Notes under the pieces: model-generated | What the model was told of the DNA's origin: nothing | What the model saw: the letters and a program-made list of their open reading frames with translations, nothing else | Databases searched by the model: none | Shown here: piece by piece, positions 1 through 64,000 of the stretch | Position numbering within the stretch: position 1 is the stretch's first letter | Layout: each line of letters begins with the position of its first letter | IMG/VR virus record: IMGVR_UViG_3300042914_002167 | DNA from: a virus | Strand: one strand, 5' to 3' | Length of the DNA stretch: 64,000 nucleotides | Program-made: the position numbers and the translations under genes

Positions 1-96
1 GCAGACTATCAGTATAAGTCTGCGTTCGTCACGGATCAAGAAATCAATCTCGTTGCTTTTCTGACTGAAGTCATGGCATCATGTGAGTTCAAATGA
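1..96 (+). CDS. gp44: Clamp loader large subunit, C-terminal end (partial)
   Basis: Frame 1 reads ADYQYKSAFVTDQEINLVAFLTEVMASCEFK*, a typical T4-like gp44 C-terminus; precedes gp62. Confidence 0.85.
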   Translation, partial: ADYQYKSAFVTDQEINLVAFLTEVMASCEFK

Positions 97-515
97 CACC
101 GTTTGATTTCATCAAAGCAATCTCAGAGAGCAAAGAGAATCTGTTGGTTGGAACAGACAATGACGAATTGACTGAAAAGGAGTATGAACCCTTTATCGTC
201 AATCGTGGTTTGTCTTTCTTTCCAGACACAATTCTCTATGTCAACGAGATGAATGTTCGCGCATCTCTAGGTAAAACTCCTCAATTCCTATTTCTTCTAA
301 ATAGCATTAGACCACGAAAGCGATATAGCAAGTGGCTAAAAAAAGAGAAATTGGATGATGTACAGATTGTCTCTGAATACTATGGATACAGTCTTGCCAA
401 ATCCAAGGAAGCACTCAAGGTCTTGACTGATGATCAGATCAAGATCATAAAAACAGCATTAGAAAAAGGTGGAGTGAACACCAAGGAGAAAAAGGATGCA
501 AGAAAACTATGTTGA
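93..515 (+). CDS. gp62: Clamp loader small subunit
   Basis: YEPFIVNRGLSFFPDTILYVNEMN...RPRKRYSKW; gp44-gp62-regA synteny. Confidence 0.9.
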   Translation: MTPFDFIKAISESKENLLVGTDNDELTEKEYEPFIVNRGLSFFPDTILYVNEMNVRASLGKTPQFLFLLNSIRPRKRYSKWLKKEKLDDVQIVSEYYGYSLAKSKEALKVLTDDQIKIIKTALEKGGVNTKEKKDARKLC

Positions 516-906
516 CAGTCTGCTGGAGGTGAGACTAAAAAAAGAAGACGATTTTCTAAAAGTCAGAGAGACATTGATGCGAATCGGTGTGGCGTCAAGA
601 AAAGACAAGAGACTGTATCAGTCGTGCCACATTCTTCATAAGAGGGGCAAATACTACATTGTACACTTCAAGGAGTTGTTTGCGCTAGATGGCAAACCAA
701 CAGACTTTGATGACAGTGATCTTGGGCGTAGAAACACCATCTCAAATCTTCTTTCTGAATGGGGATTGATTGAAATTGTTATTCCAGAAAGATCAAAAGA
801 ACCAGTCGCGCCACTCTCGCAGATCAAGGTTATTGCGTACAGTGAAAAGAACGATTGGGAATTAATAACAAAATATAATATCGGAAACAACAAGCGTAAA
901 GATTGA
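496..906 (+). CDS. regA: Translational repressor RegA
   Basis: DDFLKVRETLMRIGVAS...LYQSCHILHKRGKYYIVHFKELFALDG signature. Confidence 0.95.
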   Translation: MQENYVDSLLEVRLKKEDDFLKVRETLMRIGVASRKDKRLYQSCHILHKRGKYYIVHFKELFALDGKPTDFDDSDLGRRNTISNLLSEWGLIEIVIPERSKEPVAPLSQIKVIAYSEKNDWELITKYNIGNNKRKD

Positions 907-931
907 CAATCCAACGAGGATGTGTCATAAT
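903..931 (+). promoter_or_regulatory. sigma70-type promoter
   Basis: TTGACA-17-CATAAT upstream of ORF 990. Confidence 0.6.
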
Positions 932-989
932 AGAGTCTGATGCGATGTAGCATCGGTAAAATTTCTAACTGATTTGAAAGGTAATTATC

Positions 990-1220
990 ATGGCATTTGT
1001 AAATTCTAGCAAGACGCAAAACGAGCAACTCATCTCCCACCTTCGTGGCACCTGCCGCACACTTAGCGCACCTCAAGCACGAGCATTGTTCGGCGTCAAG
1101 AACCTTCGCGCCCGCATGAGCGAACTTCGTCAGATGGGCTTCCGTGTTCGCACTTCAAAGAACACTTTGGGCAACACAACCTATGCAGTTGCCCGCCGCA
1201 TGCAGTGGCAATTTAACTAA
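990..1220 (+). CDS. Small helix-turn-helix protein
   Basis: TQNEQLISHL...QARALFGVKNLRARMSELRQMG resembles phage winged-HTH proteins. Confidence 0.6.
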   Translation: MAFVNSSKTQNEQLISHLRGTCRTLSAPQARALFGVKNLRARMSELRQMGFRVRTSKNTLGNTTYAVARRMQWQFN

Positions 1221-1268
1221 AAAAATGTGCAAATACAGTCTTTATTAGGCTTGTTTGCACATAAATCT

Positions 1269-1276
1269 GTATAAAT
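1269..1276 (+). promoter_or_regulatory. T4-type late promoter
   Basis: TATAAATA upstream of the hsp20 leader. Confidence 0.7.
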
Positions 1277-1410
1277 AAGATACCCAACGGGATGGGAACG
1301 TAAAGACTCTACCACCTTAGGAGCGTCTAACGCCGATGCAACGATATGGCATCCCTGTATTCGGTAAGCAGGAACTACGCTACGCCTTCGGGGTAGCATT
1401 TTCATTTTTA

Positions 1411-1439
1411 CTCGCTTAATCAAAGGAGAAACTATCATG
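1411..1439 (+). promoter_or_regulatory. ROSE-like RNA thermometer hairpin over the hsp20 SD
   Basis: CUC-G-CUU pairs with AAGGAG leaving a bulged G (U(U/C)GCU motif). Confidence 0.6.
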
Positions 1440-1913
1440 ACAAATCTTTCCGCATTCGGTCCAGGCTTCAAAGACTTCGACAAGTATTTTGTGGGCTTTG
1501 AAGATCAATTCAATCGCCTTTCTAAGATGCACGATGATCTTACAAAGAGCATTCCTAACTACCCCCCGTACAACATCAAGAAAACTGGCGAAAACACTTA
1601 CGCTATTGAACTTGCTGTTGCTGGTTTTGGTAAGCAGGACATTGAAATTGAACTAGCTGAAGGCAAGTTGATTGTTAAGGGAACTACATCTGATAACTCA
1701 GATGAAAATTTCCTATTCAAGGGTATCGCAAATCGCGCATTCACACGCGCATTCGCCCTAGACGACCAAGTTGAAGTTCAAGACGCTGAGATGATCAACG
1801 GAATGCTTCGCATCTTCTTGGAGCGTATCATCCCTGAGCATAAGAAGCCAAAGAAGATCGCAGTCAAGGAAAAGGCTGAGAAGACATCTTCAAAGCAATT
1901 TCTAGCTGAGTGA
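1437..1913 (+). CDS. hsp20: Small heat-shock protein (Hsp20/IbpA-like)
   Basis: NYPPYNI...IELAVAGF...GIANRAFTRAF...NGMLRIFLERIIPEHKKPKKI. Confidence 0.95.
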   Translation: MTNLSAFGPGFKDFDKYFVGFEDQFNRLSKMHDDLTKSIPNYPPYNIKKTGENTYAIELAVAGFGKQDIEIELAEGKLIVKGTTSDNSDENFLFKGIANRAFTRAFALDDQVEVQDAEMINGMLRIFLERIIPEHKKPKKIAVKEKAEKTSSKQFLAE

Positions 1914-2055
1914 TATCATGTGGACTAAATTGAAGACATTCCTTCTAACTATACTTGAAGGCTTGCAAGAAGCAAGAGAGAATCAAGCTAGAAAGAGAAT
2001 CGGTCGCTAGCATACAAGGGGGCGCAAGCCCCCATTCGTTTACTGAAAGGTTATT

Positions 2056-2415
2056 ATGAACCCATTTATTGATCAACTCAACTTCATGCAAGCATGTGAT
2101 CAGAGTACAGACGCATACAACGAAGCGCAGTTTCAATTGTATCAGCGGCTAATCCACGAAGAAGTTGAAGAACTAAATACTGCTACCGATCCGGTTGAGC
2201 AATTGGACGCTCTTGTTGACATTCTTGTTGTCACTATAGGAGCAATGCATAGCCTTGGTGTAAACGCTGAAGGTGCATGGAATGAAGTCATGAAAACAAA
2301 CTTCGCAAAAGTGGATTGGGCAACTAAGAAAGTCATCAAGCGGGCTGATGGCAAAGTTCTAAAGCCTGAAGGATGGCAATCGCCACAACTGGAGAAGTTT
2401 GTTCTACCTAGATAA
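2056..2415 (+). CDS. MazG-like/PRA-PH-like nucleotide pyrophosphohydrolase
   Basis: LIHEEVEEL...DALVDILVV...EVMKTNFAK...DGKVLKPEGW. Confidence 0.8.
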   Translation: MNPFIDQLNFMQACDQSTDAYNEAQFQLYQRLIHEEVEELNTATDPVEQLDALVDILVVTIGAMHSLGVNAEGAWNEVMKTNFAKVDWATKKVIKRADGKVLKPEGWQSPQLEKFVLPR

Positions 2416-2548
2416 ATGCACACAAAAGAGCAATTGGAACATGAAAAGACTATACTAGAGTCTGCTCTTCGTATCTTTATGATACGAGATCCAGTTATTG
2501 CCGACCGTGTTCAAAAAAGAATTTTGAAAATTGAAGAGGACCTAAAGA

Positions 2549-2851
2549 ATGGCAATTATAAAGATTTTGAGGACCGTAGCGGGTGAAGAGATTATCGGTG
2601 AAGTATTGAGTGATGATGAAGATATAATTATGATCAAGAACCCTTGTTTGATTGGTCTCACGATGAGTCAGCAGGGGCAACCGTCCATCAACATGCAAAG
2701 ACTTCTTCCGTTTTCTTCTGATACTGAAGTGGGCATCTACAAAAAGAATCTATTGTTCATCGTTGGTGTTGACGCCAAGATTGAAATGAAGTACAATGAA
2801 ATCTTCGGCAACATTATCGTTGCGCAATCAAAGAAGATTATCACTGGCTAA
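2549..2851 (+). CDS. Conserved T4-like small protein (Sm-like fold) upstream of the polymerase
   Basis: IKILRTVAGEEIIGEV start; position before gp43. Confidence 0.6.
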   Translation: MAIIKILRTVAGEEIIGEVLSDDEDIIMIKNPCLIGLTMSQQGQPSINMQRLLPFSSDTEVGIYKKNLLFIVGVDAKIEMKYNEIFGNIIVAQSKKIITG

Positions 2852-5343
2852 TGAAATTCTACACAAACTTTACTAGACTCGGCAAGTTCATCGTAGAGAG
2901 AGGTTATAAAGACGGCAAGCGTTTCACGCGAAAGACGGAATATACTCCAACTCTCTACGTTCCATCTCGCGAAGTTACAGATTACACCACACTTCAAGGC
3001 GACTACGTTGCGCCTATAAAATTTGAAGGTATGCGTGAAGCAACAGACTTCACTAAGAATTATGAAGGTGTAGACAACTTTGCGATCTATGGCTCTACTA
3101 ACTTCGCATACACTTACATTGATAGTCAATATCCCGACGGTGTTGACTACGATGTGAGTCTGATTCGCACACTGAACATTGACATTGAAGTTGGCTCAGA
3201 GAATGGCTTTCCTGAGCCCGCGCAAGCGAACGAACCAATCACCGCAATCACAATCAAGACTGGTGGGCATTACTATGTTCTAGGATGTGGCGAGTACACA
3301 AACGCTAGAAAAGATGTCACATACACTCAATGCAATGATGAGAATCAACTCATCATGAAGTTCCTTGAATTGTGGGAGTCGTTTGATGCGGACATCATCA
3401 CTGGATGGAACGTGAAATTTTTCGACATGCCATATCTGCACAATCGTATTGTCAAATTGGCTGGAGAGAACACCGTCAAGCGATTGTCTCCTCTCCGCGC
3501 AATCAGTCAAAGAACAACAAAGGTCAACAATCGCGAACAGGTCGCATATGAATTTGAGGGTATCGTAATTCTGGACTACCTTGAACTATACAAGAAGTTC
3601 ACTTACTCGCAGCAAGAATCTTATCAGTTGGATCATATCGCATTCGTTGAACTTGGCGAAAGAAAGCTGGACTACTCTGAGTATGAGAATCTGCATCAGC
3701 TATACAAGCTAGATTACCAGAAGTTCATTGAATACAACATCAAAGACGTTGATCTTGTGGATCGCATTGAAGACAAGATGAAACTGATTGAGATGGTGCT
3801 AGCCCTAGCCTATGACGCTAAGGTGAATCTGAATGATGTGTTCACTCAAGTTCGGATGTGGGATACTCTGACACACAATCATCTGATGACGAAGAAGATT
3901 GTTGTTCCACAGAAGAAGAATTCTTCTAAAGATGAACAGTTTGAGGGTGCATATGTAAAAGATCCAATCATCGGTAAGCATGAGTGGGTTGCATCGTTTG
4001 ACTTGAACAGTCTGTACCCTCACCTGATCATGCAATACAACCTCAGCCCAGAGACACTTGTCGAGGGGATGCACACTAGCATCTCAGTTGATAATTTGCT
4101 GAACAGTAAATATGAAGCAAATCAGGAATATTGCATGGCTGCTAATGGGCACTACTTTCGCAAAGACAAGCAAGGCTTTCTGCCAGAGATGATGCAGACA
4201 ATGTACGATGATCGATCAAAATACAAGAAGCTGATGATTGAGTGGCAGAAGAAGAAAGAGGCAGCAAAGACTGATGAGGAGAAGTTTGAGTGTGAGAAGC
4301 GCATCTCAAAGTACAAGAATCTTCAGATGGCAAAGAAGGTGCAGTTGAATTCTGCTTATGGTGCTCTTGGCAATCAATACTTCCGTTTCTACGACATTCG
4401 TCAAGCTGAAGCAATCACACTGTCTGGGCAGTTGTCCATTCGCTGGATTGAACAAAAGATGAATGGGTATCTGAACAATCTACTCAAAACAGATGGTGTT
4501 GACTACATCATCGCATCAGATACAGATTCAATCTATGTTCACTTCGGTCCTCTTGTCAAGAAAGTGTACGGCGACTCTAGTCTTCCTAAAGAGAAGATTG
4601 TAGACTTTCTGGACAGAGTGTGTGAGCAGAAGATTCAACCGTTTATTGACAAGTCATATCAGCAGCTGGCTGACTACATGAATGCGTTTGATCAGAAGAT
4701 GCAGATGAAGCGAGAGTCTATTGCAGACACTGGCATCTGGACTGCAAAGAAGCGATACATTCTGAATGTGTGGGATAACGAAGGTGTTCGATATGCAGAG
4801 CCGAAGTTGAAGATGATGGGTATTGAATCTGTGAAGTCTTCCACTCCTAGGGTGTGTCGCGACAAGTTTGAGGCTGCATTCAAGTTGATCATGACTGGCA
4901 CAGAAGGTGAGTTTCAGCAGTTCAATGATCAGTTCCGTCAGGAGTTCAGAAAGATGAAGTTTGAAGATGTAGCCTTTCCTCGAGGCATCTCTGACCTAAC
5001 TAAATACAAGAGTTCTTCTCAGTTGTATGAGAAAGGTACACCGATTCACGTTCGTGGTGCCATCATGTACAATCATCTGTTGACCAAAAAGAATCTGACT
5101 AAGAAGTATCAGTTGATCAAAGACGGAGAGAAGATAAAGTTCTGCTACATGAAGACACCTAATCCAATGCAGGAGAATGTGCTTTCAGTTCCAAACGTTC
5201 TGCCTAAAGAATTTGATTTTGAGAAGTACATAGACTACGATCTTCAGTTTGAGAAGTCTTATCTTGAGCCACTTCAGATCATTGTTGAGAAGTTTGGTTG
5301 GTCAGCAGAGAAGAAAAGTAACCTAATGGGATTCTTTCAGTAA
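2851..5343 (+). CDS. gp43: Family B DNA polymerase
   Basis: DIEV exonuclease motif, SFDLNSLYPH, KVQLNSAYG, ASDTDS, KKRY; no intein. Confidence 0.98.
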   Translation: MKFYTNFTRLGKFIVERGYKDGKRFTRKTEYTPTLYVPSREVTDYTTLQGDYVAPIKFEGMREATDFTKNYEGVDNFAIYGSTNFAYTYIDSQYPDGVDYDVSLIRTLNIDIEVGSENGFPEPAQANEPITAITIKTGGHYYVLGCGEYTNARKDVTYTQCNDENQLIMKFLELWESFDADIITGWNVKFFDMPYLHNRIVKLAGENTVKRLSPLRAISQRTTKVNNREQVAYEFEGIVILDYLELYKKFTYSQQESYQLDHIAFVELGERKLDYSEYENLHQLYKLDYQKFIEYNIKDVDLVDRIEDKMKLIEMVLALAYDAKVNLNDVFTQVRMWDTLTHNHLMTKKIVVPQKKNSSKDEQFEGAYVKDPIIGKHEWVASFDLNSLYPHLIMQYNLSPETLVEGMHTSISVDNLLNSKYEANQEYCMAANGHYFRKDKQGFLPEMMQTMYDDRSKYKKLMIEWQKKKEAAKTDEEKFECEKRISKYKNLQMAKKVQLNSAYGALGNQYFRFYDIRQAEAITLSGQLSIRWIEQKMNGYLNNLLKTDGVDYIIASDTDSIYVHFGPLVKKVYGDSSLPKEKIVDFLDRVCEQKIQPFIDKSYQQLADYMNAFDQKMQMKRESIADTGIWTAKKRYILNVWDNEGVRYAEPKLKMMGIESVKSSTPRVCRDKFEAAFKLIMTGTEGEFQQFNDQFRQEFRKMKFEDVAFPRGISDLTKYKSSSQLYEKGTPIHVRGAIMYNHLLTKKNLTKKYQLIKDGEKIKFCYMKTPNPMQENVLSVPNVLPKEFDFEKYIDYDLQFEKSYLEPLQIIVEKFGWSAEKKSNLMGFFQ

Positions 5344-5744
5344 TGCCAATACCAACAGAGTATCTAACAATTCGTCAAGGAGAAGACTTTGGATTTAGCG
5401 CAATTGATGAATCTGAAGTAAAGCAGGTAGTAGATGAGACTACTCTAGAGACTAAAGTCATTCGCGAAGTTGTGTCATCTTCAGGTGAAGCCTTAAGTCG
5501 CCTTGAACAAAAAGTAGATACAATTCTTCAACTATACAATGAAGGTAAACTTGGGCTTGAGTCTGAGCGCATTCAACTTCAAACTCAGACAAAAGCCAAG
5601 TTAGTTGAACTTGAAAAAATGATTGTTCCTCTTCTTGTGAATCTGATGAAGAATTCAGAAAAAGAGTATATCTACTGGCCCAATCGTAGAGAAAAGATTC
5701 AAGAGCAGATTGATAAGATCATCGCCATAACAAGAGGTGCGTGA
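5343..5744 (+). CDS. Hypothetical protein (coiled coil)
   Basis: ORF coupled to gp43; DFGFSAIDE...EYIYWPNR motifs. Confidence 0.7.
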   Translation: MPIPTEYLTIRQGEDFGFSAIDESEVKQVVDETTLETKVIREVVSSSGEALSRLEQKVDTILQLYNEGKLGLESERIQLQTQTKAKLVELEKMIVPLLVNLMKNSEKEYIYWPNRREKIQEQIDKIIAITRGA

Positions 5745-6606
5745 CATGCCATTTGTAATTCTTCTTTTCGGCACTGCATTACTACTCTCTAGTGTTTCTG
5801 CATTCTATTCTGTAGTGGGATTGATTGCTATCTTCGCCGCATCACCAGTATCAATTGCAATCATGGGTGGTGCACTAGAAGTCACTAAATTGGTTACTGC
5901 ATCGTGGTTGTATAGAAACTGGAAGAATGCACCCAAAATTCTGAAATACTACTTCACTGTAGCAGTGATTATTCTCATGATGATCACTTCGCTCGGCATC
6001 TTCGGATACTTGTCAAAAGCACATAGCGAACAGGGTGCAATCACGGGTGATGTTGTGGCTAAAGTTGAAATCATTGATGAGAAGATAAAACTCTCTAAGG
6101 AGAACATTGATGCGAATCGCAAGAATCTCAAACAGCTGGATGAGGCTGTGGATCAAGTTATGGCAAGAAGCACAACGGAACAAGGTGCCTCGAATGCAGT
6201 ACAGATCCGCCGTAGTCAGACAAAAGAGCGCACTAGACTCATTCAAGAGATTGAAGCCGAACAGAAGACGATTGCTAGTCTTGCTGAAGAAAGGGCTCCA
6301 ATAGCCGCGACGATTCGGAAAATTGAGGCTGAAGTTGGTCCTATTAAGTACATCGCATCATTCATCTATGGAGATACAAGCACTGAACTCTTAGAGAAGT
6401 CTGTTGTATGGATGATCATCATCATCGTGTTTGTTTTTGATCCGATGGCAGTTCTGCTACTAATCGCAGCCAACTATTCTCTTCAAAAATTGTCGGATGG
6501 CACTCCTATGAGAATTGATCTGACGACAGTTGACCCCATCGCACTAAACAAAGATGAAATAGTAAACGCAACAAAACTATATCACAAAGATCACGACAGC
6601 ATGTAA
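5737..6606 (+). CDS. Membrane protein with central coiled coil
   Basis: Three N-terminal and one C-terminal hydrophobic segments; GIFGYLSKAH, FVFDPMAV. Confidence 0.7.
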   Translation: MRDMPFVILLFGTALLLSSVSAFYSVVGLIAIFAASPVSIAIMGGALEVTKLVTASWLYRNWKNAPKILKYYFTVAVIILMMITSLGIFGYLSKAHSEQGAITGDVVAKVEIIDEKIKLSKENIDANRKNLKQLDEAVDQVMARSTTEQGASNAVQIRRSQTKERTRLIQEIEAEQKTIASLAEERAPIAATIRKIEAEVGPIKYIASFIYGDTSTELLEKSVVWMIIIIVFVFDPMAVLLLIAANYSLQKLSDGTPMRIDLTTVDPIALNKDEIVNATKLYHKDHDSM

Positions 6607-6667
6607 TAATTGACTTTGAGTTTGGTATGGTGTATAATCAGTGATCATAAATTATGGAGTTTATTCT

Positions 6668-7588
6668 ATGAGCAATTTCTTTTCTAATCTAGTGGAACAG
6701 TTGAAAGATGAAGACACTAAAATTCTTGCAGATGGCGGAGCATCCGCTGAGTTTAGCGGTTGTATCGATACTGGGTCGTATGCTCTTAATGCTTTGCTTA
6801 GTGGCAGCATCTACGGTGGTGTACCCAATAACAAAGTAACAGCATTCGCTGGCGAGTCTGCAACAGGCAAGACATTCTTTGTCTTAGGTGTTGTCAAGCA
6901 ATTCTTGGACGACAATCCTAAAGGCGGTGTGATCTACTTTGACACTGAGGCTGCTGTCACTAAGCAGATGATGGAGTCTAAGGGTATTGATCCTAAGCGA
7001 GTTGTCATCTCTGAGCCAGACACAATTCAAAAGTTCAGGCACACTGCACTGAAGATCATTGACACATACACAGCCCAGAAAGAATCTGATCGTCAACCAA
7101 TGATGATGGTGCTTGACTCTATGGGTCAGTTGTCTTCAACGAAAGAGATGGAAGATACTTCAGAAGGCAAAGAGACTAAGGACATGACCAAGTCTCAGAT
7201 TCTGAAGGCTACGTTCCGTGTTCTGAATCTGAAGCTAGCCAAGATCGGCGTTCCCCTTCTTGTCACTAATCACGTTTACGATGTTGTTGGTGCATACATT
7301 CCAACTAAGGAAATGTCTGGCGGCTGTCTAGTTGCAGGAACGAAGATTATTACAAAATATGGCTTGAGAAACATTGAAAACGTTTCAATCGACGATGAAG
7401 TTATGACAAAGGAAGGCGTTTGGAGACAAGTTCTCGATACCCATTTCTTCAACGACAAAGACATTCTTGAAATTGAGTTTGAAGATGGCACTAAAGTGAA
7501 ATGCACTAAAGAGCATAAGTTCCTTGTCAATGGCGTGTGGATCGAAGCAAAGGACCTCATGACTAACGACTCGGTGGATATGGTCTAA
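6668..7588 (+). CDS. uvsX: UvsX recombinase N-extein fused to split-intein N-fragment (IntN 7325-7585, 87 aa)
   Basis: Walker A GESATGKT, FDTE, VLDS; then KEMSGG|CLVAGTKI (intein block A) ... KCTKEHKF (block B TxxH); stop codon. Confidence 0.93.
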   Translation: MSNFFSNLVEQLKDEDTKILADGGASAEFSGCIDTGSYALNALLSGSIYGGVPNNKVTAFAGESATGKTFFVLGVVKQFLDDNPKGGVIYFDTEAAVTKQMMESKGIDPKRVVISEPDTIQKFRHTALKIIDTYTAQKESDRQPMMMVLDSMGQLSSTKEMEDTSEGKETKDMTKSQILKATFRVLNLKLAKIGVPLLVTNHVYDVVGAYIPTKEMSGGCLVAGTKIITKYGLRNIENVSIDDEVMTKEGVWRQVLDTHFFNDKDILEIEFEDGTKVKCTKEHKFLVNGVWIEAKDLMTNDSVDMV

Positions 7589-7599
7589 AGTATAAAAAC

Positions 7600-7644
7600 T
7601 ATAAATAAACATGTAGCAACACCGAAAAGGAACTGCATGTTTAT
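7600..7644 (+). promoter_or_regulatory. Late promoter overlapping a 12-bp hairpin that sequesters the HNH start codon
   Basis: TATAAATA 7600-7607; ATAAACATGTAG (7605-7616) pairs with CTGCATGTTTAT (7633-7644). Confidence 0.7.
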
Positions 7645-8365
7645 AGATAACAAATACACCAAATGGTACATGTCAATTATAGAATCTGCCAAAACTAGAG
7701 AACGTTCGGACGAAGAATACTATGAGCGACATCATATTGTGCCAAAATCTTTGGGTGGTCGCAATAACAAAGAAAATCTTGTCAGCCTTACTGCCAGAGA
7801 ACACTTTATATGTCACATGCTTCTAGTCAAAATGGTAGAGATCGCATCGTATAAGAGAAGCATGTCGTATGCGCTAATAACAATGAGCGCGTCTAATGGC
7901 GGCGCGAGGCGGCGTAAGATTTCTGCGAGAGAATTTGAGTTGGCTAAAAAAATTGCCAAGCATCACATATCAGGCGTAAACAATGGATTTTACGGAAAGG
8001 GTAAATTGATTGCAGGAGACAAAAATCCAATGTACGGAAAACCATGCTACTATAACATGACAGAAAAAGAGAAACAGTCTTGGAAGAATGCAATATCAAA
8101 AGGCATTACTGGTGCAAAAAACCCATTCTACGGAAAAACTCACACAGAAACCACGAAAGCAAAACTTTCGAAGCACAGATCAATACCGATTAGAGTCACA
8201 TTTGATAACGGTAGCGTATTGGAGTTTGAGCAGTATAAGCACCTAGGAACGCACCTAGGGAAAAGCGGAGAGTTGGGCGCAAAGCTATGTAAAGATGAAA
8301 ATAAGCACCTATTGAGTAAGTACGGAATCGTTTCGATCATCAAAATAAAAGGAACAACATCATGA
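7637..8365 (+). mobile_element. Free-standing HNH homing endonuclease with NUMOD3-like repeats
   Basis: ERHHIVPKSLGGRNNKENLVSLTAREHFICHMLL; NPMYGK and NPFYGKTHTETTKAKLS. Confidence 0.9.
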
Positions 8366-8880
8366 AAACTATGAAGATCAAATCTATCACGAATGCAGGT
8401 AAATCTGAAGTGTACGATATCAGCGTCGATGAGTATGAGAACTACATTCTTGAAAACGGCGTCATCACACACAACTCCGGTCTCAAGTACACCGCATCTA
8501 CCATTGTATATCTCAGCAAGAAGAAGGACAAAGACGGCACTGAAGTTGTTGGCAACATCATCAAGGCTAAACTCCAGAAGAGCCGATTCACCAAAGAGAA
8601 TGCTTCAGTTGAGATTCGTCTGACGTACAGCACTGGCTTGGATCGCTACTACGGTTTGCTTGAGATCGCAGAGAAGTATGAGATCATCAAGAAAGTCTCC
8701 ACACGATATGAATTGCCCGATGGCAGTAAGGTCTTCGGCAAGAACATCAACGAAGAGCCTGAGAAGTATTTCACTAAGGAAGTGCTAGACAAGATTGATG
8801 CAGCATGCAAGAAAGAGTTCTTGTATGGGCAAGGTGAAGCAAGTTCTACAAATGAGGAGACTGAAAATGGAGATGAATGA
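8362..8880 (+). CDS. uvsX: Split-intein C-fragment (8362-8475, 38 aa) fused to UvsX C-extein
   Basis: MKIKSI...VYDISVD...NGVITHN|S (blocks F/G), then [17 protein letters not shown]...KSRFTKEN. Confidence 0.93.
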
Positions 8881-9202
8881 AGACTACGAAATTACTGACT
8901 CAAAATTTACATACAAAGAAGAAAACGATTTATTTGGAGTCAGATTGTTGTCGGGTGAGTTTGCTGGTATTGAATACACATACGGCACAATCAACATGGG
9001 TGACGAGGAGAATCCAGATGGAACATATTCAATCTCTTTTGATTACACAGTGCGAGAAGGTAAAGTTGATGACGAAAACAAAGAAAAATTTGAAAGTGTT
9101 GTAGGTAATGTGCTAAACTCAGTTCTTCTACACAGTCTTGAAGCAGCACAGGAAAGACACAACAATGAAAATAGAAACACAGATTCTCAAGCATCTGATT
9201 GA
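8867..9202 (+). CDS. Probable head vertex assembly chaperone (gp40-like)
   Basis: Acidic ORF between uvsX and gp41, the T4 position of gene 40. Confidence 0.55.
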
Positions 9203-10580
9203 CAACGAGAATTATGCCCGAAAGACTCTTCCCTTTCTTAAGACAGATTACTTCTCTGAACAACATGAGAAAGTCATCTTTGAAGAAGTTCATCGATATG
9301 TTACTCAATACAACAGCCTACCTACTGTATCGGCACTCAGGGTTGAACTTGAAGACAAGCCTAATCTCGTGGAATCTACTTACAAGAAGACATCACAGTT
9401 GCTTGATGAGATCAAGGAAACTGAATGTGACATGAAGATCACGGAATGGCTTGTTGATTCTACAGAAAAATTCTGTCAAGAGAAAGCCATCTACAATGGC
9501 ATTATGCAGAGCATCCAGATACTGGATAGCAAGACAGGAGAATCAAAACTTGACAAAGGCGCCATACCGAGTATCCTTGCAGATGCGTTGTCAGTCTCGT
9601 TTGACAATCATGTCGGGCATGATTTCCTAGATGATGCTGAGTCTCGCTATGAGTTCTATCATAAAGTAGAACAGCGCATTCCATTTGATCTTGAATACTT
9701 CAACAAGATCACAAAGGGTGGGCTGCCCAACAAGACACTGAACATCATTCTGGCTGGCACTGGCGTCGGCAAGTCAATGTTCATGTGTCACTGCGCAGCA
9801 GGCAATCTGACGATGGGCAAGAACGTCCTCTACATCACACTTGAGATGGCAGAAGAGCGTATTGCTGAACGTATTGATGCGAATCTCCTGAACACTGACC
9901 TAGACAAACTTGTCTCTATGCCCAAGGATGTCTACGTCAGCAAGATTGAGAAGTTGCGCAAGAAGACAATGGGTAAGTTGATCATCAAGGAATATCCTAC
10001 TGCATCAGCTAACGTGACTCACTTCAAGCATCTGCTGAATGAGTTGAAGTTGAAGCGACAGTTCATTCCAGATATCATCTACATTGACTACCTGAACATC
10101 TGCGCATCCTCTCGCATGAAGCAAGGTAACTCTGTCAATTCGTATACATTCATCAAAGCAATTGCAGAAGAACTTCGCGGGCTTGCAGTTGAGATGAAAG
10201 TTCCTGTTGTCTCAGCCACACAGACAACGAGAAGTGGTTACGATAACACTGACGTTAGTCTTACAGACACATCAGAGTCTTTTGGTTTACCCGCGACAGC
10301 GGACTTCATGTTTGCTCTAATGTCGTCTGATGAACTCGCAGACTTGAATCAGATCATGGTCAAGCAATTGAAGAATCGGTACTCTAATCCAGACACAAAC
10401 AAGAGATTTGTCATCGGCGTGGATAAGGCAAAGATGAAACTTTACGATGTGGAACAGTCAGCACAGAACCATATCCATGATAGTGGTCAAGTTGAAGACA
10501 GTACTCCAGTCTTTGACAAGTCAGGATTTGGTAAGGGAATGCGCGCGGAGCGCAAGTTTGAGGGCTTCAAAGTGACATAG
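9165..10580 (+). CDS. gp41: Replicative DnaB-like helicase
   Basis: AGTGVGKS, ITLEMAEE, IYIDYLNI, SATQTTR, KQLKNRY. Confidence 0.97.
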   Translation: MKIETQILKHLIDNENYARKTLPFLKTDYFSEQHEKVIFEEVHRYVTQYNSLPTVSALRVELEDKPNLVESTYKKTSQLLDEIKETECDMKITEWLVDSTEKFCQEKAIYNGIMQSIQILDSKTGESKLDKGAIPSILADALSVSFDNHVGHDFLDDAESRYEFYHKVEQRIPFDLEYFNKITKGGLPNKTLNIILAGTGVGKSMFMCHCAAGNLTMGKNVLYITLEMAEERIAERIDANLLNTDLDKLVSMPKDVYVSKIEKLRKKTMGKLIIKEYPTASANVTHFKHLLNELKLKRQFIPDIIYIDYLNICASSRMKQGNSVNSYTFIKAIAEELRGLAVEMKVPVVSATQTTRSGYDNTDVSLTDTSESFGLPATADFMFALMSSDELADLNQIMVKQLKNRYSNPDTNKRFVIGVDKAKMKLYDVEQSAQNHIHDSGQVEDSTPVFDKSGFGKGMRAERKFEGFKVT

Positions 10581-10583
10581 GAG

Positions 10584-10668
10584 ACGGTCCAGGAGCGGTT
10601 TTGGGCGATTTTTCTGGCGGGTGGGTACTCAGATATCAACCTGGACGAAAAAATCGCTCCTGGACCGT
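10584..10668. repeat. Long inverted-repeat element, copy 1
   Basis: ACGGTCCAGGAGCG...CGCTCCTGGACCGT with central GGGTACT; followed by T-run. Confidence 0.85.
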
Positions 10669-10675
10669 TCTTTTT

Positions 10676-10750
10676 TGTTGTTTTCCTGCAACAAAGTCTA
10701 CTATTTTAGTCAACTAATCTATTGACTTCTGGCATCACTGTGGTATACTG
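10676..10750 (+). promoter_or_regulatory. Repeated early-promoter cassette (PeSL-like)
   Basis: TGTTG-N8-CAACA hairpin, second palindrome, TTGACT-16-TATACT with extended TG. Confidence 0.85.
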
Positions 10751-10782
10751 TATTCATAGTAGATAGAAAGAGGAGCAGCATC

Positions 10783-11025
10783 ATGAACGGCAAGATCAAG
10801 TTTCATAAGGCAGCGGGCCCCGCGTTCAATGTGGGCGAAGTGTGGGTTAGCGTCACTGGCGTTAATGTTGAAATCGTTGAGGTCGTCAAGTATCCTGGTG
10901 CTACCGAAGACCACACTGACGATTACGGCGTGACATACAGGAACATTGTAGATGGTAGCATCCACGAAAAGGATGCTTGGAATTTTCAGGTTCGTTACAC
11001 ACACCACGCGGATCAGTTTGTATAA
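10783..11025 (+). CDS. Early hypothetical protein
   Basis: GAGGAG RBS behind promoter cassette. Confidence 0.7.
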   Translation: MNGKIKFHKAAGPAFNVGEVWVSVTGVNVEIVEVVKYPGATEDHTDDYGVTYRNIVDGSIHEKDAWNFQVRYTHHADQFV

Positions 11026-11043
11026 CACGCTCAAGGAGCAGAC

Positions 11044-11313
11044 ATGTTTCTCGTTAAAGCAGGCACTGCGATTCAGGTCCAAACACCTAAGAGTGTGACT
11101 CATCACTATTGGTCAGGATGGATGCCCTACACCACCAGTGAGGACAAGCTTTACGACAAGCATGAGGTCTGGGACATTGTAGCGGTGTACAATGAGCGCG
11201 AGGATGTTCCCGACTGGGCTCGCCGCAACGTTGTGGAATTCAATAAGGTGGTTATCCAGCGCGCAGGCAAGTATGCACTGGTTAACCCACAGGACATTGA
11301 ATTCCTCAATTGA
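11044..11313 (+). CDS. Early hypothetical protein
   Basis: AAGGAG RBS. Confidence 0.7.
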   Translation: MFLVKAGTAIQVQTPKSVTHHYWSGWMPYTTSEDKLYDKHEVWDIVAVYNEREDVPDWARRNVVEFNKVVIQRAGKYALVNPQDIEFLN

Positions 11314-11322
11314 CAATAATTT

Positions 11323-11396
11323 TGTTGTTTTCCTGCAACAAAGTCTACTATTTTAGTCAACTATCTATTGACTTTGTACATCATCCAGTTATACTG
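11323..11396 (+). promoter_or_regulatory. Repeated early-promoter cassette
   Basis: Near-identical to 10676 copy. Confidence 0.85.
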
Positions 11397-11424
11397 AATA
11401 TGTTGAGTTGATGAGGTGATTGAA

Positions 11425-11676
11425 ATGAGCGACTATCTGATGACTGTTGATACCGAAAGCAAGAGTTTCCTTACAGAAACTAATCGCTATAAGTTTATGT
11501 CGTTTGTTATGAACAAGACATTGAATATTCATTATTATAAGATTAAGCAAGTATCAAAGAACAAGTATCAACTCTGGTGTGGTAATAAGGCAAAGAAAAC
11601 TCGCAGAGAGTTTTTGGTAGTCTTCCATAGCAATACGTATAAGCCAAGATCGTTTGGAGAGTTGATAACCCGATAA
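11425..11676 (+). CDS. Early hypothetical protein
   Basis: GAGGTG RBS after cassette. Confidence 0.6.
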   Translation: MSDYLMTVDTESKSFLTETNRYKFMSFVMNKTLNIHYYKIKQVSKNKYQLWCGNKAKKTRREFLVVFHSNTYKPRSFGELITR

Positions 11677-12064
11677 AGGATCATCAAATGACCGTATCAG
11701 AACTGATTCACATCCTCCAAACTCTGGATCCTACCGAAGAGGTCCGCGTAGCACATCCTAATCTGGATGATACCGCTCCTCTTGAGGATGTGATCCTGGT
11801 TGGTCCTGCTGGTGGTATTCCTACCCTTTGGGCCCGATTCTGAATAACCCAAAACTTGACAATGAAAACTCAGACTGAAATTCTTGGTTACTCTGTGAAA
11901 GGTCGCGACGAGGTACTCCGTGTGCCGTTTGTCACTGGCTTGGAAAACACTGAGCGTAAGGCTAAGAAGACCCTGGAGCAAATGCTGGCAAGCCCTCAGT
12001 ATTCCGAAAAAGAGAAAAAGACACTCAAGGTTGTACGCATTTTGAGAGTCACTGAAGAAGTTGT

Positions 12065-12436
12065 ATGATCTACACCAGCACACGATCCAAAAAGCGCAAC
12101 TCTAAGACTAAAAAAGAGATCGCAGAGTACGAAGCATGGCTAGCTAGCGTCAACTCCATGTCCTCTGGCTTGTCTTCGCGCAAGTATGGCGGTTCAGTAG
12201 TAGCAAAGCCTAAGAAGGCAGAACATGTAGTCGCAGAAAAGCGAAAGGCTACATACGTCACTGGTGTATGCACCACCGGTGGCATCATGAAAGACTACCA
12301 CAGACTCAGCAAGTCTGACAGGGAGATTGTAGACAATCTAGCGATGAGTGTCGCGCCTCTGCACAAAAGCAACTATGTCTATGTCTCAGAGGGTATGAAT
12401 CCCGCAAGCCTTGGTCGCAAAAACGAAGTTCTGTGA
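12065..12436 (+). CDS. Conserved basic hypothetical protein
   Basis: VAPLHKSNYVYV motif. Confidence 0.65.
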   Translation: MIYTSTRSKKRNSKTKKEIAEYEAWLASVNSMSSGLSSRKYGGSVVAKPKKAEHVVAEKRKATYVTGVCTTGGIMKDYHRLSKSDREIVDNLAMSVAPLHKSNYVYVSEGMNPASLGRKNEVL

Positions 12437-12497
12437 TAACCTAGTTCTTATAAATAGCCTGTCAGCACGACAGGCTATTTTGTTTATAGGGGCGCAG

Positions 12498-13484
12498 ATG
12501 GCAAATCTATCGGTAGGCGAAATACAAAAGAGAGCAGGTAGAATAGAGACTTTGCTTAGAAAACTCGCCAATGGAGAATCGTTTGAGACTACACGCGGGC
12601 AGTTTGCCGCTAATCAACTTTATCACTACAAGAAAAAAGTTCTAATTGGAGTTTATTCACCTAATGATAAGAAGCAATTTGATGCTGCACAAAAAGCATT
12701 GAATAGTGCGGGTGTTGGTGATGAATTTTACATCGGCGTTCAGTTTTCAAAGACACACGGTGTTCCACTAACGCAACTTGTAAAGAATGTTGAGTTTGGA
12801 GGTAAAGGTAGTGGCGGCTCTCTTCAGGCGGAAACCGTAGCGATCAAACAATTACAAGAAGCGATAGATGAAGCTATCAAGCAAAACAAAGGTCCTATTG
12901 CAGTAAAAGCGGCAGGCAAAGTACACAAGAACATTGTTGGTGTTGAGAAGACTAACGGAACCCCAAAGTCAGATTTTCATCTTATAGATAACACGGGCGC
13001 AGCAGTCATCTGGATCAGCCACAAAGACGGTAGAGGACCAAAAGACTTCCAGCAGTGGGGTGGAATTTCACAAAGGTCTGAACCAACAATCTTCAATCAT
13101 CATGAGACACAGACATTCATAAATGACCTGAAGAAGTTCTACCCAAACGGGCTCCCTCCAGCAACGACACTCTATAGAAAAATTGCAGACAAGGGATTGA
13201 AGATGTTGAGTGTGTATGGTAATCAGTATCCTTCTGGTAGACTTGGTGAGCAGAACGTAAGCGTCCTTCTGCAAGGACCACCTGGTGTAAAGAAGGCGGG
13301 AATGCAATACGAACTAACAGCAAACCACGTACACTACAACGGAGACTCAGTTGATGACGGTGGTTTTGAACCAGTCCTGATGGCCATCTACAAAGGCGAT
13401 AGATCGGATGCTGGTATAAAAGGAACAAGAATCGTTATCTCTCCTATCATGGGGCGTAAAGGAACGGAGTGGCCTTCACCGTGA
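12498..13484 (+). CDS. Putative PD-(D/E)xK-type endonuclease, late expressed
   Basis: AET...TPKSDF...WISHKDG motif spacing; TATAAATA at 12449. Confidence 0.55.
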   Translation: MANLSVGEIQKRAGRIETLLRKLANGESFETTRGQFAANQLYHYKKKVLIGVYSPNDKKQFDAAQKALNSAGVGDEFYIGVQFSKTHGVPLTQLVKNVEFGGKGSGGSLQAETVAIKQLQEAIDEAIKQNKGPIAVKAAGKVHKNIVGVEKTNGTPKSDFHLIDNTGAAVIWISHKDGRGPKDFQQWGGISQRSEPTIFNHHETQTFINDLKKFYPNGLPPATTLYRKIADKGLKMLSVYGNQYPSGRLGEQNVSVLLQGPPGVKKAGMQYELTANHVHYNGDSVDDGGFEPVLMAIYKGDRSDAGIKGTRIVISPIMGRKGTEWPSP

Positions 13485-14062
13485 AATCATTCAAAGAATA
13501 CATAGCAGAAGCGAAAGGAGACTTATCTACTACAGAGAAGGCTCTTTTGGACAAATACAATGAAAACAAAAAAATGTATGGTCATACTCATATTCCTATT
13601 CAGGGTAAGCGTGAGCATGATGCAGCTAAGAAATTAGTTGCGAAGGGTCATGCGAAAGAGTATAAAAACATGAGTGGGTTGTCTAAGGGTGAATACAAGA
13701 TAAGCCCATTTACTCGTAAGGCATACACCACTAAAGATTTGTTTGTATACGGCGGAGAACTGGTGTTCGAACCCACTGTTGGAGACATTACATCTGAGTT
13801 CATCAATAGATACAAAGATGATCCTAAGGGCGTATACAATCAAGCTAAAGCGGCATACTTAGACGCAGTAAGTGCAGCAAAGTCTCATTCCGTGAAAGCT
13901 GCGGAACTGCACAAGTCACACGAAACTATGTCCAAAATAGAATTTCAAAATTCTGTGATGAAGCACTTCGGTAAACATCTGAAGAAGTATGGATTTCCAA
14001 AACATGCATCTAAGGGATGGGGAGATGCGGAGCATGATCTTCTAAAAGAACTATCAAAATGA
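13481..14062 (+). CDS. Probable internal head protein (GTG start)
   Basis: N-terminus MKSFKEYIAEA resembles the T4 capsid-targeting sequence MKTYQEFIAEA. Confidence 0.65.
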   Translation: MKSFKEYIAEAKGDLSTTEKALLDKYNENKKMYGHTHIPIQGKREHDAAKKLVAKGHAKEYKNMSGLSKGEYKISPFTRKAYTTKDLFVYGGELVFEPTVGDITSEFINRYKDDPKGVYNQAKAAYLDAVSAAKSHSVKAAELHKSHETMSKIEFQNSVMKHFGKHLKKYGFPKHASKGWGDAEHDLLKELSK

Positions 14063-15288
14063 AATCATTCAAAGAACACATAAGTGAAGAGAAAAATCTT
14101 CACATGGAACACGGTGAAGACCTTGTTCTAAATGCAGGAGTCAAAGGCACACGCGAGGTGATCAATTCACTCCGTGCAGTTCGCGATATGCTGGCTGGTA
14201 ACTCAACAAAGAAAGTTGATGTGACAGTCAAGTGGGATGGTGCACCTGCTATCTTCGCTGGGCAAGATCCAAGAGATGGAAAGTTCTTCATCGCAAAGAA
14301 GGGTATCTTCAACAAGAATCCTAAGCTATACAAAACGAATGCTGAGATTGACGCAGACACATCTGGTGATCTTGCAGACAAACTAAAAGCATGTCTCCGA
14401 TACCTACCTGAACTAGGCATCAAAGGAGTTGTGCAAGGTGATTTGCTATACACTAGAGAAGACATCAAAGATGCTACTATTGATGATGTGGAGTACATCA
14501 CATTCCATCCAAACACCATCGTATACGCAGTGCCTAAAGCTAGTGATCTCGCTAAGAGAATTCTGTCAAGCAAGATTGGTCTTGCATGGCACACAATCTA
14601 CGAAGGCGACTCTCTAGAAACAATGAAGGCTGTGTTCGGAAAGAACATCGTTGGATCATTCAGTGCATCTAGAAACGTATGGTCAACCGACGTTGACTAC
14701 AAAGACGTATCTGGCAAAGCAACAATGACTGCTGAAGAGACTGCACAAGTCACCGAGTTGCTATCTCAAGCAGGAAAGTTGTTCTACAAACTTGACGCAA
14801 AGATTCTGAATGGCATCTCAGATGACGAAGAACTCCTGATGCGAATCAAGACATTCAACAACATGAAGGTTCGCGCACAACAAAGAATCACGAATGTTGC
14901 AGCACACGTATCTGGATTGATTGAGTACATGAACGGCATCTACTCAAAAGAAGAACAAGAAAAGAAGACAGAAAAAGGCAAGTCTGCTGTTCAACAGAGA
15001 GCAAAGAAAGTCTTGTCATTCTTCAATCCAAAGAGCAAGAAGCAACTAGAGAATATCTTCACGATGATGAATCTTCTAGTTGACGCAAAGCAGATGTTGA
15101 TAGATAAGTTGAACGAAGTCAAAAAGCTGGACACATTCTTGTTGACTAAGAACGGATACAAAGTCACTGGCGTAGAAGGCTACGTAGCAATTGACAAGCT
15201 ATCCGGTAACGCTGTAAAATTGGTGGACAGAATGACGTTTAGTTACGCAAACTTCTCACCTGACGTAATCAAGGGATGGGAGAGATGA
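14059..15288 (+). CDS. Conserved T4-like protein with ligase-like KxDG motif (DUF6267-like)
   Basis: MKSFKEHISEE; VTVKWDGAPA; QGDLLY; EGYVA; VKLVDR. Confidence 0.65.
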   Translation: MKSFKEHISEEKNLHMEHGEDLVLNAGVKGTREVINSLRAVRDMLAGNSTKKVDVTVKWDGAPAIFAGQDPRDGKFFIAKKGIFNKNPKLYKTNAEIDADTSGDLADKLKACLRYLPELGIKGVVQGDLLYTREDIKDATIDDVEYITFHPNTIVYAVPKASDLAKRILSSKIGLAWHTIYEGDSLETMKAVFGKNIVGSFSASRNVWSTDVDYKDVSGKATMTAEETAQVTELLSQAGKLFYKLDAKILNGISDDEELLMRIKTFNNMKVRAQQRITNVAAHVSGLIEYMNGIYSKEEQEKKTEKGKSAVQQRAKKVLSFFNPKSKKQLENIFTMMNLLVDAKQMLIDKLNEVKKLDTFLLTKNGYKVTGVEGYVAIDKLSGNAVKLVDRMTFSYANFSPDVIKGWER

Positions 15289-16590
15289 ATGGCACAATTT
15301 AATAAAAATACACACACATACTTAGATCAAGCAAAGACACTCTTTGAAGTAGTCATGCTGGCTGACCAGTATGGTAACAGAGTCGGTCCTGCTAATCCAA
15401 CTGGTGTTGCAGTTGATGCATTTGGTAGAGGCAGAACATCATCTCCACTAACTCTGTTTGATTCTTCCCACAGATACAAAGACAACGGATTGTGGTCAAC
15501 AGCAAACACAGCAAACACCACGATTGTGTTTTCACCCAACGAGGGGCTTATCAATCTCACATTGACAAACGGCACTGCAAATGCAGAGATTGTTCGTGAA
15601 ACAACAAAGGTGATGTCATATCAACCAGGCAAGTCTTTGCTCTCAATGAACACGTTTGTAATGTCTCCAGCCAAGACAAATCTAAGGCAAAGAATCGGTT
15701 ATTTCGGCGCAAACAACGGAGTATTCCTAGAGCAATCAGGAAACACTGTAAGTTTCGTTGAACGTTCGATTGTCAGTGGTGCAGTAGTTGACACGCCAGT
15801 TACACAAGCAAACTGGAATCTAGATCCACTAGACGGCACAGGACCATCTAAGTTGACATTGAATCTCGCACAAGCGCAGATTTTCTGGGCTGATATTGAG
15901 TGGCTAGGAGTTGGATCGGTGAGATGCGGATTCGTCATCAACGGGCAGTTGATTCACTGCCACTCATTCCATCATGCAAACATACTGTCTTCAACATACA
16001 TCACAACAGCATCATTGCCGGTGCGTTATGAGATAAAGAACACAGGAACAGTCTCTGGTGGATCAACACTAAAGCAAATCTGTTCTACTGTAATCTCTGA
16101 AGGTGGATATGAACTTCGTGGTGATCAGAGGGCAGTTGGCACACCAGTCCAAACACCAAAGTCATTGGCGACAGCGGGTACGTACTATCCAGTTGTATCT
16201 CTTCAGTTGAAAGCTGCTAATCTAGACGGAATTGCAATCCTTACTGCGTTATCTATTCTTGGAATAAACTCAAATCCCACAAGTATAGCATGGAGAGTTA
16301 TTAGAGGCGGAACATTGAACTCTCCGTCATGGAGCCCATCAGATGGTTCTGTTGAGTATGATCTATCTGCAACAGGCATATCAGGTGGTCAAGTTATGGC
16401 TCAGGGATATGTTGGTATCACGAACCAATCATCACAGACAATTGATGTTCTGAAAGAAGCATTGTTCAAGTTTCAATTGCAACGTAATGGATTGACTGGT
16501 ACTCCAGAACCCATTACACTAGCACTCGCTGCATCCGTGAACAATGTACAATGTCTAGGTTCTATGGATTGGGAAGAGATATCTAGATAA
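15289..16590 (+). CDS. Beta-rich virion structural protein
   Basis: Thr/Gly/Asn-rich; YQPGKS, EWLGVGSVRCG; late region. Confidence 0.55.
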   Translation: MAQFNKNTHTYLDQAKTLFEVVMLADQYGNRVGPANPTGVAVDAFGRGRTSSPLTLFDSSHRYKDNGLWSTANTANTTIVFSPNEGLINLTLTNGTANAEIVRETTKVMSYQPGKSLLSMNTFVMSPAKTNLRQRIGYFGANNGVFLEQSGNTVSFVERSIVSGAVVDTPVTQANWNLDPLDGTGPSKLTLNLAQAQIFWADIEWLGVGSVRCGFVINGQLIHCHSFHHANILSSTYITTASLPVRYEIKNTGTVSGGSTLKQICSTVISEGGYELRGDQRAVGTPVQTPKSLATAGTYYPVVSLQLKAANLDGIAILTALSILGINSNPTSIAWRVIRGGTLNSPSWSPSDGSVEYDLSATGISGGQVMAQGYVGITNQSSQTIDVLKEALFKFQLQRNGLTGTPEPITLALAASVNNVQCLGSMDWEEISR

Positions 16591-16663
16591 GATTATTCAT
16601 TGTCATAGGGTACACAGTAATGTAACATAGTGTCAAGTCAAAGTCAAGCAAAGAATCGGTAAT

Positions 16664-16671
16664 TATAAATA
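16664..16671 (+). promoter_or_regulatory. Late promoter
   Basis: TATAAATA. Confidence 0.7.
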
Positions 16672-16731
16672 GAATATCAGCAGTTAGGTTAAGGCAAACC
16701 TGCTAGGATAAGCCCAAGGGAACCTCCAAGC

Positions 16732-19026
16732 ATGAAAAAATTCAAAACACATCTCACTGAAGCGAAAAAGTCTACCGTTGTGGTGTCATTCGGAAGAATG
16801 AATCCGATGACAAACGGGCACGAAAAACTCGCAAACAAACTCAAGTCAGAAGCTGCATCGCGTAGCGCAGACGCAAAGTTATATCTCTCACATTCCACTA
16901 ATCCCAAAAAAGATCCTCTGTCGTTTGACGCTAAAGTCAAATTCGCAAAGAAGGCTTTTGGTCCAATGGTGCAGAACTCAGTAGCACGAACTATCATTGA
17001 AGTTGCTAAAGAGTTGACTGGTAAGTATTCCAATCTTGTGGTTGTTGTTGGCAGTGATCGTGTTCCAGAATTCAGAACATTGCTTGAGAAATACAACGGC
17101 AAAGACTTCACATTTGATTCCATTGAAATTGTATCCGCCGGAGAAAGAGATCCAGACGCAGAGGGCGTAGAGGGTATGTCTGGATCAAAGATGCGCAAGT
17201 TTGCAGCAGATGAAGACTTTGCGAACTTCAAACAGGGTGTTCCATCTAAGTTGTCTGACTCAGACGCAAAAGAACTCTATAACGCAGTGAGAAAGGGCAT
17301 GAAGTTGGACGAAAGCGTTGAACTGGAAGAGGGCGAACAGACTACAGCAGACTACAAAGTAAGCAAGAGTGGTAAGAAGTATCCTGCACACAGAATCGTC
17401 TTGGGAAAGAAAAGAAAAGAAGATGATGAAGAGTCTGAAGAAGACGATAAGGAAGATGTGAAAGAAGCAGTTCTCAACTACTCTCAGCGTATGATGAGAG
17501 CGACAAGATTCAAGCGTCTCCAGAAGAGAGTGCAAAGAGCAAGAACCCTTGCAATGAGAAGATATGCAAATCCTGAGCGTTTGAAACAACGATCTCTGAA
17601 GATGGCAAGAAACTTCTTGAGAATGCACATGGCTGGAGGCAAACAGTATTCCAATCTTTCCACTGGTGAAAAGATTTCAGTAGACACAAGAATGCAGAGA
17701 CTTGCGCCTGTGATCAAGAAACTGGCCGCACGACTAATGCCAACTGTCAGACAAAAAGAAACACTGCGTCATGTCGTTGGTTCATCCGTCAAAGAAGAAA
17801 CTCAAATCAATGAACTGGCGTATCAAGGAAACATCGGTGCAATGGAAATGTTTGCTTTCTTCCAGAAGGCAACAGATGAACAAAAGAAACAGATGAAAGC
17901 GTTGATTGGTGCAGGTAAAGATAGAGAAGCATGGAAGTTGATTCACAAAGTCACGGGTGTCAAGTTGGTTGGTCCTCAGTTTGAACAGTATCTGATGGAG
18001 CAAGAAGAAGAGGAAGAAGACGAAACTGAGATTGATGGTCTAGAGATGATCCAGATTGAACTTCGCGCAATGATTGAAGATGCGAGAAGTTTGCTAGTGA
18101 CAATTAGTAATATGGAAGAAGAGCCAGAAGCATGGGTTCAATCTAAAGTCAGTCTCGCCACAGATTACATTGCAAGCGTCAAAGATTATCTTGAGTTCTC
18201 TGATGATGATGATGAAGAAGAAGATGATGACGAAAGCGAAGATGATTACGCAGACGCTGAAGATGCAATGTATGGAATGGAAACAGAGGGATTTGAGTCT
18301 GATCTAGAACATATCGTAGAAACGCTAAACGCACTTCACAAGAAATCCGAAAAGAGTGGAATTGACTATTCAACTATCCGAGAAGTATACTTGAGGGGTC
18401 TTCAATCATATGATGAATCTGCATCAATGACTCCACAACAATGGGCATTTGCTAGAGTCAATTCATTCGTCAGTGGCGGTGCTACAATCAAGCACGATGA
18501 TGCTGATTTATGGGAGTCTGTTCAGAGAAACAATAAGTTCTCACAGTTTGCAGAGGGTGTTCTTGAGTACGGCACAGATGCAGCTAGATTAGCCTATGCT
18601 AGAGCAACACCCGGGCAGAGCCAAGAAATCACGATGGCTAGATACTCAGCAGATAAAGCACTAGAAGCAATCAACAGTGCAAATCTTCAGAGAGCATTCA
18701 AGTTGTACAGCGAAGAAGCGTGTTGCGATGAGTGTCAAGATGAAATCGTTGAAGAAGTAGATTGGGATCTAGTTCTTCACGAAGCGCAGTATCAGGGCAA
18801 AGACGTTACGCTAAACAAGCCATTCTACACACCAGATGGACCAAAGAAGTCTGCGGTGTACACAATGGGACCAAACGATAAAGTTGTGATTGTTCGTTTC
18901 GGTGATCCTAATATGGAAATCAAAAAAGACAATCCAGAGAGAAGAAAGAGTTTCCGTGCAAGACATAATTGCGACGAACCAGGACCAAAGTGGAAAGCAA
19001 AATACTGGTCTTGCGCAGCATGGTAA
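16732..19026 (+). CDS. Cytidyltransferase-like (HxGH-class) domain followed by multiple appended modules; probable internal polyprotein
   Basis: SFGRMNPMTNGHEKL, VVGSDR, SAGERDPDAEGVEGMSGSKMR; acidic linkers; C-terminal RFGDP...RKSFRARHNC...YWSC module. Confidence 0.75.
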   Translation: MKKFKTHLTEAKKSTVVVSFGRMNPMTNGHEKLANKLKSEAASRSADAKLYLSHSTNPKKDPLSFDAKVKFAKKAFGPMVQNSVARTIIEVAKELTGKYSNLVVVVGSDRVPEFRTLLEKYNGKDFTFDSIEIVSAGERDPDAEGVEGMSGSKMRKFAADEDFANFKQGVPSKLSDSDAKELYNAVRKGMKLDESVELEEGEQTTADYKVSKSGKKYPAHRIVLGKKRKEDDEESEEDDKEDVKEAVLNYSQRMMRATRFKRLQKRVQRARTLAMRRYANPERLKQRSLKMARNFLRMHMAGGKQYSNLSTGEKISVDTRMQRLAPVIKKLAARLMPTVRQKETLRHVVGSSVKEETQINELAYQGNIGAMEMFAFFQKATDEQKKQMKALIGAGKDREAWKLIHKVTGVKLVGPQFEQYLMEQEEEEEDETEIDGLEMIQIELRAMIEDARSLLVTISNMEEEPEAWVQSKVSLATDYIASVKDYLEFSDDDDEEEDDDESEDDYADAEDAMYGMETEGFESDLEHIVETLNALHKKSEKSGIDYSTIREVYLRGLQSYDESASMTPQQWAFARVNSFVSGGATIKHDDADLWESVQRNNKFSQFAEGVLEYGTDAARLAYARATPGQSQEITMARYSADKALEAINSANLQRAFKLYSEEACCDECQDEIVEEVDWDLVLHEAQYQGKDVTLNKPFYTPDGPKKSAVYTMGPNDKVVIVRFGDPNMEIKKDNPERRKSFRARHNCDEPGPKWKAKYWSCAAW

Positions 19027-19058
19027 AGAACAACACATACAATCAAGGAGATATCAAC

Positions 19059-20126
19059 ATGTCACTAGCAAACAAATTTGGAATTCCACAGGGTCTTCTG
19101 GACGCATCAAAAGCAGCCTTGGATGAAGCGAATGAGTATCAGAAGAAAGTTCAAGCACACATGGCAAAAAAAGGCATCAAGTCAATGAGCGATATGACTG
19201 CTGACCAGAAGAAGAAGTTCTTCAATGAACTAGATGCCATGCACACAGCAAAGCATGAAGAAGTTGAATCTGTCGAAGAGGAACTAAAGGGCGATATGCA
19301 CCCAGGAGCAAAAAAGGTTCTAAAGCACATCAAGCCAGAGCATCAAGACAAGTACAAGCCTTACCTAAAGAAGGGCGTATACAGGGGCGACTATAAGGAT
19401 CGTGCTGCTGTATTGAGTGCCGCTGAGAGAGCGAAGCATACCAATGAAGAGTATTTTGCCGAGGAAGAAGAACTTGAAGAATTGGCAATCTCACCTGCCG
19501 CAAGAAGAGATGCTTACGAAAGACAAGCGGATTATCATCGCTCGCGTGATGAAGATGATGTTTCACCAAGCGCAGATTTGCACAAGCACAAGTTGAAGAC
19601 TCTACATCGCGCACACGAACTCCATTCAATGCATCAAGGTACTGCCGACACTAGCAATAAAGATGAAAAGTCTGACTTCCATAATGCGACAAAAACAATG
19701 CGCAGAATTGAAAAGCATGTTGCTGCAAAGTACGGTAAAAAAGAAGCGGGTAGACTACAAAGAGGAGACTATAGAGAAGAAGTCTCTCTAGATGACTTTT
19801 CCCCTAAAGACATTGAATCCTTCATGCAGACTGAAGACTACAATCAATTGGATGAGTTGAGCAAGAACACACTAGCGAGTTACATCAAAAAGCGCAGTCA
19901 TGATGTTGCTGCAATGGGCGCAGTCACACGCAAACACGCTATGGACTCTGAGGCTGCTAGAAAAGATCAGAACTACTCCCAAGCAAAAAAGAGTAACGAC
20001 AAATCAAACAGAGCCTTCATGAAGGGTTGGAAGCACCGTGAAAATATCGGTAAGGCTGTAGACAAACTGACCAAAGAAGAGTTTGAATTCATTGAGTCTT
20101 TGAACGCAGGAACTGCTAAGGAATAA
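19059..20126 (+). CDS. Modular basic/acidic protein, probable internal head polyprotein
   Basis: Basic modules separated by VEE/LEE/LDE linkers; LDELSKNTLASYIKK. Confidence 0.6.
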   Translation: MSLANKFGIPQGLLDASKAALDEANEYQKKVQAHMAKKGIKSMSDMTADQKKKFFNELDAMHTAKHEEVESVEEELKGDMHPGAKKVLKHIKPEHQDKYKPYLKKGVYRGDYKDRAAVLSAAERAKHTNEEYFAEEEELEELAISPAARRDAYERQADYHRSRDEDDVSPSADLHKHKLKTLHRAHELHSMHQGTADTSNKDEKSDFHNATKTMRRIEKHVAAKYGKKEAGRLQRGDYREEVSLDDFSPKDIESFMQTEDYNQLDELSKNTLASYIKKRSHDVAAMGAVTRKHAMDSEAARKDQNYSQAKKSNDKSNRAFMKGWKHRENIGKAVDKLTKEEFEFIESLNAGTAKE

Positions 20127-20129
20127 AAC

Positions 20130-21923
20130 ATGAAAACGATAAAGGAACTTCTTGGGCTGTCAGAAGCCAAAAAGAAAAATATGAAGGGTGAAGACCCTTG
20201 CTGGGACAACTACGAAATGGTCGGCACAAAGAAGAAGAACGGCAAAGAAGTTCCTAATTGTGTGCCAAAGAATGAAGAACTTGAACTTGAAGAAGGTTCA
20301 ATGGCAAGTCAATGGAAGTCTGGTGCAAAGTCTATCAAGAAAGGTTCCGTAGAACTTGTTCGTGGGCAAGGCGTTCATACAATCAAGAAAGACGGAAAAG
20401 AGATTGGTGACTTTTCTCTTGACGACGATGCTGGCAATTGGGTTATCAACTGGAACAAGAAGAAGCCTGGGCGCGGGCAAGGTGTTCATGATCATATTGA
20501 CGACATCGTAGATGCTGCATTGAAAGAAGAAGTTGAAATCTACGAAGCCAAAGTCGGAGACACAGTTTCTTTCCATCACGAATTGAAAGCTGCGCCTGGC
20601 ACTAAGATGAAGAAGAGTGGAACTGTAGAGAAGGTTCGGGGCGACGATGTTCTTGTGAAAGTCAAGGACAGATATGGCGTCAAGCGCCATCAAGTCAAGA
20701 TGAGTGATCTTGTCAAAGAGAACTTTGGCGCAGACTTCCTAGCTATGGCAAGACAGAAGAATCCAAATGCGCGCCTAGTTACTCCTGAGCAGAAGAAAAA
20801 AGAAGCTGAAGAGTTGGCAAAGAAGAGGGCTGGGCTAAAGCCAACACATGCTGCTCCTACAGGCAACTCTCGCCCATTGGGTGGATACGATCCTAAGTCT
20901 AATCGTTCATACTCAGAAGAAGTTGAGAGTGTGGCGGAAGCAAGTCCAAAAGACAAAATTAAAGACGATGACAAACCATTCAATTACGCCGACTGGGCCA
21001 AGAGTGGCAAAAAACCTCGCGCACTACCAGGTTGGGGTCCTAAGGGTTTTAGCACCCGGCTGTTCAAAGATGACCCTAAAGGCAAGAAAGATAAAGACCA
21101 AGGTGTGACGGAAGGAGTAGAACAAGTTGACGAACTAAACAAAGACACTGTTTACTCATACAACAAGAAGTCAACAGCAGAGACAGAAAAACTCCACAAG
21201 AAACTCGGCGAATTCATTCGTAGCAACAAACCATCAGAGGCTAACAAAACTGCACACAAGTTGAACAAGAGAGTTGCTGGGCAAGAACGCGCAGATGCTA
21301 GAATGAACACTGAAGAAACTGTAGTTGAAGAAGCACCTTCAATTCATGTGAGAACGTCATACACTCAAGCTTACGCAAAGCATCATAAGACTGGAAAGAA
21401 ACCTTCCGAAGCCGTCGCAGCAGCCTATGAAGATGTTGCGAAGAAACATGGCTATGACATGGTAAAAAAACTAAAAGCACACCATGCAGCAAATGAGCAA
21501 GTTGAGACTGCTGCACAAGTGGTAAAGCACTTTGAGAAGGGGCAATCTACTCCTTCTGGTGTGCCTAAGTGGGTCGCAGAGCCACTAAAGAAAAAAAAGA
21601 AAGTGCAAGAAGCGGGTGATCCAGAAATGATGGGTGGTGCGGTTAGTAGACCGACTGCTTCAGGAAACAATCCAAAACTTGCAGACAAGTTCATGAAGGC
21701 TTTCAAAAAGATGAAGTCTCCAGCCAATATTTCATGTAAGACAGTTGGCATGACTTCTACATGTGAAGACACTGAGCAAGAATTCAATAATATGTTCACC
21801 GAAGCAATGAAGAAAAAGCCAGAACCAAATTCTAAACAGAATTTGAAGAAAGGTGAAAAACTGAGCGGAAAGCAAGAGCCTATAACAATTTCTCCAGAGA
21901 TTGAGAAAAAAGGCGTTGCATAA
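20130..21923 (+). CDS. Modular protein, probable internal head polyprotein
   Basis: MKTIKELLGLSEA; EDPCWDNYEMVGTKKKNGKEVPNCVP; VDELNKDTVYSYNKK; repeated xxE^A/E junctions. Confidence 0.6.
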   Translation: MKTIKELLGLSEAKKKNMKGEDPCWDNYEMVGTKKKNGKEVPNCVPKNEELELEEGSMASQWKSGAKSIKKGSVELVRGQGVHTIKKDGKEIGDFSLDDDAGNWVINWNKKKPGRGQGVHDHIDDIVDAALKEEVEIYEAKVGDTVSFHHELKAAPGTKMKKSGTVEKVRGDDVLVKVKDRYGVKRHQVKMSDLVKENFGADFLAMARQKNPNARLVTPEQKKKEAEELAKKRAGLKPTHAAPTGNSRPLGGYDPKSNRSYSEEVESVAEASPKDKIKDDDKPFNYADWAKSGKKPRALPGWGPKGFSTRLFKDDPKGKKDKDQGVTEGVEQVDELNKDTVYSYNKKSTAETEKLHKKLGEFIRSNKPSEANKTAHKLNKRVAGQERADARMNTEETVVEEAPSIHVRTSYTQAYAKHHKTGKKPSEAVAAAYEDVAKKHGYDMVKKLKAHHAANEQVETAAQVVKHFEKGQSTPSGVPKWVAEPLKKKKKVQEAGDPEMMGGAVSRPTASGNNPKLADKFMKAFKKMKSPANISCKTVGMTSTCEDTEQEFNNMFTEAMKKKPEPNSKQNLKKGEKLSGKQEPITISPEIEKKGVA

Positions 21924-21978
21924 ATAGAACGAACCATTTCTCATCTTACAAAAGAGATAACATAAAGGAGAACACACC

Positions 21979-22452
21979 ATGGCACTATGGGGTAAAAGAG
22001 ATGCATTTGCAGTTACTGGAACTGTAAGCGTAGTAAACACATCAGTTACTGTCACAGGATCAGGAACTTCATTTCTGACTGAATTAGAAAACGGAGAAAG
22101 TCTTTTCGTCGATGCGTCAAACACTCATGTTAAGATTATTGATATTGCAAATAACACATCATTGACTATTGGTCCAGCATGGGCTACTGCTAATGCAACT
22201 GGCGCTGCGATCTTTGGTCAAGATTCACCTAAGTATGTACCGTCATCAGAAATCGCAAACATCATCGGCGTTGACACTACAGAAGCCGGAGTTGCTGCTA
22301 ACGCGGCACGAGGCTTGAACAATGCTGGATGGAACAAGTATGTTACATACACAGACATGCACGGTAGAACACGCTACAAAGTAGAAAATCTTGTCGCGAT
22401 GAGTAGCATCACAGCAGATGCACCTGATGATTCCGTCGCAGCAGATTCTTGA
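21979..22452 (+). CDS. Virion structural protein
   Basis: MALWG start, VTGSGTSF, GWNKY...ENLVAM; CATAAATA upstream. Confidence 0.6.
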   Translation: MALWGKRDAFAVTGTVSVVNTSVTVTGSGTSFLTELENGESLFVDASNTHVKIIDIANNTSLTIGPAWATANATGAAIFGQDSPKYVPSSEIANIIGVDTTEAGVAANAARGLNNAGWNKYVTYTDMHGRTRYKVENLVAMSSITADAPDDSVAADS

Positions 22453-22526
22453 TGATATAAATTGGTCTGAGTCCCAGTAGTAGCATTCCCATTAAGTTGG
22501 GTTTATAGGATTGTAAAGGAATAAAA

Positions 22527-22940
22527 ATGGCAGATAAAAAAATCACACAGTTGCCTGTTGCGACAACCGCAGCAAACACTGATCTTCTACTGATTGTAAA
22601 TGATCCAGTTGGTTCACCGGTCAATAAAAAAATTGAGATTGGTGATCTTTTCGGAGAAACTGCGCAAACTGTTGTTACAACATTAGACCTCAGAGCATCG
22701 TCTAATGCAACTATTGGTGGTTCTTTTGTTAAAGTTACGCCCACTAACACATTTGAAGTTGCTGGCCTAGCCGATTTCAATCACAATAGAATCCGTATTA
22801 GAACATCATCAACTCCGGCAAACTCAAACAACACTCTTGTTGGTTGGCCTATTGGCACTATTGCATGGGATGTTAACTACCTCTACATAGCAGTGTCATC
22901 ATCACAAATAGCGAGAATTGCAGCGAACACTTCTTGGTAA
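22527..22940 (+). CDS. Virion structural/fiber-associated protein
   Basis: MADKKITQLP start; GTIAWDVNYLYIA motif. Confidence 0.55.
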   Translation: MADKKITQLPVATTAANTDLLLIVNDPVGSPVNKKIEIGDLFGETAQTVVTTLDLRASSNATIGGSFVKVTPTNTFEVAGLADFNHNRIRIRTSSTPANSNNTLVGWPIGTIAWDVNYLYIAVSSSQIARIAANTSW

Positions 22941-22942
22941 TA

Positions 22943-23299
22943 ATGACACTATTTGATGATGATAATTTTGAGGAATACGCAGTTAGTAATTACAAAAATT
23001 CTAACTGCGTTTCTTTGTTGGAGTTTTTAGATGATCTAAAAACTTTCAAGTACATCAAGAGACTGATAAATAAGTATAATGAAAAGGGTGATTTGAAATC
23101 GCGATTGATTTTGAATCACATCATATGCTTATCAAATGTATTTGGTGTAGAAGCAACAGTCAACATGCTAATGTATAAAATTGAAAAAACAGATCATGAT
23201 GTATTGAATGCATTCTTATTGTATTTGAATTATGTTGATGTTAACTCTATTGATGTGTTGGACCTAAATCTCTATCAAACACTGAAGAAGACAATCTAA
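22943..23299 (+). CDS. Conserved T4-like hypothetical protein
   Basis: EFLDDLKTFKYIKRL...RLILNHII...NVFG. Confidence 0.7.
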   Translation: MTLFDDDNFEEYAVSNYKNSNCVSLLEFLDDLKTFKYIKRLINKYNEKGDLKSRLILNHIICLSNVFGVEATVNMLMYKIEKTDHDVLNAFLLYLNYVDVNSIDVLDLNLYQTLKKTI

Positions 23300-24345
23300 T
23301 GAAAATTATAGACCTCTATCTTGTATACAGAATACTTAGAAAATTGACAACTCCGTTCAAGGAGTGGGACGCATTCAAGTATGGTATCATTGATGATGAG
23401 GGAAACATCACAAAGAAACCTCAAGACAGAAAAACTCCAGAAGAGAAAGACTCCTTTACTCTGTTTGATGTTCTAATTTTAAGATTGAAAAGATTGCTTG
23501 AGAAGTTACCTTTTGGCAAAACAAGACTTGCTTCATATGCAGCAGCACTGTTTCTCATAAGAGAGCAATCAAATCTAGATGAGACTAATGTTGAAGAGTT
23601 GTTTGAAAGATTTTACCATGATCATGAGTCTGAGTTTCTATCTGAAGAGATTGCGAACAATGTTGGCGGTGGAAACATAGCAGGAACTACAGGTGATCCT
23701 CCAAAAGGGTCAAAGACGATGTTGCGTAGATTTGCAAACAACGATGTCTTTGTTGTTGATCAAGATCGCTACTTGAAAGCAAGACTTGGTAAGCGCAAGT
23801 ATCTGAAGTATGAGAACTATGTGGGCAACGATGAAGTTGGAGAAGATATTCGTCAGTATGGCAGAAAGTATCCCAACAAGCCCATCATTCTTCAATGTGA
23901 AAGAACTGGAGCAATGACATTTCTTCGCTACGGAAAGAGTGGCATGTTCAAAGAGTCTTTGGATGCAACCAAGTCACCTAAGTATGTCACAGACAAAGAC
24001 CTGAAAGAAGTTGAGCGTTATGCAGATTCGTTGTTCAAAGCAGTTGGCGTAGACATTCAGTTCACAAAACACTTCGTTGAACGAGTCAACGACGAAAGAA
24101 ACATCAAGCAAATCACTGTTGATGAGTTGAGTGAATTGTTCAGAAAGACATTCAAGATGTATGGTACAAGAATTCCAAAATTAGGTAAAGATGCAGAGGC
24201 TGTGCTGAACGATATGAAAACAAACATCAATCTTCCGTTCGTTCTGAAGTGGGATGACAAGTCGCAAGAACTTGATCTTGTCGCTAAGACTGTCATGCGC
24301 AAAAAGAACTTCATGACGCCAAACAAGAAACTTGTGGTGCAGTAA
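23299..24345 (+). CDS. Multi-module protein upstream of spanins/primase
   Basis: LTTPFKEWDAFKYGIID domain; SEEIANNVGGGNIAG; C-terminal FTKHFVERVNDERN domain. Confidence 0.65.
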   Translation: MKIIDLYLVYRILRKLTTPFKEWDAFKYGIIDDEGNITKKPQDRKTPEEKDSFTLFDVLILRLKRLLEKLPFGKTRLASYAAALFLIREQSNLDETNVEELFERFYHDHESEFLSEEIANNVGGGNIAGTTGDPPKGSKTMLRRFANNDVFVVDQDRYLKARLGKRKYLKYENYVGNDEVGEDIRQYGRKYPNKPIILQCERTGAMTFLRYGKSGMFKESLDATKSPKYVTDKDLKEVERYADSLFKAVGVDIQFTKHFVERVNDERNIKQITVDELSELFRKTFKMYGTRIPKLGKDAEAVLNDMKTNINLPFVLKWDDKSQELDLVAKTVMRKKNFMTPNKKLVVQ

Positions 24346-24746
24346 TGCCAATCACTTTGTTGTGGAAACTCGCTCCTGCAATAGGAGCATTATTATTGAT
24401 TGCATTATCTTTCATCGCCGGCGTTAGATACAATGAAGCTGATCATGTAAGAGAACAAGCAAATTTGGCTCTTCAAGCACAAAAAGATTTGCAATCTGAG
24501 ATTGACAGAAAGCATCAACTTGCGTTAGAATATGAGAAGAAACTTCAAGACATGGCTGGCAAGGTACGCACCATCGTCAAGACTGTTGAGAAAGAAGTAG
24601 AGAAGCCAATCTACAAAGAGTGTGTTCTGCCAGTCACCGGTGTTGCTACGATCAACAACGCAGCGAAGACACTCAATGAAACTAGAGAAATGGACTCTGT
24701 GAACAGAACTATTGAGAAGTTAAACAAAGAGCGAGATAAGAAATGA
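24345..24746 (+). CDS. Inner-membrane spanin (Rz-like)
   Basis: N-terminal TM, coiled coil, single Cys near C-terminus. Confidence 0.75.
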   Translation: MPITLLWKLAPAIGALLLIALSFIAGVRYNEADHVREQANLALQAQKDLQSEIDRKHQLALEYEKKLQDMAGKVRTIVKTVEKEVEKPIYKECVLPVTGVATINNAAKTLNETREMDSVNRTIEKLNKERDKK

Positions 24747-24994
24747 AGACACTTTTGATCGTTCTTGTTTCTACTCTACTTGTGGGTTGCCAAACTATAC
24801 CACCAAAAACTGAAGTTCCTGTTCCAGCGAATCTTCTGACTAAATGCGAACTCATTCCGAACATCAAAGACAAAGCAAACATGGGTGACTTAATGACATA
24901 TGCCATTGATTTGATGCGTCAATACAACGAATGCGCAGTTCGGCATGACGGATTGGTGGAAGCAGTCACAAAGTCATCAAAAAAGAAAGATTGA
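24743..24994 (+). CDS. Outer-membrane spanin lipoprotein (Rz1-like)
   Basis: Lipobox LLVG-C; PVPANLLTKC...YNECAVRH. Confidence 0.8.
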   Translation: MKTLLIVLVSTLLVGCQTIPPKTEVPVPANLLTKCELIPNIKDKANMGDLMTYAIDLMRQYNECAVRHDGLVEAVTKSSKKKD

Positions 24995-25058
24995 CATCTG
25001 ATCATTTGTTCGCTATAATAGACAAAACATAGTCTTTTGTCTAGAATGGTATACATTT

Positions 25059-26087
25059 ATGAGCATGTGGCTTGATCACAAGTACATCGGCACTTTATCA
25101 ACACGATTAGAAAAGTTCACTCGCAAGGGTGACTATCTATACAACTTCCGCTGCCCAATTTGCGGCGACAGTCAAACAAACAAGAACAAGGCTAGAGGTT
25201 ATACTTTTGCACAAAAAGGCGGCATGTTCTATAAGTGCCACAATTGTCAAGCAAGCATGACACTAGGAAGTCTTATTCGTTCGGTTGATCCAAATCTATA
25301 TAAAGAGTATTGTCTTGAGCGATACAAGTCCGGCGAGACTGGGCGCAAAGCACACAAAGAACACAACTTCGTTTTCAAGCCAGTCGTGTTTGAGTCTTCT
25401 AGAAAAGATAATGCAATGAGAGGTATTGTTGTGCCTCTTGAGAGACTGCCAAAAGATCATGCTGCTGTCAAGTATGTTACAGATAGGAAGATACCAAAAG
25501 ACAAGTTTGATCGGCTATACTTTGTTGATGACTCTACGAAGATGAGGGAGTTTGCTCCTGGATACGAAGAGAAGATTGTTGGCAATGAACCGCGATTGAT
25601 TCTTCCGTTCTTTGATGAAGAAGATAATCTCGTTGGGCTATCTGGTCGTGCAATTACAGATCATAAAATTCGTTATCTGACAATGCGTATCATTGAAGAT
25701 GCTCCGATGATCTTTGGATTGAACACCGTAGACAAGAGCAAGACAATTCTTGTGACAGAGGGTCCTATCGACAGTCTGTTTCTTCCCAACGCAGTCGCAT
25801 CTGGCAACGCAAATCTAAAGTCTGTTGGTGACTATTTGCCGAAAGATAAATTGGTACTCATCTATGACAATGAACCTCGCAACAAAGAAGTGATGCGAGA
25901 GATGAAACGTGCGGTTGAAGAAGGATTTTCTGTCTGCATCTGGCCAGATGATATGAAGGAAAAAGATATCAACGATATGATCCGAGTGTCGAATCTGAGC
26001 GTGGACGAAGTGATCGATGTCATAAATAAAAACACATTTTCTGGTCCTACAGCATTATTGAAATTTAACTCATGGAGAATTGCATGA
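25059..26087 (+). CDS. gp61: DNA primase
   Basis: FRCPICGDS...KCHNC zinc finger; TEGPIDSLF; YDNEPRN; KDIND. Confidence 0.95.
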   Translation: MSMWLDHKYIGTLSTRLEKFTRKGDYLYNFRCPICGDSQTNKNKARGYTFAQKGGMFYKCHNCQASMTLGSLIRSVDPNLYKEYCLERYKSGETGRKAHKEHNFVFKPVVFESSRKDNAMRGIVVPLERLPKDHAAVKYVTDRKIPKDKFDRLYFVDDSTKMREFAPGYEEKIVGNEPRLILPFFDEEDNLVGLSGRAITDHKIRYLTMRIIEDAPMIFGLNTVDKSKTILVTEGPIDSLFLPNAVASGNANLKSVGDYLPKDKLVLIYDNEPRNKEVMREMKRAVEEGFSVCIWPDDMKEKDINDMIRVSNLSVDEVIDVINKNTFSGPTALLKFNSWRIA

Positions 26088-26743
26088 AAGTGAAGCTAGT
26101 AAATTATTCCCAATCAAGTTTTGATATGGGCAAGATGAATCTGTTAGAGCAAATTGCATACGCAGCAAGAGTCTCTAATCCTCAGAATCAAAACAACAGC
26201 GAAACGGCTGAAAAGCTGGTTCGGTATTTGATCAAACATCAGCATTGGAGCCCTCTAGAAATGGTCAGTGTGTGTCTAGAGATTGACACAACTCGCGACA
26301 TTGCGCGACAGATTCTACGACATCGTTCTTTTTCTTTCCAAGAATTTAGTCAGCGGTATGCTGACCCAACAAAGGGATTGAGTTTTGAAGTCCGGGATGC
26401 TAGACTTCAAGACACGAAGAATCGACAGAACAGTATTGATACAGATGATGCGCTTTTACAGAAGAGATGGATTGAAAAGCAACAGTATTTGATCCAGACA
26501 TCAAAAGATGCATATGAATGGGCAATTCAACATGGCATTGCAAAAGAACAAGCCAGAGCAGTTCTGCCGGAAGGTAACACTCAGTCACGACTTTTCATGA
26601 ATGGAACATTGAGGTCCTGGGTACACTACATACAACTCCGGTCAGCAAATGGGACACAAAAAGAACATAGAGAAGTAGCCATTGCTTGCGCTAAAGCAAT
26701 TGAACCTGTTTTTCCAATGATCAAAGAGTTTATTACAGAATAA
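26084..26743 (+). CDS. thyX: Flavin-dependent thymidylate synthase
   Basis: HWSPLE; RQILRHRSFSFQEFSQRY. Confidence 0.95.
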   Translation: MKVKLVNYSQSSFDMGKMNLLEQIAYAARVSNPQNQNNSETAEKLVRYLIKHQHWSPLEMVSVCLEIDTTRDIARQILRHRSFSFQEFSQRYADPTKGLSFEVRDARLQDTKNRQNSIDTDDALLQKRWIEKQQYLIQTSKDAYEWAIQHGIAKEQARAVLPEGNTQSRLFMNGTLRSWVHYIQLRSANGTQKEHREVAIACAKAIEPVFPMIKEFITE

Positions 26744-26765
26744 CAACAATAGAGGCAAATGGCAC

Positions 26766-28580
26766 ATGACATCTGATGACACGGTACACAGTATCAAAGT
26801 AGACTACACAAGAGATTCATTGTTTGATGAACTGGGGCTCAAGAGGTTGAAAGAGTCCTACATGAAAGAAGAAGAACAATCACCTCAGGAAAGATTTGCG
26901 TATGTTTCAAAAGCATTTGGTACGAATCAAGAACACGCTCAAAGACTGTATGAGTACAGCAGCAAGCATTGGCTATCATATTCTACTCCAATTCTGTCTT
27001 TTGGTAGGAGTAAGCGTGGGCTTCCTATTTCTTGTTTCTTGCCATACCTGCACGATAGCGCAGAGGGCTTGGTGGAAACTCTTTCTGAGGTAAACTGGCT
27101 TTCAATGCTCGGAGGCGGAGTTGGAATTGGACTGGGAATTCGTGCTGCTGACGATAAGTCCGTTGGCATCATGCCTCACCTTAGGACTTATGATGCGTCG
27201 AGCCTCGCATATCGTCAAGGTCGTACTCGTCGTGGCTCTTATGCCGCTTATCTTGATATCAACCATCCAGATATTCTTCTATTTCTTGAAATGAGAAAGC
27301 CTACGGGCGATCCCAACATGAGAGCATTGAATCTGCATCATGGCATCAACATCACAGATGACTTCATGCGAATCATTGAGAAGTGCATGATTGATCCTTT
27401 GGCGAACGATGATTGGGAATTGATTGATCCTGCATCAAAAGAAGTCAAAGAAGTTGTGTCAGCCCGTGATCTTTGGCAGCGCATTCTTGAAACTCGCATG
27501 TTGACTGGTGAGCCATACATTCACTTCATCGACACTAGCAACAATGCAATGCCTCAATTCCAAAAAGACTTGGGTTTGTCTATCAAGCAAAGCAATCTAT
27601 GCAGCGAGATCATTCTGCCTACAGATAAAGATCGCACTGCTGTATGTTGTCTCTCTTCTGTGAACTTGGAGTATTATGATGATTGGAAGAACGATCCACT
27701 ATTTCTTTCAGACATGGCAGAGATGCTTGATAACGTGCTACAGTATTTCATTGACAATGCTCCTGATAGCATTCATCGCGCCAAATACTCTGCTATTAGG
27801 GAGCGGTCTATTGGCATTGGTGCTCTTGGGTTTCATGCATTTCTACAACGCAATAACATTCCATGGGAAAGCCCCATGGCAGTTGGTAGAAACATCAACA
27901 TGTTCAAGCACATCAGAAAGCAACTTGACGAAGCTAACCTACGCCTCGGAAAAGCTAGGGGTGAGGCTCTTGATGCTGTGGGTACTGGTCGTAGGTTCAG
28001 TCATCTTATGGCTATCGCTCCCAACGCTTCATCTTCCATTCTCATGGGAAACACTTCTCCTAGCATTGAACCTTACCGCGCAAATGCTTACAGACAAGAC
28101 ACACTTTCTGGTTCTCACTTGAATAAGAATCGATATCTTGATAAAGTAATCAGAAAACATCTGTCACTAAAAGATGGAATGGATTCTGGAAAATATGCTG
28201 ATATTTGGTCTTCAATTATTGCGAATGATGGCTCCGTACAGCATCTGGAATGGATGGATGAGTGGACTAGAGATGTGTTCAAGACATCCATGGAGATTGA
28301 TCAACGCTGGGTCATTCAACATGCGGCTGATAGACAGCAGTTCATTGACCAAGCGCAGTCATTGAATCTATTCTTCCGACCAGATGTGAACGTCAAGTAT
28401 CTTCATGCGATTCACTTCCTTGCATGGAAACTTGGATTGAAGACTCTGTACTACTGCCGTTCTGAGAAGATTGGCAAAGCAGACAAAGTGTCTAAGAGTA
28501 TTGAACGTAAAGTCATTGAGGAGTTAGACTTGAAAGCATTGGCGATGGCAGATGATGTTTGTCAGGCTTGTGAAGGGTAG
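26766..28580 (+). CDS. nrdA: Ribonucleotide reductase alpha subunit (class I, no ATP cone evident)
   Basis: PISCF, SNLCSEI, AIAPNASSS, KTLYY, C-terminal CQACEG. Confidence 0.95.
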   Translation: MTSDDTVHSIKVDYTRDSLFDELGLKRLKESYMKEEEQSPQERFAYVSKAFGTNQEHAQRLYEYSSKHWLSYSTPILSFGRSKRGLPISCFLPYLHDSAEGLVETLSEVNWLSMLGGGVGIGLGIRAADDKSVGIMPHLRTYDASSLAYRQGRTRRGSYAAYLDINHPDILLFLEMRKPTGDPNMRALNLHHGINITDDFMRIIEKCMIDPLANDDWELIDPASKEVKEVVSARDLWQRILETRMLTGEPYIHFIDTSNNAMPQFQKDLGLSIKQSNLCSEIILPTDKDRTAVCCLSSVNLEYYDDWKNDPLFLSDMAEMLDNVLQYFIDNAPDSIHRAKYSAIRERSIGIGALGFHAFLQRNNIPWESPMAVGRNINMFKHIRKQLDEANLRLGKARGEALDAVGTGRRFSHLMAIAPNASSSILMGNTSPSIEPYRANAYRQDTLSGSHLNKNRYLDKVIRKHLSLKDGMDSGKYADIWSSIIANDGSVQHLEWMDEWTRDVFKTSMEIDQRWVIQHAADRQQFIDQAQSLNLFFRPDVNVKYLHAIHFLAWKLGLKTLYYCRSEKIGKADKVSKSIERKVIEELDLKALAMADDVCQACEG

Positions 28581-28583
28581 AAC

Positions 28584-28865
28584 ATGAACAGTATCGTTGA
28601 ATTGGTCCTGTTGATTCTAGGATTCATCATCGCAAAGCAAATAGAGAAGAACATGCCAGATGTTGGCGAGAAGAACGTCACAGAGAAATCTAGCGATAAA
28701 CCTCTCGTCAACATCTATGTTGAGCAATTCAAAGACATCTACTATGCATGGGAAGACGACAAGAAGTTTCTATTTCAGCATGAAGATGCTAACGAAATGG
28801 CAAGAATGTTGTTGAGGAAGTATCCAGGGCACAAACTAAAGATAAACGAGAAAGTGATAGCATGA
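28584..28865 (+). CDS. Hypothetical protein with N-terminal TM
   Basis: ORF between nrdA and nrdB. Confidence 0.55.
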   Translation: MNSIVELVLLILGFIIAKQIEKNMPDVGEKNVTEKSSDKPLVNIYVEQFKDIYYAWEDDKKFLFQHEDANEMARMLLRKYPGHKLKINEKVIA

Positions 28866-29854
28866 TCAAAAAAACAAAACTAAGACTGACAGATGAAAGA
28901 AACTACTTCAAGCCCTTCTCTCATCCCTGGGCATATGATGCATGGTTGAAGCATGAGCAGAGTCATTGGATTCACACTGAAGTTCCTATGCTTGAAGACG
29001 TGAAAGACTGGAAGAATCGCATGACAGAAAGCGAGAAGCACTTTCTGACTAATATCTTCCGTTTCTTCACTCAAGGTGACATTGACGTTGCTGGTGGCTA
29101 CGTGAAGAACTATCTTCCGTATTTTCCTCAACCAGAGATTCGCATGATGCTGTCTGGTTTTGCTGCAAGAGAAGCCTTGCATATTGCTGCATACAGTCAC
29201 TTGATTGAGACTCTCGGTATGCCAGAGTCTACATACAATGAGTTTCTTGAGTATCAGGAGATGCGAGAGAAGCATGACTATCTTCTAGAAGTGTCTTCTA
29301 AGAACGGCACCAAAGAATCTACCGCTGCACACATCGCAGCGTTTTCGGCTTTCACTGAAGGGATGCAACTCTTCAGTTCTTTCATCATGCTATTGAACTT
29401 TCCTCGCCACGGCAAGATGAGGGGTATGGGGCAAATCATCACTTGGTCTATCGTTGATGAAACTCAACATGCTGAGTCTATGATAAAACTGTTCCGCACA
29501 TATGTTGAGGAAAACAGAGAGATATGGAATGATGAACTCAAAAGCACAATTTATACCATCGCTGAAAAGATGGTGCAGCTGGAAGATAGATTTATTGATC
29601 TGGCGTTTGGGGTCAGCGAAATGGAGAACCTTAGTTCTGATGACGTCAAGCGTTACATTCGCTATATTGCTGATCGTCGCCTTATTAGTCTCGGTCTGAG
29701 GGGCATCTTCAAGGTCAAGAAGAATCCTCTGCCTTGGGTAGAATCCATGATCAATGCACCCACGCACACCAATTTCTTTGAGAATCGTGCGACAGACTAC
29801 GCAAAAGGTGCTTTGTCTGGTACGTGGGAAGATGTTTGGGGTAAAACTGTGTGA
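28862..29854 (+). CDS. nrdB: Ribonucleotide reductase beta subunit
   Basis: FFTQGD, REALHIAAYS, EGMQLFSSF, DETQH, NFFENRATDY. Confidence 0.95.
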   Translation: MIKKTKLRLTDERNYFKPFSHPWAYDAWLKHEQSHWIHTEVPMLEDVKDWKNRMTESEKHFLTNIFRFFTQGDIDVAGGYVKNYLPYFPQPEIRMMLSGFAAREALHIAAYSHLIETLGMPESTYNEFLEYQEMREKHDYLLEVSSKNGTKESTAAHIAAFSAFTEGMQLFSSFIMLLNFPRHGKMRGMGQIITWSIVDETQHAESMIKLFRTYVEENREIWNDELKSTIYTIAEKMVQLEDRFIDLAFGVSEMENLSSDDVKRYIRYIADRRLISLGLRGIFKVKKNPLPWVESMINAPTHTNFFENRATDYAKGALSGTWEDVWGKTV

Positions 29855-29895
29855 TTGCTATATAACTTGACGCGGCATTTTACAAGGAGGAGCCC

Positions 29896-30123
29896 ATGTC
29901 AAGTTACAGAGCATTTTGCAATGAGTGTGGTGCTGAATCATTTATTAGTTTTGTAGACGACGATGCTGAAGCAAAATTCTGCCCGCATTGCGGAAGTAGT
30001 TTTGATGGTTCTAGCGTAGACGAACAAAACGATGACTCAGATGATGAAGAGGCTTGGGATAAACTTTCAAAAGAGGCATTCGATGATCTAGACGATGCCG
30101 ACGATTGGAAGATCAATCGATGA
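29896..30123 (+). CDS. Zn-ribbon protein with acidic tail
   Basis: CNEC...CPHCG. Confidence 0.7.
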   Translation: MSSYRAFCNECGAESFISFVDDDAEAKFCPHCGSSFDGSSVDEQNDDSDDEEAWDKLSKEAFDDLDDADDWKINR

Positions 30124-30677
30124 AAGTCGCAGGGCTGGACTACTCAATGACATCTCCAGCCATATGTCTCTATGATGATGCAGATGGTGAAATGAACTTT
30201 AGTAACTGCCGATCCTATTACTTGACACAGGTAAAGAAGTATGATATCATTGTCAAGAATATGGTCGGCAAATACTTTGAGTACACTGACGATATGATGA
30301 GATTTGATTCCATATCAAGTTTCTTCATAGAGAGAATTCTAGAGCGTGGCATTGAGAAAGTCTTTATTGAAGGCTACTCAATGGGATCAAAAGGCAGAGT
30401 GTTCCACATCGCAGAGAACACTGGCATTCTAAAGTACAGATTGTGGAAGTACGGCGTAGACTTTGAAGCTGTGCCTCCAACTGTGATCAAAAAGTTCGCT
30501 ACGGGCAAAGGTAATGCAGACAAAGAAAAGATGCAAACCGCGTTTGTAGCCGAAAACAACCTAGACATCAAATTTGAACTCGGTATGACTGAGAAGCAAT
30601 GGAATCCATCTTCTGACATTATCGATGCCTATTGGATATGCAAGTATGGCTATCAACAAATTAGGAGCGTGGAATGA
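30120..30677 (+). CDS. RuvC-like resolvase
   Basis: AGLDYSMTSP, FIEGYS, KKFATGKGNADK, DIIDAY. Confidence 0.8.
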   Translation: MKVAGLDYSMTSPAICLYDDADGEMNFSNCRSYYLTQVKKYDIIVKNMVGKYFEYTDDMMRFDSISSFFIERILERGIEKVFIEGYSMGSKGRVFHIAENTGILKYRLWKYGVDFEAVPPTVIKKFATGKGNADKEKMQTAFVAENNLDIKFELGMTEKQWNPSSDIIDAYWICKYGYQQIRSVE

Positions 30678-30700
30678 CAAGATTATCAGGAGATGACACC

Positions 30701-31345
30701 ATGGCAGGTTTGAAGAATATCAAGTTTGAGGGTAAGCCTATCGGGCACATCTTCGATCTTTATCTTTGTGGTGAGATTCTTCCACCAGAAAACTACATTG
30801 ATCAGTTTGAGATCATCCGAAACGCAGGAGAGAATGATGTGATCCGACTTCACATCAACTCAGCCGGCGGTGATCTATCAACTGCGATCCAATTCAATCG
30901 TGTAATCCAAGAGTCGCAAGCACAAATCTGCGCATCTGCTGAAGGTTATTGTATGTCTGCTGCGACAATGATCTTTCTAGCAGCAGACATGTTTGAAATC
31001 TCGGATCACTGTTTCTTTATGTTCCACAACTACTCTGGTGGATCATTTGGCAAGGGCGGCGAGATGTACGATCATATCGTCAGTGAACGCAAGTGGTCCG
31101 ACAAGCTAGTCAACAAGGTTTACAGTGACTTCCTAACTCCAGAAGAGATCAAGTCTATTCTTGACAACAAAGACATCTGGATGGACGGCGAAGAGGTCAA
31201 GATTCGTCTTGAGAAGAAGATTAAAAAAATGAACGCCGATGTTGAAAAGATTGAAAGGGCGCTCATGGATCAATCTATACCTGATGTTATAGAGAAAAAG
31301 CCATCGCCCAAGAAAAAGGTTGCAGGAAAGACAACTGATGTATAA
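30701..31345 (+). CDS. ClpP-like protease
   Basis: LHINSAGG, CMSAATMI, FMFHNYS, DIWM. Confidence 0.8.
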   Translation: MAGLKNIKFEGKPIGHIFDLYLCGEILPPENYIDQFEIIRNAGENDVIRLHINSAGGDLSTAIQFNRVIQESQAQICASAEGYCMSAATMIFLAADMFEISDHCFFMFHNYSGGSFGKGGEMYDHIVSERKWSDKLVNKVYSDFLTPEEIKSILDNKDIWMDGEEVKIRLEKKIKKMNADVEKIERALMDQSIPDVIEKKPSPKKKVAGKTTDV

Positions 31346-32165
31346 ATTGAAGTTCAACTTTCATCATATTGGTGATCAAATAAGCACAACATCAATACCA
31401 GAAAATGTATTCAATGTAACTGGGAAAAAGTGTGTTATCACAGATAAAAGAATCTGGGCATTTGAACATAATCCGTATGTACACTTCTTAGAAGAAGAGG
31501 ATGCTATTGATCTTCCTGAGATCAGTTTGATTCCAGATTGTAGAGTTCAAGAGCAAGTGAAACATTTTCATGAGAAGATGCAAACGATTGTTGCTGGTTC
31601 TCAAGCAGAATATATGTGTGTGAATTTGGGATTTAGTGATGTTAGATTGAGGCATCCTAGACTTTACATCCATGAAGATGTTGATATTATTCCAAATAAA
31701 ATTGTAGTGCATACAACAGGTTCTGATAGAACTCGCGATAAAGAACCAGCTATTCGTACATCTTCTGGTGAAGATGCGGTTAGGGTGATGTCCGATGATG
31801 TCATAGCGAATATTCTAAGAAACTACAAAGACTATCAAATCATTCAGTTGGGTGGAAAAGATGACAAGTTACTCGGTGGGCACAGTGTGGACATGAGAGG
31901 TAAACTTTCACTGTTTGATGTTGCAAAAGAAATTGCATCGTCTGCCAGATTCATAGGTGTAAACTCTGGGCTAATGCACATTGCTAATTGCTATCCTCGT
32001 GTAGATAAGAGAATTGTATTGATGGAGTTTCCTAGGGAGACATTGATGACATTCAAGCCATGTGACATCAGAAATTGGTTGTTCTCTTGGATTGACATCT
32101 CAAATGTATTTTTCAATAAGTTTGAACACGATGTTGGGCTTACATATTCGTACACTAAGATATGA
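31338..32165 (+). CDS. GT9/heptosyltransferase-like glycosyltransferase
   Basis: HIGDQI; IIQLGG; DMRGKLSL; FIGVNSGLMHIA. Confidence 0.7.
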   Translation: MYKLKFNFHHIGDQISTTSIPENVFNVTGKKCVITDKRIWAFEHNPYVHFLEEEDAIDLPEISLIPDCRVQEQVKHFHEKMQTIVAGSQAEYMCVNLGFSDVRLRHPRLYIHEDVDIIPNKIVVHTTGSDRTRDKEPAIRTSSGEDAVRVMSDDVIANILRNYKDYQIIQLGGKDDKLLGGHSVDMRGKLSLFDVAKEIASSARFIGVNSGLMHIANCYPRVDKRIVLMEFPRETLMTFKPCDIRNWLFSWIDISNVFFNKFEHDVGLTYSYTKI

Positions 32166-32206
32166 AAAAAATTACTTTGTTATTATGAAAAAAATTACTT
32201 TGTTAT
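32161..32206 (+). repeat. 23-bp tandem duplication at gene start
   Basis: TATGAAAAAAATTACTTTGTTAT x2. Confidence 0.85.
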
Positions 32207-32937
32207 GCGTTGGCAATACACATCATTCGTTGATGAAAAAGTCTATAGATATAAGTTTGCGTGCCATTGAGACTGAATGTGAAGAGGTTCTCCATATCAC
32301 AGATAGACAAACAAATGATAGGGGCTTGATACTATCAAACACATTTGATATTGATCAATATAACAAACTTATCGTAAAAGAACTTTCTGGCTTGATCAAG
32401 ACAGAGTTTGTCATGATCATTCAATATGATGGTATGGCAGTCAACAATAAGTATTGGACAAACGAATTCTATAATTATGATTACATAGGTGCACCCTGGC
32501 CAGATAGATTTACCTGGATAGAAGACTCTGAAAAAGTTGGAAATGGTGGTTTTAGTTTGCGTAGCGCAAAGTTACTTGATGTGCTAACAGATGATTCTAT
32601 TAGATTTCATAACGATAATCCAAGATTCAAAAATGAAGATGCTGTGATTTGTCAAGGATATAGTGAATACTTGAAGCGTAAGTACAAAATCAAGTATGCC
32701 ACTTCATCATTAGCAAACAAATTCTCGCATGAATGGTGTAATCCTACAGGAAAAACATTTGGCTTTCATGGTGTATGGAATACACCTCTTTACTTCAAAG
32801 AAGATGAAGTTGTCAACTTTATACAAGAAATACCAAAGAGTCACTGGCTTGACGACAAACGACAGATGTTCTTTCAAAATTGTCGATCAAAAGGTTATCT
32901 AAGAGCAATAAGAAAGTATAGTGAAATATATGAATAA
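32185..32937 (+). CDS. DUF5672-like putative glycosyltransferase
   Basis: IIQYDG, YDYIGAPW, VGNGGFSLRS, NEDAVIC, FGFHG. Confidence 0.75.
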   Translation: MKKITLLCVGNTHHSLMKKSIDISLRAIETECEEVLHITDRQTNDRGLILSNTFDIDQYNKLIVKELSGLIKTEFVMIIQYDGMAVNNKYWTNEFYNYDYIGAPWPDRFTWIEDSEKVGNGGFSLRSAKLLDVLTDDSIRFHNDNPRFKNEDAVICQGYSEYLKRKYKIKYATSSLANKFSHEWCNPTGKTFGFHGVWNTPLYFKEDEVVNFIQEIPKSHWLDDKRQMFFQNCRSKGYLRAIRKYSEIYE

Positions 32938-33220
32938 TCCTTTCTCATCAACGATTGAATGGATACAAAATGACTGGAATTCAAATAAGTTTAGATTCAT
33001 GGTTGAAGTCTTGGCGTGGGCTATTAGTATTGGCTGTAGTATTATTATGGCCCTCACTGTTCCTAATCCTCCTCTTATGGCTCTTTATCCTGTTTGGATT
33101 GTTGGTTGCAGTTTGTATGCTTGGGCTTCTTGGACTAGGAAATCTTTTGGTATGCTTGCTAACTATATCTTGCTAACAACAATTGATTCTATTGGGCTGG
33201 TACGGATGATCATTGCTTGA
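32930..33220 (+). CDS. Small membrane protein
   Basis: Three hydrophobic segments. Confidence 0.65.
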   Translation: MNNPFSSTIEWIQNDWNSNKFRFMVEVLAWAISIGCSIIMALTVPNPPLMALYPVWIVGCSLYAWASWTRKSFGMLANYILLTTIDSIGLVRMIIA

Positions 33221-33274
33221 CATTCCGTGTGTTCCGTGATATGATGATGACACTTGACTATGAAGGAGTTTGGA

Positions 33275-33718
33275 ATGACTGGAAATACTTTTACCCTTGA
33301 TGTTCAGCATGATGATGCTGGAGAAGCATACATTGAATTTCCCCAAGAGACTATGGCTGGGCTTGGATGGAAAGAGGGAGACACTGTTGTCTGGGCTGAC
33401 AACAACGACGGCTCTTTCACTTTGACGAAGAAGAACACCGAATGGGTTCTTGTAGAATGTGTCAGCACATTCCGTCAGCGTTACATGGTAGAAGTTCCTC
33501 GCGGTAAGTCTGAGTGGGCACTAGATACAGTGACTATGGAAGAAGCACAAGAGTTCTCTCAGAAGCATCTCGGTGAAACCATCGTATCGCATCGTGTCGT
33601 TTCTTACGATGAAGCAATGCGTATGTGTGATGAAGACAATGACTATGTAAAAAATACATGGACTAATCTGAAGAAGCGTGAAGTATTCTTCACACCAATC
33701 AAGGAAGATGAAGAATGA
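33275..33718 (+). CDS. AbrB-like N-terminal domain protein
   Basis: IEFPQETMAGLGWKEGDTVVW. Confidence 0.55.
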   Translation: MTGNTFTLDVQHDDAGEAYIEFPQETMAGLGWKEGDTVVWADNNDGSFTLTKKNTEWVLVECVSTFRQRYMVEVPRGKSEWALDTVTMEEAQEFSQKHLGETIVSHRVVSYDEAMRMCDEDNDYVKNTWTNLKKREVFFTPIKEDEE

Positions 33719-34461
33719 AAGTGTATATCGGTCCATACACCGATTGGTTCGGTCCTTATCAACTGGCAGAAAAAATTCTTTTCTGGATGGACAAAGATGA
33801 AGATGATCGTGTTCACAAGTTTGGGCAATGGCTTGCTGGCGACAGTGATCGGGAAGAAGATGATGAAGTTCTCCGTGAACCGGAAAAGAAGTCTATGCTT
33901 TACAAGTTCCTCCTTTGGGTGGACTCTAAGAAAAGCCGTACTGTCGAGGTCTGTATTGACAAGTATGATACTTGGAACATGGACCGTACGCTTGCGATTA
34001 TTGTCCTACCTATGCTCAAGCAACTCCAAGAAAAGAAGCATGGCTCTCAAATTGTTGATGTAGAAGATGTCCCCGAATACCTTCGCTGCACCACAACTGA
34101 AGACTATGATAGTCAACTGACTTTTGAGTTCTACCAAGAGCATGAAGTCAAAGAAGGTGAAGCAGATATTCACGCTCGTTGGGATTGGGTTCTTAGTGAA
34201 ATGATCTGGGCGTTTGAGCAACACCAACCTGACGTTGATTGGGAATCACAATACTACACAGGTGAATCAGACTGGCGCTGGAAGAAAGTCGAGGGGACTT
34301 ATCCTAATCCAGTGACGGGTAAAGAGGAGGGGCTGACTCAGATGGTAGAAGGCCCTAATCACACACAGAATATTGATTCGGATGGTATGCGCAAGCATCA
34401 AGAGCGCATCAGCAACGGCTTTCGTTTGTTCGGAAAATATTATCAAGGATTGTGGGACTAA
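33715..34461 (+). CDS. Conserved phage hypothetical protein
   Basis: YDTWNMD...WDWVLSEMIWAF...GFRLFGKYYQGLWD. Confidence 0.7.
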   Translation: MKVYIGPYTDWFGPYQLAEKILFWMDKDEDDRVHKFGQWLAGDSDREEDDEVLREPEKKSMLYKFLLWVDSKKSRTVEVCIDKYDTWNMDRTLAIIVLPMLKQLQEKKHGSQIVDVEDVPEYLRCTTTEDYDSQLTFEFYQEHEVKEGEADIHARWDWVLSEMIWAFEQHQPDVDWESQYYTGESDWRWKKVEGTYPNPVTGKEEGLTQMVEGPNHTQNIDSDGMRKHQERISNGFRLFGKYYQGLWD

Positions 34462-34464
34462 ATC

Positions 34465-34695
34465 ATGACTGTACCATATGAAAGAGTATCATCAGTCAAC
34501 AGAACAAGACAGTTTCTGATTGACTTGATGAATCCTAAAGTGACGCCTCGTGTTCCTAAAGACATTCGATGGCAAGCAAGATCATTGCTGAGACACTATC
34601 CTAGTAAATATGAAATGGAAATTGCATGTGAGAACGAAGAAATATTGACAGAAAAACATCCAATGACATTTAGAGTATTCAAGAAAGACTTTTAG
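34465..34695 (+). CDS. Small hypothetical protein (BPSL0761-like)
   Basis: MTVPYER...RVPKDIRWQARSLLRHYP. Confidence 0.6.
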   Translation: MTVPYERVSSVNRTRQFLIDLMNPKVTPRVPKDIRWQARSLLRHYPSKYEMEIACENEEILTEKHPMTFRVFKKDF

Positions 34696-34697
34696 AT

Positions 34698-35543
34698 ATG
34701 AAATTCTCTCTAGCAAGTGACGTTCATTTGGAGTGTGGATATCTTGATCTGACAAACGAAGAAGGATCAGATGTCCTTGTTCTTGCGGGTGACATCTTTG
34801 TCGCAAATGAATTCAGAATCAAAACTGGAAATGGGCATACGTATCGCCGATTCATTGAAGAAGTGACTGGGCGATATGGGCATGTTGTCTACATCATGGG
34901 CAATCATGAACACTATCATGGTGACTACGCAAAGACTGCTGACATCATTCGCGATGAGTTCAAATACTTCAACAATCTGAAGTTTTTGGATAACACTTTC
35001 GTTGACATTTGTGATGTTCGGTTCATCGGTGGCACTCTATGGACTGATCTGAACAAGAATGATCCACTGACGATTCAGCAAATCCAGAGGTCGATGAATG
35101 ACTATCGTCTGGTCGAGAACAGTGGAAATCCAGTGTCATATCGCGTGACGAATACGGACGGTCAAGTTTCATTCAAGACAAGACCATCTAGACTTCATCC
35201 TAACGACTGCGCCGAAGAACACAAGAAGTGTCTCGCGACAATCAGTGAGATCCTGAATTCTTATCAGGATGACAAGAAAGTTGTTGTTGTCACACATCAT
35301 CTGCCCACGCTTGAGTCTGTGCCACATGAGTACAGGAGAGATTATCACGGCAACGGTGCTTTCGCCTCAGACTTGTCGAATTTCATTCTTGATCGGCCGC
35401 GCATCAAGTATTGGATTCATGGGCATACGCACGACCCGTGTGACTACATGGTTGGTGACACTAGGGTTGTTTGTAATCCTCGTGGTTATATCGGATATGA
35501 AACAATTGCCAGAAATTTCAAGATAAAGCAGTACGAAGTCTGA
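34698..35543 (+). CDS. Calcineurin-like metallophosphoesterase
   Basis: SDVHLE, LAGDI, GNHEHY, THH, HGHTH, NPRGY. Confidence 0.9.
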   Translation: MKFSLASDVHLECGYLDLTNEEGSDVLVLAGDIFVANEFRIKTGNGHTYRRFIEEVTGRYGHVVYIMGNHEHYHGDYAKTADIIRDEFKYFNNLKFLDNTFVDICDVRFIGGTLWTDLNKNDPLTIQQIQRSMNDYRLVENSGNPVSYRVTNTDGQVSFKTRPSRLHPNDCAEEHKKCLATISEILNSYQDDKKVVVVTHHLPTLESVPHEYRRDYHGNGAFASDLSNFILDRPRIKYWIHGHTHDPCDYMVGDTRVVCNPRGYIGYETIARNFKIKQYEV

Positions 35544-35605
35544 TGTTGTTTTTACGCAACAACAGACTTGACATTGTTGACATAGTGCGATAAACTATAT
35601 ACAAG

Positions 35606-35959
35606 ATGAAAGATAACTCATGGAGCAATATGTTTTTCATCTACGGTGCGGAAAATAGCAGGGCATGCGACAAAGCAGAATTTTTGCTCTTTACTATGAA
35701 CTTGGAGTATAGACTCTACATTTTTGGTAGAGACTACACATTCAAACAACTCAACAGACTTGTGCCCGACACAACAGTTGTGCCGCACATCTATCATGGC
35801 GCCAAGTATATTGGCGGCGTGAAAGACCTATACGATTATCTACATAGTGAGAAAGTGATAAATGAGTCAAAAGGACAATCCGAAAGATGTGAGAAAATTC
35901 TTGGTATCTCTCCTGACGGAGACTCCAGGGAAAGCAAAGGTGACTTTCACGAAGAGTGA
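35606..35959 (+). CDS. Glutaredoxin-like protein (SxxC)
   Basis: SRACDKA; VVPHIY...YIGGVKDL. Confidence 0.65.
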   Translation: MKDNSWSNMFFIYGAENSRACDKAEFLLFTMNLEYRLYIFGRDYTFKQLNRLVPDTTVVPHIYHGAKYIGGVKDLYDYLHSEKVINESKGQSERCEKILGISPDGDSRESKGDFHEE

Positions 35960-36149
35960 CGGTACCGAGCGTGAGATGCTTTGCACTCTTCGCGAAGAAT
36001 TCATTCAACAATATGAAAAGAAGACAGAAAGGGTTCGTCAAGAGAACTTGGATGTCATGTCCGTATGGGACCTAGAAAAAAGCGGTTGGAGATCATTCCG
36101 CATTGATTCGGTGAAACGTATTGATTTTGATCTTGTAGAAAATGCGTAA
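35862..36149 (+). CDS. SH3/WYL-like beta-barrel protein
   Basis: VTFTKSDGTEREMLCTL...WDLEKSGWRSFR. Confidence 0.75.
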   Translation: MSQKDNPKDVRKFLVSLLTETPGKAKVTFTKSDGTEREMLCTLREEFIQQYEKKTERVRQENLDVMSVWDLEKSGWRSFRIDSVKRIDFDLVENA

Positions 36150-37254
36150 ATTGACTGCACTGGATCCATCTATGATGGGTCCAGAACCATCTTGGGCTGA
36201 TCCAGCCAATCTTCCTACACTCACATCAGCATTGAGTTGGTACACATATTCCTTTGGCAATAAAGAAGCCAAAGAGTTTGTGTTGGACTATGCGAAAAGT
36301 GTTGGTCGCTCGAAAGATGAGATTGAGAATCTGAAGAGCATTTCAGACGACAAGTACATCAAGCAATTCGGCTGGGTTGCTAGAATGATGTGTGTCGGAT
36401 ATACACCAGACGACAAGACAAAAGAATTCTTCACTAAGACATACAAGTCTATGTTTGCGTATGTCAAGAAGACTGACGCAATCAAGACTGAGGAAGTTGC
36501 ATCGGACGCCACTCTCGCACCAAGGGTGACGATACAATCACGCATTCAAGACAAAGCACATGAAGAAGCTGGTGATCTTGAAGGATTGATTGACGACTTC
36601 GTTGCGTCTGGATGCAAGATGCAGATTGATCTGGACAACTATGTGAAGAACAAGAAGTTGAGTTCGGTTGTTCTCAAGAAAATTTGTGACATCTTTGTCG
36701 TCCGCAGTTCGCGAATTGCGAATGTGATTGAGTCTAAGGATCCACAAATCAAAGAGGGATACTCCAACTTCACAAAGCCAGAATTGAGGCGGTTGAAAGA
36801 CTTCCTTGATGCTATCGTTGCAGCCACAAACAAGGGTGCAGTTGAGTCTAAGCCAGTTCGAAAGACCAGGAAGAAGAAAGAGAAGCCCGCTGCGGTTCTT
36901 GCCTCAAAGGTGTCTTATCTCAAGGAAGATCCAGAGACTGGATTGAAGAGTGTTTTGCCAGAGAAGATCATTGGTGCATCTCAAGTCTGGGTGTACAATG
37001 CAAAGACTCGCATTCTTGGTGTGTATCGTGCTGCTGATGCGCGTGGGCTTTCTATCAAGGGAACGACAATCCAAAACTACAAAGAAGATGCTGCTATCGC
37101 CAAGAAGCTGAGAAAGCCGAAGGAAACTCTAGACAAACTTGCCACCGCTGGAAAAGTAAAGTTGAATCAAATTCTATCAGAATTGACAACAAAGGAATGT
37201 AACTTGACAGGAAGATGCAACTCTGATACAATCATTGTGAAGGTGGTAAACTAA
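36142..37254 (+). CDS. Conserved T4-like hypothetical protein
   Basis: IIGASQVWVYN...LSIKGTTI...KKLRKP...TGRCN; upstream of rnh. Confidence 0.7.
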   Translation: MRKLTALDPSMMGPEPSWADPANLPTLTSALSWYTYSFGNKEAKEFVLDYAKSVGRSKDEIENLKSISDDKYIKQFGWVARMMCVGYTPDDKTKEFFTKTYKSMFAYVKKTDAIKTEEVASDATLAPRVTIQSRIQDKAHEEAGDLEGLIDDFVASGCKMQIDLDNYVKNKKLSSVVLKKICDIFVVRSSRIANVIESKDPQIKEGYSNFTKPELRRLKDFLDAIVAATNKGAVESKPVRKTRKKKEKPAAVLASKVSYLKEDPETGLKSVLPEKIIGASQVWVYNAKTRILGVYRAADARGLSIKGTTIQNYKEDAAIAKKLRKPKETLDKLATAGKVKLNQILSELTTKECNLTGRCNSDTIIVKVVN

Positions 37255-38115
37255 ATGATTCTTCTTGATCTGAACCAAACAATGATTTCCAATCTGATGA
37301 TGCAGCCTGGCGGGCTAGACAATCCAGATGAGAACATGATTCGGCATATGGTGATGAACAGTCTTCGCATGTACAATGTCAAATTCAAAAAGGAATATGG
37401 CGATCTGATCATCTGTACCGATGACAAGAACTATTGGCGCAAAGATATCTTTCCGTTCTATAAAGCTGGGCGCAAGAAGAACCGTGAAGACTCACCTTAT
37501 GACTGGAATGCAATCTTCACAATTCTCAACAAAGTTCGTGATGAGATCAAAGAGAACATTCCTTATCCTGTTATCCAAGTAGATAAAGCAGAAGCTGATG
37601 ACATCATTGGCACACTATGCTACAAGAATGGCGTTCAGTTGAAGTCTGCCAGCACAGAAAAGATTCTAATCCTATCCAGCGATAAAGACTTCATGCAACT
37701 TCAGAAGTTTGCTAATGTTGAGCAGTTCAGCCCAATGGCTAAGAAGTTTCTGCGCACAAGCACACCAGAAGACTTCTTACGTGAACACATCATCCGAGGT
37801 GATCGTGGCGATGGCATCCCCAACATTCTGTCGCACGACGACACCTTTGTCACAGAAGCACGACAAAAACCTGTAACTGAGAAAAAGCTAAATACATGGC
37901 TGACGCAAGAACCAGAGTCTTTTTGTGACGATACTATGCTGCGAAACTTCAAGCGCAATGAAGCGTTGATTGATCTTGAAAAAGTTCCTGCTGACTATCA
38001 GACTAAGATCATGAATGCGTTTGAGAATGCTCCTCGTAATGGTAAGGGCAAATTGATGAACTACTTTATCAAGAACCGAATGAAGGTTCTGATGGAATCA
38101 CTACAGGATTGGTGA
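37255..38115 (+). CDS. rnh: T4-type RNase H / 5'-3' exonuclease
   Basis: YWRKDIFPFYKAGR, AEADDIIG, SSDKDFMQL, GDRGDGIPN. Confidence 0.92.
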   Translation: MILLDLNQTMISNLMMQPGGLDNPDENMIRHMVMNSLRMYNVKFKKEYGDLIICTDDKNYWRKDIFPFYKAGRKKNREDSPYDWNAIFTILNKVRDEIKENIPYPVIQVDKAEADDIIGTLCYKNGVQLKSASTEKILILSSDKDFMQLQKFANVEQFSPMAKKFLRTSTPEDFLREHIIRGDRGDGIPNILSHDDTFVTEARQKPVTEKKLNTWLTQEPESFCDDTMLRNFKRNEALIDLEKVPADYQTKIMNAFENAPRNGKGKLMNYFIKNRMKVLMESLQDW

Positions 38116-38118
38116 CAA

Positions 38119-38577
38119 ATGGCAAATATTGACTTGAGCAAGATGACTCTTCCGGAGATTATGAATCATCTCTCTTCGGATGTGTCTAATGATGATCGTC
38201 CTGGTGCTATGCAACAGGTTGCAAATTTTAGACCAGACTTCAAGGCTGTTATTCAGCTTGTGTTTGTGGAAGGTATTCAACTGGATCTACCTCCAGGAAT
38301 TCCACCATACAAGCCTCAGAACTTGCCAAACAATTGGGGATACAATCGGCTTCCCAAAGAGTTGAAGAAGATGCACTACTTCATCAAAGGTGCAGAGAAT
38401 AGCGTAAACAGGTTAAAGAAAGAAAGCATGTTCATTGAGATGCTAGAGAGTCTTTCTCCTGACGAAGCCAAACTCTTGATTCAAATCAAAGACAAGAAGT
38501 TAGAGTACAAAGGCATAACCAAGAGGTACGTCAAGAAGGCGTTTCCCGAATTTTTTCCCGGAGAAGCAGAAGAGTGA
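38119..38577 (+). CDS. Conserved T4-like hypothetical protein
   Basis: LPPGIPPY...KKESMFIEMLESLSPDEAKLL. Confidence 0.7.
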   Translation: MANIDLSKMTLPEIMNHLSSDVSNDDRPGAMQQVANFRPDFKAVIQLVFVEGIQLDLPPGIPPYKPQNLPNNWGYNRLPKELKKMHYFIKGAENSVNRLKKESMFIEMLESLSPDEAKLLIQIKDKKLEYKGITKRYVKKAFPEFFPGEAEE

Positions 38578-38796
38578 GATATGGCAAAAACTGATAAGAA
38601 GGGTTCTAGTGGCTATCGAGGCTTTCGCGAGTTCTATGAAGAAGAAAAAGAATTTCGCCCAAAGAAAAAGCGAGTAGACGAATCCGAAAAGGACAAGATG
38701 AAGTTTCGTGACAAGTTGAAACGCATTGATCCTAGAGACATAGACGAAGAAGAATTTGACGACTACTGAAACTTTTTTATTACACTGGAGTATATT

Positions 38797-38991
38797 ATGA
38801 ACAAGCCTACAATTGTTATGATCATCATCTTTGCAGTTTGTCTTGCAATCGTTTCGCCTCTCATATTCATCTGGAGTCTGAACACTCTGTTTGGATTGAG
38901 CATTGCATACGGTTTCTTTGAGTGGCTTGCTGCATTCATTCTTGTTGGTGTTGTGACAGGAAATGGCGTCAAGTTCAATTCAAAAAACTAA
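38797..38991 (+). CDS. Small membrane protein
   Basis: PLIFIWSLNTLF; two TMs; GGAG RBS. Confidence 0.6.
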   Translation: MNKPTIVMIIIFAVCLAIVSPLIFIWSLNTLFGLSIAYGFFEWLAAFILVGVVTGNGVKFNSKN

Positions 38992-39254
38992 AGCCTTTCG
39001 CCCACAGGATATTGACGGCAAGTTCAAGATATATGAGGGCTTGCGCCGAAGAAGCGTAGGGCAATGGAATTGGCATGTGAGGCGATTTGATTCTTCGCAC
39101 ATCTCTAGAGTGTTTGGTCAACTACACTACCTAGGAAGTCATGCACCAAGACCAATCACAAAGAAGTGGTACAGAGTAGAAAAAAAATTCTTTCAAAGGT
39201 ACAAAAAGTACCTCTAAGATGTATAAATAAAAGACAAGAAAATTGGAGTTACAA

Positions 39255-39362
39255 ATGGTTCCCTTTAGTTCATCAATCGTCAGAGTCTGGAATGAGTGTG
39301 CTTATAGCACAGACTCACGCCTACCTGCGATTCAGAAACACCATCTGAGGGTCCATCTGTAA
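39255..39362 (+). CDS. Putative attenuator leader peptide (35 aa)
   Basis: Late promoter TATAAATA 39222, GGAG RBS, MVPFSSSIVRVWNECAYSTDSRLPAIQKHHLRVHL*. Confidence 0.65.
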   Translation: MVPFSSSIVRVWNECAYSTDSRLPAIQKHHLRVHL

Positions 39363-39390
39363 GAAGTACACAAGAAGTACACCAACCAAA

Positions 39391-39425
39391 GGACCCTAGC
39401 GACGAAAGTTTCTAGGGTTTTTTGT
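39391..39425 (+). terminator. Intrinsic terminator with competing antiterminator
   Basis: GACCCTAG/CTAGGGTT stem plus T-run; AGGGTCC (39348-54) is complementary to GGACCCT (39391-97). Confidence 0.8.
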
Positions 39426-39459
39426 TTGTTGTATCAAAACAACAAGAGTGAAAAATCGC

Positions 39460-39830
39460 TTGACGGATCAGCATCAACCGATGTATACTGTGTCTGTTGA
39501 GTGAGAAATCGCTCAACGTCAGAGGAAGAAGAAAGACTGACTAAAACAGTCAAGAATTCAGAAGCCTCTTGACAAGATGCGGTAGACGATGTATACTGTA
39601 TCTGTTGAGTGAGAAATCGCTCGGTTCTTTAACAATCAGTGATTAGATCGAAGTGCTAGTGTAAATGAGCACACACCCCTAGTACTAGTCTGGAATCAAG
39701 GGTGGAGAACACGCGGCTCAAAAAGCAGATGCGAGTGCATTTCGATCTAATCATTGAAAGTTGTTGACAGTAAATCAGGTTACTGATACACTGTCTTCAT
39801 TGCTGAGAAATCGGCGATGTTCTTTAACAA
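39460..39830 (+). promoter_or_regulatory. Three tandem sigma70 promoters with boxB-like GAAA hairpins and boxA sites
   Basis: TTGACG/TATACT, TTGACA/TATACT, TTGACA/TACACT; (G/T)GTTCTTTAACAA at 39623 and 39818. Confidence 0.8.
39636..39757 (+). ncRNA. Long-stem structured RNA cassette A
   Basis: ~21-bp closing stem TCAGTGATTAGATCGAAGTGC/GCATTTCGATCTAATCATTGA. Confidence 0.6.
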
Positions 39831-39844
39831 TCAGAAGATCATTT

Positions 39845-39919
39845 GCTCCCGTCGTCTACTGGCTAGGACGCTGCCCTTTCAAGGCGGAAAAGACGGATCG
39901 AAACCGTTCGGGAGTACCA
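39845..39919 (+). tRNA. tRNA-Glu(TTC)
   Basis: Cloverleaf, CCA. Confidence 0.9.
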
Positions 39920-39996
39920 TATTGAAGCACACTATCTTGCTGGTGCATACAACGGGTTATGAGCGAGTCTTAATAATAGTGTGTTTCAATATGGTA
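39915..39996 (+). ncRNA. Long-stem cassette B (CCATATTGAA family)
   Basis: ACCATATTGAAGCACACTAT/ATAGTGTGTTTCAATATGGT. Confidence 0.65.
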
Positions 39997-40082
39997 AAGA
40001 ATTTGTATTTACGACTGTGTACTACTCCTAATTTATGGAGACTACAAGCAGCGCCGGAAAGCGTAACCGGCTAGAATATAAT

Positions 40083-40170
40083 GGGGGCTGTTCTCTGCGG
40101 GTGACTGTAAATCACTTGCCATAATATGCAGAGTGGCGGCAATTAGGTTCGATTCCTTCAGTCCCCACCA
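40083..40170 (+). tRNA. Atypical D-armless tRNA-Tyr(GTA)-like RNA
   Basis: Acceptor stem, CTGTAAA loop, T-loop, CCA; no D arm. Confidence 0.6.
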
Positions 40171-40177
40171 AGTTTTT

Positions 40178-40272
40178 GGGTGTATTGGCAGAAATAGGTT
40201 ATGCATCTCAGAGTACACTGTGATCAACAGTCGAAAGAGAATATTCGGGTGCGAATCCTGAAACATCCACCA
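40178..40272 (+). tRNA. tRNA-like RNA with expanded anticodon arm
   Basis: Acceptor, D and T arms and CCA present; 27-nt region in place of the anticodon loop. Confidence 0.55.
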
Positions 40273-40279
40273 AGTTTAT

Positions 40280-40354
40280 GGGCTGATAGTGATAATGGGA
40301 GCACAGGGGCTTTGCAAGCCTTTAGTCGGGGTTCGATCCCCCGTCGGTCCACCA
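40280..40354 (+). tRNA. tRNA-Ala(TGC)
   Basis: G3:U70, CCA. Confidence 0.9.
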
Positions 40355-40360
40355 AGTTAT

Positions 40361-40456
40361 GCTGTATTCCAAGTTACTGCGATCTCTCAGTTCAAAGCTG
40401 TCGCAGTGTAAAGAGAAGAACGATAGGTCAATCTTCTTGGATAAAATACAGCGCCA
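40361..40456 (+). ncRNA. CCA-ended non-cloverleaf RNA
   Basis: GCTGTATT/AATACAGC stem plus GCCA; internal hairpin and possible TCTCT/AGAGA pseudoknot. Confidence 0.5.
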
Positions 40457-40460
40457 ATAC

Positions 40461-40535
40461 ACCCGCATGGCTCAGTGGTAGAGCAGCGTCTTGATAAGGC
40501 GAAGGTCGGTGGTTCAATCCCACCTGTGGGTACCA
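40461..40535 (+). tRNA. tRNA-Ile(GAT)
   Basis: Cloverleaf, CCA. Confidence 0.9.
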
Positions 40536-40544
40536 AGACAAGAT

Positions 40545-40622
40545 GGGACTATAGTTTAACGGTTAAAACATCTCCCTTTTAAGGAGTAAGACTCTTCGGT
40601 TCGAATCCGAGTGGTCCCACCA
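40545..40622 (+). tRNA. tRNA-Lys(TTT)
   Basis: Cloverleaf, CCA. Confidence 0.88.
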
Positions 40623-40628
40623 AAATTT

Positions 40629-40668
40629 GCGACCGTAACTCAGTGGATAGAGTAGAAAACTTCATTTT
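40629..40668 (+). pseudogene. 5' half of a tRNA-Arg-like gene
   Basis: GCGACCGTAACTCAGTGGATAGAGTAGAAAACTTC breaks off at the anticodon. Confidence 0.6.
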
Positions 40669-40684
40669 TATATATAGAATAAAT

Positions 40685-40762
40685 GCGGCTGTAGCTCAGA
40701 GGAATTAGAGCATCGCTCTTCTAAAGCGAGGGTCGTTGGTTCGAATCCAACCAGCCGCACCA
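40685..40762 (+). tRNA. tRNA-Arg(TCT)
   Basis: Cloverleaf, CCA. Confidence 0.92.
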
Positions 40763-40781
40763 AATTCTAAAGGACAAAAAA

Positions 40782-41528
40782 ATGAAGAAAATATGCAATA
40801 AATGTAATAACGAATTTACAACTAGATCGGGCAACTATGATAAACATATAAATTCTTGCAATGGAATCTATATTAGATTTGAAAAATCTATCAAATGTAA
40901 ATACTGTAGTTTAGATTTTTCTGATCTGAAAACATCTGAAAGAGCAAATCACAGCAGATGGTGCGATAACAATCCAAAAAGAAAACAATACAATAAACAT
41001 CTTGAGAAAGCTAGGAATGAAATAACTCAAGAAAGTAGAAGAAAAGCTGCTGAGAGAATCAAACAAGCCCATGCAGAAGGCAAGTATGCTGGTGTTGCTA
41101 AGAAAGTGATAGATATTAGAAGAAAAAGAGGTTCGTTATTTCATTCAAATGAAACAAAGGATCTTATTAGACAAAAAGCACTTTCTTCGCCTCACCGAAG
41201 ATTGAAAAGAAAAATGATTGAGTATAATGGCGTTTGGTTAGACTCAACATGGGAATTAGAACTTGCTAAAAGATTAGATAGTTTAGGGATAAAGTGGATT
41301 AGACCAGATCCACTTCCTTGGTTCGATGAGTGTGGAGTCAAGCATAACTATTTTCCAGACTTCTATCTTATAGACTATGATATATTTCTTGATCCAAAAA
41401 ACGCCCATGCAAAAAAGGTGCAGTTGAAAAAAATTGATTGCTTACGGGTGCAGTACCAAAATATTGTTATAATAAACACCTTAGAAGAATGTAAGACATA
41501 CTTTCCACACAATAAAGAAAAGTGTTGA
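40782..41528 (+). mobile_element. Putative homing endonuclease (Zn fingers, NUMOD-like segment, PD-(D/E)xK domain)
   Basis: CxxC pairs; HSNETKDLIR; DSTWELE...YFPDFYL...LDPK; AT-rich. Confidence 0.75.
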
Positions 41529-41629
41529 CATCCGATGTGTTCTGATTTATAATGAACACATCAAGAAAAGCACGAAGACTGCCACCCCGGCAAGAGTGCG
41601 ACGAGGTTGTCGAATCTGCCTCGGTATGT

Positions 41630-41703
41630 GCCTCTTTAGTTTAATGGTAAAACTCCGCCCTTACAAGACGGTTACGGCAGTTCGATTCTGTCAAGAGGCA
41701 CCA
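41630..41703 (+). tRNA. tRNA-Val(TAC)
   Basis: Cloverleaf, CCA. Confidence 0.88.
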
Positions 41704-41895
41704 TTTAGTTTGTTGTTTCTGAAAATACCTGTGCAACCAGGTCAGTGCAATGCTAATACTGTGGACGGTACCTTTCAAACAGTACGCAGTTCTCTCTGAC
41801 GAAAAACGGAGTAGCTACCTAAAATAAGTCGGTGGGATGAAAAGCAAACGGCTACGGGTGAACGTAGTCTATAAAGAGACAACAAACTAAATGGT
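41700..41895 (+). ncRNA. Long-stem cassette C
   Basis: ACCATTTAGTTTGTTGTTTCT/AGAGACAACAAACTAAATGGT. Confidence 0.6.
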
Positions 41896-41903
41896 TTTAC
41901 AAT

Positions 41904-41983
41904 GGCCGACGGGACTGCATGGAGTGGTCGCTTGCCTGTCACGCAAGAGAGTCAGAGGGGATCGTTACCCCTGTCGGTCGCCA
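41904..41983 (+). tRNA. tRNA-Asp(GTC)
   Basis: CTGTCAC loop, CCA; atypical T-loop. Confidence 0.8.
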
Positions 41984-41994
41984 AGCAAAACAAT

Positions 41995-42068
41995 CGCGGG
42001 CGAGGAAGAGAGCAATCCGCTAGGCTCATAACCTAGAGATACCCTGTGCGACTCGGGGGTCCGCAACC
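41995..42068 (+). tRNA. tRNA-fMet(CAT)
   Basis: C1:A72 mismatch, CTCATAA loop. Confidence 0.75.
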
Positions 42069-42078
42069 CTTCAGTTTT

Positions 42079-42140
42079 AGAGTAGGTTCAGCAAACAATA
42101 ATACATTAGACTTGTAATCTAAACCGTAAAAAACTACTCT
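42079..42140 (+). ncRNA. CAGCAAA-family RNA 1
   Basis: AGAGTAG-GTTCAGCAAAC...AAA-CTACTCT. Confidence 0.65.
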
Positions 42141-42151
42141 GTTGTAACAAT

Positions 42152-42226
42152 AGGTCATAAACTTTGATGGTGAAGTCCACCCTCTTAAGGTGAGAGAACG
42201 CAGTTCGAACCTGCGATGACCTACCA
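42152..42226 (+). tRNA. tRNA-Lys(CTT)-like with irregular anticodon arm
   Basis: Acceptor and T arms, CCA; CACC-TCTTAA-GGTG. Confidence 0.65.
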
Positions 42227-42237
42227 AAAGTAAATTA

Positions 42238-42314
42238 GCCCCGGTGACGGAATAGGTATACGTGTTGGTCTTAGAAACCAAATTTTAGGAGTTCGAGTCT
42301 CCTCTGGGGCACCA
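42238..42314 (+). tRNA. tRNA-Leu(TAG), short variable loop
   Basis: Cloverleaf, CCA. Confidence 0.85.
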
Positions 42315-42779
42315 TATTGAAGCACATTGTTAGTTCACGGGTGTGGCAACCCTAAGCAGAAGCGTGCCAGCAGCCAATTGGGTCGATCTTCTGTCAGTGT
42401 GTTTCAATATGGCGAGTTAGGTAGTTCTAAAGTGAAGGGTGACCAGAGGTTTTGCAAGACCGAAGAGAGAGATAACCGAGGAGTGAAAATACGTCTAGAT
42501 CCGTACTACCAAGGACGTTCTTGCCGCCATATTGAAACACATTTTTCTGAAACGCCAGTCGCGCGCCATGCATAGTAGGTTAAGTGTGTTTCAATATGGT
42601 AAGTGCGTTATAGTGTGTAGTGGGTGGGATTAGTCCTTTCACGGCCCATGAAGCTCTACCCGCTCAGTGACGCAGCGGGACCATATTGAAGCATATCGGG
42701 TACGGGGCTTACCTGACTAGTAAGCGTGTGCGGGAGTTAGTCGCCCGTATCGCAGAACACCGGTATGTTTCAATATGGT
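42312..42779 (+). ncRNA. Tandem long-stem cassettes D (42312-42412), E (42527-42599), F (42680-42779) with structured spacers
   Basis: Each bounded by CCATATTGAA(G/A)CA.../...TGTTTCAATATGG. Confidence 0.7.
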
Positions 42780-42785
42780 AAATTT

Positions 42786-42862
42786 GCCCGGGTGATGGAA
42801 TAGGAATACATACCGAACTTAAAATTCGGGTTTTACGGGTTCGACCCCCGTCCCGGGTACCA
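42786..42862 (+). tRNA. tRNA-Leu(TAA), short variable loop
   Basis: Cloverleaf, CCA. Confidence 0.85.
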
Positions 42863-42875
42863 TTAAGGATAAACT

Positions 42876-43253
42876 ATGAAGCTTAAGAATTTTGAAATTG
42901 CCGAAGAATACCTATCATCTGTAAATGTTGTACAGGAGGCGGAGTATACCTTACAATCCCCTCTTGAATATGTACCAGAACATATAAGAGAGATGTTCAA
43001 GGATGGGAAGGCTAAGATGACTACGCAGTCCTGGGCTGACCATCCGGAGTTTGTTAAACTACGCCATCTACTAGAAGCCGAAGGGTACGTTAGAGTAGAA
43101 TGGGGTTGGTGGAATGGAGATAGGGTATTAAAAGCATTCACACTTAACGGTATTAGGTTTTATAAAGATGGCCAATTTCCGTGTGCGTCTGCACTCGGAA
43201 TACAGTATAAGATTGCAAAAGAAAACGGTAGAAAAACATTTAGTAAGTATTGA
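42876..43253 (+). CDS. Hypothetical protein inside the tRNA array
   Basis: AAGGA RBS; GWWNGDRVLK motif. Confidence 0.65.
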   Translation: MKLKNFEIAEEYLSSVNVVQEAEYTLQSPLEYVPEHIREMFKDGKAKMTTQSWADHPEFVKLRHLLEAEGYVRVEWGWWNGDRVLKAFTLNGIRFYKDGQFPCASALGIQYKIAKENGRKTFSKY

Positions 43254-43284
43254 GTTTTATTCCCCTTGACGCACGAGGTGTTAT

Positions 43285-43447
43285 GGTATCAAATAGTAAG
43301 ACCTATGTAAAATGTGTAACCAGCAGCCTAACTTTCAAGGTATTACCGATCTCTGTCATGCAATAAATGTGCTGTGGTGGCACTGCATTGATATGAGAGG
43401 GCATCTTATGCTCTTAAACAGATGAAAGTGTCTTACTATTTGATACT
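43285..43447 (+). ncRNA. Long-stem cassette G
   Basis: GGTATCAAATAGTAAGAC/GTCTTACTATTTGATACT. Confidence 0.6.
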
Positions 43448-43522
43448 GGTGATATGACGTAGATGGATGCGTAGCGGTTTCATAAGCCGACGAGGAAGGA
43501 TCGATACCTTCTATCACCACCA
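43448..43522 (+). tRNA. tRNA-Met/Ile2(CAT)
   Basis: TTCATAA loop, CCA. Confidence 0.8.
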
Positions 43523-43528
43523 AGATAA

Positions 43529-43607
43529 CCGAGATTAGGATAGTCTGGTTCATTCCGCCTGCTTTGGGAGCAGGAAACCGCTGGTTCGAATCCAGCATCT
43601 CGGACCA
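43529..43607 (+). tRNA. tRNA-Pro(TGG)
   Basis: Cloverleaf, CCA. Confidence 0.9.
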
Positions 43608-43612
43608 TTTTT

Positions 43613-43668
43613 AGACTGCATACAGCAAATACAAAAAACTTTATTGGACTAAAGCAAAAACGCAGTCT
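43613..43668 (+). ncRNA. CAGCAAA-family RNA 2
   Basis: AGACTGC-ATACAGCAAAT...AAAC-GCAGTCT. Confidence 0.65.
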
Positions 43669-43677
43669 GTTGTTTTT

Positions 43678-43752
43678 AGGGGATTAGCCAAGTGGTAAGG
43701 CATCTGATTTTGATTCAGACATCCGGTGGTTCGATCCCATCATCCTCTGCCA
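43678..43752 (+). tRNA. tRNA-Gln(TTG)
   Basis: Cloverleaf, CCA. Confidence 0.9.
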
Positions 43753-43804
43753 AAAAAAAGTTCTTGACAAGTGTTCAGAACGCATATATAATTTAGAAAT
43801 CAAT

Positions 43805-43883
43805 TCCGCAGAACCCGAGCATGGTGCATGGGCTGGACTGTTAATCCATGGTTAGCTGAGATCGTTACTCAGATGCGGAGCCA
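43805..43883 (+). tRNA. tRNA-Asn(GTT)
   Basis: CTGTTAA loop, CCA; atypical T-loop. Confidence 0.8.
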
Positions 43884-43891
43884 AGAATAAC

Positions 43892-43974
43892 GCTGGAGTC
43901 GCATAGCGGCGATTGCAACGGTTTTGTAAGCCGTCGGGAAACCCACGTGAGTTCGAGTCTCACCTCCAGCACCA
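43892..43974 (+). tRNA. tRNA-Thr(TGT) with a variable-arm hairpin
   Basis: TTTGTAA loop; GGG-AAA-CCC extra arm; CCA. Confidence 0.8.
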
Positions 43975-44035
43975 AGTAAAAGTCGCGATGACACTCCGCG
44001 TACAATAGGATAAGTAGTGTGTCAACGAATTCAAT

Positions 44036-44110
44036 GGGGGATTAGTATAGTTGGGAACACGATGCCCTTGCAAGGCATAGTCACCGGATCGTACCCGGTA
44101 TCCTCCACCA
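44036..44110 (+). tRNA. tRNA-Ala(TGC), second copy
   Basis: G3:U70, CCA. Confidence 0.8.
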
Positions 44111-44127
44111 AACAAACGGAGAGCAAT

Positions 44128-44325
44128 ATGAGCGACGGTGGCAAAGGATCAAAACCTAGACCATTCAGTGTAAGTCATGAAGAGTGGTCAAATCGGTGGG
44201 ATGCAATCTTTGGTAGGGATTTGAAAGATGATACGAAAGAACGCATACAGACAGTATTACCTAAAGAAGCTGAAGTTTCACCTGAAACTAGTTTTTTGGG
44301 CAATGAAGGGCGTGATTCTCAATAG
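44128..44325 (+). CDS. Small hypothetical protein
   Basis: MSDGGKGSKPRPFSV...WDAIFG; GGAG RBS. Confidence 0.6.
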   Translation: MSDGGKGSKPRPFSVSHEEWSNRWDAIFGRDLKDDTKERIQTVLPKEAEVSPETSFLGNEGRDSQ

Positions 44326-44338
44326 AAGGATCTAATGT

Positions 44339-44412
44339 TCCGGTGTAGTATAATGGCAGTGCTGCGGCTTCCAAATCCGCGAGTGGGAGTTCGATTCTCT
44401 CCACCGGAGCCA
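44339..44412 (+). tRNA. tRNA-Trp(CCA)
   Basis: TTCCAAA loop, G73, CCA. Confidence 0.8.
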
Positions 44413-44434
44413 AATCAAACGAAAGGAAACTATC

Positions 44435-44611
44435 ATGGAAACTAAGAAGTGGTATCTATCTAAGACAGTCTGGATCAACATCGTTGCGTTGGTTGGATTG
44501 ATCGTTCAAACACAAACTGGCTTTCTCTTGACGCCAGAAGTTCAAGCAATGGCTTTGACTCTTGTCAATCTTGCTGTTCGCACAGTGACAAAGCAGGAAC
44601 TTACTGTATGA
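44435..44611 (+). CDS. 58-aa two-TM holin-like protein (not in ORF track)
   Basis: METKKWYLSKTVWINIVALVGLIV...ALTLVNLAVRTVTKQELTV*; AAGGA RBS. Confidence 0.6.
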   Translation: METKKWYLSKTVWINIVALVGLIVQTQTGFLLTPEVQAMALTLVNLAVRTVTKQELTV

Positions 44612-44624
44612 AGTAATGAGTAAT

Positions 44625-44698
44625 GCGGGTGTCGTATAGTGGTAATACCTTAGCCTTCCAAGCTAAAGCGAGGAGTTCGATTCTCCTCACCCGCTCCA
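44625..44698 (+). tRNA. tRNA-Gly(TCC)
   Basis: Cloverleaf, CCA. Confidence 0.92.
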
Positions 44699-44720
44699 TA
44701 AAAACTGAGAGGAGTATATC

Positions 44721-45215
44721 GTGTATACCAGAATGAATGTTGACGCAGTGAAAGACTTCATCATGAATCAGTCTCCAGAGACAAAAGTCTACATTGGTGG
44801 AGACTCTGAGCGCATTATGATCAATGACGTTTGGTATGCCGATTATACTCTTGCTGTTGTTGTTCATATTGACGGAAAGCATGGCTGTAAAATCTTTGGT
44901 GATGTGCAGCGTGAAAAAGACTATGAGAAGAACAAGAACAGACCTCGAATGAGGCTCATGACGGAAGTCTACAAGATTTCCGAATTGTATCTCCAGCTTG
45001 CTGATGTCTTAGAAGACAGAGAAGTTGAAATTCACCTGGACATCAACCCAGATGAAAGATACGGAAGTTCTTGTGTAGTGCAAGAAGCAATCGGATACAT
45101 TCGCGGTATGTGTAATGTGGTGCCTATGGTAAAGCCAAGAGCATTCGCAGCATCTTACTGCGCAGACAGACTAAAAGAGATCATAAACATGCAGCAAAAC
45201 AAACTTGCAGCATGA
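44721..45215 (+). CDS. RNase H-like YkuK-family protein
   Basis: VYIGGDS...RLMTEV...EIHLDIN...KPRAFAASYCAD. Confidence 0.8.
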   Translation: MYTRMNVDAVKDFIMNQSPETKVYIGGDSERIMINDVWYADYTLAVVVHIDGKHGCKIFGDVQREKDYEKNKNRPRMRLMTEVYKISELYLQLADVLEDREVEIHLDINPDERYGSSCVVQEAIGYIRGMCNVVPMVKPRAFAASYCADRLKEIINMQQNKLAA

Positions 45216-45267
45216 CTTGACAGGAAGACAATTTCCTGATACACTATAGTCTGTAGATTGAAAACTT

Positions 45268-45474
45268 AGGGTGATTACAGCAAACAAATTCTAACGCTAA
45301 GGAGAGTCTTTAATCGGAGGACCCGCGTAAGCGGTTACAAAGTAGACTAGGATGCACAATTGCCGAATCTTGTGCTAGTGCCTACGACATAGGATGACGC
45401 AGATAATTCTGATAGTTTGGGTGGGGAGAAGCACCTTAGTTAGAACAACTGATCAAACACGAACCGAACACCCT
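45268..45474 (+). ncRNA. CAGCAAA-family RNA 3 (large insert)
   Basis: AGGGTG-ATTACAGCAAAC...AA-CACCCT; own promoter TTGACA(45217)-17-TACACT. Confidence 0.65.
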
Positions 45475-45486
45475 GCTATATTTACG

Positions 45487-45620
45487 AGAATAGGTTCAGC
45501 AAATCAAATGACTTAGCGTGTAACGCGCTTCCGGTATGTTGGGGAGAACCCCGGCAAGGTGAGTTTCGAGTTCTCTCCTTCGGTTCAATTCCGAAAGACT
45601 AAAAAGAAGAAAACTATTCT
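45487..45620 (+). ncRNA. CAGCAAA-family RNA 4 with T-arm mimic
   Basis: AGAATAG-GTTCAGCAAAT...TTCGG-TTCAATT-CCGAA...AAA-CTATTCT. Confidence 0.7.
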
Positions 45621-45641
45621 GTTGCATTGAAAGGAAATATC

Positions 45642-47069
45642 ATGAACACTTTTGTTGACGCTGTTATGAATCAAGAAGCCCGCACTGAGAATGGAATGAA
45701 GGCGCGCAAGTCTACTTCCAATGCATGTGTGGATCTGTTTTTCAAGATCGGCGCATCTCGCGGCAAGAGCATCCTGAAGGAGTTCACGGCTGCATACGTT
45801 GAGAACAAGGACCTTGCACTGCGCATTGCACAGTGGGCGCGTGATGCGCGTGGTGGTTCTGGTGAGCGCCAGGTGTTTCGCGACATCTTGGCATATCTGG
45901 AAAAGAATGATCAAGAATCCGCAAAGGCTCTTTTGCCTAAGGTGCCTACTCTTGGGCGTTGGGATGACATCTTTGTCTTCCAAACTTCCGAGTTGAAGTC
46001 TGCTGCATACAGTATGCTTGGTGATGCACTGCGCGAGAAGAATGGTTTGGCTGCTAAGTGGACTCCTCGCCAAGGTCCAATCGCAGTTGAGATCCGCAAG
46101 TTCTTCGGCATGTCTCCGAAGTTCTATCGGAAGTCTCTTGTTGAGATGACTAAGGTCGTTGAGCAACAAATGTGTGCTAAGGAATGGGATGAGATCAACT
46201 TCTCTCATGTTCCTTCTGTTGCACATGCGCGATACAAGAAGGCTTTTGGGCGTAACACTCCTAAGTACGCTGAGTACGTGACTTCCCTTGTTAAGGGTGA
46301 CAACCCCGAAGTCAAGGTGAATGCAGGTGCAGTGTATCCTTACGATGTGTTGAAGGGTGCGATCTCTCCTTACAATAGAGTTCAGTTTGACAAGACTGGG
46401 CTTGATCTGATGACTAAGCAGTGGGAAGCACTGGAGAACTTCATCGGTGATGCAAGCGTGTTGCCTCTGGTTGACGTTAGCGGATCTATGACTATCCCTG
46501 TGGGTGGTCATGGTTCTAAGACTCAGTTGAATTGTCTGGAAGTTGCAGTCTCTTTGGGATTGTACTGTGCAGACAAGAACAAGGGTAAGTTCAAGGACAC
46601 GTTCTTGACTTTCTCTGAGCATCCAGAACTGATGCATCTGAAGGGCAACATCGTTCAGAAGATTGAGCAGATGAATTCCTCAGATTGGGGAATGAATACT
46701 GATCTGGTTTCAGCAATGAACCTGATCCTGATGACTGCTGTGAAGGGCAATGTTCCTCAAGAGGAAATGCCTGGAATGCTTCTGATCATGTCCGATATGC
46801 AGTTTGATCGATGCGCAAGTTTTGATGACTCCGCTATGGAGACAATCAAGCGCAAGTTCACTCAGAACGGATATGAAGTGCCTGCGATTGTGTTCTGGAA
46901 TATCAACTCAAAGGACAATGTTCCTGCGAAGTCTAATCAGAGCAAGGTTGCGATGGTATCTGGTTTCAGCCCAGCTATCATGAAGTCTGTTCTGAGTGCT
47001 GACACTGAAAAGTTCACACCAGAAGGCATCATGTTGAACACTGTGATGGTACCAAGGTACGATCTGTAA
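45642..47069 (+). CDS. DUF2828-family TROVE/Ro60-like protein with C-terminal vWA domain
   Basis: RTENG, ARDARGGSGER, GRWDD, AAKWTPR, VDVSGSM (MIDAS), SDMQFD, IVFWN, VSGFSP. Confidence 0.85.
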   Translation: MNTFVDAVMNQEARTENGMKARKSTSNACVDLFFKIGASRGKSILKEFTAAYVENKDLALRIAQWARDARGGSGERQVFRDILAYLEKNDQESAKALLPKVPTLGRWDDIFVFQTSELKSAAYSMLGDALREKNGLAAKWTPRQGPIAVEIRKFFGMSPKFYRKSLVEMTKVVEQQMCAKEWDEINFSHVPSVAHARYKKAFGRNTPKYAEYVTSLVKGDNPEVKVNAGAVYPYDVLKGAISPYNRVQFDKTGLDLMTKQWEALENFIGDASVLPLVDVSGSMTIPVGGHGSKTQLNCLEVAVSLGLYCADKNKGKFKDTFLTFSEHPELMHLKGNIVQKIEQMNSSDWGMNTDLVSAMNLILMTAVKGNVPQEEMPGMLLIMSDMQFDRCASFDDSAMETIKRKFTQNGYEVPAIVFWNINSKDNVPAKSNQSKVAMVSGFSPAIMKSVLSADTEKFTPEGIMLNTVMVPRYDL

Positions 47070-47701
47070 TGATCAAGACAGATGTTGAAGCGTGGCAGAA
47101 ATACCCGTTTCATAGAAGTTGGTTCAATAAATTGTGGGTAGCCGATACGTTCGGCTATCTATGTGGTCCCAATGCGGTGCCTGTGCCCGTAGAGGATAAC
47201 TACATCGTAAAGCCAATTTACAACTTACATGGAATGGGAGCAGGAGCCAAGATTAAGCATCTTCGCCCAGAAGATGTTGATCATGTTCCTCCTGGATATT
47301 TCTGGTGCGAAAGATTCATCGGTGATCATTACTCCATTGAACTTACATGGCGTAATGGTCATTGGAATGTAGTCTCTGTCTTTCAGGGATTCCATTCCAA
47401 TGAGCAAGAGTTGTTCAGATTTGTCAAATGGAAAAGAGTCTCACCTGAGATTCATCTTCCTAAGAAACTTGATGAACTGTGGGACTGTGGATCTATCAAT
47501 GTTGAAATGATAGACAACAAGATCATTGAAGTTCATCTCAGAGGTACTCCTGATCCAGTTGAGTACGATGAGTTGATACCAATTTGGAATGATACACCGG
47601 AATGTGTTGTCAACGAACTAAAAACCATGTATAATTTCATACATAGTGAAGACAAAGTTCTAAATTCGGAATTCTACAGAGTAGGATTCTTTGTAAAGTA
47701 A
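47069..47701 (+). CDS. ATP-grasp-like conserved phage protein
   Basis: IVKPIYNLHGMGAGA; FWCERFIGDHYS; INVEMI...IEVHLR. Confidence 0.6.
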   Translation: MIKTDVEAWQKYPFHRSWFNKLWVADTFGYLCGPNAVPVPVEDNYIVKPIYNLHGMGAGAKIKHLRPEDVDHVPPGYFWCERFIGDHYSIELTWRNGHWNVVSVFQGFHSNEQELFRFVKWKRVSPEIHLPKKLDELWDCGSINVEMIDNKIIEVHLRGTPDPVEYDELIPIWNDTPECVVNELKTMYNFIHSEDKVLNSEFYRVGFFVK

Positions 47702-47775
47702 GCGGGATTAGTTTATTGGTAAAACGAAACCTTGCCAAGGTTTAGTGACCAGTTCGATTCTGGTATCCCGCTCCA
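47702..47775 (+). tRNA. tRNA-Gly(GCC)
   Basis: Cloverleaf, CCA. Confidence 0.9.
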
Positions 47776-47783
47776 GTAACAAT

Positions 47784-47858
47784 GGTGGCTATGGTGTAAT
47801 GGAAGCACTCGACTCTGTGAAAGTCGTAGCCTGAGGTCGGTACTCAGTAGTCACCCCA
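47784..47858 (+). tRNA. tRNA-His(GTG)
   Basis: G-1, CTGTGAA loop, CCA. Confidence 0.8.
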
Positions 47859-47865
47859 ATTTAAT

Positions 47866-47941
47866 GCTGCTTTAGCTGATGTGGTCATAGCGGAGGCCTG
47901 AAGAGCCTTGGAACGTGGTTCGATCCCACGAGGCAGCACCA
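47866..47941 (+). tRNA. tRNA-Phe(GAA)
   Basis: Cloverleaf, CCA. Confidence 0.88.
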
Positions 47942-47949
47942 GAACAAAC

Positions 47950-48025
47950 ACGCCCTTGGTGAAACTGGAGATCACATAAGTCTACGAAATTTAAGTTGGG
48001 GATTCGAATTCCTCAGGGCGTACCA
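47950..48025 (+). tRNA. tRNA-Arg(ACG)
   Basis: CTACGAA loop, CCA. Confidence 0.8.
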
Positions 48026-48030
48026 TTATT

Positions 48031-48122
48031 GGCGCTGTGGCAGAGTCCGGTTTATTGCAGCAGTCTTGAAAACTGCCGATCCCGAAAGGGGTCCGTGAGT
48101 TCGAATCTCACCGGCGCCGCCA
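48031..48122 (+). tRNA. tRNA-Ser(TGA)
   Basis: Long variable arm, CCA. Confidence 0.92.
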
Positions 48123-48130
48123 GTAAGTAT

Positions 48131-48218
48131 AGTGAGTTGGATGAGTGGCTTAAATCGGCACCCTGCTAAGGTGTTGTTCGTAGAAATACGGACCGTGGGT
48201 TCGAATCCCACACTCACT
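48131..48218 (+). tRNA. tRNA-Ser(GCT)
   Basis: Long variable arm; CCA not fully encoded. Confidence 0.9.
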
Positions 48219-48263
48219 GCCGTCATTGACAAAGAAATGATCTTCTGATAAAATGTTTATGTT

Positions 48264-48340
48264 GCCCCGGTGATGGAACCGGTATACGTGTCGGATTCAA
48301 AATCCGAATTTTGAGGGTTCGAATCCCTCCTGGGGCACCA
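48264..48340 (+). tRNA. tRNA-Leu(CAA), short variable loop
   Basis: Cloverleaf, CCA. Confidence 0.85.
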
Positions 48341-48345
48341 GATGT

Positions 48346-48422
48346 GGGCTGATAGCTTAGTGTCCTAAAGCAGCGTTCTCATAAAGCGTTGATCCTGGGT
48401 TAGAATCCCAGTCAGCCTACCA
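48346..48422 (+). tRNA. tRNA-Ile2/Met(CAT)
   Basis: CTCATAA loop, CCA. Confidence 0.8.
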
Positions 48423-48424
48423 AC

Positions 48425-48521
48425 ACCTCTATAGTTTAATGGCAGAACACCCGGCTTATAATCGGTTAAATGGCTCCGCGACGGGGGCGTAGTGTAGGTT
48501 CGAATCCTACTAGAGGTACCA
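48425..48521 (+). tRNA. tRNA-Ile(TAT) with very long variable region
   Basis: CTTATAA loop; ~27-nt variable region; CCA. Confidence 0.7.
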
Positions 48522-48523
48522 AT

Positions 48524-48601
48524 GCACCGGTGGCAGAGTGGTCAAATGCAACGGATTGCAAATCCGTAAAGTCGTCAGTTCAAATCTGACCCGGTGCTCC
48601 A
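48524..48601 (+). tRNA. tRNA-Cys(GCA)
   Basis: U73, CCA. Confidence 0.92.
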
Positions 48602-48640
48602 CTCATTTTCATAAATACTTCCATTTGTAGAGGAAGTGTT

Positions 48641-49123
48641 ATGAACTATCAAGAAGTAAGAAGCATCGCTAAAGACGGCGATGTTCTCTTTTTCCATGTT
48701 GACAAGAGACGTTTCTTGTCTAGACTTGTTTCATGGTTTACTCAAAGCCCGCATACGCATGTGGGCTTTTTGTTTTGGTTCAAAGACAGATTGATGCTTC
48801 TGGACTCAGGAACAAAGGGTGGATCTAGAATCATTCTTGCATCCAAATACTTTGACAATACATTTGATCTTGTGCAAGCGCCTAGAGTGTGGAGCGATAT
48901 TGAAGAGAAGGCTTTAGCTAGATCAGGTTCTGCGCACTATGGATGGTTTAGCGCAGGATACATTGGGCTGAGGGAGTTCATGTTCACGCACTTTGGTATT
49001 CGTCTACCTGCCAATAAAAACAACAGAAACAAAGCGTGTTCGGAGTTCGTTGCGGAGATACTGGAACTTGAAGACGTTGACATTTCACCCGCCCTCTTGT
49101 ATAATCAACTCCAACATCGGTAA
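48641..49123 (+). CDS. Permuted papain-like (YiiX/YebB-type NlpC/P60) protein
   Basis: DGDVLFF, SPHTHVG, ACSEFVA, ISPALL; CATAAATA upstream. Confidence 0.75.
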   Translation: MNYQEVRSIAKDGDVLFFHVDKRRFLSRLVSWFTQSPHTHVGFLFWFKDRLMLLDSGTKGGSRIILASKYFDNTFDLVQAPRVWSDIEEKALARSGSAHYGWFSAGYIGLREFMFTHFGIRLPANKNNRNKACSEFVAEILELEDVDISPALLYNQLQHR

Positions 49124-49138
49124 CTATGGAGTTTTGTT

Positions 49139-49441
49139 ATGAGTGGTGGTCGTTTCAACTATGATCAAAACAGGATCGGATACATCGTAGATGAGATTGA
49201 GCAAATCATCGAACATTACAATCGTGATGATGAAGATGATTGGGGTGGAAAGTATCGCGAACGCTACACCAAAGAAGAGATCGCAAAGTTCAAAGAGGGT
49301 TGCTTCTTCTTAGAGAAGGCGCAAATATACGCACAACGAATTGACTGGCTACTGTCTGGAGATGACGGCACAGACTCATTCTTCCGTCGGCTTGAACATG
49401 ATCTAAATGAACTTGAGGAAATATATGCTAAAAGGGCTTGA
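49139..49441 (+). CDS. Hypothetical protein
   Basis: MSGGRFNY...IDWLLSGDDG. Confidence 0.7.
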   Translation: MSGGRFNYDQNRIGYIVDEIEQIIEHYNRDDEDDWGGKYRERYTKEEIAKFKEGCFFLEKAQIYAQRIDWLLSGDDGTDSFFRRLEHDLNELEEIYAKRA

Positions 49442-49627
49442 AATTGACTATGAGGTTGCTGACAAGATCACTGTTCTCAACCTAAAGGATGCGCGTGAGA
49501 CTTTGATCATTGAAAATAAGATGCTTGAGGCTCTTGAGCGAATGGAAGACTATCAGTTAGCCGATTTCGGATACAATCACAATCTGATCAATGCAATCGG
49601 CACTGTTCTTCATTACTACGGCGAAGA

Positions 49628-49999
49628 CTAAATTTCTAGACGATCTTCTTCTCTTCTCGTAAATTTTCTTTCTTTTCTACTCTTGATGTCATGGAATATC
49701 GTGTGAAAGAATAGAAAGACTACGATGGCGCAGAGATTGATGTTCACGATCATCTCACCGAAGTCGCCCATCATGAAGTGTGAAAACGGATGGTGTTGAC
49801 CAAAGACCCATTCAACAACTATAGTGGATGCAACAAAAAATGCACTCAAGCCAAGATACCAGATAGAGGTTGTTGCCCACTTTGGTAGAATTCTTGAGTG
49901 CATTGCTACGTAGAATCCACCTAAGAAGACGAAGATGTAGCAGAAGAAGTTTATGATGTTTGAGTATGCGGCGACGCTAAACATAAATTCCGATATCAT
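49628..49999 (-). CDS. Three-TM membrane protein (holin-associated?)
   Basis: Hydrophobic segments, basic C-tail; coupled to upstream minus-strand gene. Confidence 0.6.
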   Translation of the reverse strand: MISEFMFSVAAYSNIINFFCYIFVFLGGFYVAMHSRILPKWATTSIWYLGLSAFFVASTIVVEWVFGQHHPFSHFMMGDFGEMIVNINLCAIVVFLFFHTIFHDIKSRKERKFTRREEDRLEI

Positions 50000-50385
50000 G
50001 ATGATTCCTTGTCTTTTTCTATTACGATGACTACCTTTTGTTCTTCTTTATTCTTGTCTCCGCCACCTTTTACCTCTTTTACAACTTCTACGATGTCTTT
50101 GGTCTGATACTTGACTAAGAAGTTTGCTACCATACCAAGCACACCATAAGCAACAAAACCAACAATGAAACCAGCCATAGCTTGATTTTCCCAATTGGGA
50201 TTCATGTTGATCAGGTCTAGAAGTGGCGTCGAGAATACTATAGCTGATCCTACAGATACTCCACCTCTCATGAATGCTTCTCCGATAGACTTCGGCCGAA
50301 TGAATGTTAAAATTGCTGCACCACCTAAAAAGCCACCCACCATGGCTGCTATTTTTGCGCTGATGTAACTGATCGGTTCCGCCAT
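49996..50385 (-). CDS. Holin-like three-TM protein
   Basis: MAEP start, AGGAG RBS, CATAAATA on minus strand (50415-22), charged C-tail. Confidence 0.6.
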   Translation of the reverse strand: MAEPISYISAKIAAMVGGFLGGAAILTFIRPKSIGEAFMRGGVSVGSAIVFSTPLLDLINMNPNWENQAMAGFIVGFVAYGVLGMVANFLVKYQTKDIVEVVKEVKGGGDKNKEEQKVVIVIEKDKESS

Positions 50386-50782
50386 GTACAAATCTCCTGA
50401 CAATAAAATCAGTTTATTTATGATTGCCAGTTTTTGTATTCCACTTTGAAATGCATTGTTGTGAGAATGCAACATGTAAGAATAATGCTATATTTGTTGT
50501 AAGAATAAGACACAATGGACTTGACTTGAATGGTGATCCGTGATAGGATGTGTTCAATTGATCATTTTGATGCGAGAAAAATAATGGAAATTATAGCTGG
50601 AATCATTCTTGTTGGTCTTCCGATATGGTTGTTTGTTTTTTCATGGGTTATCACAAAGAGTTTGAGTGCACCGAAAAGCAATCCAAAAAAGGTTGAGTCT
50701 ACAGAGCCGCCCGAGGATGACACACCTAGTGAAAAAAAGCATTCCTCAAAAAACTATGAATGGATGTGACAGGAAGCCGGAA

Positions 50783-50856
50783 AGTTGCGGAAATACAACA
50801 ATAGTTGACTGATTTACTCAAGAATCTATTGACTTCTGGCATCACTGTGGTATTAT
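50783..50856 (+). promoter_or_regulatory. Repeated early-promoter cassette
   Basis: GTTG..CAAC hairpin; TTGACTTCTGGCATCACTGTGGTATTAT. Confidence 0.85.
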
Positions 50857-51542
50857 AGAGTCTGTTGATTGATGAGGTGAAAGAATGAACGAACGAATCA
50901 AAGAACTAATTCCCAGGCCATGGACATTTCCGTATCCCGACAGAGAAATGTATTCTAGAGAACAAATGGAACATCTCGCCAAGTTGATCATCAAAGAGTG
51001 CCTAGGTGATCTCAAAGAGCGTATCGCCCTACGATATCAAGGAAGCGAAAAAGACCGTGATATCGCCTACGGCATGGAGATCGTCTACATGGACATCGTT
51101 GACAAGTTTGGAGTTGAATGATGAACGAACGAATCAGTGAACTTGCCAAACAGGCCGGGGATTATGTAAATGAAGTTTATACTCCCCCAGTTAGAAGTAA
51201 AACTCCTGGTAAGATTTGGGAAGATGGGCATGTGGGTTGGCATACACAATTTAATCAGAAGTTCGCCGAGTTATTGATTCAGGAATGTGCTGCTGTGGCT
51301 TGGTGGGCAGAACAATACCATATGGGCGATGGTAAGCCAATATCTAAACAGATCACAGAACATTTCGGAGTTGAAGAATGACAAAAATTCAAAAGTTGAT
51401 GGTCGCCGAAGACTTGATTCGGGAACTTGGCTCTTACTGGATGTTTCAGAAGTCTTACACCGACGCTAGGCAGTTCTATGACATAGAAACCTCGCTAGAA
51501 ATGGCACTGGAACAACAGGATTTGCTGCCTCAGTACCTGGAA

Positions 51543-51616
51543 AGTTGCGAAAAAACAACAGTAACTGAGTAATTTACTCAACAATCTATTGACTCTTATG
51601 CCAACTGTGGTATTAT
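51543..51616 (+). promoter_or_regulatory. Repeated early-promoter cassette
   Basis: Same architecture. Confidence 0.8.
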
Positions 51617-51651
51617 AGAGTCTGTTCAGTGATTGATTGATTGGAGAAGAG

Positions 51652-52518
51652 ATGCCTCGCGGAGTTCCAAAAGCTGGTTTTCGTATGACTAAGAACCGTG
51701 ATGTTGCGCACTTTGTTGCTCCAGTTGCTACGGCTCCTGCTGCTGTCTCCAATGAGACTGAAGAGCAGATTCTTGCTCGGCTTGAGACTCGATTCTCCGC
51801 GATGGATCTGATGACTGAAGCAACCTGCTTTGGGTACAATCGGTCTCTGATCATCTCTGGTCCTGCTGGTCTTGGCAAGTCTTACGGAGTCATGAAGACT
51901 CTGGAAGCCGCAGAGAAGAAGGGCTACGTTCCGATCGTGATCAAGGGTTACATTCGCCCGACCGGTCTGTATAAGTTGCTCTACGAAAATCGCTTCAAGA
52001 AGTGCATTGTTGTGTTTGACGATGCTGACTCCATCTTTAGTGACGATGTGTGTCTGAACCTGCTGAAGGCTGCGTGTGACATGACGGAGACTCGCCGTCT
52101 GCACTGGCTGACAGAAACCAAGATGGAAGATGAAGACGGTGAGCGTCTGCCACGTAACTTTGAGTTTGAAGGCTCCATCATCTTCATTACCAACTACGAT
52201 TTTGATGACCTGATCGCCAAGGGTAACAAGCTGGCTCCTCACTTTGAAGCCCTGATCTCCCGGTCCCACTATCTTGATCTTGCTATGAAGACCAAGAAGG
52301 ACTACGTGGTGCGTATCAAGCAGGTCGTTTTCGGCAAGGGTATGCTCCGTCGTGATGGGTTCTCCGCAGCGGATGAGAAGGAAATCGTGTCCTTCGTTGA
52401 ATCCAACACCGACAAGTTGCGTGAGTTGTCTTTGCGAATGGTTGTCAAGTTGGCAGGTTTGTTCCGAATGAACCGGGCTTCCTGGAAGGAACTGGCGGCT
52501 GTGACTTGCATGAGGTGA
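51652..52518 (+). CDS. AAA+ ATPase (T4 NrdC.10-like)
   Basis: ISGPAGLGKS, VVFDDADS, IIFITN, EALISRS. Confidence 0.8.
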   Translation: MPRGVPKAGFRMTKNRDVAHFVAPVATAPAAVSNETEEQILARLETRFSAMDLMTEATCFGYNRSLIISGPAGLGKSYGVMKTLEAAEKKGYVPIVIKGYIRPTGLYKLLYENRFKKCIVVFDDADSIFSDDVCLNLLKAACDMTETRRLHWLTETKMEDEDGERLPRNFEFEGSIIFITNYDFDDLIAKGNKLAPHFEALISRSHYLDLAMKTKKDYVVRIKQVVFGKGMLRRDGFSAADEKEIVSFVESNTDKLRELSLRMVVKLAGLFRMNRASWKELAAVTCMR

Positions 52519-52538
52519 TAGGGAAGACGCTCTGGAAC

Positions 52539-52610
52539 GGTCCAGGAGCGTCTCCAGCACCTGGGTTGGTACTCTCCTATTGGTCTTACTGAAAAAAACG
52601 CTGGTGGACC
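52539..52610. repeat. Long inverted-repeat element, copy 2 (degenerate)
   Basis: GGTCCAGGAGCGT...ACGCTGGTGGACC with GGTACT centre. Confidence 0.7.
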
Positions 52611-52718
52611 CGGCAATTCTGTTGTTTTGATGCAACAAATACCCACAAAATTTAGTCAACAATAGGCACAGTACCAAAAAACCAGATACACTGGTTATGT
52701 TGAGTTGATAAGGTTGAT

Positions 52719-52979
52719 ATGACAAAAGTTTTCAAGCACTACTCCGATCCCGGTCATGGCTGGGTGGCAGTCAAGCGGGAACTGATTGAATCCCTGGGCT
52801 TGGCAGAAAAGATCACCGTCTATTCCTATGCGAAGGGTAAGACTGTGTATCTGGAAGAGGATTTGGACGCTCCTACCGTGCTGGATGCTCTCACCCGACT
52901 TGGTGTGAAGTGGAAGACTGTGACTATCATGCACGACAAAGGCACCCCGATTCGGTCGTATCCTCGGTTTGTTGCTTAA
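52719..52979 (+). CDS. Early hypothetical protein
   Basis: DPGHGW...VYLEED motif. Confidence 0.7.
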   Translation: MTKVFKHYSDPGHGWVAVKRELIESLGLAEKITVYSYAKGKTVYLEEDLDAPTVLDALTRLGVKWKTVTIMHDKGTPIRSYPRFVA

Positions 52980-53042
52980 AAACAACAATACTTGACTGAT
53001 TTACTCAAGAATGCTTGACTTCCACAACCACTGTGGTATTAT
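52970..53042 (+). promoter_or_regulatory. Repeated early-promoter cassette
   Basis: Same architecture. Confidence 0.8.
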
Positions 53043-53828
53043 AGAGTCTGTTGTTTGATGAGGTGATTGAGATGACGATTCTTGCTGTGATTCTTGTCGG
53101 TTTTACCGCCCTTGTGTTTGCCGGCTTTCTGGCTGGCGAGTCTGTAACTACCCTCGGTTGAAAGGTAACAAAATGACTATCAAGCGTTTTCCTGTGTCTC
53201 GCAAGTTCCGTGTGATCGTTGGTCCGGCTTGTTTCTACGCAACGGCGAAGCAAATTCGCTGGGGAGTCGGCGACTTAGGTCAGTGCAATGCAGCCGTTCA
53301 GAAGGCGCTTGATGCGCTTGAATTCACTCGGTCCGGTTCTGGCACGGCTGACCAATGTGCCGTCGGTATCGCCGGTACTTGGGAAGGTCTGAGCGTTCAA
53401 CTGACTGCGGCTTGATCATGATTCGCATAATTCTTGGTGTTCTGATTCTTTTCGGCGTTGGTGGCGGTGTTGACAACATGCCGCCTAACCCATCTTTGTC
53501 TTACATCTTGGCTGTCATCACCTTGGTTGTGATCGGTCTTGGTCTTGCCCTCTGGGGTGTAAAGGATATTCAAAAATGACTTATCTCGCAATGCCTTCGA
53601 TTTTCAATCGCAACAACTCTCAACAATTTCAGACTCTGAAAGAGGCTAAGAAGTTTCTTGATGAGAAGACTGAGTACACCATGAAGGCTGAAGAGTGGTG
53701 CATGATCGGAAAGATCATGAAAGTTGACGAAAATGGTCAACTAATTCCCGCGCTTGACATTTCGAAAATTTCCGTGTAACATATAGTCTCATCAGTAGTG
53801 ATTCGTTTGATCTAGAAAGGAAAATATC

Positions 53829-54284
53829 ATGAGTAAGCTGTCCCATCAAGCCAAGGTCTACAACATGCTTATGTCTGCCGGCGTTGGCAATCCCGTTGAA
53901 GTTGAGAAGTTGCTAGCCATTGAAGGTCTTCTGCCCTACAAGTTGTCTGCATATGTTCTGTATGCCAAGATTGACTACGGCGCGCAGATTCAGCCGATCC
54001 GCGAGGGTCGCAAGGTTGTTGCGTATCAAATGATGGGCGCTGGCACTGGCGTTCCTTCCCGAAAGACTGTAGCCACTCCTGTTGTGACTAAGGCAGTGAA
54101 GACTCCGAAGGTCGCAAAGACTCCTGTGAAGACTGTTCCTGTGATGACTGAATCTGAAATGAAGTCTGATCCCATCGTTCCTTCTTCCAAAAAGAAGATT
54201 GTTGATGTTCTTGACGAAATGGACACTAATGTTATTTCGTTTGAGGACCGCGCTTTTGCGGAAGAATTTGTACGAAGTCTATGA
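53829..54284 (+). CDS. Hypothetical protein (possible DNA-binding N-domain, Lys/Pro/Thr linker)
   Basis: AAGGA RBS; promoter upstream. Confidence 0.6.
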   Translation: MSKLSHQAKVYNMLMSAGVGNPVEVEKLLAIEGLLPYKLSAYVLYAKIDYGAQIQPIREGRKVVAYQMMGAGTGVPSRKTVATPVVTKAVKTPKVAKTPVKTVPVMTESEMKSDPIVPSSKKKIVDVLDEMDTNVISFEDRAFAEEFVRSL

Positions 54285-54536
54285 CCTAGAGAGAAGTTAT
54301 CATGTATGAAACGCTGAAGTATCATGTTCTAAAGGCTTGGTCGCTTGGCTTGTCTGGCGAAGAAGCGGTTCAATATGTCTGCGAATTCGCCAGTGTCAAG
54401 GCTTCAGATGTTTTAGAAACGATTGAGCGACTTTCTATGGAGATGTCTGAATGAATGTATTCTCTCTAATACCACAATCCGTAAGCACCGTGGAGTATGC
54501 TCTCCACGGATTTATTCTTTTTGTATTGATTATCCT

Positions 54537-55043
54537 ATGACAGTAAACATCAAAACCATATACCTAGATATGGACGGGGTCCTATGTGACTTTGACGCCA
54601 AATGGATTGAGATTTTTGCAGAAACACCAGCCGCTAGTCGGTCAAATAAAACAAAATCTCATCAATGGGACACATTTGTTCAGACTTCACAGTTTGAAGC
54701 ACTTTCACCATTTCCCGGATGGATTGATCTTCTGTCCGCAGTGAAGTCTTACAATGTCAACCTGGAGATTCTGAGTTCTAGCGGTGGGCAAAAGTATCAC
54801 ACCGAAGTCACTGCACAGAAGAAGAAGTGGCTCAAGGATCATGGCATTAACATTCCAGTGAACATTGTTCCTGGGCGTATGTTGAAGTCTAACTATGCAA
54901 CTGCTAATTCGCTCTTGATTGATGACACACCCGATGTTATAATGGGCTTTCATGAGGCGGGTGGATATGGTATTCTCTATGATTCCGCCGAACGCGCAAT
55001 CAATATGTTGAAGGGATTTTTCACAGATGAGCACCTTTACTAA
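54537..55043 (+). CDS. HAD-family 5'(3')-deoxyribonucleotidase
   Basis: YLDMDGVLCDF; ILSS; KKKWL; LLIDD. Confidence 0.85.
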   Translation: MTVNIKTIYLDMDGVLCDFDAKWIEIFAETPAASRSNKTKSHQWDTFVQTSQFEALSPFPGWIDLLSAVKSYNVNLEILSSSGGQKYHTEVTAQKKKWLKDHGINIPVNIVPGRMLKSNYATANSLLIDDTPDVIMGFHEAGGYGILYDSAERAINMLKGFFTDEHLY

Positions 55044-55665
55044 AAGGGAAACGGATGAGATTCTAGCAGTTAAGAATGATATCAGAGTCTATGTGGACCA
55101 GACTAAGATTCTTCACGAATGGGCGGAGAACATTTTTGTTTCTCCCGAAAACTTCTACATCACCGGTGGTGCAATCGCTAGTCTGCTATTGGCTGAGAGC
55201 CCCAAAGACTTTGATGTCTATTGCAGAAATCAAACGGTTGGAGAGGCAGCCCACGGTTTGCTGATAAGCCAGTATCAACATAGCATCAAAGATGTTGATG
55301 AGAAGTATCGCGAAGTGGATTGCTGGAAAATTCCCGGCAAGATGGTGACTGAGAAGTCTGTCACAATGAGCAACAACATGTCCTTCATTGTAATGAACTA
55401 CGGCCCGCCCGATCAAATCAAAGCCTCTTTTGATTTTCTACATTGCACACCGCACTATGACATTGGAGAAGACAAGTTGTACATCAGCCGTGCGCAGTAC
55501 GATTCAATCAAAAGCAAAACACTGCTTGTTAACAATTCAGATCGAGTGACTTTCTGGCGAATGGAAAAATTCGTGAAGAGGGGTTGGAACGTATCTCAAG
55601 ATGTGAAGAGTCTTGCTTTGCGTGTATCATCAAAGTCTCTTAAGCCAGTGACGGTGAACTCATGA
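55027..55665 (+). CDS. Pol-beta-superfamily nucleotidyltransferase-like protein
   Basis: YITGGAIAS...KDFDVY; FDFLHC; RMEKFVKRGW. Confidence 0.7.
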   Translation: MSTFTKRETDEILAVKNDIRVYVDQTKILHEWAENIFVSPENFYITGGAIASLLLAESPKDFDVYCRNQTVGEAAHGLLISQYQHSIKDVDEKYREVDCWKIPGKMVTEKSVTMSNNMSFIVMNYGPPDQIKASFDFLHCTPHYDIGEDKLYISRAQYDSIKSKTLLVNNSDRVTFWRMEKFVKRGWNVSQDVKSLALRVSSKSLKPVTVNS

Positions 55666-55998
55666 AACTCATCTGTGACGATAAAGTTCAGTCTTACTTT
55701 TGGGTTGATGATAAGGACGAAAAGAAAGTCATCAGCCCGCGCTTCGACTACATTGAAGACGCCATCAACTGGCGTAGAGATGTAGAGGAGAATCCGAGAA
55801 AAACATGGACGAAAACGACAGAATGAATCTGAAGTTTCTTCTAGACGCAAGTGAAGAAATTATAAAACATTGGTATCTTTCAGTTGACGAAGATGATCAT
55901 ACATATGCATCATCTCTTCTTACATTGGCATATTTGGAATTAACTGATGATTGCAAAGATACAGATATTACAGAACAGTATCTAAGGAAGTACAGACT

Positions 55999-56607
55999 AT
56001 GAGAAAAGACCTAGACATTAAGTTAGTTGAGAAGTATCCAAAACTCTTTGCGCAGAGAAACAAATCAATGCGGGAAACTGCAATGTGCTGGGGATTTGAG
56101 TGTGGATCGGGATGGTACAACATCATTAATATGCTATGCGCAAACATCCAAGGGCACATTGACAACAAGAACAGTCAACGAAAATTCTGGATAGGATACA
56201 ATCAGATGGTAGAAGACGTTCAGCGCGGTGACACTGAACTATTCAACGCACGATACAAAGGCTATCAACAAGAATATAAAGAAAAAATTCTAGCAGACAT
56301 TCAAAGCGGTAGAACAAATCTCAAGCAAGACGTTGAAGAGGAGTTTCCTCAAGTTGAGGTGACGCAAGTCAAAGAGAAGTTTGGCACTCTTAGGTTCTAC
56401 ACATCCTTAGGCGATGATTACATCTACGGTGCAATCGCCATGGCTGAGTCTATGAGTGCAGTCACATGCGAAACATGCGGCAAGCCGGGAAAACTTTTTA
56501 CTTACGGTTGGTGGCACGTAGCATGTGATGAACACAAGACGCAAGATGATATTGAATGGGAAAAGAAGGAGTTGGAGAATGAGCATTTGGAAAACGACGC
56601 CAGTTGA
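55999..56607 (+). CDS. Conserved phage hypothetical protein
   Basis: ECGSGW; QVKEKFGTLRFY; CETCGKPG. Confidence 0.7.
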   Translation: MRKDLDIKLVEKYPKLFAQRNKSMRETAMCWGFECGSGWYNIINMLCANIQGHIDNKNSQRKFWIGYNQMVEDVQRGDTELFNARYKGYQQEYKEKILADIQSGRTNLKQDVEEEFPQVEVTQVKEKFGTLRFYTSLGDDYIYGAIAMAESMSAVTCETCGKPGKLFTYGWWHVACDEHKTQDDIEWEKKELENEHLENDAS

Positions 56608-56920
56608 TCAAGTTCCGCACATCAAGTTGGCTTCATGGGGAATCTATGAGATTGTGTCAGAATTCTGGCCAGAAAAAACTCGGCACTTTGTTGGCTACAA
56701 TCTAACAGAACGCGAAGGGCGCACCAGTTCTCCAATTGTCGAGTTTGATCCCATGACAAAACGTGGAGTCACTGAGTCTGGGCGAGTCTATGAACTTGTG
56801 GGAAGTGCTGGCCACAACAGTGACGGTATCTATACCTTCAACCGCTGGTGTGAAATCAACGGAATCACGGAAATCGTGGATGTGACAGAAGAACTGATGC
56901 ACACAAAAACATCTGTATAA
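56579..56920 (+). CDS. Hypothetical protein
   Basis: HFVGY...GRTSSPI...GVTESGRVYEL. Confidence 0.65.
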   Translation: MSIWKTTPVDQVPHIKLASWGIYEIVSEFWPEKTRHFVGYNLTEREGRTSSPIVEFDPMTKRGVTESGRVYELVGSAGHNSDGIYTFNRWCEINGITEIVDVTEELMHTKTSV

Positions 56921-56928
56921 AAATACAG

Positions 56929-57272
56929 TGTTGTTGTTTTGCAACAACGCAATAACACTACACTTGACTCAACTATTGATCTGTGGTAATATAGAGTCTG
57001 TTGAGTTGATGAGGTTGTCATGAAAGTTTATTCACTAGTTGGCGGTTGGGACTACGAAGGCGAGAACCTGCTAGGAGTGTTCGGCTCCAAGGAAGACTTG
57101 ATGAAGTTCATAGAGCAAGGGCGGTCAGAGTGCCGCCGGCGCCCGGAAACGCTGGGCTATGACTCCTTGGGATTCGTGGAGTCTGAATTGGGTCAACCGA
57201 TAGACTTTTGCGGCATGGTTGAGTGGCTGTAATAACACTACACTTGACTCAACTATTGTTCTGTGGTATACT
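56929..57272 (+). promoter_or_regulatory. Two variant early-promoter cassettes flanking ORF 57020-57232
   Basis: AATAACACTACACTTGACTCAACTATTG direct repeat. Confidence 0.75.
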
Positions 57273-57299
57273 GGTTTCACTGAGTTGATGAGGTTTCAA

Positions 57300-57641
57300 A
57301 TGTTGCACCAAAAGATCGGTTCTGACTTCGCCTTCGCTGTTGAAGACTATCTCCAACACATCATGGGCGACTATTGCTCCTGGAACAAGAATGACACCGA
57401 AGTCGGCGCACGGATGCGCGATGAGTTCATTCTTGGTGTGCGAGTTGATCTCGGCAAAAAGTACGCCAAGGTTGTGACTCGCGGCTCCGCGCACTCCTTC
57501 ATCGTGCTGCAAGACGGCGGCAAGTTCCGCAAGGGTGACATCCTGATGGCTGCGTCCTGGGCTGCACCTGCTACCAACTTCTCTCGCGGCAATGTGCTGA
57601 CTAAGAACTACGGAAACACCACTTGGACTGGTGCACGATAA
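57300..57641 (+). CDS. Early hypothetical protein
   Basis: GKKYAKV...GDILMAASWAAPA...RGNV. Confidence 0.7.
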   Translation: MLHQKIGSDFAFAVEDYLQHIMGDYCSWNKNDTEVGARMRDEFILGVRVDLGKKYAKVVTRGSAHSFIVLQDGGKFRKGDILMAASWAAPATNFSRGNVLTKNYGNTTWTGAR

Positions 57642-58085
57642 AATGAACATGACGATTGTTGTAAAAAAGCAACGCCCGCGCGACTACGTGGGCAAGGACC
57701 TGCGATCTCCGAAGTATCGGATGCGTGTCGTTGACGACAAGCGCCGTAAGGAAGCCAAGTACCCCAAGCAGGAGTTGATGTATGAGTTTTCGTAACGGCA
57801 TGGGGGAACGAGAATCAATCGCATCTGAACTGAGCGAAACCGTCCTCTTTGGCGATCTGAAGCGGATCAAGGCTGCGCAGACGCCTTACAAACGCATCCA
57901 AACGGCTCAGGAGTCGTTTTATTTCGTTCCCTTTGGTAGATCCTCAGAGTTGTTTGGATTCGTCAAGGTGGTGACTCCTAAGAACATCGTGATCCGCTAC
58001 CGTGTTTCTGAAAAAACGAAACAGAAAAAAGTCGGCAATCTGTACGAAGCCAAGCGGTTTCTGGTGCAAAATTTCGTCGTTTAGT

Positions 58086-58157
58086 GTTGTTTTCACGCAA
58101 CAAAGTTGACTAAAACACTCAAGAATCTATTGTAATCCAGCCCGACTGTGGTATACT
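58086..58157 (+). promoter_or_regulatory. Repeated early-promoter cassette
   Basis: Near-identical to the copy at 58626-58697. Confidence 0.8.
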
Positions 58158-58726
58158 GACTTCGTTGAGTTGATAAAGAAAGAAAAAATCATGAGCAAAA
58201 AGACAGTCAAGCGAGAAGTCGAAATTGAAACCACTTACGGTACGATGACGTTCAAGACCCGGGCTGAAGCATTCAAGTTCGTTGAAACGATTGCTTCTTG
58301 GGCTGGTTTCACCAAGAAAACTCGCCCCACATCGGTTGAACAAGCGGTTGAGTACCACCTTGCGTATGTTGAGGGTGGTTTTCCTGAAGTTCGCCGCGTT
58401 ATGCGAGAGCGGCGCGAGCGTGAACGTGTTAAAAGTCTCAGTTGGTTCTATGGTGAAAGACCCAGTGGCGGCTGGATCGGAGAAAGATCCAGTCACGGAT
58501 ACGGTAGCCAAGGCTGCTATGGTTGCCACGGTGGGCTTCCGCGTGAACTGTGGGGCATGCCGCCGGCGGTGATTGAAAAAGAGTGGGCAAGGCGTATGAG
58601 CATGGGCTACTACGGTTGGTGACTTGTTGTTTTCACGCAACAAAGTTGACAAAAACACTCAAGAATCTATTGTCATCCAGCCCAACTGTGGTATACTGAG
58701 CGTATCGATTGATTGAGAGGCAAGAA

Positions 58727-59101
58727 ATGCAACAGCAATATGACACCCGTTCCTTTGAAGAGATCCTGAACACTCCTATGACTGAACTGGAAGAACTGGA
58801 AAGCATCTATTGCGAGATGCACAAAGATGTGTATGGCGTCAAGGCTCGGTGGTATCGTGCCGAGTCTGTTGAACAAGCCCGCGCAGACCTTGCGCGACTG
58901 GAAGCGGCTCTTGAAGTCGAGATGGCTCGGCAACGAGAAGCCGAGAACGAAGCCATCGCCGCCTTTGAGAAGTTGGCTACTCAGTACGGCTTCGACAACG
59001 CCAAGCGGTATCAGCATGACGCATATGACACCCGCGGTGACGATGAGTACCTGTGCTATCACTTGGGGCTGCCCTACGGCTACTTTAAGAAGGTTGCTTG
59101 A
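58727..59101 (+). CDS. Early hypothetical protein
   Basis: HKDVYGVKAR...YHLGLPYGYF; behind cassette 58626. Confidence 0.7.
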   Translation: MQQQYDTRSFEEILNTPMTELEELESIYCEMHKDVYGVKARWYRAESVEQARADLARLEAALEVEMARQREAENEAIAAFEKLATQYGFDNAKRYQHDAYDTRGDDEYLCYHLGLPYGYFKKVA

Positions 59102-59641
59102 TGAAACCCTTTAGACAATGGTGCTACGAAAAGTGGCAAGATCACTGCGACGAAGTTGAAGCATGGACTGGCAAGCGAGTGCTTTATCTGAGTTCCGAAT
59201 ACTTCAGCAAGTATAAGTGGTGGCTGAAGCGGGAATATCGGTTTGAGATGAAGGAGAAATAACATGTACACTTTTACACCCAACCAACTAGAAGAAATCC
59301 AGTTTGTCATGGAGGTCAACCACGAATTCGGTCCTCGTGCTGCGTTCAGGTTCTTCCATAAACTGGCTGAAGGTACTGCGATTCCCACGGAAGATGTGGA
59401 AGACTTCATCATAGCATTCATGACCCAGTACAACCGAGTTCACCCTAACACTTACTAAGGAATCATATGACTATTGATGTGCGAACGATGACAACCCATG
59501 AGATTGTGAAAAATCACTATCATGAGGTTATGCTTTCTGCTGAGTTTGTTGAGTCTACAGATCCGCGCAAAGTTCCTACCGTGCGGGACAATCTGCTGTG
59601 GCTGACGACAGTCTCGGAACTCTGGATTTCTGATTCTATGA

Positions 59642-60049
59642 ATGGAGATTGATATGACAATGCCTGCTGGAACTTACTGGATCGGTGATCTGTGCTATGT
59701 CCTAGAGTCTGATGAGGAGTGGGACGAGGTTCTTGAACTTACACTTTCAGATGATCAGCCTTGGGCTTGTGGTGAGGGCGAATTCACGTTCAAGGATGGG
59801 CGCCGTTTCGCAATGTACAATACCAAGTACGGCGACGGTACGTACAAAGACCAACATGGTTTTCAATACGGAGTCGATTCTGGATCCATTGGGTGCATTC
59901 GTCTAGAGGATATCCGTGGAGAAGTTTCTGCTAGTGGATCCGTTGTCGTTTTTGAGAATGATTTCACCACCCGAAATGGCGACGGGCTGATCCAGATCGG
60001 TCGCATCCGAATTGACACCGACCCAGAAGATGAGGAAGACGTATATTGA
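59642..60049 (+). CDS. Early hypothetical protein
   Basis: YWIGDLCYV; TKYGDG; VDSGSIG. Confidence 0.7.
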   Translation: MEIDMTMPAGTYWIGDLCYVLESDEEWDEVLELTLSDDQPWACGEGEFTFKDGRRFAMYNTKYGDGTYKDQHGFQYGVDSGSIGCIRLEDIRGEVSASGSVVVFENDFTTRNGDGLIQIGRIRIDTDPEDEEDVY

Positions 60050-60083
60050 GGCTCTGGAAGTCATCCGGAGAAGCCGAAATCCG

Positions 60084-60153
60084 GGTCCAGGAGCGATTTG
60101 TCACCTAGGTGGGTACTTTCCTATCAACCTAGGTGACAAATCGCTCCTGGACC
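60084..60153. repeat. Long inverted-repeat element, copy 3 (perfect 27-bp arms)
   Basis: GGTCCAGGAGCGATTTGTCACCTAGGT / exact reverse complement; loop GGGTACTTTCCTATCA. Confidence 0.9.
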
Positions 60154-60162
60154 GTTCTTTTT

Positions 60163-60234
60163 TGTTGTTTTCCTACAACAAAGTTGACTATTTTACTCAA
60201 GAATCTATTGACTTCTGGCATCACTGTGGTATTA
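60163..60234 (+). promoter_or_regulatory. Repeated early-promoter cassette
   Basis: Same as 10676 and 50783 copies. Confidence 0.85.
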
Positions 60235-60887
60235 TAGAGTCTGTTGATTGATGAGGTGAATGAATGAACGGCAATATGACTTTTATCCGTGTTCCTAAGA
60301 AGACTTTCACTCACGCTGATGCGAGTGAAATTCTTGATCACATTTCGGCTCGGTCCGTCAAGTTTTCAGGACAATCTTTGTCTCCATACGCAAAAGGATA
60401 TCTTGTGTCCATGCTGACGAGGCTGGCTGAAGTCTCTCCGGCTGTCAAGCGCGAATTGCTGGCTGACGTTGAACACATCAAAGGTCTGTAAAATGACATA
60501 TCAAGAAGTTTTGTGGCAAGGCAAGTATGTGTGGATCACCGGCATCCTGTCCAAGAGCGGTCGTGTCCATATGCCACTTCGCAAGTATGTGGGCAAAGGC
60601 GGTATGGTCGTAGGCGAGAGCAAATGTGGGCGACTGCTGGTCCAGTTCTCCAATCACACTCGTGCTATCCCCTCAGGCTGTGTCACAGAATACGGCACAG
60701 TGAAGACCGTTCGTTAAGGAAAAATCATGGGTAAGATCAATTCTCTTCTGTCAGACATCCAAGAACAACTGGTTCGGAATGAACTTTCATTCTATGAAAT
60801 CGCACGGATCTACAATGTTCCGTTGAGTTGGGTCAAAGAAGCATACGATGCGCTGGAAGAAGAAACTCCAGATCCTTATTGAGCAGA

Positions 60888-60940
60888 AGTTGAGTAATTT
60901 ACTCAAGAATGCTTGACATCTCCACCCACTGTGGTATACT
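60888..60940 (+). promoter_or_regulatory. Repeated early-promoter cassette (partial)
   Basis: TTGAGTAATTTACTCAA palindrome; TTGACA...TATACT. Confidence 0.75.
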
Positions 60941-61191
60941 GACTATGTTGAGTTGATGAGGTGAACGAAATGGCTTTCGAAAAGATTGTTCTGAATGTTG
61001 TGAAGTCTGTGACTGAAGTTCCTGCGTATTTTGCGTACGGCACTCTGTTCCTTGAGACACAAAATTCTTGGGTTGCTACTCAAGTCTTCACCGCCCTGTG
61101 CGATGAGTTGACATGCGCAGTGTCGTTCGGCAAGTGTGGCGAGTTCGAAACCTCTTACGATTTCAGGATCTAATCTTCTGGAGTAAAAATC

Positions 61192-61605
61192 ATGGCTTAC
61201 GTTTCTCAAGAGTTGAAGGCTTCCCTGGCTCCCGCCATCAAGGCTATCTGCAAAAAGTACGGCGTCAAGGGCACTCTGTCCGTTGGCGGACACTCTACTC
61301 TGTGCCTGAACCTGAAGTCTGGCAAGATTGACTTCATCGGTAACGGTAATCGTGTGTGTGGCGCTGATCACTATCAAGTGTCTCGAGGTTTCACTCCGAA
61401 CACTTCTGGCTACGAAGATGTGAATACATATCACTACAAGAGTCACTACGATGGCGAGGCTCTTGCGTTCCTCAATGAAGTGATCCCTGCGATGAATAAC
61501 GGCAATCATGATAACTCTGACACCATGACCGACTACTTTGACGTTGGCTGGTACATCCGTATCGGCATCGGTCGCTGGAACCAGAAGTACGTTATTGAGG
61601 CTTGA
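61192..61605 (+). CDS. Conserved early hypothetical protein
   Basis: MAYVSQE...DNSDTMTDYFDVGWY. Confidence 0.75.
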   Translation: MAYVSQELKASLAPAIKAICKKYGVKGTLSVGGHSTLCLNLKSGKIDFIGNGNRVCGADHYQVSRGFTPNTSGYEDVNTYHYKSHYDGEALAFLNEVIPAMNNGNHDNSDTMTDYFDVGWYIRIGIGRWNQKYVIEA

Positions 61606-62639
61606 ATCATGGAAAGAAAAATGATTGTGCTTTGTACCGAATGCTCAGAAGAGCATGATACAACAAAAGTTGAATTTGTGAATGTAGAAGAAGACATCTG
61701 TGGGCGAGATGTGATGTACTTCATCTGCCCGATCACAAAAACAGAAGCTAAGAGTTTGGTGTATAGAAAATGAACGAACGAATTAAAGAACTATACCTCC
61801 TCGCCCACGGCACTCGCCACTACGATGGTGACCCTGCTCTTGATGGCAATCCTCCTACTGTATATTGGCAAGATGAGGTGAGTGCTAAACGATTTGCCGG
61901 ATTGATCTACAATGACATCATTACCGTGGTGGCTGCTCACGCTTTGACTAACGATTCTGCTATGGACGTATTCAAAAACCTGACAAGAATTTATGAAGAA
62001 GAATGCAAATGAGCGACAATATTAAGTTGCCCGCTCAAGAGTGGTTAGGCTATGATCCCGAACGAGGTGACATTCACGGGTACAGCTTTGAGCAGATGAG
62101 GGAATTTACCGAGTTGATCATACAAAAGTGCATCTCTCAGATTGCACTCATTGGTATTTCCAATTATCAAAACGATGACGTTATGTGGGCAACAGAAAAA
62201 GCAATAGATAACATCAGAGAACACTTTGGGATGAAAAATGAAACGAACTAAAGTTTCAGTCAATCAAGTCATGAGTGATATGACGACAAATCCATTTTGG
62301 AAATCACTCAGAAGCAATCCGAACTATACTAAGTTTGAGCAGACGATTGCCGAAACTCTGAGCAAAAAAGAAAAGTGCTGCAACGGCAACTGCAATCAAG
62401 TGCGCAACTGCACTCTTCGCAAATCATGAGATATTTCACATTCGTTCAACCAAAAGGCGAGACATCCGAACCAGAGTATGTTACAATGTCTGAAGAAGAC
62501 ATTAGGAAAGAATACTATCCGTACTGGTATAAAAAGATGTGCGAGAAATACGAACAGTCTTATGTGGATGAACACCACTGTTTTGAAGACTGCCTTGAAG
62601 ATTGGGTAATTATCCATTGGGCACAAGAGGAGAAGAACC

Positions 62640-63065
62640 ATGACTGACCGCGAACTACTGGAGGCCGCTGCGAAGGCGGCGGGGATTGAGTTTGGATGGA
62701 TTCATGACACGCCACGAATCCGCGCTGAAATGGGCTGGACTCCTTGGAACCCCCTCACCGACGACGGCGATGCGCTGCGGTTGGCGGTGAAGTTGGGGTT
62801 TACGGTCGGCCCGCACCTTGGTGCAACTTACGCGGGGGTCGCCCCGTGCCCTGACGACTTTGAAGACGGCAAGCTCCCGATCCGAATCGCACAGATGCAC
62901 AACGGCGACCCCCTCGCCGCCACCCGCCGCGCCATCGTCAGGGCTGCGGCTGCGGCTGAGATTGGAAATGGCACAACCCAGAAGGTGTCAACTGACGACT
63001 TCCCGGAGGACAACTACTACAAGACGCAGGCCGAGGCCGAAGAATTGGGAAGGAACAAGGTATGA
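62640..63065 (+). CDS. GC-rich temperate-phage-type hypothetical protein
   Basis: MTDRELLEAAAKAAG...WNPLTDDGDALRLAVKL...ATRRAIVRAAA. Confidence 0.75.
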   Translation: MTDRELLEAAAKAAGIEFGWIHDTPRIRAEMGWTPWNPLTDDGDALRLAVKLGFTVGPHLGATYAGVAPCPDDFEDGKLPIRIAQMHNGDPLAATRRAIVRAAAAAEIGNGTTQKVSTDDFPEDNYYKTQAEAEELGRNKV

Positions 63066-63316
63066 CTGACCTGATTACCCTGCCCCGCGCCGTCGTCCGG
63101 CAGGCACTGGAGGCGCTAGAGAACAGTTCGCCGGACCAGTACCCAGAAGACGCTGGCGTGTTCTACGATGCTAAGGACGCCCTTCGCGCCGCGCTTGCCC
63201 AGCCGCGCCAGTTCACCTCATTCGCGCCCAAGCCCCCGTCACCGCCGCCCGCGCCGGGTGGATACGACGGCACCGAGGCTGGCCTGCAACCTTTCTCATG
63301 GAGGGGAAATGAGTAA
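63062..63316 (+). CDS. GC-rich hypothetical protein
   Basis: RQALEALE...ALRAALAQP. Confidence 0.65.
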   Translation: MTDLITLPRAVVRQALEALENSSPDQYPEDAGVFYDAKDALRAALAQPRQFTSFAPKPPSPPPAPGGYDGTEAGLQPFSWRGNE

Positions 63317-64000
63317 CCTACGCGATCTGTTGAAGCGCATCCGTCAATGGGACGCACTGGACATCCCGGACAGCGACGGAGCGCACTGGAAGCGGGAGAT
63401 TGACGCCGCGCTGGAGCAGCCGGAGCCTGATGCCATCGAACAAGCACTGGCGCACGCAGAAGCATTCAGCCGTGGGCACGATGCCGGCTGGCAATCGGCC
63501 ATGCTCTGCGCCGCGCTGACGCAGGCGGAGCAGGAGCCGTTTGGATATATCTGGCCGACTGGGCGACATCCCGAGTTCCGCTACACACAGCAGATGCGAG
63601 ACGGCGTTGCTGGCATGCCCCTCTACACCAACCTACCCCAGCGTCCCGCAGAGCCGAAGCAGGAGCCGGTGGCCGATGCTATGAAAACCGTAATCAAAGC
63701 CATGCAGGCCGACCCCGACTATGCGTGGTCGTGGCACTGCAACGTGGCGATGGCTTTTGCTGATGCAGGCGGCGATCCATACACAGCCAACCAAGGCGCG
63801 GCGCGGTTTATGCGGTTGCTGGCAAACGTCGATCCAGCGCACGAACTCCCACCCCACCCACCTCGCCGCAAGCAGGAGCAGGAGCCGGTGGCGTGGCGCA
63901 CATTTGACGGTGAGGGAGGATATGACTACCGCACCTACGACGACAACGAAAACTACCGTGATGAGTGGGATAGGCGAAATCCAAACCATAAAGGATGGGT
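63309..64000 (+). CDS. GC-rich modular QEPVAW-repeat protein (runs off window)
   Basis: Open frame MSNLRDLLKR...QEPFGY...PLYT...QEPVA...QEPVAW. Confidence 0.65.
   Translation, partial: MSNLRDLLKRIRQWDALDIPDSDGAHWKREIDAALEQPEPDAIEQALAHAEAFSRGHDAGWQSAMLCAALTQAEQEPFGYIWPTGRHPEFRYTQQMRDGVAGMPLYTNLPQRPAEPKQEPVADAMKTVIKAMQADPDYAWSWHCNVAMAFADAGGDPYTANQGAARFMRLLANVDPAHELPPHPPRRKQEQEPVAWRTFDGEGGYDYRTYDDNENYRDEWDRRNPNHKGW

Follow-up and report, generated by a model that had tools for sequence, protein, structure and literature searches.

A short open reading frame (ORF) of 35 codons, located in front of a large tRNA gene array in a T4-like phage, is probably the leader of a ribosome-mediated (leader-peptide) transcription attenuator, and the peptide it encodes appears to be built for maximal amino-acid diversity. 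The DNA analyzed is a stretch of 64,000 nucleotides from the IMG/VR virus record IMGVR_UViG_3300042914_002167, which is called the window hereafter, and all the features described below are on its plus strand. Judged from comparison with its relatives, the element is real, conserved and strongly non-random, and it is best read, as far as the sequences tell, as an attenuator which gates the phage tRNA array at least in part.

The window corresponds to the replication module of the phage, in which DNA polymerase, NrdA, and RNase H are encoded. The nearest named relative is a Kyanoviridae phage, whose RNase H is 52% identical. This phage strain is found in lake metagenomes from at least five studies, and the leader sequence is letter-identical in both metagenome runs whose contigs cover it. 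In a metatranscriptome run (X23), the segment 39222-39425 is uncovered, and the run gives no evidence either way. A nucleotide search with 38600-39850 against cultured phages returned no match, and Methylophilales phage Melnitz, the nearest cultured relative, has one tRNA while the leader is absent from it.

How widely is such an element distributed? Relatives were collected from IMG/VR loci anchored on RNase H, from a Logan contig reached via a neighboring gene for an 84-residue protein, and from further contigs found by scans with terminator-hairpin patterns. The first tRNA is visible in 31 RNase-H-anchored IMG/VR loci, and in 24 of them it is preceded, at a distance of 41-140 nt, by a leader ORF with its terminator; the other scans found the same unit in L085, L086, L088, L089, and L091. 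In the relatives, its position is always directly before the tRNA array. Six groups were defined after an nhmmer search and an architecture scan: group A (the window and L085), group B (L086, L088, L089, and L091), group D (L062, L065/66, and L071-73), group E (ten loci, e.g., L035 and L037), group F (L070), and group G (eight loci, e.g., L021, L031, and L045), where the array stands behind a different gene. A locus search with the peptide alignment and a scan with a degenerate DNA pattern of the peptide core gave no contigs beyond those already found. The other seven anchored loci, L002-L007 and L009, are close relatives that lack the leader and retain the terminator and the array. Since it is present in 24 loci and absent from seven, the ORF-plus-terminator element is frequent but dispensable. 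In L002, the closest relative with data, a small membrane-protein gene runs straight into a variant of the window hairpin, and this genome is devoid of the 401 nt at 38993-39393 of the window, which comprise the gene for the 84-residue protein, the late promoter, and the leader. Between L085 and the window, nucleotide conservation of the leader region is 97%, with the flanking genes 70-85% identical.

The leader ORF (39255-39362) consists of 35 codons and a TAA stop codon (39360-39362), and a Shine-Dalgarno (SD) sequence, GGAG (39245-39248), is located 6 nt ahead of its ATG at 39255. The original prediction had described this ribosome-binding site and this ORF, with varied codon use and with every amino acid except Gly, 19 kinds in all, within the first 29 codons; a recount agrees on every one of these points and finds 30 different codons in the leader. 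The prediction had also placed a late promoter ahead of the leader, and indeed a T4-type late promoter motif, TATAAATA, lies at 39222-39229, 25 nt upstream of the ATG, its activity being predicted from sequence. This motif occurs five times in the window vs. 1.1 expected, on the plus (coding) strand every time, and is identical in L085. A perfect late-promoter consensus is found in group A only; in groups D and E, 6-7 of its eight letters match at an equal distance, and no such motif is present in group G. Another motif, ATATATAG, is kept upstream of the leader in groups B, D, E, and F, and it was rejected as a general promoter motif because it occurs only once per locus.

Homologues of the leader in the same frame are found in the six groups, with an SD sequence ahead of the ATG in groups A, D, E, and F (of the AGGAAG type in D, E, and F). 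In group G, the ATG comes 1 nt past the stop codon of the preceding gene, an arrangement of stop-start coupling, and in group B it shares bases with a sigma70-like -10 box. The frame from ATG to stop codon is intact in all 17 distinct peptide variants, despite indels, lengths from 34 to 38 codons, and identity down to about 23%. The frame can also be read as a longer version, of 45-50 residues, in groups B, D, E, and F, and the short ORF led by the SD sequence is taken as the conserved unit because such versions are absent from groups A and G. Within groups, 21 of the 42 variable positions are third codon positions, and the variable codons are purely synonymous in 13 cases and residue-changing in 19. 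At the sequence level, this pattern of substitution indicates mild protein-level constraint, as expected of a leader whose exact sequence matters little. The near-invariant part of the peptide is the core SR[LT]PAI only (SRLPAI in the window), which is altered in L071 and coincides with the 3′ strand of a hairpin in the middle of the ORF.

Searches for known families gave little. Neither Pfam nor PHROGs has a family for the leader or for the 84-residue neighbor protein. In protein libraries of 5.8 billion and 1.8 billion entries, peptide and profile searches found a single called protein, P0002, corresponding to the L070 ORF in its long form; the remaining matches to the leader were repeat proteins and were dismissed. 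A tblastn search of the leader against cultured phages gave nothing credible. L084, a viral contig with an exact 18-mer of the leader, was set aside as a chance match, the 18-mer being inside an unrelated gene. When 38500-40400 was searched against Rfam at E <= 1, tRNA was the only family matched and T-box was absent; because Rfam gave nothing in the leader region, this region is not tRNA-like by that measure.

The sequence downstream of the leader and the end of the leader itself are laid out as in an RNA switch. An intrinsic terminator (39388-39423) has a stem of 12 pairs, a GAAA loop, and a run of six T, at -17.3 kcal/mol, and its arms are referred to as region 3 (39391-39403) and region 4 (39408-39417). 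Terminators of all the groups have stems of 11-13 pairs followed by 5-6 T, with -17 to -23 kcal/mol, and lie 25-35 nt past the stop codon; they are identical in groups A and B, and groups D-G have a different stem with compensatory pairs. Within the leader, AGGGTCC (39348-39354; region 2), the upstream antiterminator strand, ends 5 nt before the stop codon and is, just as had been claimed, the exact reverse complement of GGACCCT (39391-39397) at the base of the terminator 5′ arm. By chance, the final 22 nt of the window ORF would contain 7 nt complementary to the terminator arm with a probability of 0.004. Exact complements between the ORF tail and the terminator 5′ arm are present in all six groups, with 7, 6, 8, 7, 9, and 10 nt in groups A, B, D, E, F, and G, respectively; they end 3-6 nt before the stop codon and close loops of 33-40 nt. 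The pairs of tail and arm are AGGGTCC/GGACCCT in group A, GGGTCC/GGACCC in group B, TGGGGGTC/GACCCCCA in group D, and AGGGGGC/GCCCCCT in group E, and those of groups F (9 nt) and G (10 nt) are both built on GGGGGCTT/AAGCCCCC. Cognate duplexes are calculated to have -13 to -23 kcal/mol vs. -6 to -9 kcal/mol for the tails of groups A and B combined with the arms of groups E, F, and G or the reverse, and shuffling gives P of 0.004 to <0.0002 for the cognate pairing in four groups.

Do the two strands covary? In wide MAFFT alignments from region 2 to the terminator, the G-runs fell out of register, and the segments were re-cut with both ends anchored. In this end-anchored alignment, 96.8% of the cells are paired, and C:G is replaced by U:A on both sides at two positions adjoining the G-run. 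The covariation score is 0.278 vs. 0.134, a value which none of 500 shuffles reaches and which exceeds all slid controls, on the basis of few independent events in one phage clade. Moreover, three runs differ in length in step with one another (3 vs. 5), namely the ORF's G-run, the C-run, and the G-run of the 3′ arm.

Further helices are predicted as well. The start codon and the following bases (39255-39264; region 1) pair with region 2 in minimum free energy (MFE) folds of the untranslated RNA; this 1:2 helix is predicted in groups A-F, with three compensatory pairs in groups D, E, and F, and is not evident in group G. A strong mid-ORF hairpin, located at 39275-39332 in the window and carrying the conserved core on its 3′ strand, is present in every group and ends 10-16 nt upstream of region 2; folding makes it a candidate pause hairpin for RNA polymerase. 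By eye, compensatory differences are seen in this hairpin between groups A and B. A small spacer hairpin (39366-39380; GTAC...GTAC) is enclosed by the 2:3 helix, and all six groups have a counterpart of differing sequence. In each of the six groups, nascent RNA that ends with region 3 is predicted to adopt the 2:3 helix in its MFE fold. According to fold calculations, when a ribosome is stalled at codon 15 the antiterminator state is only 0-6 kcal/mol above the terminator state, and when it is at the stop codon the terminator is the only possible structure. The folding z-score is -5.1. Together, the modeled structures would give a complete trp-type layout of 1:2, 2:3, and 3:4 pairings, and control would be kinetic, as in trp-type attenuators, because by a few kcal/mol the antiterminator is the weaker of the two competing structures.

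Is the diversity of amino acids in the leader more than an accident? For the window alone, a peptide of 35 residues would hold at least 19 kinds with a probability of 0.02-0.03 when the null follows proteome or codon frequencies, and of 0.08 when it is uniform. Among six-frame ORFs, about 1.2% are at least as diverse as the window leader, so that several of them are expected per window, and the window ORF considered alone is suggestive only. The significance of the element comes from its relatives, not from the window alone. All 20 kinds are present in the leaders of groups B, D, E, and F within 34-37 residues, for which the single-sequence probability is 0.001-0.005 (0.007-0.018 under the uniform null); group A has 19 kinds, and group G 18-20. 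Common descent was allowed for by fixing the residues shared with the nearest group and redrawing the others, and the conditional probabilities thus obtained are 0.007 for B given A, 0.001 for D given B, 0.002 for E given D, 0.11 for F given E, and 0.036 for G (19 kinds) given E. Their product is ~5e-11, or ~2e-8 with the uniform null. It is to be noted that the rare residues W, C, H, K, and F occupy differing positions from group to group, and such shifting residues indicate, at least on comparison of the peptides, turnover under selection for completeness. A more demanding count takes only those codons at which an A-site stall leaves region 2 unpaired. In this stall-competent part of the leader, the numbers of kinds per codons are 20/28 in group B (P 5e-5), 20/29 in F (1e-4), 19/29 in A (0.003), 19/29 in E (0.003), 18/30 in D (0.03), and 17/30 in G (0.13). 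Some kinds are encoded only in or next to region 2, e.g., Val in group D and Val, Gly, and Ala in group G.

The presumed regulated target is the tRNA array at 39845-48601. ARAGORN finds 26 tRNAs in it, and Rfam and a relaxed ARAGORN search add tRNA-Met (43448-43522), a Tyr-like gene (40082-40170), and one weak match. The resulting count of ~27-29 falls short of the ~31 tRNA genes that the original prediction had given. The prediction had also put the terminator directly ahead of the tRNA genes; it is upstream of the array, but the first tRNA is 420 nt beyond it, behind three sigma70-like promoters. The array serves about 19 amino acids; it has two tRNA-Gly genes though the window leader is without Gly, and tRNA-Asn was not found in it though the leader contains Asn. 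Exact cognates of the phage tRNAs make up 40% of the leader codons vs. 53% in phage genes. Since there is no enrichment for codons of phage tRNAs, the leader would, in terms of amino acids, survey the entire pool.

The three promoters (39460-39489, 39569-39597, and 39764-39792), which are conserved in L002 and L009, are strong, and could bypass the attenuator, in line with a caveat that had accompanied the prediction. Strong sigma70-like promoters are found downstream of the terminator in most groups, and because they come after the terminator, early transcription of the array can bypass the switch. Therefore, with three of them in the window, the attenuator can govern only a part of array transcription. 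In L031, L045, L057, and L076, no strong promoter was found between the terminator and the first tRNA, the promoter segment being missing, and in L070 the bypass promoter is reduced to a -10 element alone. In these five loci, to judge from their sequences, the only evident route into the array would be read-through.

How, then, might the element work? Transcription would enter the element either from its late promoter at 39222 or by running on from the operon upstream, and ribosomes would then translate the 35 codons of the leader closely behind RNA polymerase, with the mid-ORF hairpin possibly serving as a pause site. If translation is smooth, the ribosome would reach the stop codon and cover region 2 (39348-39354) while regions 3 and 4 are made, the terminator would form, and transcription would end at 39423. 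If the ribosome is delayed at any codon up to about the 29th, region 2 would stay free and pair with the terminator 5′ arm (39391-39397), the terminator would be left incomplete, and the polymerase would continue into the tRNA genes. If the leader is not translated at all, region 1, which contains the start codon, would hold region 2 and the terminator would form. The original prediction had named stalling at any codon as the trigger. This is acceptable for the codons to ~29, at which a stall is predicted to leave region 2 free, but codons within about three of region 2 cannot sense. A well-supplied tRNA pool would switch transcription of the array off, which amounts to negative feedback, and this transcription would be raised when nearly any tRNA species runs short or is cleaved, because the leader samples 19-20 amino acids. 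It might even be possible that the element is a general tRNA-pool sensor, which detects when any one of the host tRNAs is depleted or cleaved, e.g., by anticodon nucleases or another defense aimed at tRNAs, and answers late in infection with the phage's own near-complete set of tRNAs. This physiological role is offered only tentatively, and we lean slightly against it.

Other ways of reading the same locus should be weighed here. One of them keeps the RNA switch as described and supposes that it reports only the general translation status, so that the element insulates the strongly promoted array from the operon upstream or acts as a polarity device between them, and the composition of the leader is irrelevant. 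The bypass promoters directly downstream in most groups, the dispensability of the leader, the lack of match between its codons and the phage tRNAs, and the several kinds of amino acids that sit where stalls go unsensed would all suit such a device. It leaves unexplained, however, that throughout the diverged groups 18-20 kinds are retained in peptides of 34-38 residues, with W, C, H, K, and F moving about, a composition for which a general coupling device would have no use, and we consider it unlikely. Alternatively, the ORF might encode a small functional peptide and be the gene that closes the upstream operon, with an ordinary terminator behind it and with the complementarity at the ORF end being incidental or serving mRNA stability. 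Conservation of the ORF with its core SR[LT]PAI and the synonymous changes within this core speak for a peptide function. The core, however, is the 3′ strand of the mid-ORF hairpin and is changed in L071, identity is ~23% outside these six residues, nonsynonymous change is frequent, and Pfam, PHROGs, and the large protein libraries contain no family match; the covarying 2:3 pairing at fixed geometry and the all-20 composition would also be left without explanation. A peptide of this kind is, in our estimation, rather improbable.

A structured non-coding RNA, which could be a small RNA or a 3′-end element, with its own promoter and terminator and with a merely coincidental frame, would fit the folding z-score of -5.1, the 97% nucleotide conservation in L085 vs. 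70-85% in the flanking genes, the conservation of the sequence after the stop codon, and the sigma70-like promoter of group B, which would initiate transcription past the ATG. Against it stand the frame kept through indels in all 17 peptide variants, the presence of SD sites, the bias of variation to third positions, the absence of an Rfam match, and the maintained amino-acid composition, which is unattainable from RNA constraints, and it has accordingly a very low probability. As for a chance ORF adjoining the terminator of the upstream operon, the diversity in the window alone (P 0.02-0.03) would be tolerable, since ~1% of small ORFs reach it, but at the level of the family such a coincidence is refuted by the diversity statistics together with the covariation and the conservation, and it is hardly conceivable.

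The attenuator with a diversified leader, which the original prediction had called an inverse design, is favored by the diversity in six groups, the covarying complements of 6-10 nt, and the placement before the array. The relatives show what had been anticipated of them, namely divergent leaders of 34-38 codons with 18-20 kinds kept and with complements of 6-10 nt that carry compensatory changes. How does it compare with known systems? In the trp model, a leader ORF is followed by a terminator, the 1:2, 2:3, and 3:4 pairings are mutually exclusive, and a ribosome that has reached the stop codon masks region 2. The phage locus likewise has an SD-led ORF on the same strand, a terminator before the genes presumed to be controlled, and a competing antiterminator strand which a ribosome at the stop codon could cover. 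Like the trp-type attenuators of Escherichia coli (trpL, hisL, pheL, and leuL), it combines an SD-led short ORF, an intrinsic terminator, and predicted mutually exclusive pairings. Unlike them, its leader has no codon runs for a single amino acid and contains 19-20 kinds instead, tRNA genes and not biosynthetic enzymes are downstream, region 1 is the start-codon region itself, and the whole element is phage-borne, behind a late-type promoter. Because there are no codon runs and no biosynthetic genes downstream, it is not a classical leader of an amino-acid operon (trpL, hisL, pheL, leuL, thrL, or ilvL).

Sensing of more than one amino acid by one leader has a precedent in the ilvGMEDA leader (Ile, Leu, and Val) and the thr leader (Thr and Ile), in which, as in the phage leader, the codons for several amino acids are spread along one ORF; those leaders sense two or three related amino acids through repeated codons, whereas the phage leader has almost all 20 kinds, mostly once or twice each. 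The pheM leader of pheST is specific for Phe, and T-boxes bind one uncharged tRNA directly without translation. These systems resemble the phage element in that charging of tRNA is read and genes of the translation apparatus are adjusted; they regulate genes of aminoacyl-tRNA synthetases, whereas the target of the phage element would be the tRNA genes themselves. In the leaders of ermC, cat, and msrD, stalling of a ribosome in a short leader refolds the downstream RNA (PMC6851288; PMC10314930). Stalls in those leaders need a drug and a particular peptide sequence, whereas any hungry codon is proposed to be sufficient in the phage leader, for which no arrest motif is known. A search of the full-text literature on all-amino-acid leaders, on attenuation of tRNA operons, and on attenuators of phage tRNA genes found no precedent, and a key paper on phage tRNAs does not mention such control. 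Taken together, the phage element is best read, on its sequence features, as leader-peptide attenuation in mechanism, and what would be new is a pan-amino-acid leader placed before a tRNA array.

Why do phages carry tRNA genes at all? This is a long-standing question, and to our knowledge the regulation of these genes has been essentially unstudied. Phage tRNAs have been tied to escape from tRNA-cleaving defenses of the host (PMC10264068; PMC11464382). If the present reading is true, the element would be the first attenuator described for tRNA genes, and also the first to sense the whole tRNA pool instead of one amino acid, by an inversion of the textbook design in which diversity takes the place of repetition. 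It is widespread in abundant lake phages, and the attenuator reading yields predictions that can be tested in a heterologous host. It would offer a compact natural sensor of translational capacity, and, if it does read the tRNA pool, these phages would possess an inducible and self-limiting circuit that serves both counter-defense and the supply of tRNAs.

Immediately 3' of the T-run of the terminator, a second small hairpin (TTGTTG...CAACAA; window 39424-39447, + strand) was found, and its position is kept in all the leader groups. Further downstream, after the array promoters, the boxA-like sequence GTTCTTTAACAA occurs at window 39625-39636 and again at 39819-39830 (both +), and at about 11615-11630 in L045, a contig of leader group G. 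This boxA-like sequence is conserved clade-wide, and is still kept in those relatives which are devoid of the promoter segment. Between the second promoter and tRNA-Glu lies a 204-nt long-stem cassette. Because a relative's contig from metatranscriptome run X23 joins window positions 39639 and 39844 via 10 letters that are not those of the window, there are relatives without this cassette.

Some tRNA genes of the array were missed by ARAGORN at default settings. These, all on the + strand, are a tRNA-Met(CAT) at 43448-43522 (Rfam, 46.5 bits), a Tyr-like gene at 40082-40170 whose anticodon is GTA and whose D region is odd, and a weak match with a CAT anticodon at 41996-42065; tRNA-Asn was not found within the array. 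A homing-endonuclease-like gene is also located within the array (40782-41528, +), and another one, at 7637-8365 (+), is preceded by a TATAAATA motif at 7600.

In groups B, D, E and F, ATATATAG is positioned about 45 nt 5' of the leader ATG (for example, L086 2606-2660, L065 6041-6090 and L035 4295-4340), and in the leader-less relatives L003-L006 it is located 5' of the membrane-protein gene. Group B also has a near-consensus TTTACA-17-TATAAT, which overlaps with the start codon of the leader. Longer leader versions, of 45-50 residues, arise from in-frame ATGs further upstream, and one of these, P0002 from L070, is the sole form of the leader present in public protein sets.

Upstream of the window's leader is a basic ORF of 84 residues (38963-39217, +), whose homologue in L085 shows 64% identity, while three further phage contigs with unrelated contexts encode proteins of ~40% identity; a motif around RVFGQLHYL...HAP...KKW is common to these homologues. 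The ORF is missing from L002, a leader-less relative, and from every leader-bearing group other than that of the window and L085, and neither Pfam nor PHROG has a family for it. This ORF is a real gene, but a lineage-specific one.

What the first reader, a model, noticed from the sequence alone, without database searches (positions are those of the whole stretch)
39636..43447. Family of long-stem RNA cassettes that clamp tRNA CCA ends
Seen: seven 17-21-bp stems (39636, 39915, 41700, 42312, 42527, 42680, 43285). Four share CCATATTGAA(G/A)CA / TGTTTCAATATGG with G-U pairs, but each encloses a different structured insert of ~40-155 nt (D and F have potential loop pseudoknots TGGCA/TGCCA and GACTA/TAGTC). 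Five begin at a CCA, three of them the CCA of the preceding tRNA, so the distal TGG pairs with it. Inference: RNase III-type processing stems that release an interchangeable set of small RNAs (decoys, antitoxin mimics, aptamers) and may gate tRNA 3' maturation; a constant-frame, variable-cargo RNA array.
Basis: partly seen in the sequence, partly recalled or inferred. Interest (0 to 1): 0.75.

Follow-up and report, generated by a model that had tools for sequence, protein, structure and literature searches.

The report
Hairpin-framed swappable RNAs between phage tRNAs
Between the tRNA genes of this uncultured lake phage sit small RNA units closed by a long stem, four by the same stem around different inserts; they belong to a large undescribed phage family whose nearest known relative is the function-unknown stable RNAIII of coliphage T5.

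Summary
All seven long stems exist and fold far better than shuffled sequence. Five start at a CCA, and three of those are the CCA of a tRNA.

They are not one family.
- B, D, E and F share an 18-20 bp helix that starts at CCA (CCAUAUUGAARCACAYU / ARUGUGUUUCAAUAUGG).
- C belongs to a separate, strongly covarying RNA family of about 200 nt.
- A and G are further hairpin-closed RNAs.

The B/D/E/F type is widespread in uncultured T4-like phages. I found 269 distinct copies holding 165 unrelated insert types. Nearly all lie in tRNA islands on the tRNA strand, with G.U pairs only on that strand. Half are flush with a tRNA CCA. Inserts are swapped at fixed sites: tRNA-Glu genes 92-95% identical are followed by unrelated inserts.

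Rfam 15 has no match, and the papers searched did not turn up the motif. This scan had already noted the family on other DNA.

The closest known thing is T5 RNAIII, which has a 20-bp helix starting at the CCA of RNAI. Its annotated ends give a 2-nt 3' overhang, and its cargo differs among T5 relatives.

Best reading: these are processing and stability frames, probably cut by host RNase III, and the arms also serve as handles for recombination. What the cargo does is unknown. A Ro60-like partner is unlikely.

The parts
39636..39757 (+). Cassette A: hairpin-closed RNA with a 21-bp stem that does not start at CCA. It lies downstream of a near-consensus promoter (39569-39597). It contains the module CCCCUAGUA...GAAUCAAGGG at 39676-39703.
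   Evidence: Fold z -5.8; promoter scan; the module is shared with a 13-member metagenomic cargo cluster.
39845..39919 (+). tRNA-Glu(UUC); its discriminator and CCA form the first pairs of cassette B.
   Evidence: ARAGORN and Rfam.
39915..39996 (+). Cassette B: main-family frame, 21-bp helix, cargo of about 40 nt.
   Evidence: Fold z -8.0; 96% identical orthologue in L077.
40361..40451 (+).
   Evidence: Fold of 40355-40460, z -3.1.
41630..41703 (+). tRNA-Val(UAC); its ACCA starts the helix of cassette C.
41700..41895 (+). Cassette C: member of a separate conserved structured RNA family of about 200 nt, with a 21-24-bp closing helix and conserved motifs GGAAAA, ACGAAA, AAAGCAAAC, GGUGA, AUAAC.
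   Evidence: Fold z -5.1. In a 5-sequence alignment, 33 of 48 pairs show compensatory changes (A4).
42238..42314 (+). tRNA-Leu(UAG); its CCA starts cassette D.
42311..42413 (+). Cassette D: main-family frame, cargo of about 67 nt.
   Evidence: Fold z -4.7. A lake-metagenome contig carries the same arms around a different 28-nt cargo.
42526..42600 (+). Cassette E: main-family frame, cargo of about 37 nt. It is preceded by a 113-nt stretch that is poorly structured.
   Evidence: Fold z -5.1; upstream stretch z +1.9; 98% orthologue in L077.
42659..42683 (+). Small hairpin followed by ACCA (a tRNA-like 3' end) from which cassette F starts.
   Evidence: Fold of 42600-42683. Such hairpins are enriched before non-tRNA cassettes: 59 of 134 against 21 expected.
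42680..42779 (+). Cassette F: main-family frame, G+C-rich cargo of about 64 nt. It ends 6 nt before tRNA-Leu(UAA), which starts at 42786.
   Evidence: Fold z -7.0.
43284..43448 (+). Cassette G: a separate hairpin-closed RNA with a 17-19-bp stem, flush with the tRNA at 43448-43519.
   Evidence: Fold z -4.9. The L077 orthologue has the arms identical, conserved blocks, and insertions or deletions in parts of the cargo with no predicted pairs. Rfam tRNA hit.

Best explanation
B, D, E and F are members of a large phage family of small non-coding RNA cassettes that are co-transcribed with tRNAs. Each cassette is a variable, structured cargo of about 27-190 nt closed by a conserved helix with no bulges. 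The helix is 18-20 bp long and begins at the NCCA 3' end of the upstream RNA, which is a tRNA or a small hairpin ending in CCA. It often runs up to, or into, the 5' end of the next tRNA.

Inferred mechanism:
1. In the polycistronic transcript the helix folds. Host nucleases free the unit. The most likely route is a staggered RNase III cut about 7-8 bp above the CCA.
2. Exonucleases then trim the short A/U-rich trailer back to the CCA, and RNase P removes the downstream remnant.
3. The cargo keeps an 11-12 bp clamp that protects it as a stable small RNA.
4. At the DNA level, the two conserved arms act as short homology handles. Recombination between phages uses them to exchange cargoes while the site stays fixed.

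Shown: the fold, its conservation, RNA-strand selection, anchoring at CCA, cargo conservation within types, and cargo swapping. Inferred: which nuclease cuts, that the cargo is stable, and that the arms are where the exchange happens. Unknown: what the cargoes do.

C, G and A follow the same design principle (a terminal closing helix inside a tRNA operon) but are different RNA families.
For: Fold and significance:
-.

Family size:
- A two-arm pattern scan of metagenome contigs gave more than 120 further loci.
- Together these hold 269 distinct CCA-anchored cassettes in 176 sources, falling into 165 cargo clusters.

RNA level:
- 86 of 89 cassettes lie within 2 kb of tRNA genes, and 80 of 86 fold better on the tRNA-sense strand.
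- Variant stems show two-sided changes, e.g. UUGAA/UUCAA to UUUCA/UGAAA or UAAAA/UUUUA.

Helix geometry:
- Length is 17-20 bp from the CCA, with a mode of 18.
- Positions 4-10 are nearly all A/U, and position 16 is a U.G pair in 70% of copies.

Anchoring:
- 135 of 269 are flush with a tRNA CCA.
- Of the other 134, 59 have a hairpin of at least 5 bp ending 1-2 nt before the CCA, against 21 expected.
- In 48, the G's that pair with CC are the first bases of the next tRNA.

Cargo is constrained:
- G+C is 49%, against 41% for the loci and 53% for tRNAs.
- Cargo types are conserved, with compensatory changes.

Swapping:
- 16 cassettes that follow tRNA-Glu carry 13 cargo types.
- tRNA-Glu pairs 92-95% identical have unrelated cargo.
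- The same cargo occurs in different tRNA contexts.
- Similarity to relatives stops at the end of the arms.
- Lake-metagenome contigs join modules at these borders, and one carries D's left arm, a new 28-nt cargo and B's right arm.

Precedent:
- T5 RNAIII is annotated as 'stable RNA with unknown functions'. Its 20-bp helix starts at the CCA end of RNAI, and its annotated ends leave a 2-nt 3' overhang.
- The T5 relatives atrejo and SE24 keep the proximal helix but carry other cargo.
- The RNase III dimer accommodates about 22 bp of dsRNA (PMC6212723).
Against: - There are no RNA data for this phage or its relatives, so no end, cut or stable product has been observed.
- The 3' end of T5 RNAIII coincides with the -1 position of tRNA-His, so RNase P could make it. 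The 2-nt stagger may therefore be a coincidence.
- I could not verify that the GenBank ends were measured rather than predicted.
- In E. coli, in vivo RNase III double-cut sites favour G-C pairs between the two cuts (PMC6212723). The corresponding pairs here are A-U.
- The host, and therefore its nuclease set, is unknown.
- About a quarter of the cassettes have neither a tRNA nor a hairpin in front of the CCA.
- Arms are no more alike within a genome than between genomes, so gene conversion is not demonstrated.
- The sample was collected with exact arm patterns, which inflates the apparent conservation of positions 1-13.
Confidence: 0.55

Rival explanations
1. tRNA punctuation with a stability clamp only. 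The units are freed solely by tRNA-maturation enzymes: RNase E or a similar enzyme cuts just after the CCA, exonucleases trim, and RNase P cuts at the next tRNA. The full-length helix is never cut and serves only to protect the cargo from exonucleases.
For: Units are flush with tRNA-type ends on both sides. The conserved CCA-U|AUU matches the RN|WUU preference of E. coli RNase E; that preference is from my own recall and was not checked here. The T5 RNAIII 3' end equals the tRNA-His -1 site. The pairs between the putative RNase III cuts are A-U rather than the favoured G-C.
Against: RNase E needs single-stranded RNA, and the site lies inside a perfect helix. The annotated T5 RNAIII 5' end is 4 nt beyond the CCA, inside the helix, with an exact 2-nt stagger to the 3' end. 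The tight 17-20 bp length is not needed for a clamp alone.
Confidence: 0.22
2. Selfish or purely DNA-level elements: MITE-like palindromic insertions or recombination linkers whose inserts are junk and whose RNA has no role.
For: The architecture is inverted terminal arms around a variable interior. Modules are shuffled between related phages with breakpoints at the arms. Precedents, from my own recall: Correia elements and the PeSL cassettes of T4-type phages.
Against: There is no target-site duplication; the flanking bases covary as inverted pairs (ca...tg, ga...tc). 80 of 86 are oriented with the tRNAs, and G.U pairs occur only on that strand. Interiors are unrelated rather than copies. Cargo G+C is raised, and cargo types are conserved with covariation. 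Among one genome for each of 185,579 bacterial and archaeal species there is a single hit, and it is a phage-like tRNA-array contig.
Confidence: 0.08
3. Y-RNA-like partners of the nearby DUF2828/DUF7788 protein (45627-47069). I suspect this protein is Ro60-like but did not test that. In this reading the conserved stem is the protein-binding site and the cargo is the effector module.
For: There is a long terminal stem of conserved sequence with a variable distal domain. A T-loop-like motif occurs in 9 of 117 cargoes against 1.2 expected. The protein gene lies in the same tRNA island.
Against: Of four cassette-bearing phage genomes that are 94-100% complete, only one encodes this protein. 710 phage records have the protein, and no cassette arm was found by blastn in isolated phages. 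Rfam Y_RNA and YrlA do not match the cassettes. The helix has no bulge. The protein has no sequence match to solved Ro60 structures.
Confidence: 0.05
4. CCA clamp as a regulator. The main job of the helix is to sequester the 3' CCA of particular tRNAs, delaying or gating their maturation or hiding the CCA from host enzymes. The cargo would be secondary.
For: The helix always includes the CCA and usually the discriminator (A-U at position -1 in 61%). There is a preference for certain tRNAs: Glu, Leu, Gln, Ile.
Against: Half of the cassettes follow no tRNA. Family members exist whose helix base is CUA or GCAAUAUU rather than CCA. Only a minority of tRNAs in each island have a cassette. Cargo conservation would be left unexplained.
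Confidence: 0.07

Closest known systems
Phage T5 RNAIII (GenBank AY543070, misc_RNA rnaIII, 'stable RNA with unknown functions')
   Same: It lies in the tRNA cluster. It is closed by a 20-bp helix with no bulges that starts at the CCA 3' end of the upstream RNA (RNAI) and ends in the 5' end of tRNA-His. The proximal arm CCACAAUUGA resembles CCAUAUUGAA. The cargo differs among T5 relatives while the proximal helix is kept.
   Different: There is one locus per genome, not an array. The arm sequence is offset by one base and differs distally. The host is enterobacterial. No one has described it as a frame-plus-cargo family. Homology as opposed to convergence is not established.
Phage T4 species 1 and 2 RNAs (rnaC, rnaD)
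   Same: They are small stable RNAs of unknown function, co-transcribed with tRNAs in a T4-type phage. rnaD ends in CCA and rnaC carries a T-arm.
   Different: They have no long closing helix (about 7 bp, tRNA-like) and no shared frame.
rRNA-operon and T7 early-transcript RNase III processing stems (from general knowledge)
   Same: Long duplexes formed by sequences flanking an embedded RNA, cut to release it from a polycistronic precursor.
   Different: Those stems are longer or carry internal loops, and they are not sequence-conserved frames around interchangeable cargo. Cleavage has not been shown for the stems here.
PeSL cassettes of T4-type phages and integron attC sites (recalled, not tested)
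   Same: Short conserved repeats that border modules and go with modular shuffling in hyperplastic regions.
   Different: PeSL units hold a promoter plus a terminator-like stem-loop and border protein genes. attC needs an integrase. Here the repeats are the two arms of one RNA helix, and the unit exchanged is a non-coding RNA.
Bacterial Y RNAs (YrlA)
   Same: A terminal stem plus a variable distal module, sometimes with a T-loop.
   Different: There is no match to the Rfam model, no bulged binding helix, and no consistent Ro-like partner gene.

Membership tests
CCA-anchored closing-helix cassette family (unnamed; lake T4-like phages) | Helix begins at an NCCA and has the proximal sequence CCAUAUUGAA / UUCAAUAUGG | tested here: met
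   B, D, E and F match exactly. C starts at ACCA but with a different arm. A and G do not qualify.
CCA-anchored closing-helix cassette family (unnamed; lake T4-like phages) | Helix with no bulges, 17-20 bp counted from the CCA | tested here: met
   B, D, E and F are 18-21 bp. The family distribution has a mode of 18.
CCA-anchored closing-helix cassette family (unnamed; lake T4-like phages) | Located in a tRNA island, on the tRNA-sense strand, with G.U pairs on that strand only | tested here: met
CCA-anchored closing-helix cassette family (unnamed; lake T4-like phages) | Cargo unrelated between copies and exchangeable at a fixed site | tested here: met
   The four window cargoes are unrelated. 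165 clusters overall, with swapping after tRNA-Glu.
RNase III substrate | About two turns of regular dsRNA | tested here: met
   18-21 bp with no bulges. The enzyme's valley holds about 22 bp (PMC6212723).
RNase III substrate | Staggered cuts that leave 2-nt 3' overhangs and depend on rnc | not testable with these tools
   Only the annotated ends of the T5 analogue fit. No RNA data are available.
RNase III substrate | Base-pair preferences around the cut (G-C favoured between the cuts in E. coli) | tested here: inconclusive
   If the cut is placed as in T5, the central pairs are A-U or U-A. The host enzyme is unknown.
Y RNA / YrlA | Match to the Rfam covariance models | tested here: not met
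   No match to RF00019 (Y_RNA) or RF02553 (YrlA) was listed on any cassette at E up to 5 (window) or up to 1 (five loci).
Y RNA / YrlA | Ro60/Rsr-type partner gene in the same genome | tested here: not met
   The DUF2828 protein is present in 1 of 4 near-complete cassette-bearing genomes.
MITE / Correia-like element | Target-site duplication and near-identical interiors among copies | tested here: not met
   Flanks are inverted complements, not direct repeats. Interiors are unrelated.
T5 RNAIII-type stable RNA | Closing helix of about 20 bp that starts at the CCA of the upstream RNA and abuts the next tRNA | tested here: met
   for T5; for the family.
T5 RNAIII-type stable RNA | Accumulates as a stable RNA in infected cells | not testable with these tools
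   No RNA data are available for the window's phage.
tRNA | Match to tRNA models | tested here: not met
   ARAGORN and Rfam tRNA do not call any cassette, including those with T-loops.

The most novel reading that the evidence does not exclude
The arms form an RNA-cassette exchange system. A conserved helix serves both as the RNA processing and stability frame and as the DNA homology handle. Through it, lake T4-like phages (and T5-like coliphages at the RNAIII site) trade a library of hundreds of small structured RNAs. These cargoes would be host-directed effectors, such as decoys or inhibitors of tRNA-targeting defence nucleases or of RNA-processing enzymes, and they would turn over in an arms race in the way anti-defence protein genes do.
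Probability: 0.2. Interest if true: 0.85.

Novelty: new variant of a known kind. Interest (0 to 1): 0.64.

Why it matters
Phage tRNA islands are usually annotated as tRNAs plus spurious small ORFs. In the isolated cyanophage BUCT-ZZ01, one such hairpin is overlapped by an annotated 'hypothetical protein'.

This work shows that the gaps hold a large, conserved and modular class of non-coding RNAs with a common frame. It links that class to stable RNAs that the T5 GenBank record annotates as having unknown functions.

The frame gives a simple way to find hundreds of new structured phage RNAs. The link to T5 (E. coli) and BUCT-ZZ01 (Synechococcus elongatus PCC 7942) makes their processing and function testable in laboratory strains. 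The frame may also be useful as a natural scaffold for expressing stable RNAs.

Tried and rejected
- **Rfam.** Gathering and E-value scans of the window and of five related loci found no family for any cassette.
- **Isolated phages.** blastn of cassette E against 50,697 phage records gave no real hit. Related hairpins in BUCT-ZZ01 were found only with my own hairpin scan.
- **Expression.** No RNA holder was listed among public runs, so expression could not be examined.
- **Own genome.** None is held for this window.
- **Literature.** Full-text searches for the arm sequences, for T5 stable RNA and for tRNA-cluster hairpins found no description.
- **DUF2828 as Ro60.** There is no sequence match to solved structures. 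I did not fold the protein because the co-occurrence test already argued against a link.
- **Phage-encoded RNase III.** None was found in five related records. The YkuK-like nuclease (PF04308) is present in 3 of 4 complete genomes, so it is not obligatory.
- **Concerted evolution of arms within genomes.** Not detected: 0.763 within against 0.753 between, with 557 of 2000 permutations reaching the observed value. The sample is biased by how it was collected.
- **Cargo-alone folding.** Z-scores are modest (mean -0.5), so thermodynamic stability does not by itself show function.
- **First alignment of the C family.** It used the wrong strands and gave nothing. It was redone correctly.
- **Pseudoknots in D and F.** At chance level, with no orthologues to test them.
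- **Host.** The single hit in bacterial genome bins is a 1.5-kb contig of nine tRNAs in a Ca. Planktophila MAG. That is too weak to name a host.

Full report
**Context**

The window is part of an uncultured T4-like myovirus. Its DNA polymerase is 54% identical to those of Synechococcus cyanomyoviruses. It carries typical replication and nucleotide-metabolism genes. No genome is held for it, and near-identical DNA occurs in lake-water metagenomes.

Positions 39.8-48.6 kb form a tRNA island. It has 26 ARAGORN tRNAs plus some seen only by Rfam. It is driven by several near-consensus sigma-70-type promoters on the + strand.

**Checking the observation**

All seven stems are real.
- Each unit's minimum-energy fold is closed by the long stem. 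Z-scores run from -4.7 to -8.0, and none of 200 shuffles did as well.
- The arms CCATATTGAA(G/A)CA and TGTTTCAATATGG occur four times each in 64 kb, only here.
- B, C and D begin at the CCA of tRNA-Glu, tRNA-Val and tRNA-Leu(UAG).
- E and F begin at a CCA that belongs to no recognisable tRNA. F's CCA follows a small hairpin plus A.
- A and G do not begin at CCA. A follows a promoter, and G abuts the tRNA at 43448.
- There is at least one more hairpin-closed unit, at 40361-40451.

**The family beyond the window**

In those loci I found 89 cassettes with both arms and inserts of 29-156 nt.
- 86 of 89 lie within 2 kb of tRNA genes.
- 80 of 86 fold better on the tRNA-sense strand, because the mismatches are G.U on that strand and A-C on the other. 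That is the signature of selection on an RNA rather than on a DNA palindrome.

A general hairpin scan found many variant arms, such as ACCAUAUAAAAACACAUU, ACCAUAUUUCAACACAUUC and ACCAUAGUUCAACACAUUA. Their changes are matched on the other arm.

The same pattern found a single hit among one genome for each of 185,579 bacterial and archaeal species. That hit is a 1.5-kb contig with nine tRNAs binned in a Ca. Planktophila MAG, which looks like a phage fragment.

Pooled, there are 269 distinct CCA-anchored cassettes in 176 sources, with 165 unrelated cargo clusters. Rfam 15 has no model that matches. No paper searched contains the arm sequences in this context. Earlier notes of this scan describe the same family on other genomes, so it is not new to the scan.

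**Anatomy of the frame**

Counted from the first C of CCA, the helix is 17-20 bp with a mode of 18, and it ends abruptly at the cargo.
- Positions 4-10 (UAUUGAA) are almost invariant and A/U-rich.
- Positions 11-17 vary by transitions.
- Position 16 is U.G in 70% of copies. Position 11 is G.U in 34%.
- The discriminator A usually pairs too.

These figures are inflated by the exact patterns used to collect the sample. The variant arms, though, show real two-sided changes.

Upstream and downstream contexts:
- Half of the cassettes (135 of 269) are flush with the CCA of an ARAGORN tRNA.
- Of the other 134, 59 have a hairpin of at least 5 bp ending 1-2 nt before the CCA, against 21 expected from shuffles. 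Several others show T-arm-like sequences.
- In 48 cassettes, the G's that pair with CC are the first bases of the next tRNA.
- In 47 more, a tRNA starts 4-16 nt downstream.

The units are therefore fitted between tRNA-type ends.

**Cargo**

Cargo G+C is 49%, against 41% for the loci and 53% for tRNAs. That argues against neutral filler.

Cargo types seen in several phages are conserved and show compensatory changes.
- The largest type (13 sequences) has invariant CCCCUAGUA and GAAUCAAGGG strands around a covarying helix. The AGUA/GAA pair resembles a loop-E or sarcin-ricin motif; that comparison is from my own knowledge.
- The same module sits in the window's cassette A at 39676-39703, inside a different frame.

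A T-loop-like motif occurs in 9 of 117 cargoes against 1.2 expected, often right before the 3' arm. One type is cloverleaf-shaped. None scores as a tRNA.

Folding z-scores of the cargo alone are modest.

**Swapping**

- Sixteen cassettes that follow tRNA-Glu carry 13 cargo types.
- tRNA-Glu pairs that are 92-95% identical are followed by unrelated cargoes of different length.
- The same cargo type occurs after different tRNAs.
- Similarity between the window and its relatives runs through the tRNA and the left arm and then stops.
- The closest relative, L077, has the window's modules in a different order, with breakpoints at module borders.
- Contigs from four lake-metagenome runs show the same joints. 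One has D's left arm, a new 28-nt cargo and B's right arm.

So 'interchangeable' is correct as an evolutionary statement. I could not show gene conversion within genomes.

**The seven stems are not one family**

Cassette C aligns with four metagenomic RNAs of about 200 nt. 33 of 48 predicted pairs show compensatory changes, there are conserved single-stranded motifs, and the closing helix is anchored at CCA in only some members. It is a separate structured RNA family.

G has a 70%-identical orthologue with identical arms and conserved blocks; its insertions and deletions fall in parts of the cargo with no predicted pairs.

**Partners**

The nearby DUF2828/DUF7788 protein suggested a Y-RNA-like system. 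Only 1 of 4 near-complete cassette-bearing genomes encodes it. The protein is common in phages where no cassette arm was found.

The YkuK-like nuclease is present in 3 of 4. No phage RNase III was found.

If a protein recognises the frame, it is probably a host protein.

**Closest known: T5 RNAIII**

GenBank AY543070 annotates several 'stable RNA with unknown functions' in the T5 tRNA cluster.
- RNAIII is closed by a 20-bp helix, GCCACAAUUGAAAAUUCGUA / UGCGAGUUUUCAAUUGUGGC. The helix starts at the CCA that is the annotated 3' end of RNAI and runs into tRNA-His.
- The annotated RNAIII starts 4 nt after that CCA, at helix position 8. It ends two bases beyond the partner of position 8, which gives a 2-nt 3' overhang as RNase III would leave.
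- That 3' end is also position -1 of tRNA-His, so RNase P could make it. I also cannot confirm that the ends were measured.
- The T5 relatives atrejo and SE24 keep CCACAAUUGA but have compensatory changes further up the helix and quite different cargo of 38 and about 95 nt.

The same frame-and-cargo logic therefore exists in cultured coliphages. The isolated cyanophage BUCT-ZZ01 also has three related hairpins in its tRNA island, one of them under an annotated ORF. T4 rnaC and rnaD lack such a helix.

**Mechanism**

I commit to a processing-and-stability frame. The helix folds in the tRNA polycistron. Host RNase III most likely cuts about 7-8 bp above the CCA. The A/U-rich lower half then melts and is trimmed back to the CCA on one side and removed by RNase P on the other. 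The cargo keeps an 11-12 bp clamp.

The tight helix length, close to the roughly 22 bp that the enzyme dimer accommodates (PMC6212723), and the T5 ends both fit this. The A-U pairs at the putative cut do not fit the E. coli in vivo preference. Bacillus subtilis Mini-III prefers ACC^U in dsRNA (PMC4357697), which shows that sequence-selective dsRNA cutting near an ACC is possible. I have no evidence for it here.

A clamp-only model, without any cut in the helix, is the main rival.

The arms probably also act as recombination handles. This explains swapped cargo at fixed sites, but it is an inference from breakpoints. The functions of the cargoes are unknown.

Noticed in passing
window 41700-41895; L088:5180-5392(-), L005:7140-7360(-), L097:7424-7629(-), L102:9215-9421(+): Cassette C belongs to an undescribed structured RNA family of about 200 nt. 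33 of 48 pairs are compensatory among five sequences, and there are conserved unpaired motifs (GGAAAA, ACGAAA, AAAGCAAAC, GGUGA, AUAAC). Rfam has no match.
   Followed up: partly
window 39676-39703; alignment A7 (13 metagenomic cassettes): A conserved cargo module, CCCCUAGUA - small covarying hairpin - GAAUCAAGGG (AGUA/GAA, loop-E or sarcin-ricin-like). It occurs in cassette A and, within the main frame, in 13 other phage contigs.
   Followed up: partly
window 43797-43884: A probable atypical tRNA-Asn(GUU): acceptor UCCGCA/UGCGGA, loop CUGUUAA, ending GCCA. ARAGORN and Rfam both miss it, yet it is 80-94% conserved in more than 12 related loci.
   Followed up: no
window 40082-40170 and 40178-40272: Two tRNA-like units that the tRNA finders do not call. 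One has a long extra arm and a GUA anticodon-like loop (weak tRNA-Sec hit, 24.5 bits). The other has an insertion of about 40 nt between an acceptor-like stem and a T-arm-like hairpin.
   Followed up: no
window 40782-41528 (+): A 248-aa endonuclease-like ORF (phrog_15137 and phrog_945 'endonuclease', phrog_9019 'Holliday junction resolvase') inside the tRNA island. It recalls the homing endonuclease SegB in the T4 tRNA cluster and may contribute to module shuffling.
   Followed up: no
window 44721-45215 and 45627-47069 (+): A YkuK-type RNase H-like protein (PF04308) and a DUF2828/DUF7788 protein lie side by side in the island. Both genes are also found in DLP_6, BUCT-ZZ01 and Vibrio phage D484; they are adjacent in D484 but about 3 kb apart in BUCT-ZZ01 and about 13 kb apart in DLP_6.
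   Followed up: partly
L073:10590-11049; L049:1-180: GOLLD RNA (Rfam RF02032, 191 bits in L073, with a tRNA nested inside) occurs in the tRNA islands of related cassette-bearing phages. None was found in this window.
   Followed up: no
window 39479-39514 and 39587-39622; 39624-39639 and 39819-39834: Duplicated promoter-proximal blocks: a 36-nt repeat at 97% identity that includes the -10 region and a small hairpin, and an exact 16-nt repeat GTTCTTTAACAATCAG. They precede cassette A and tRNA-Glu and suggest repeated early-promoter modules.
   Followed up: no
L122 (Synechococcus phage BUCT-ZZ01, ON615601) 13971-14101: A 24-bp hairpin-closed unit of the same kind is overlapped by an annotated 'hypothetical protein' CDS (locus 13987-14181). 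The CDS is probably a mis-annotation.
   Followed up: no
L128 (CAZQNP010000058.1): A 1.5-kb contig with nine tRNAs and one cassette is binned in a Ca. Planktophila (freshwater actinobacterium) MAG. It is probably a phage fragment and at most a faint hint about the host.
   Followed up: partly
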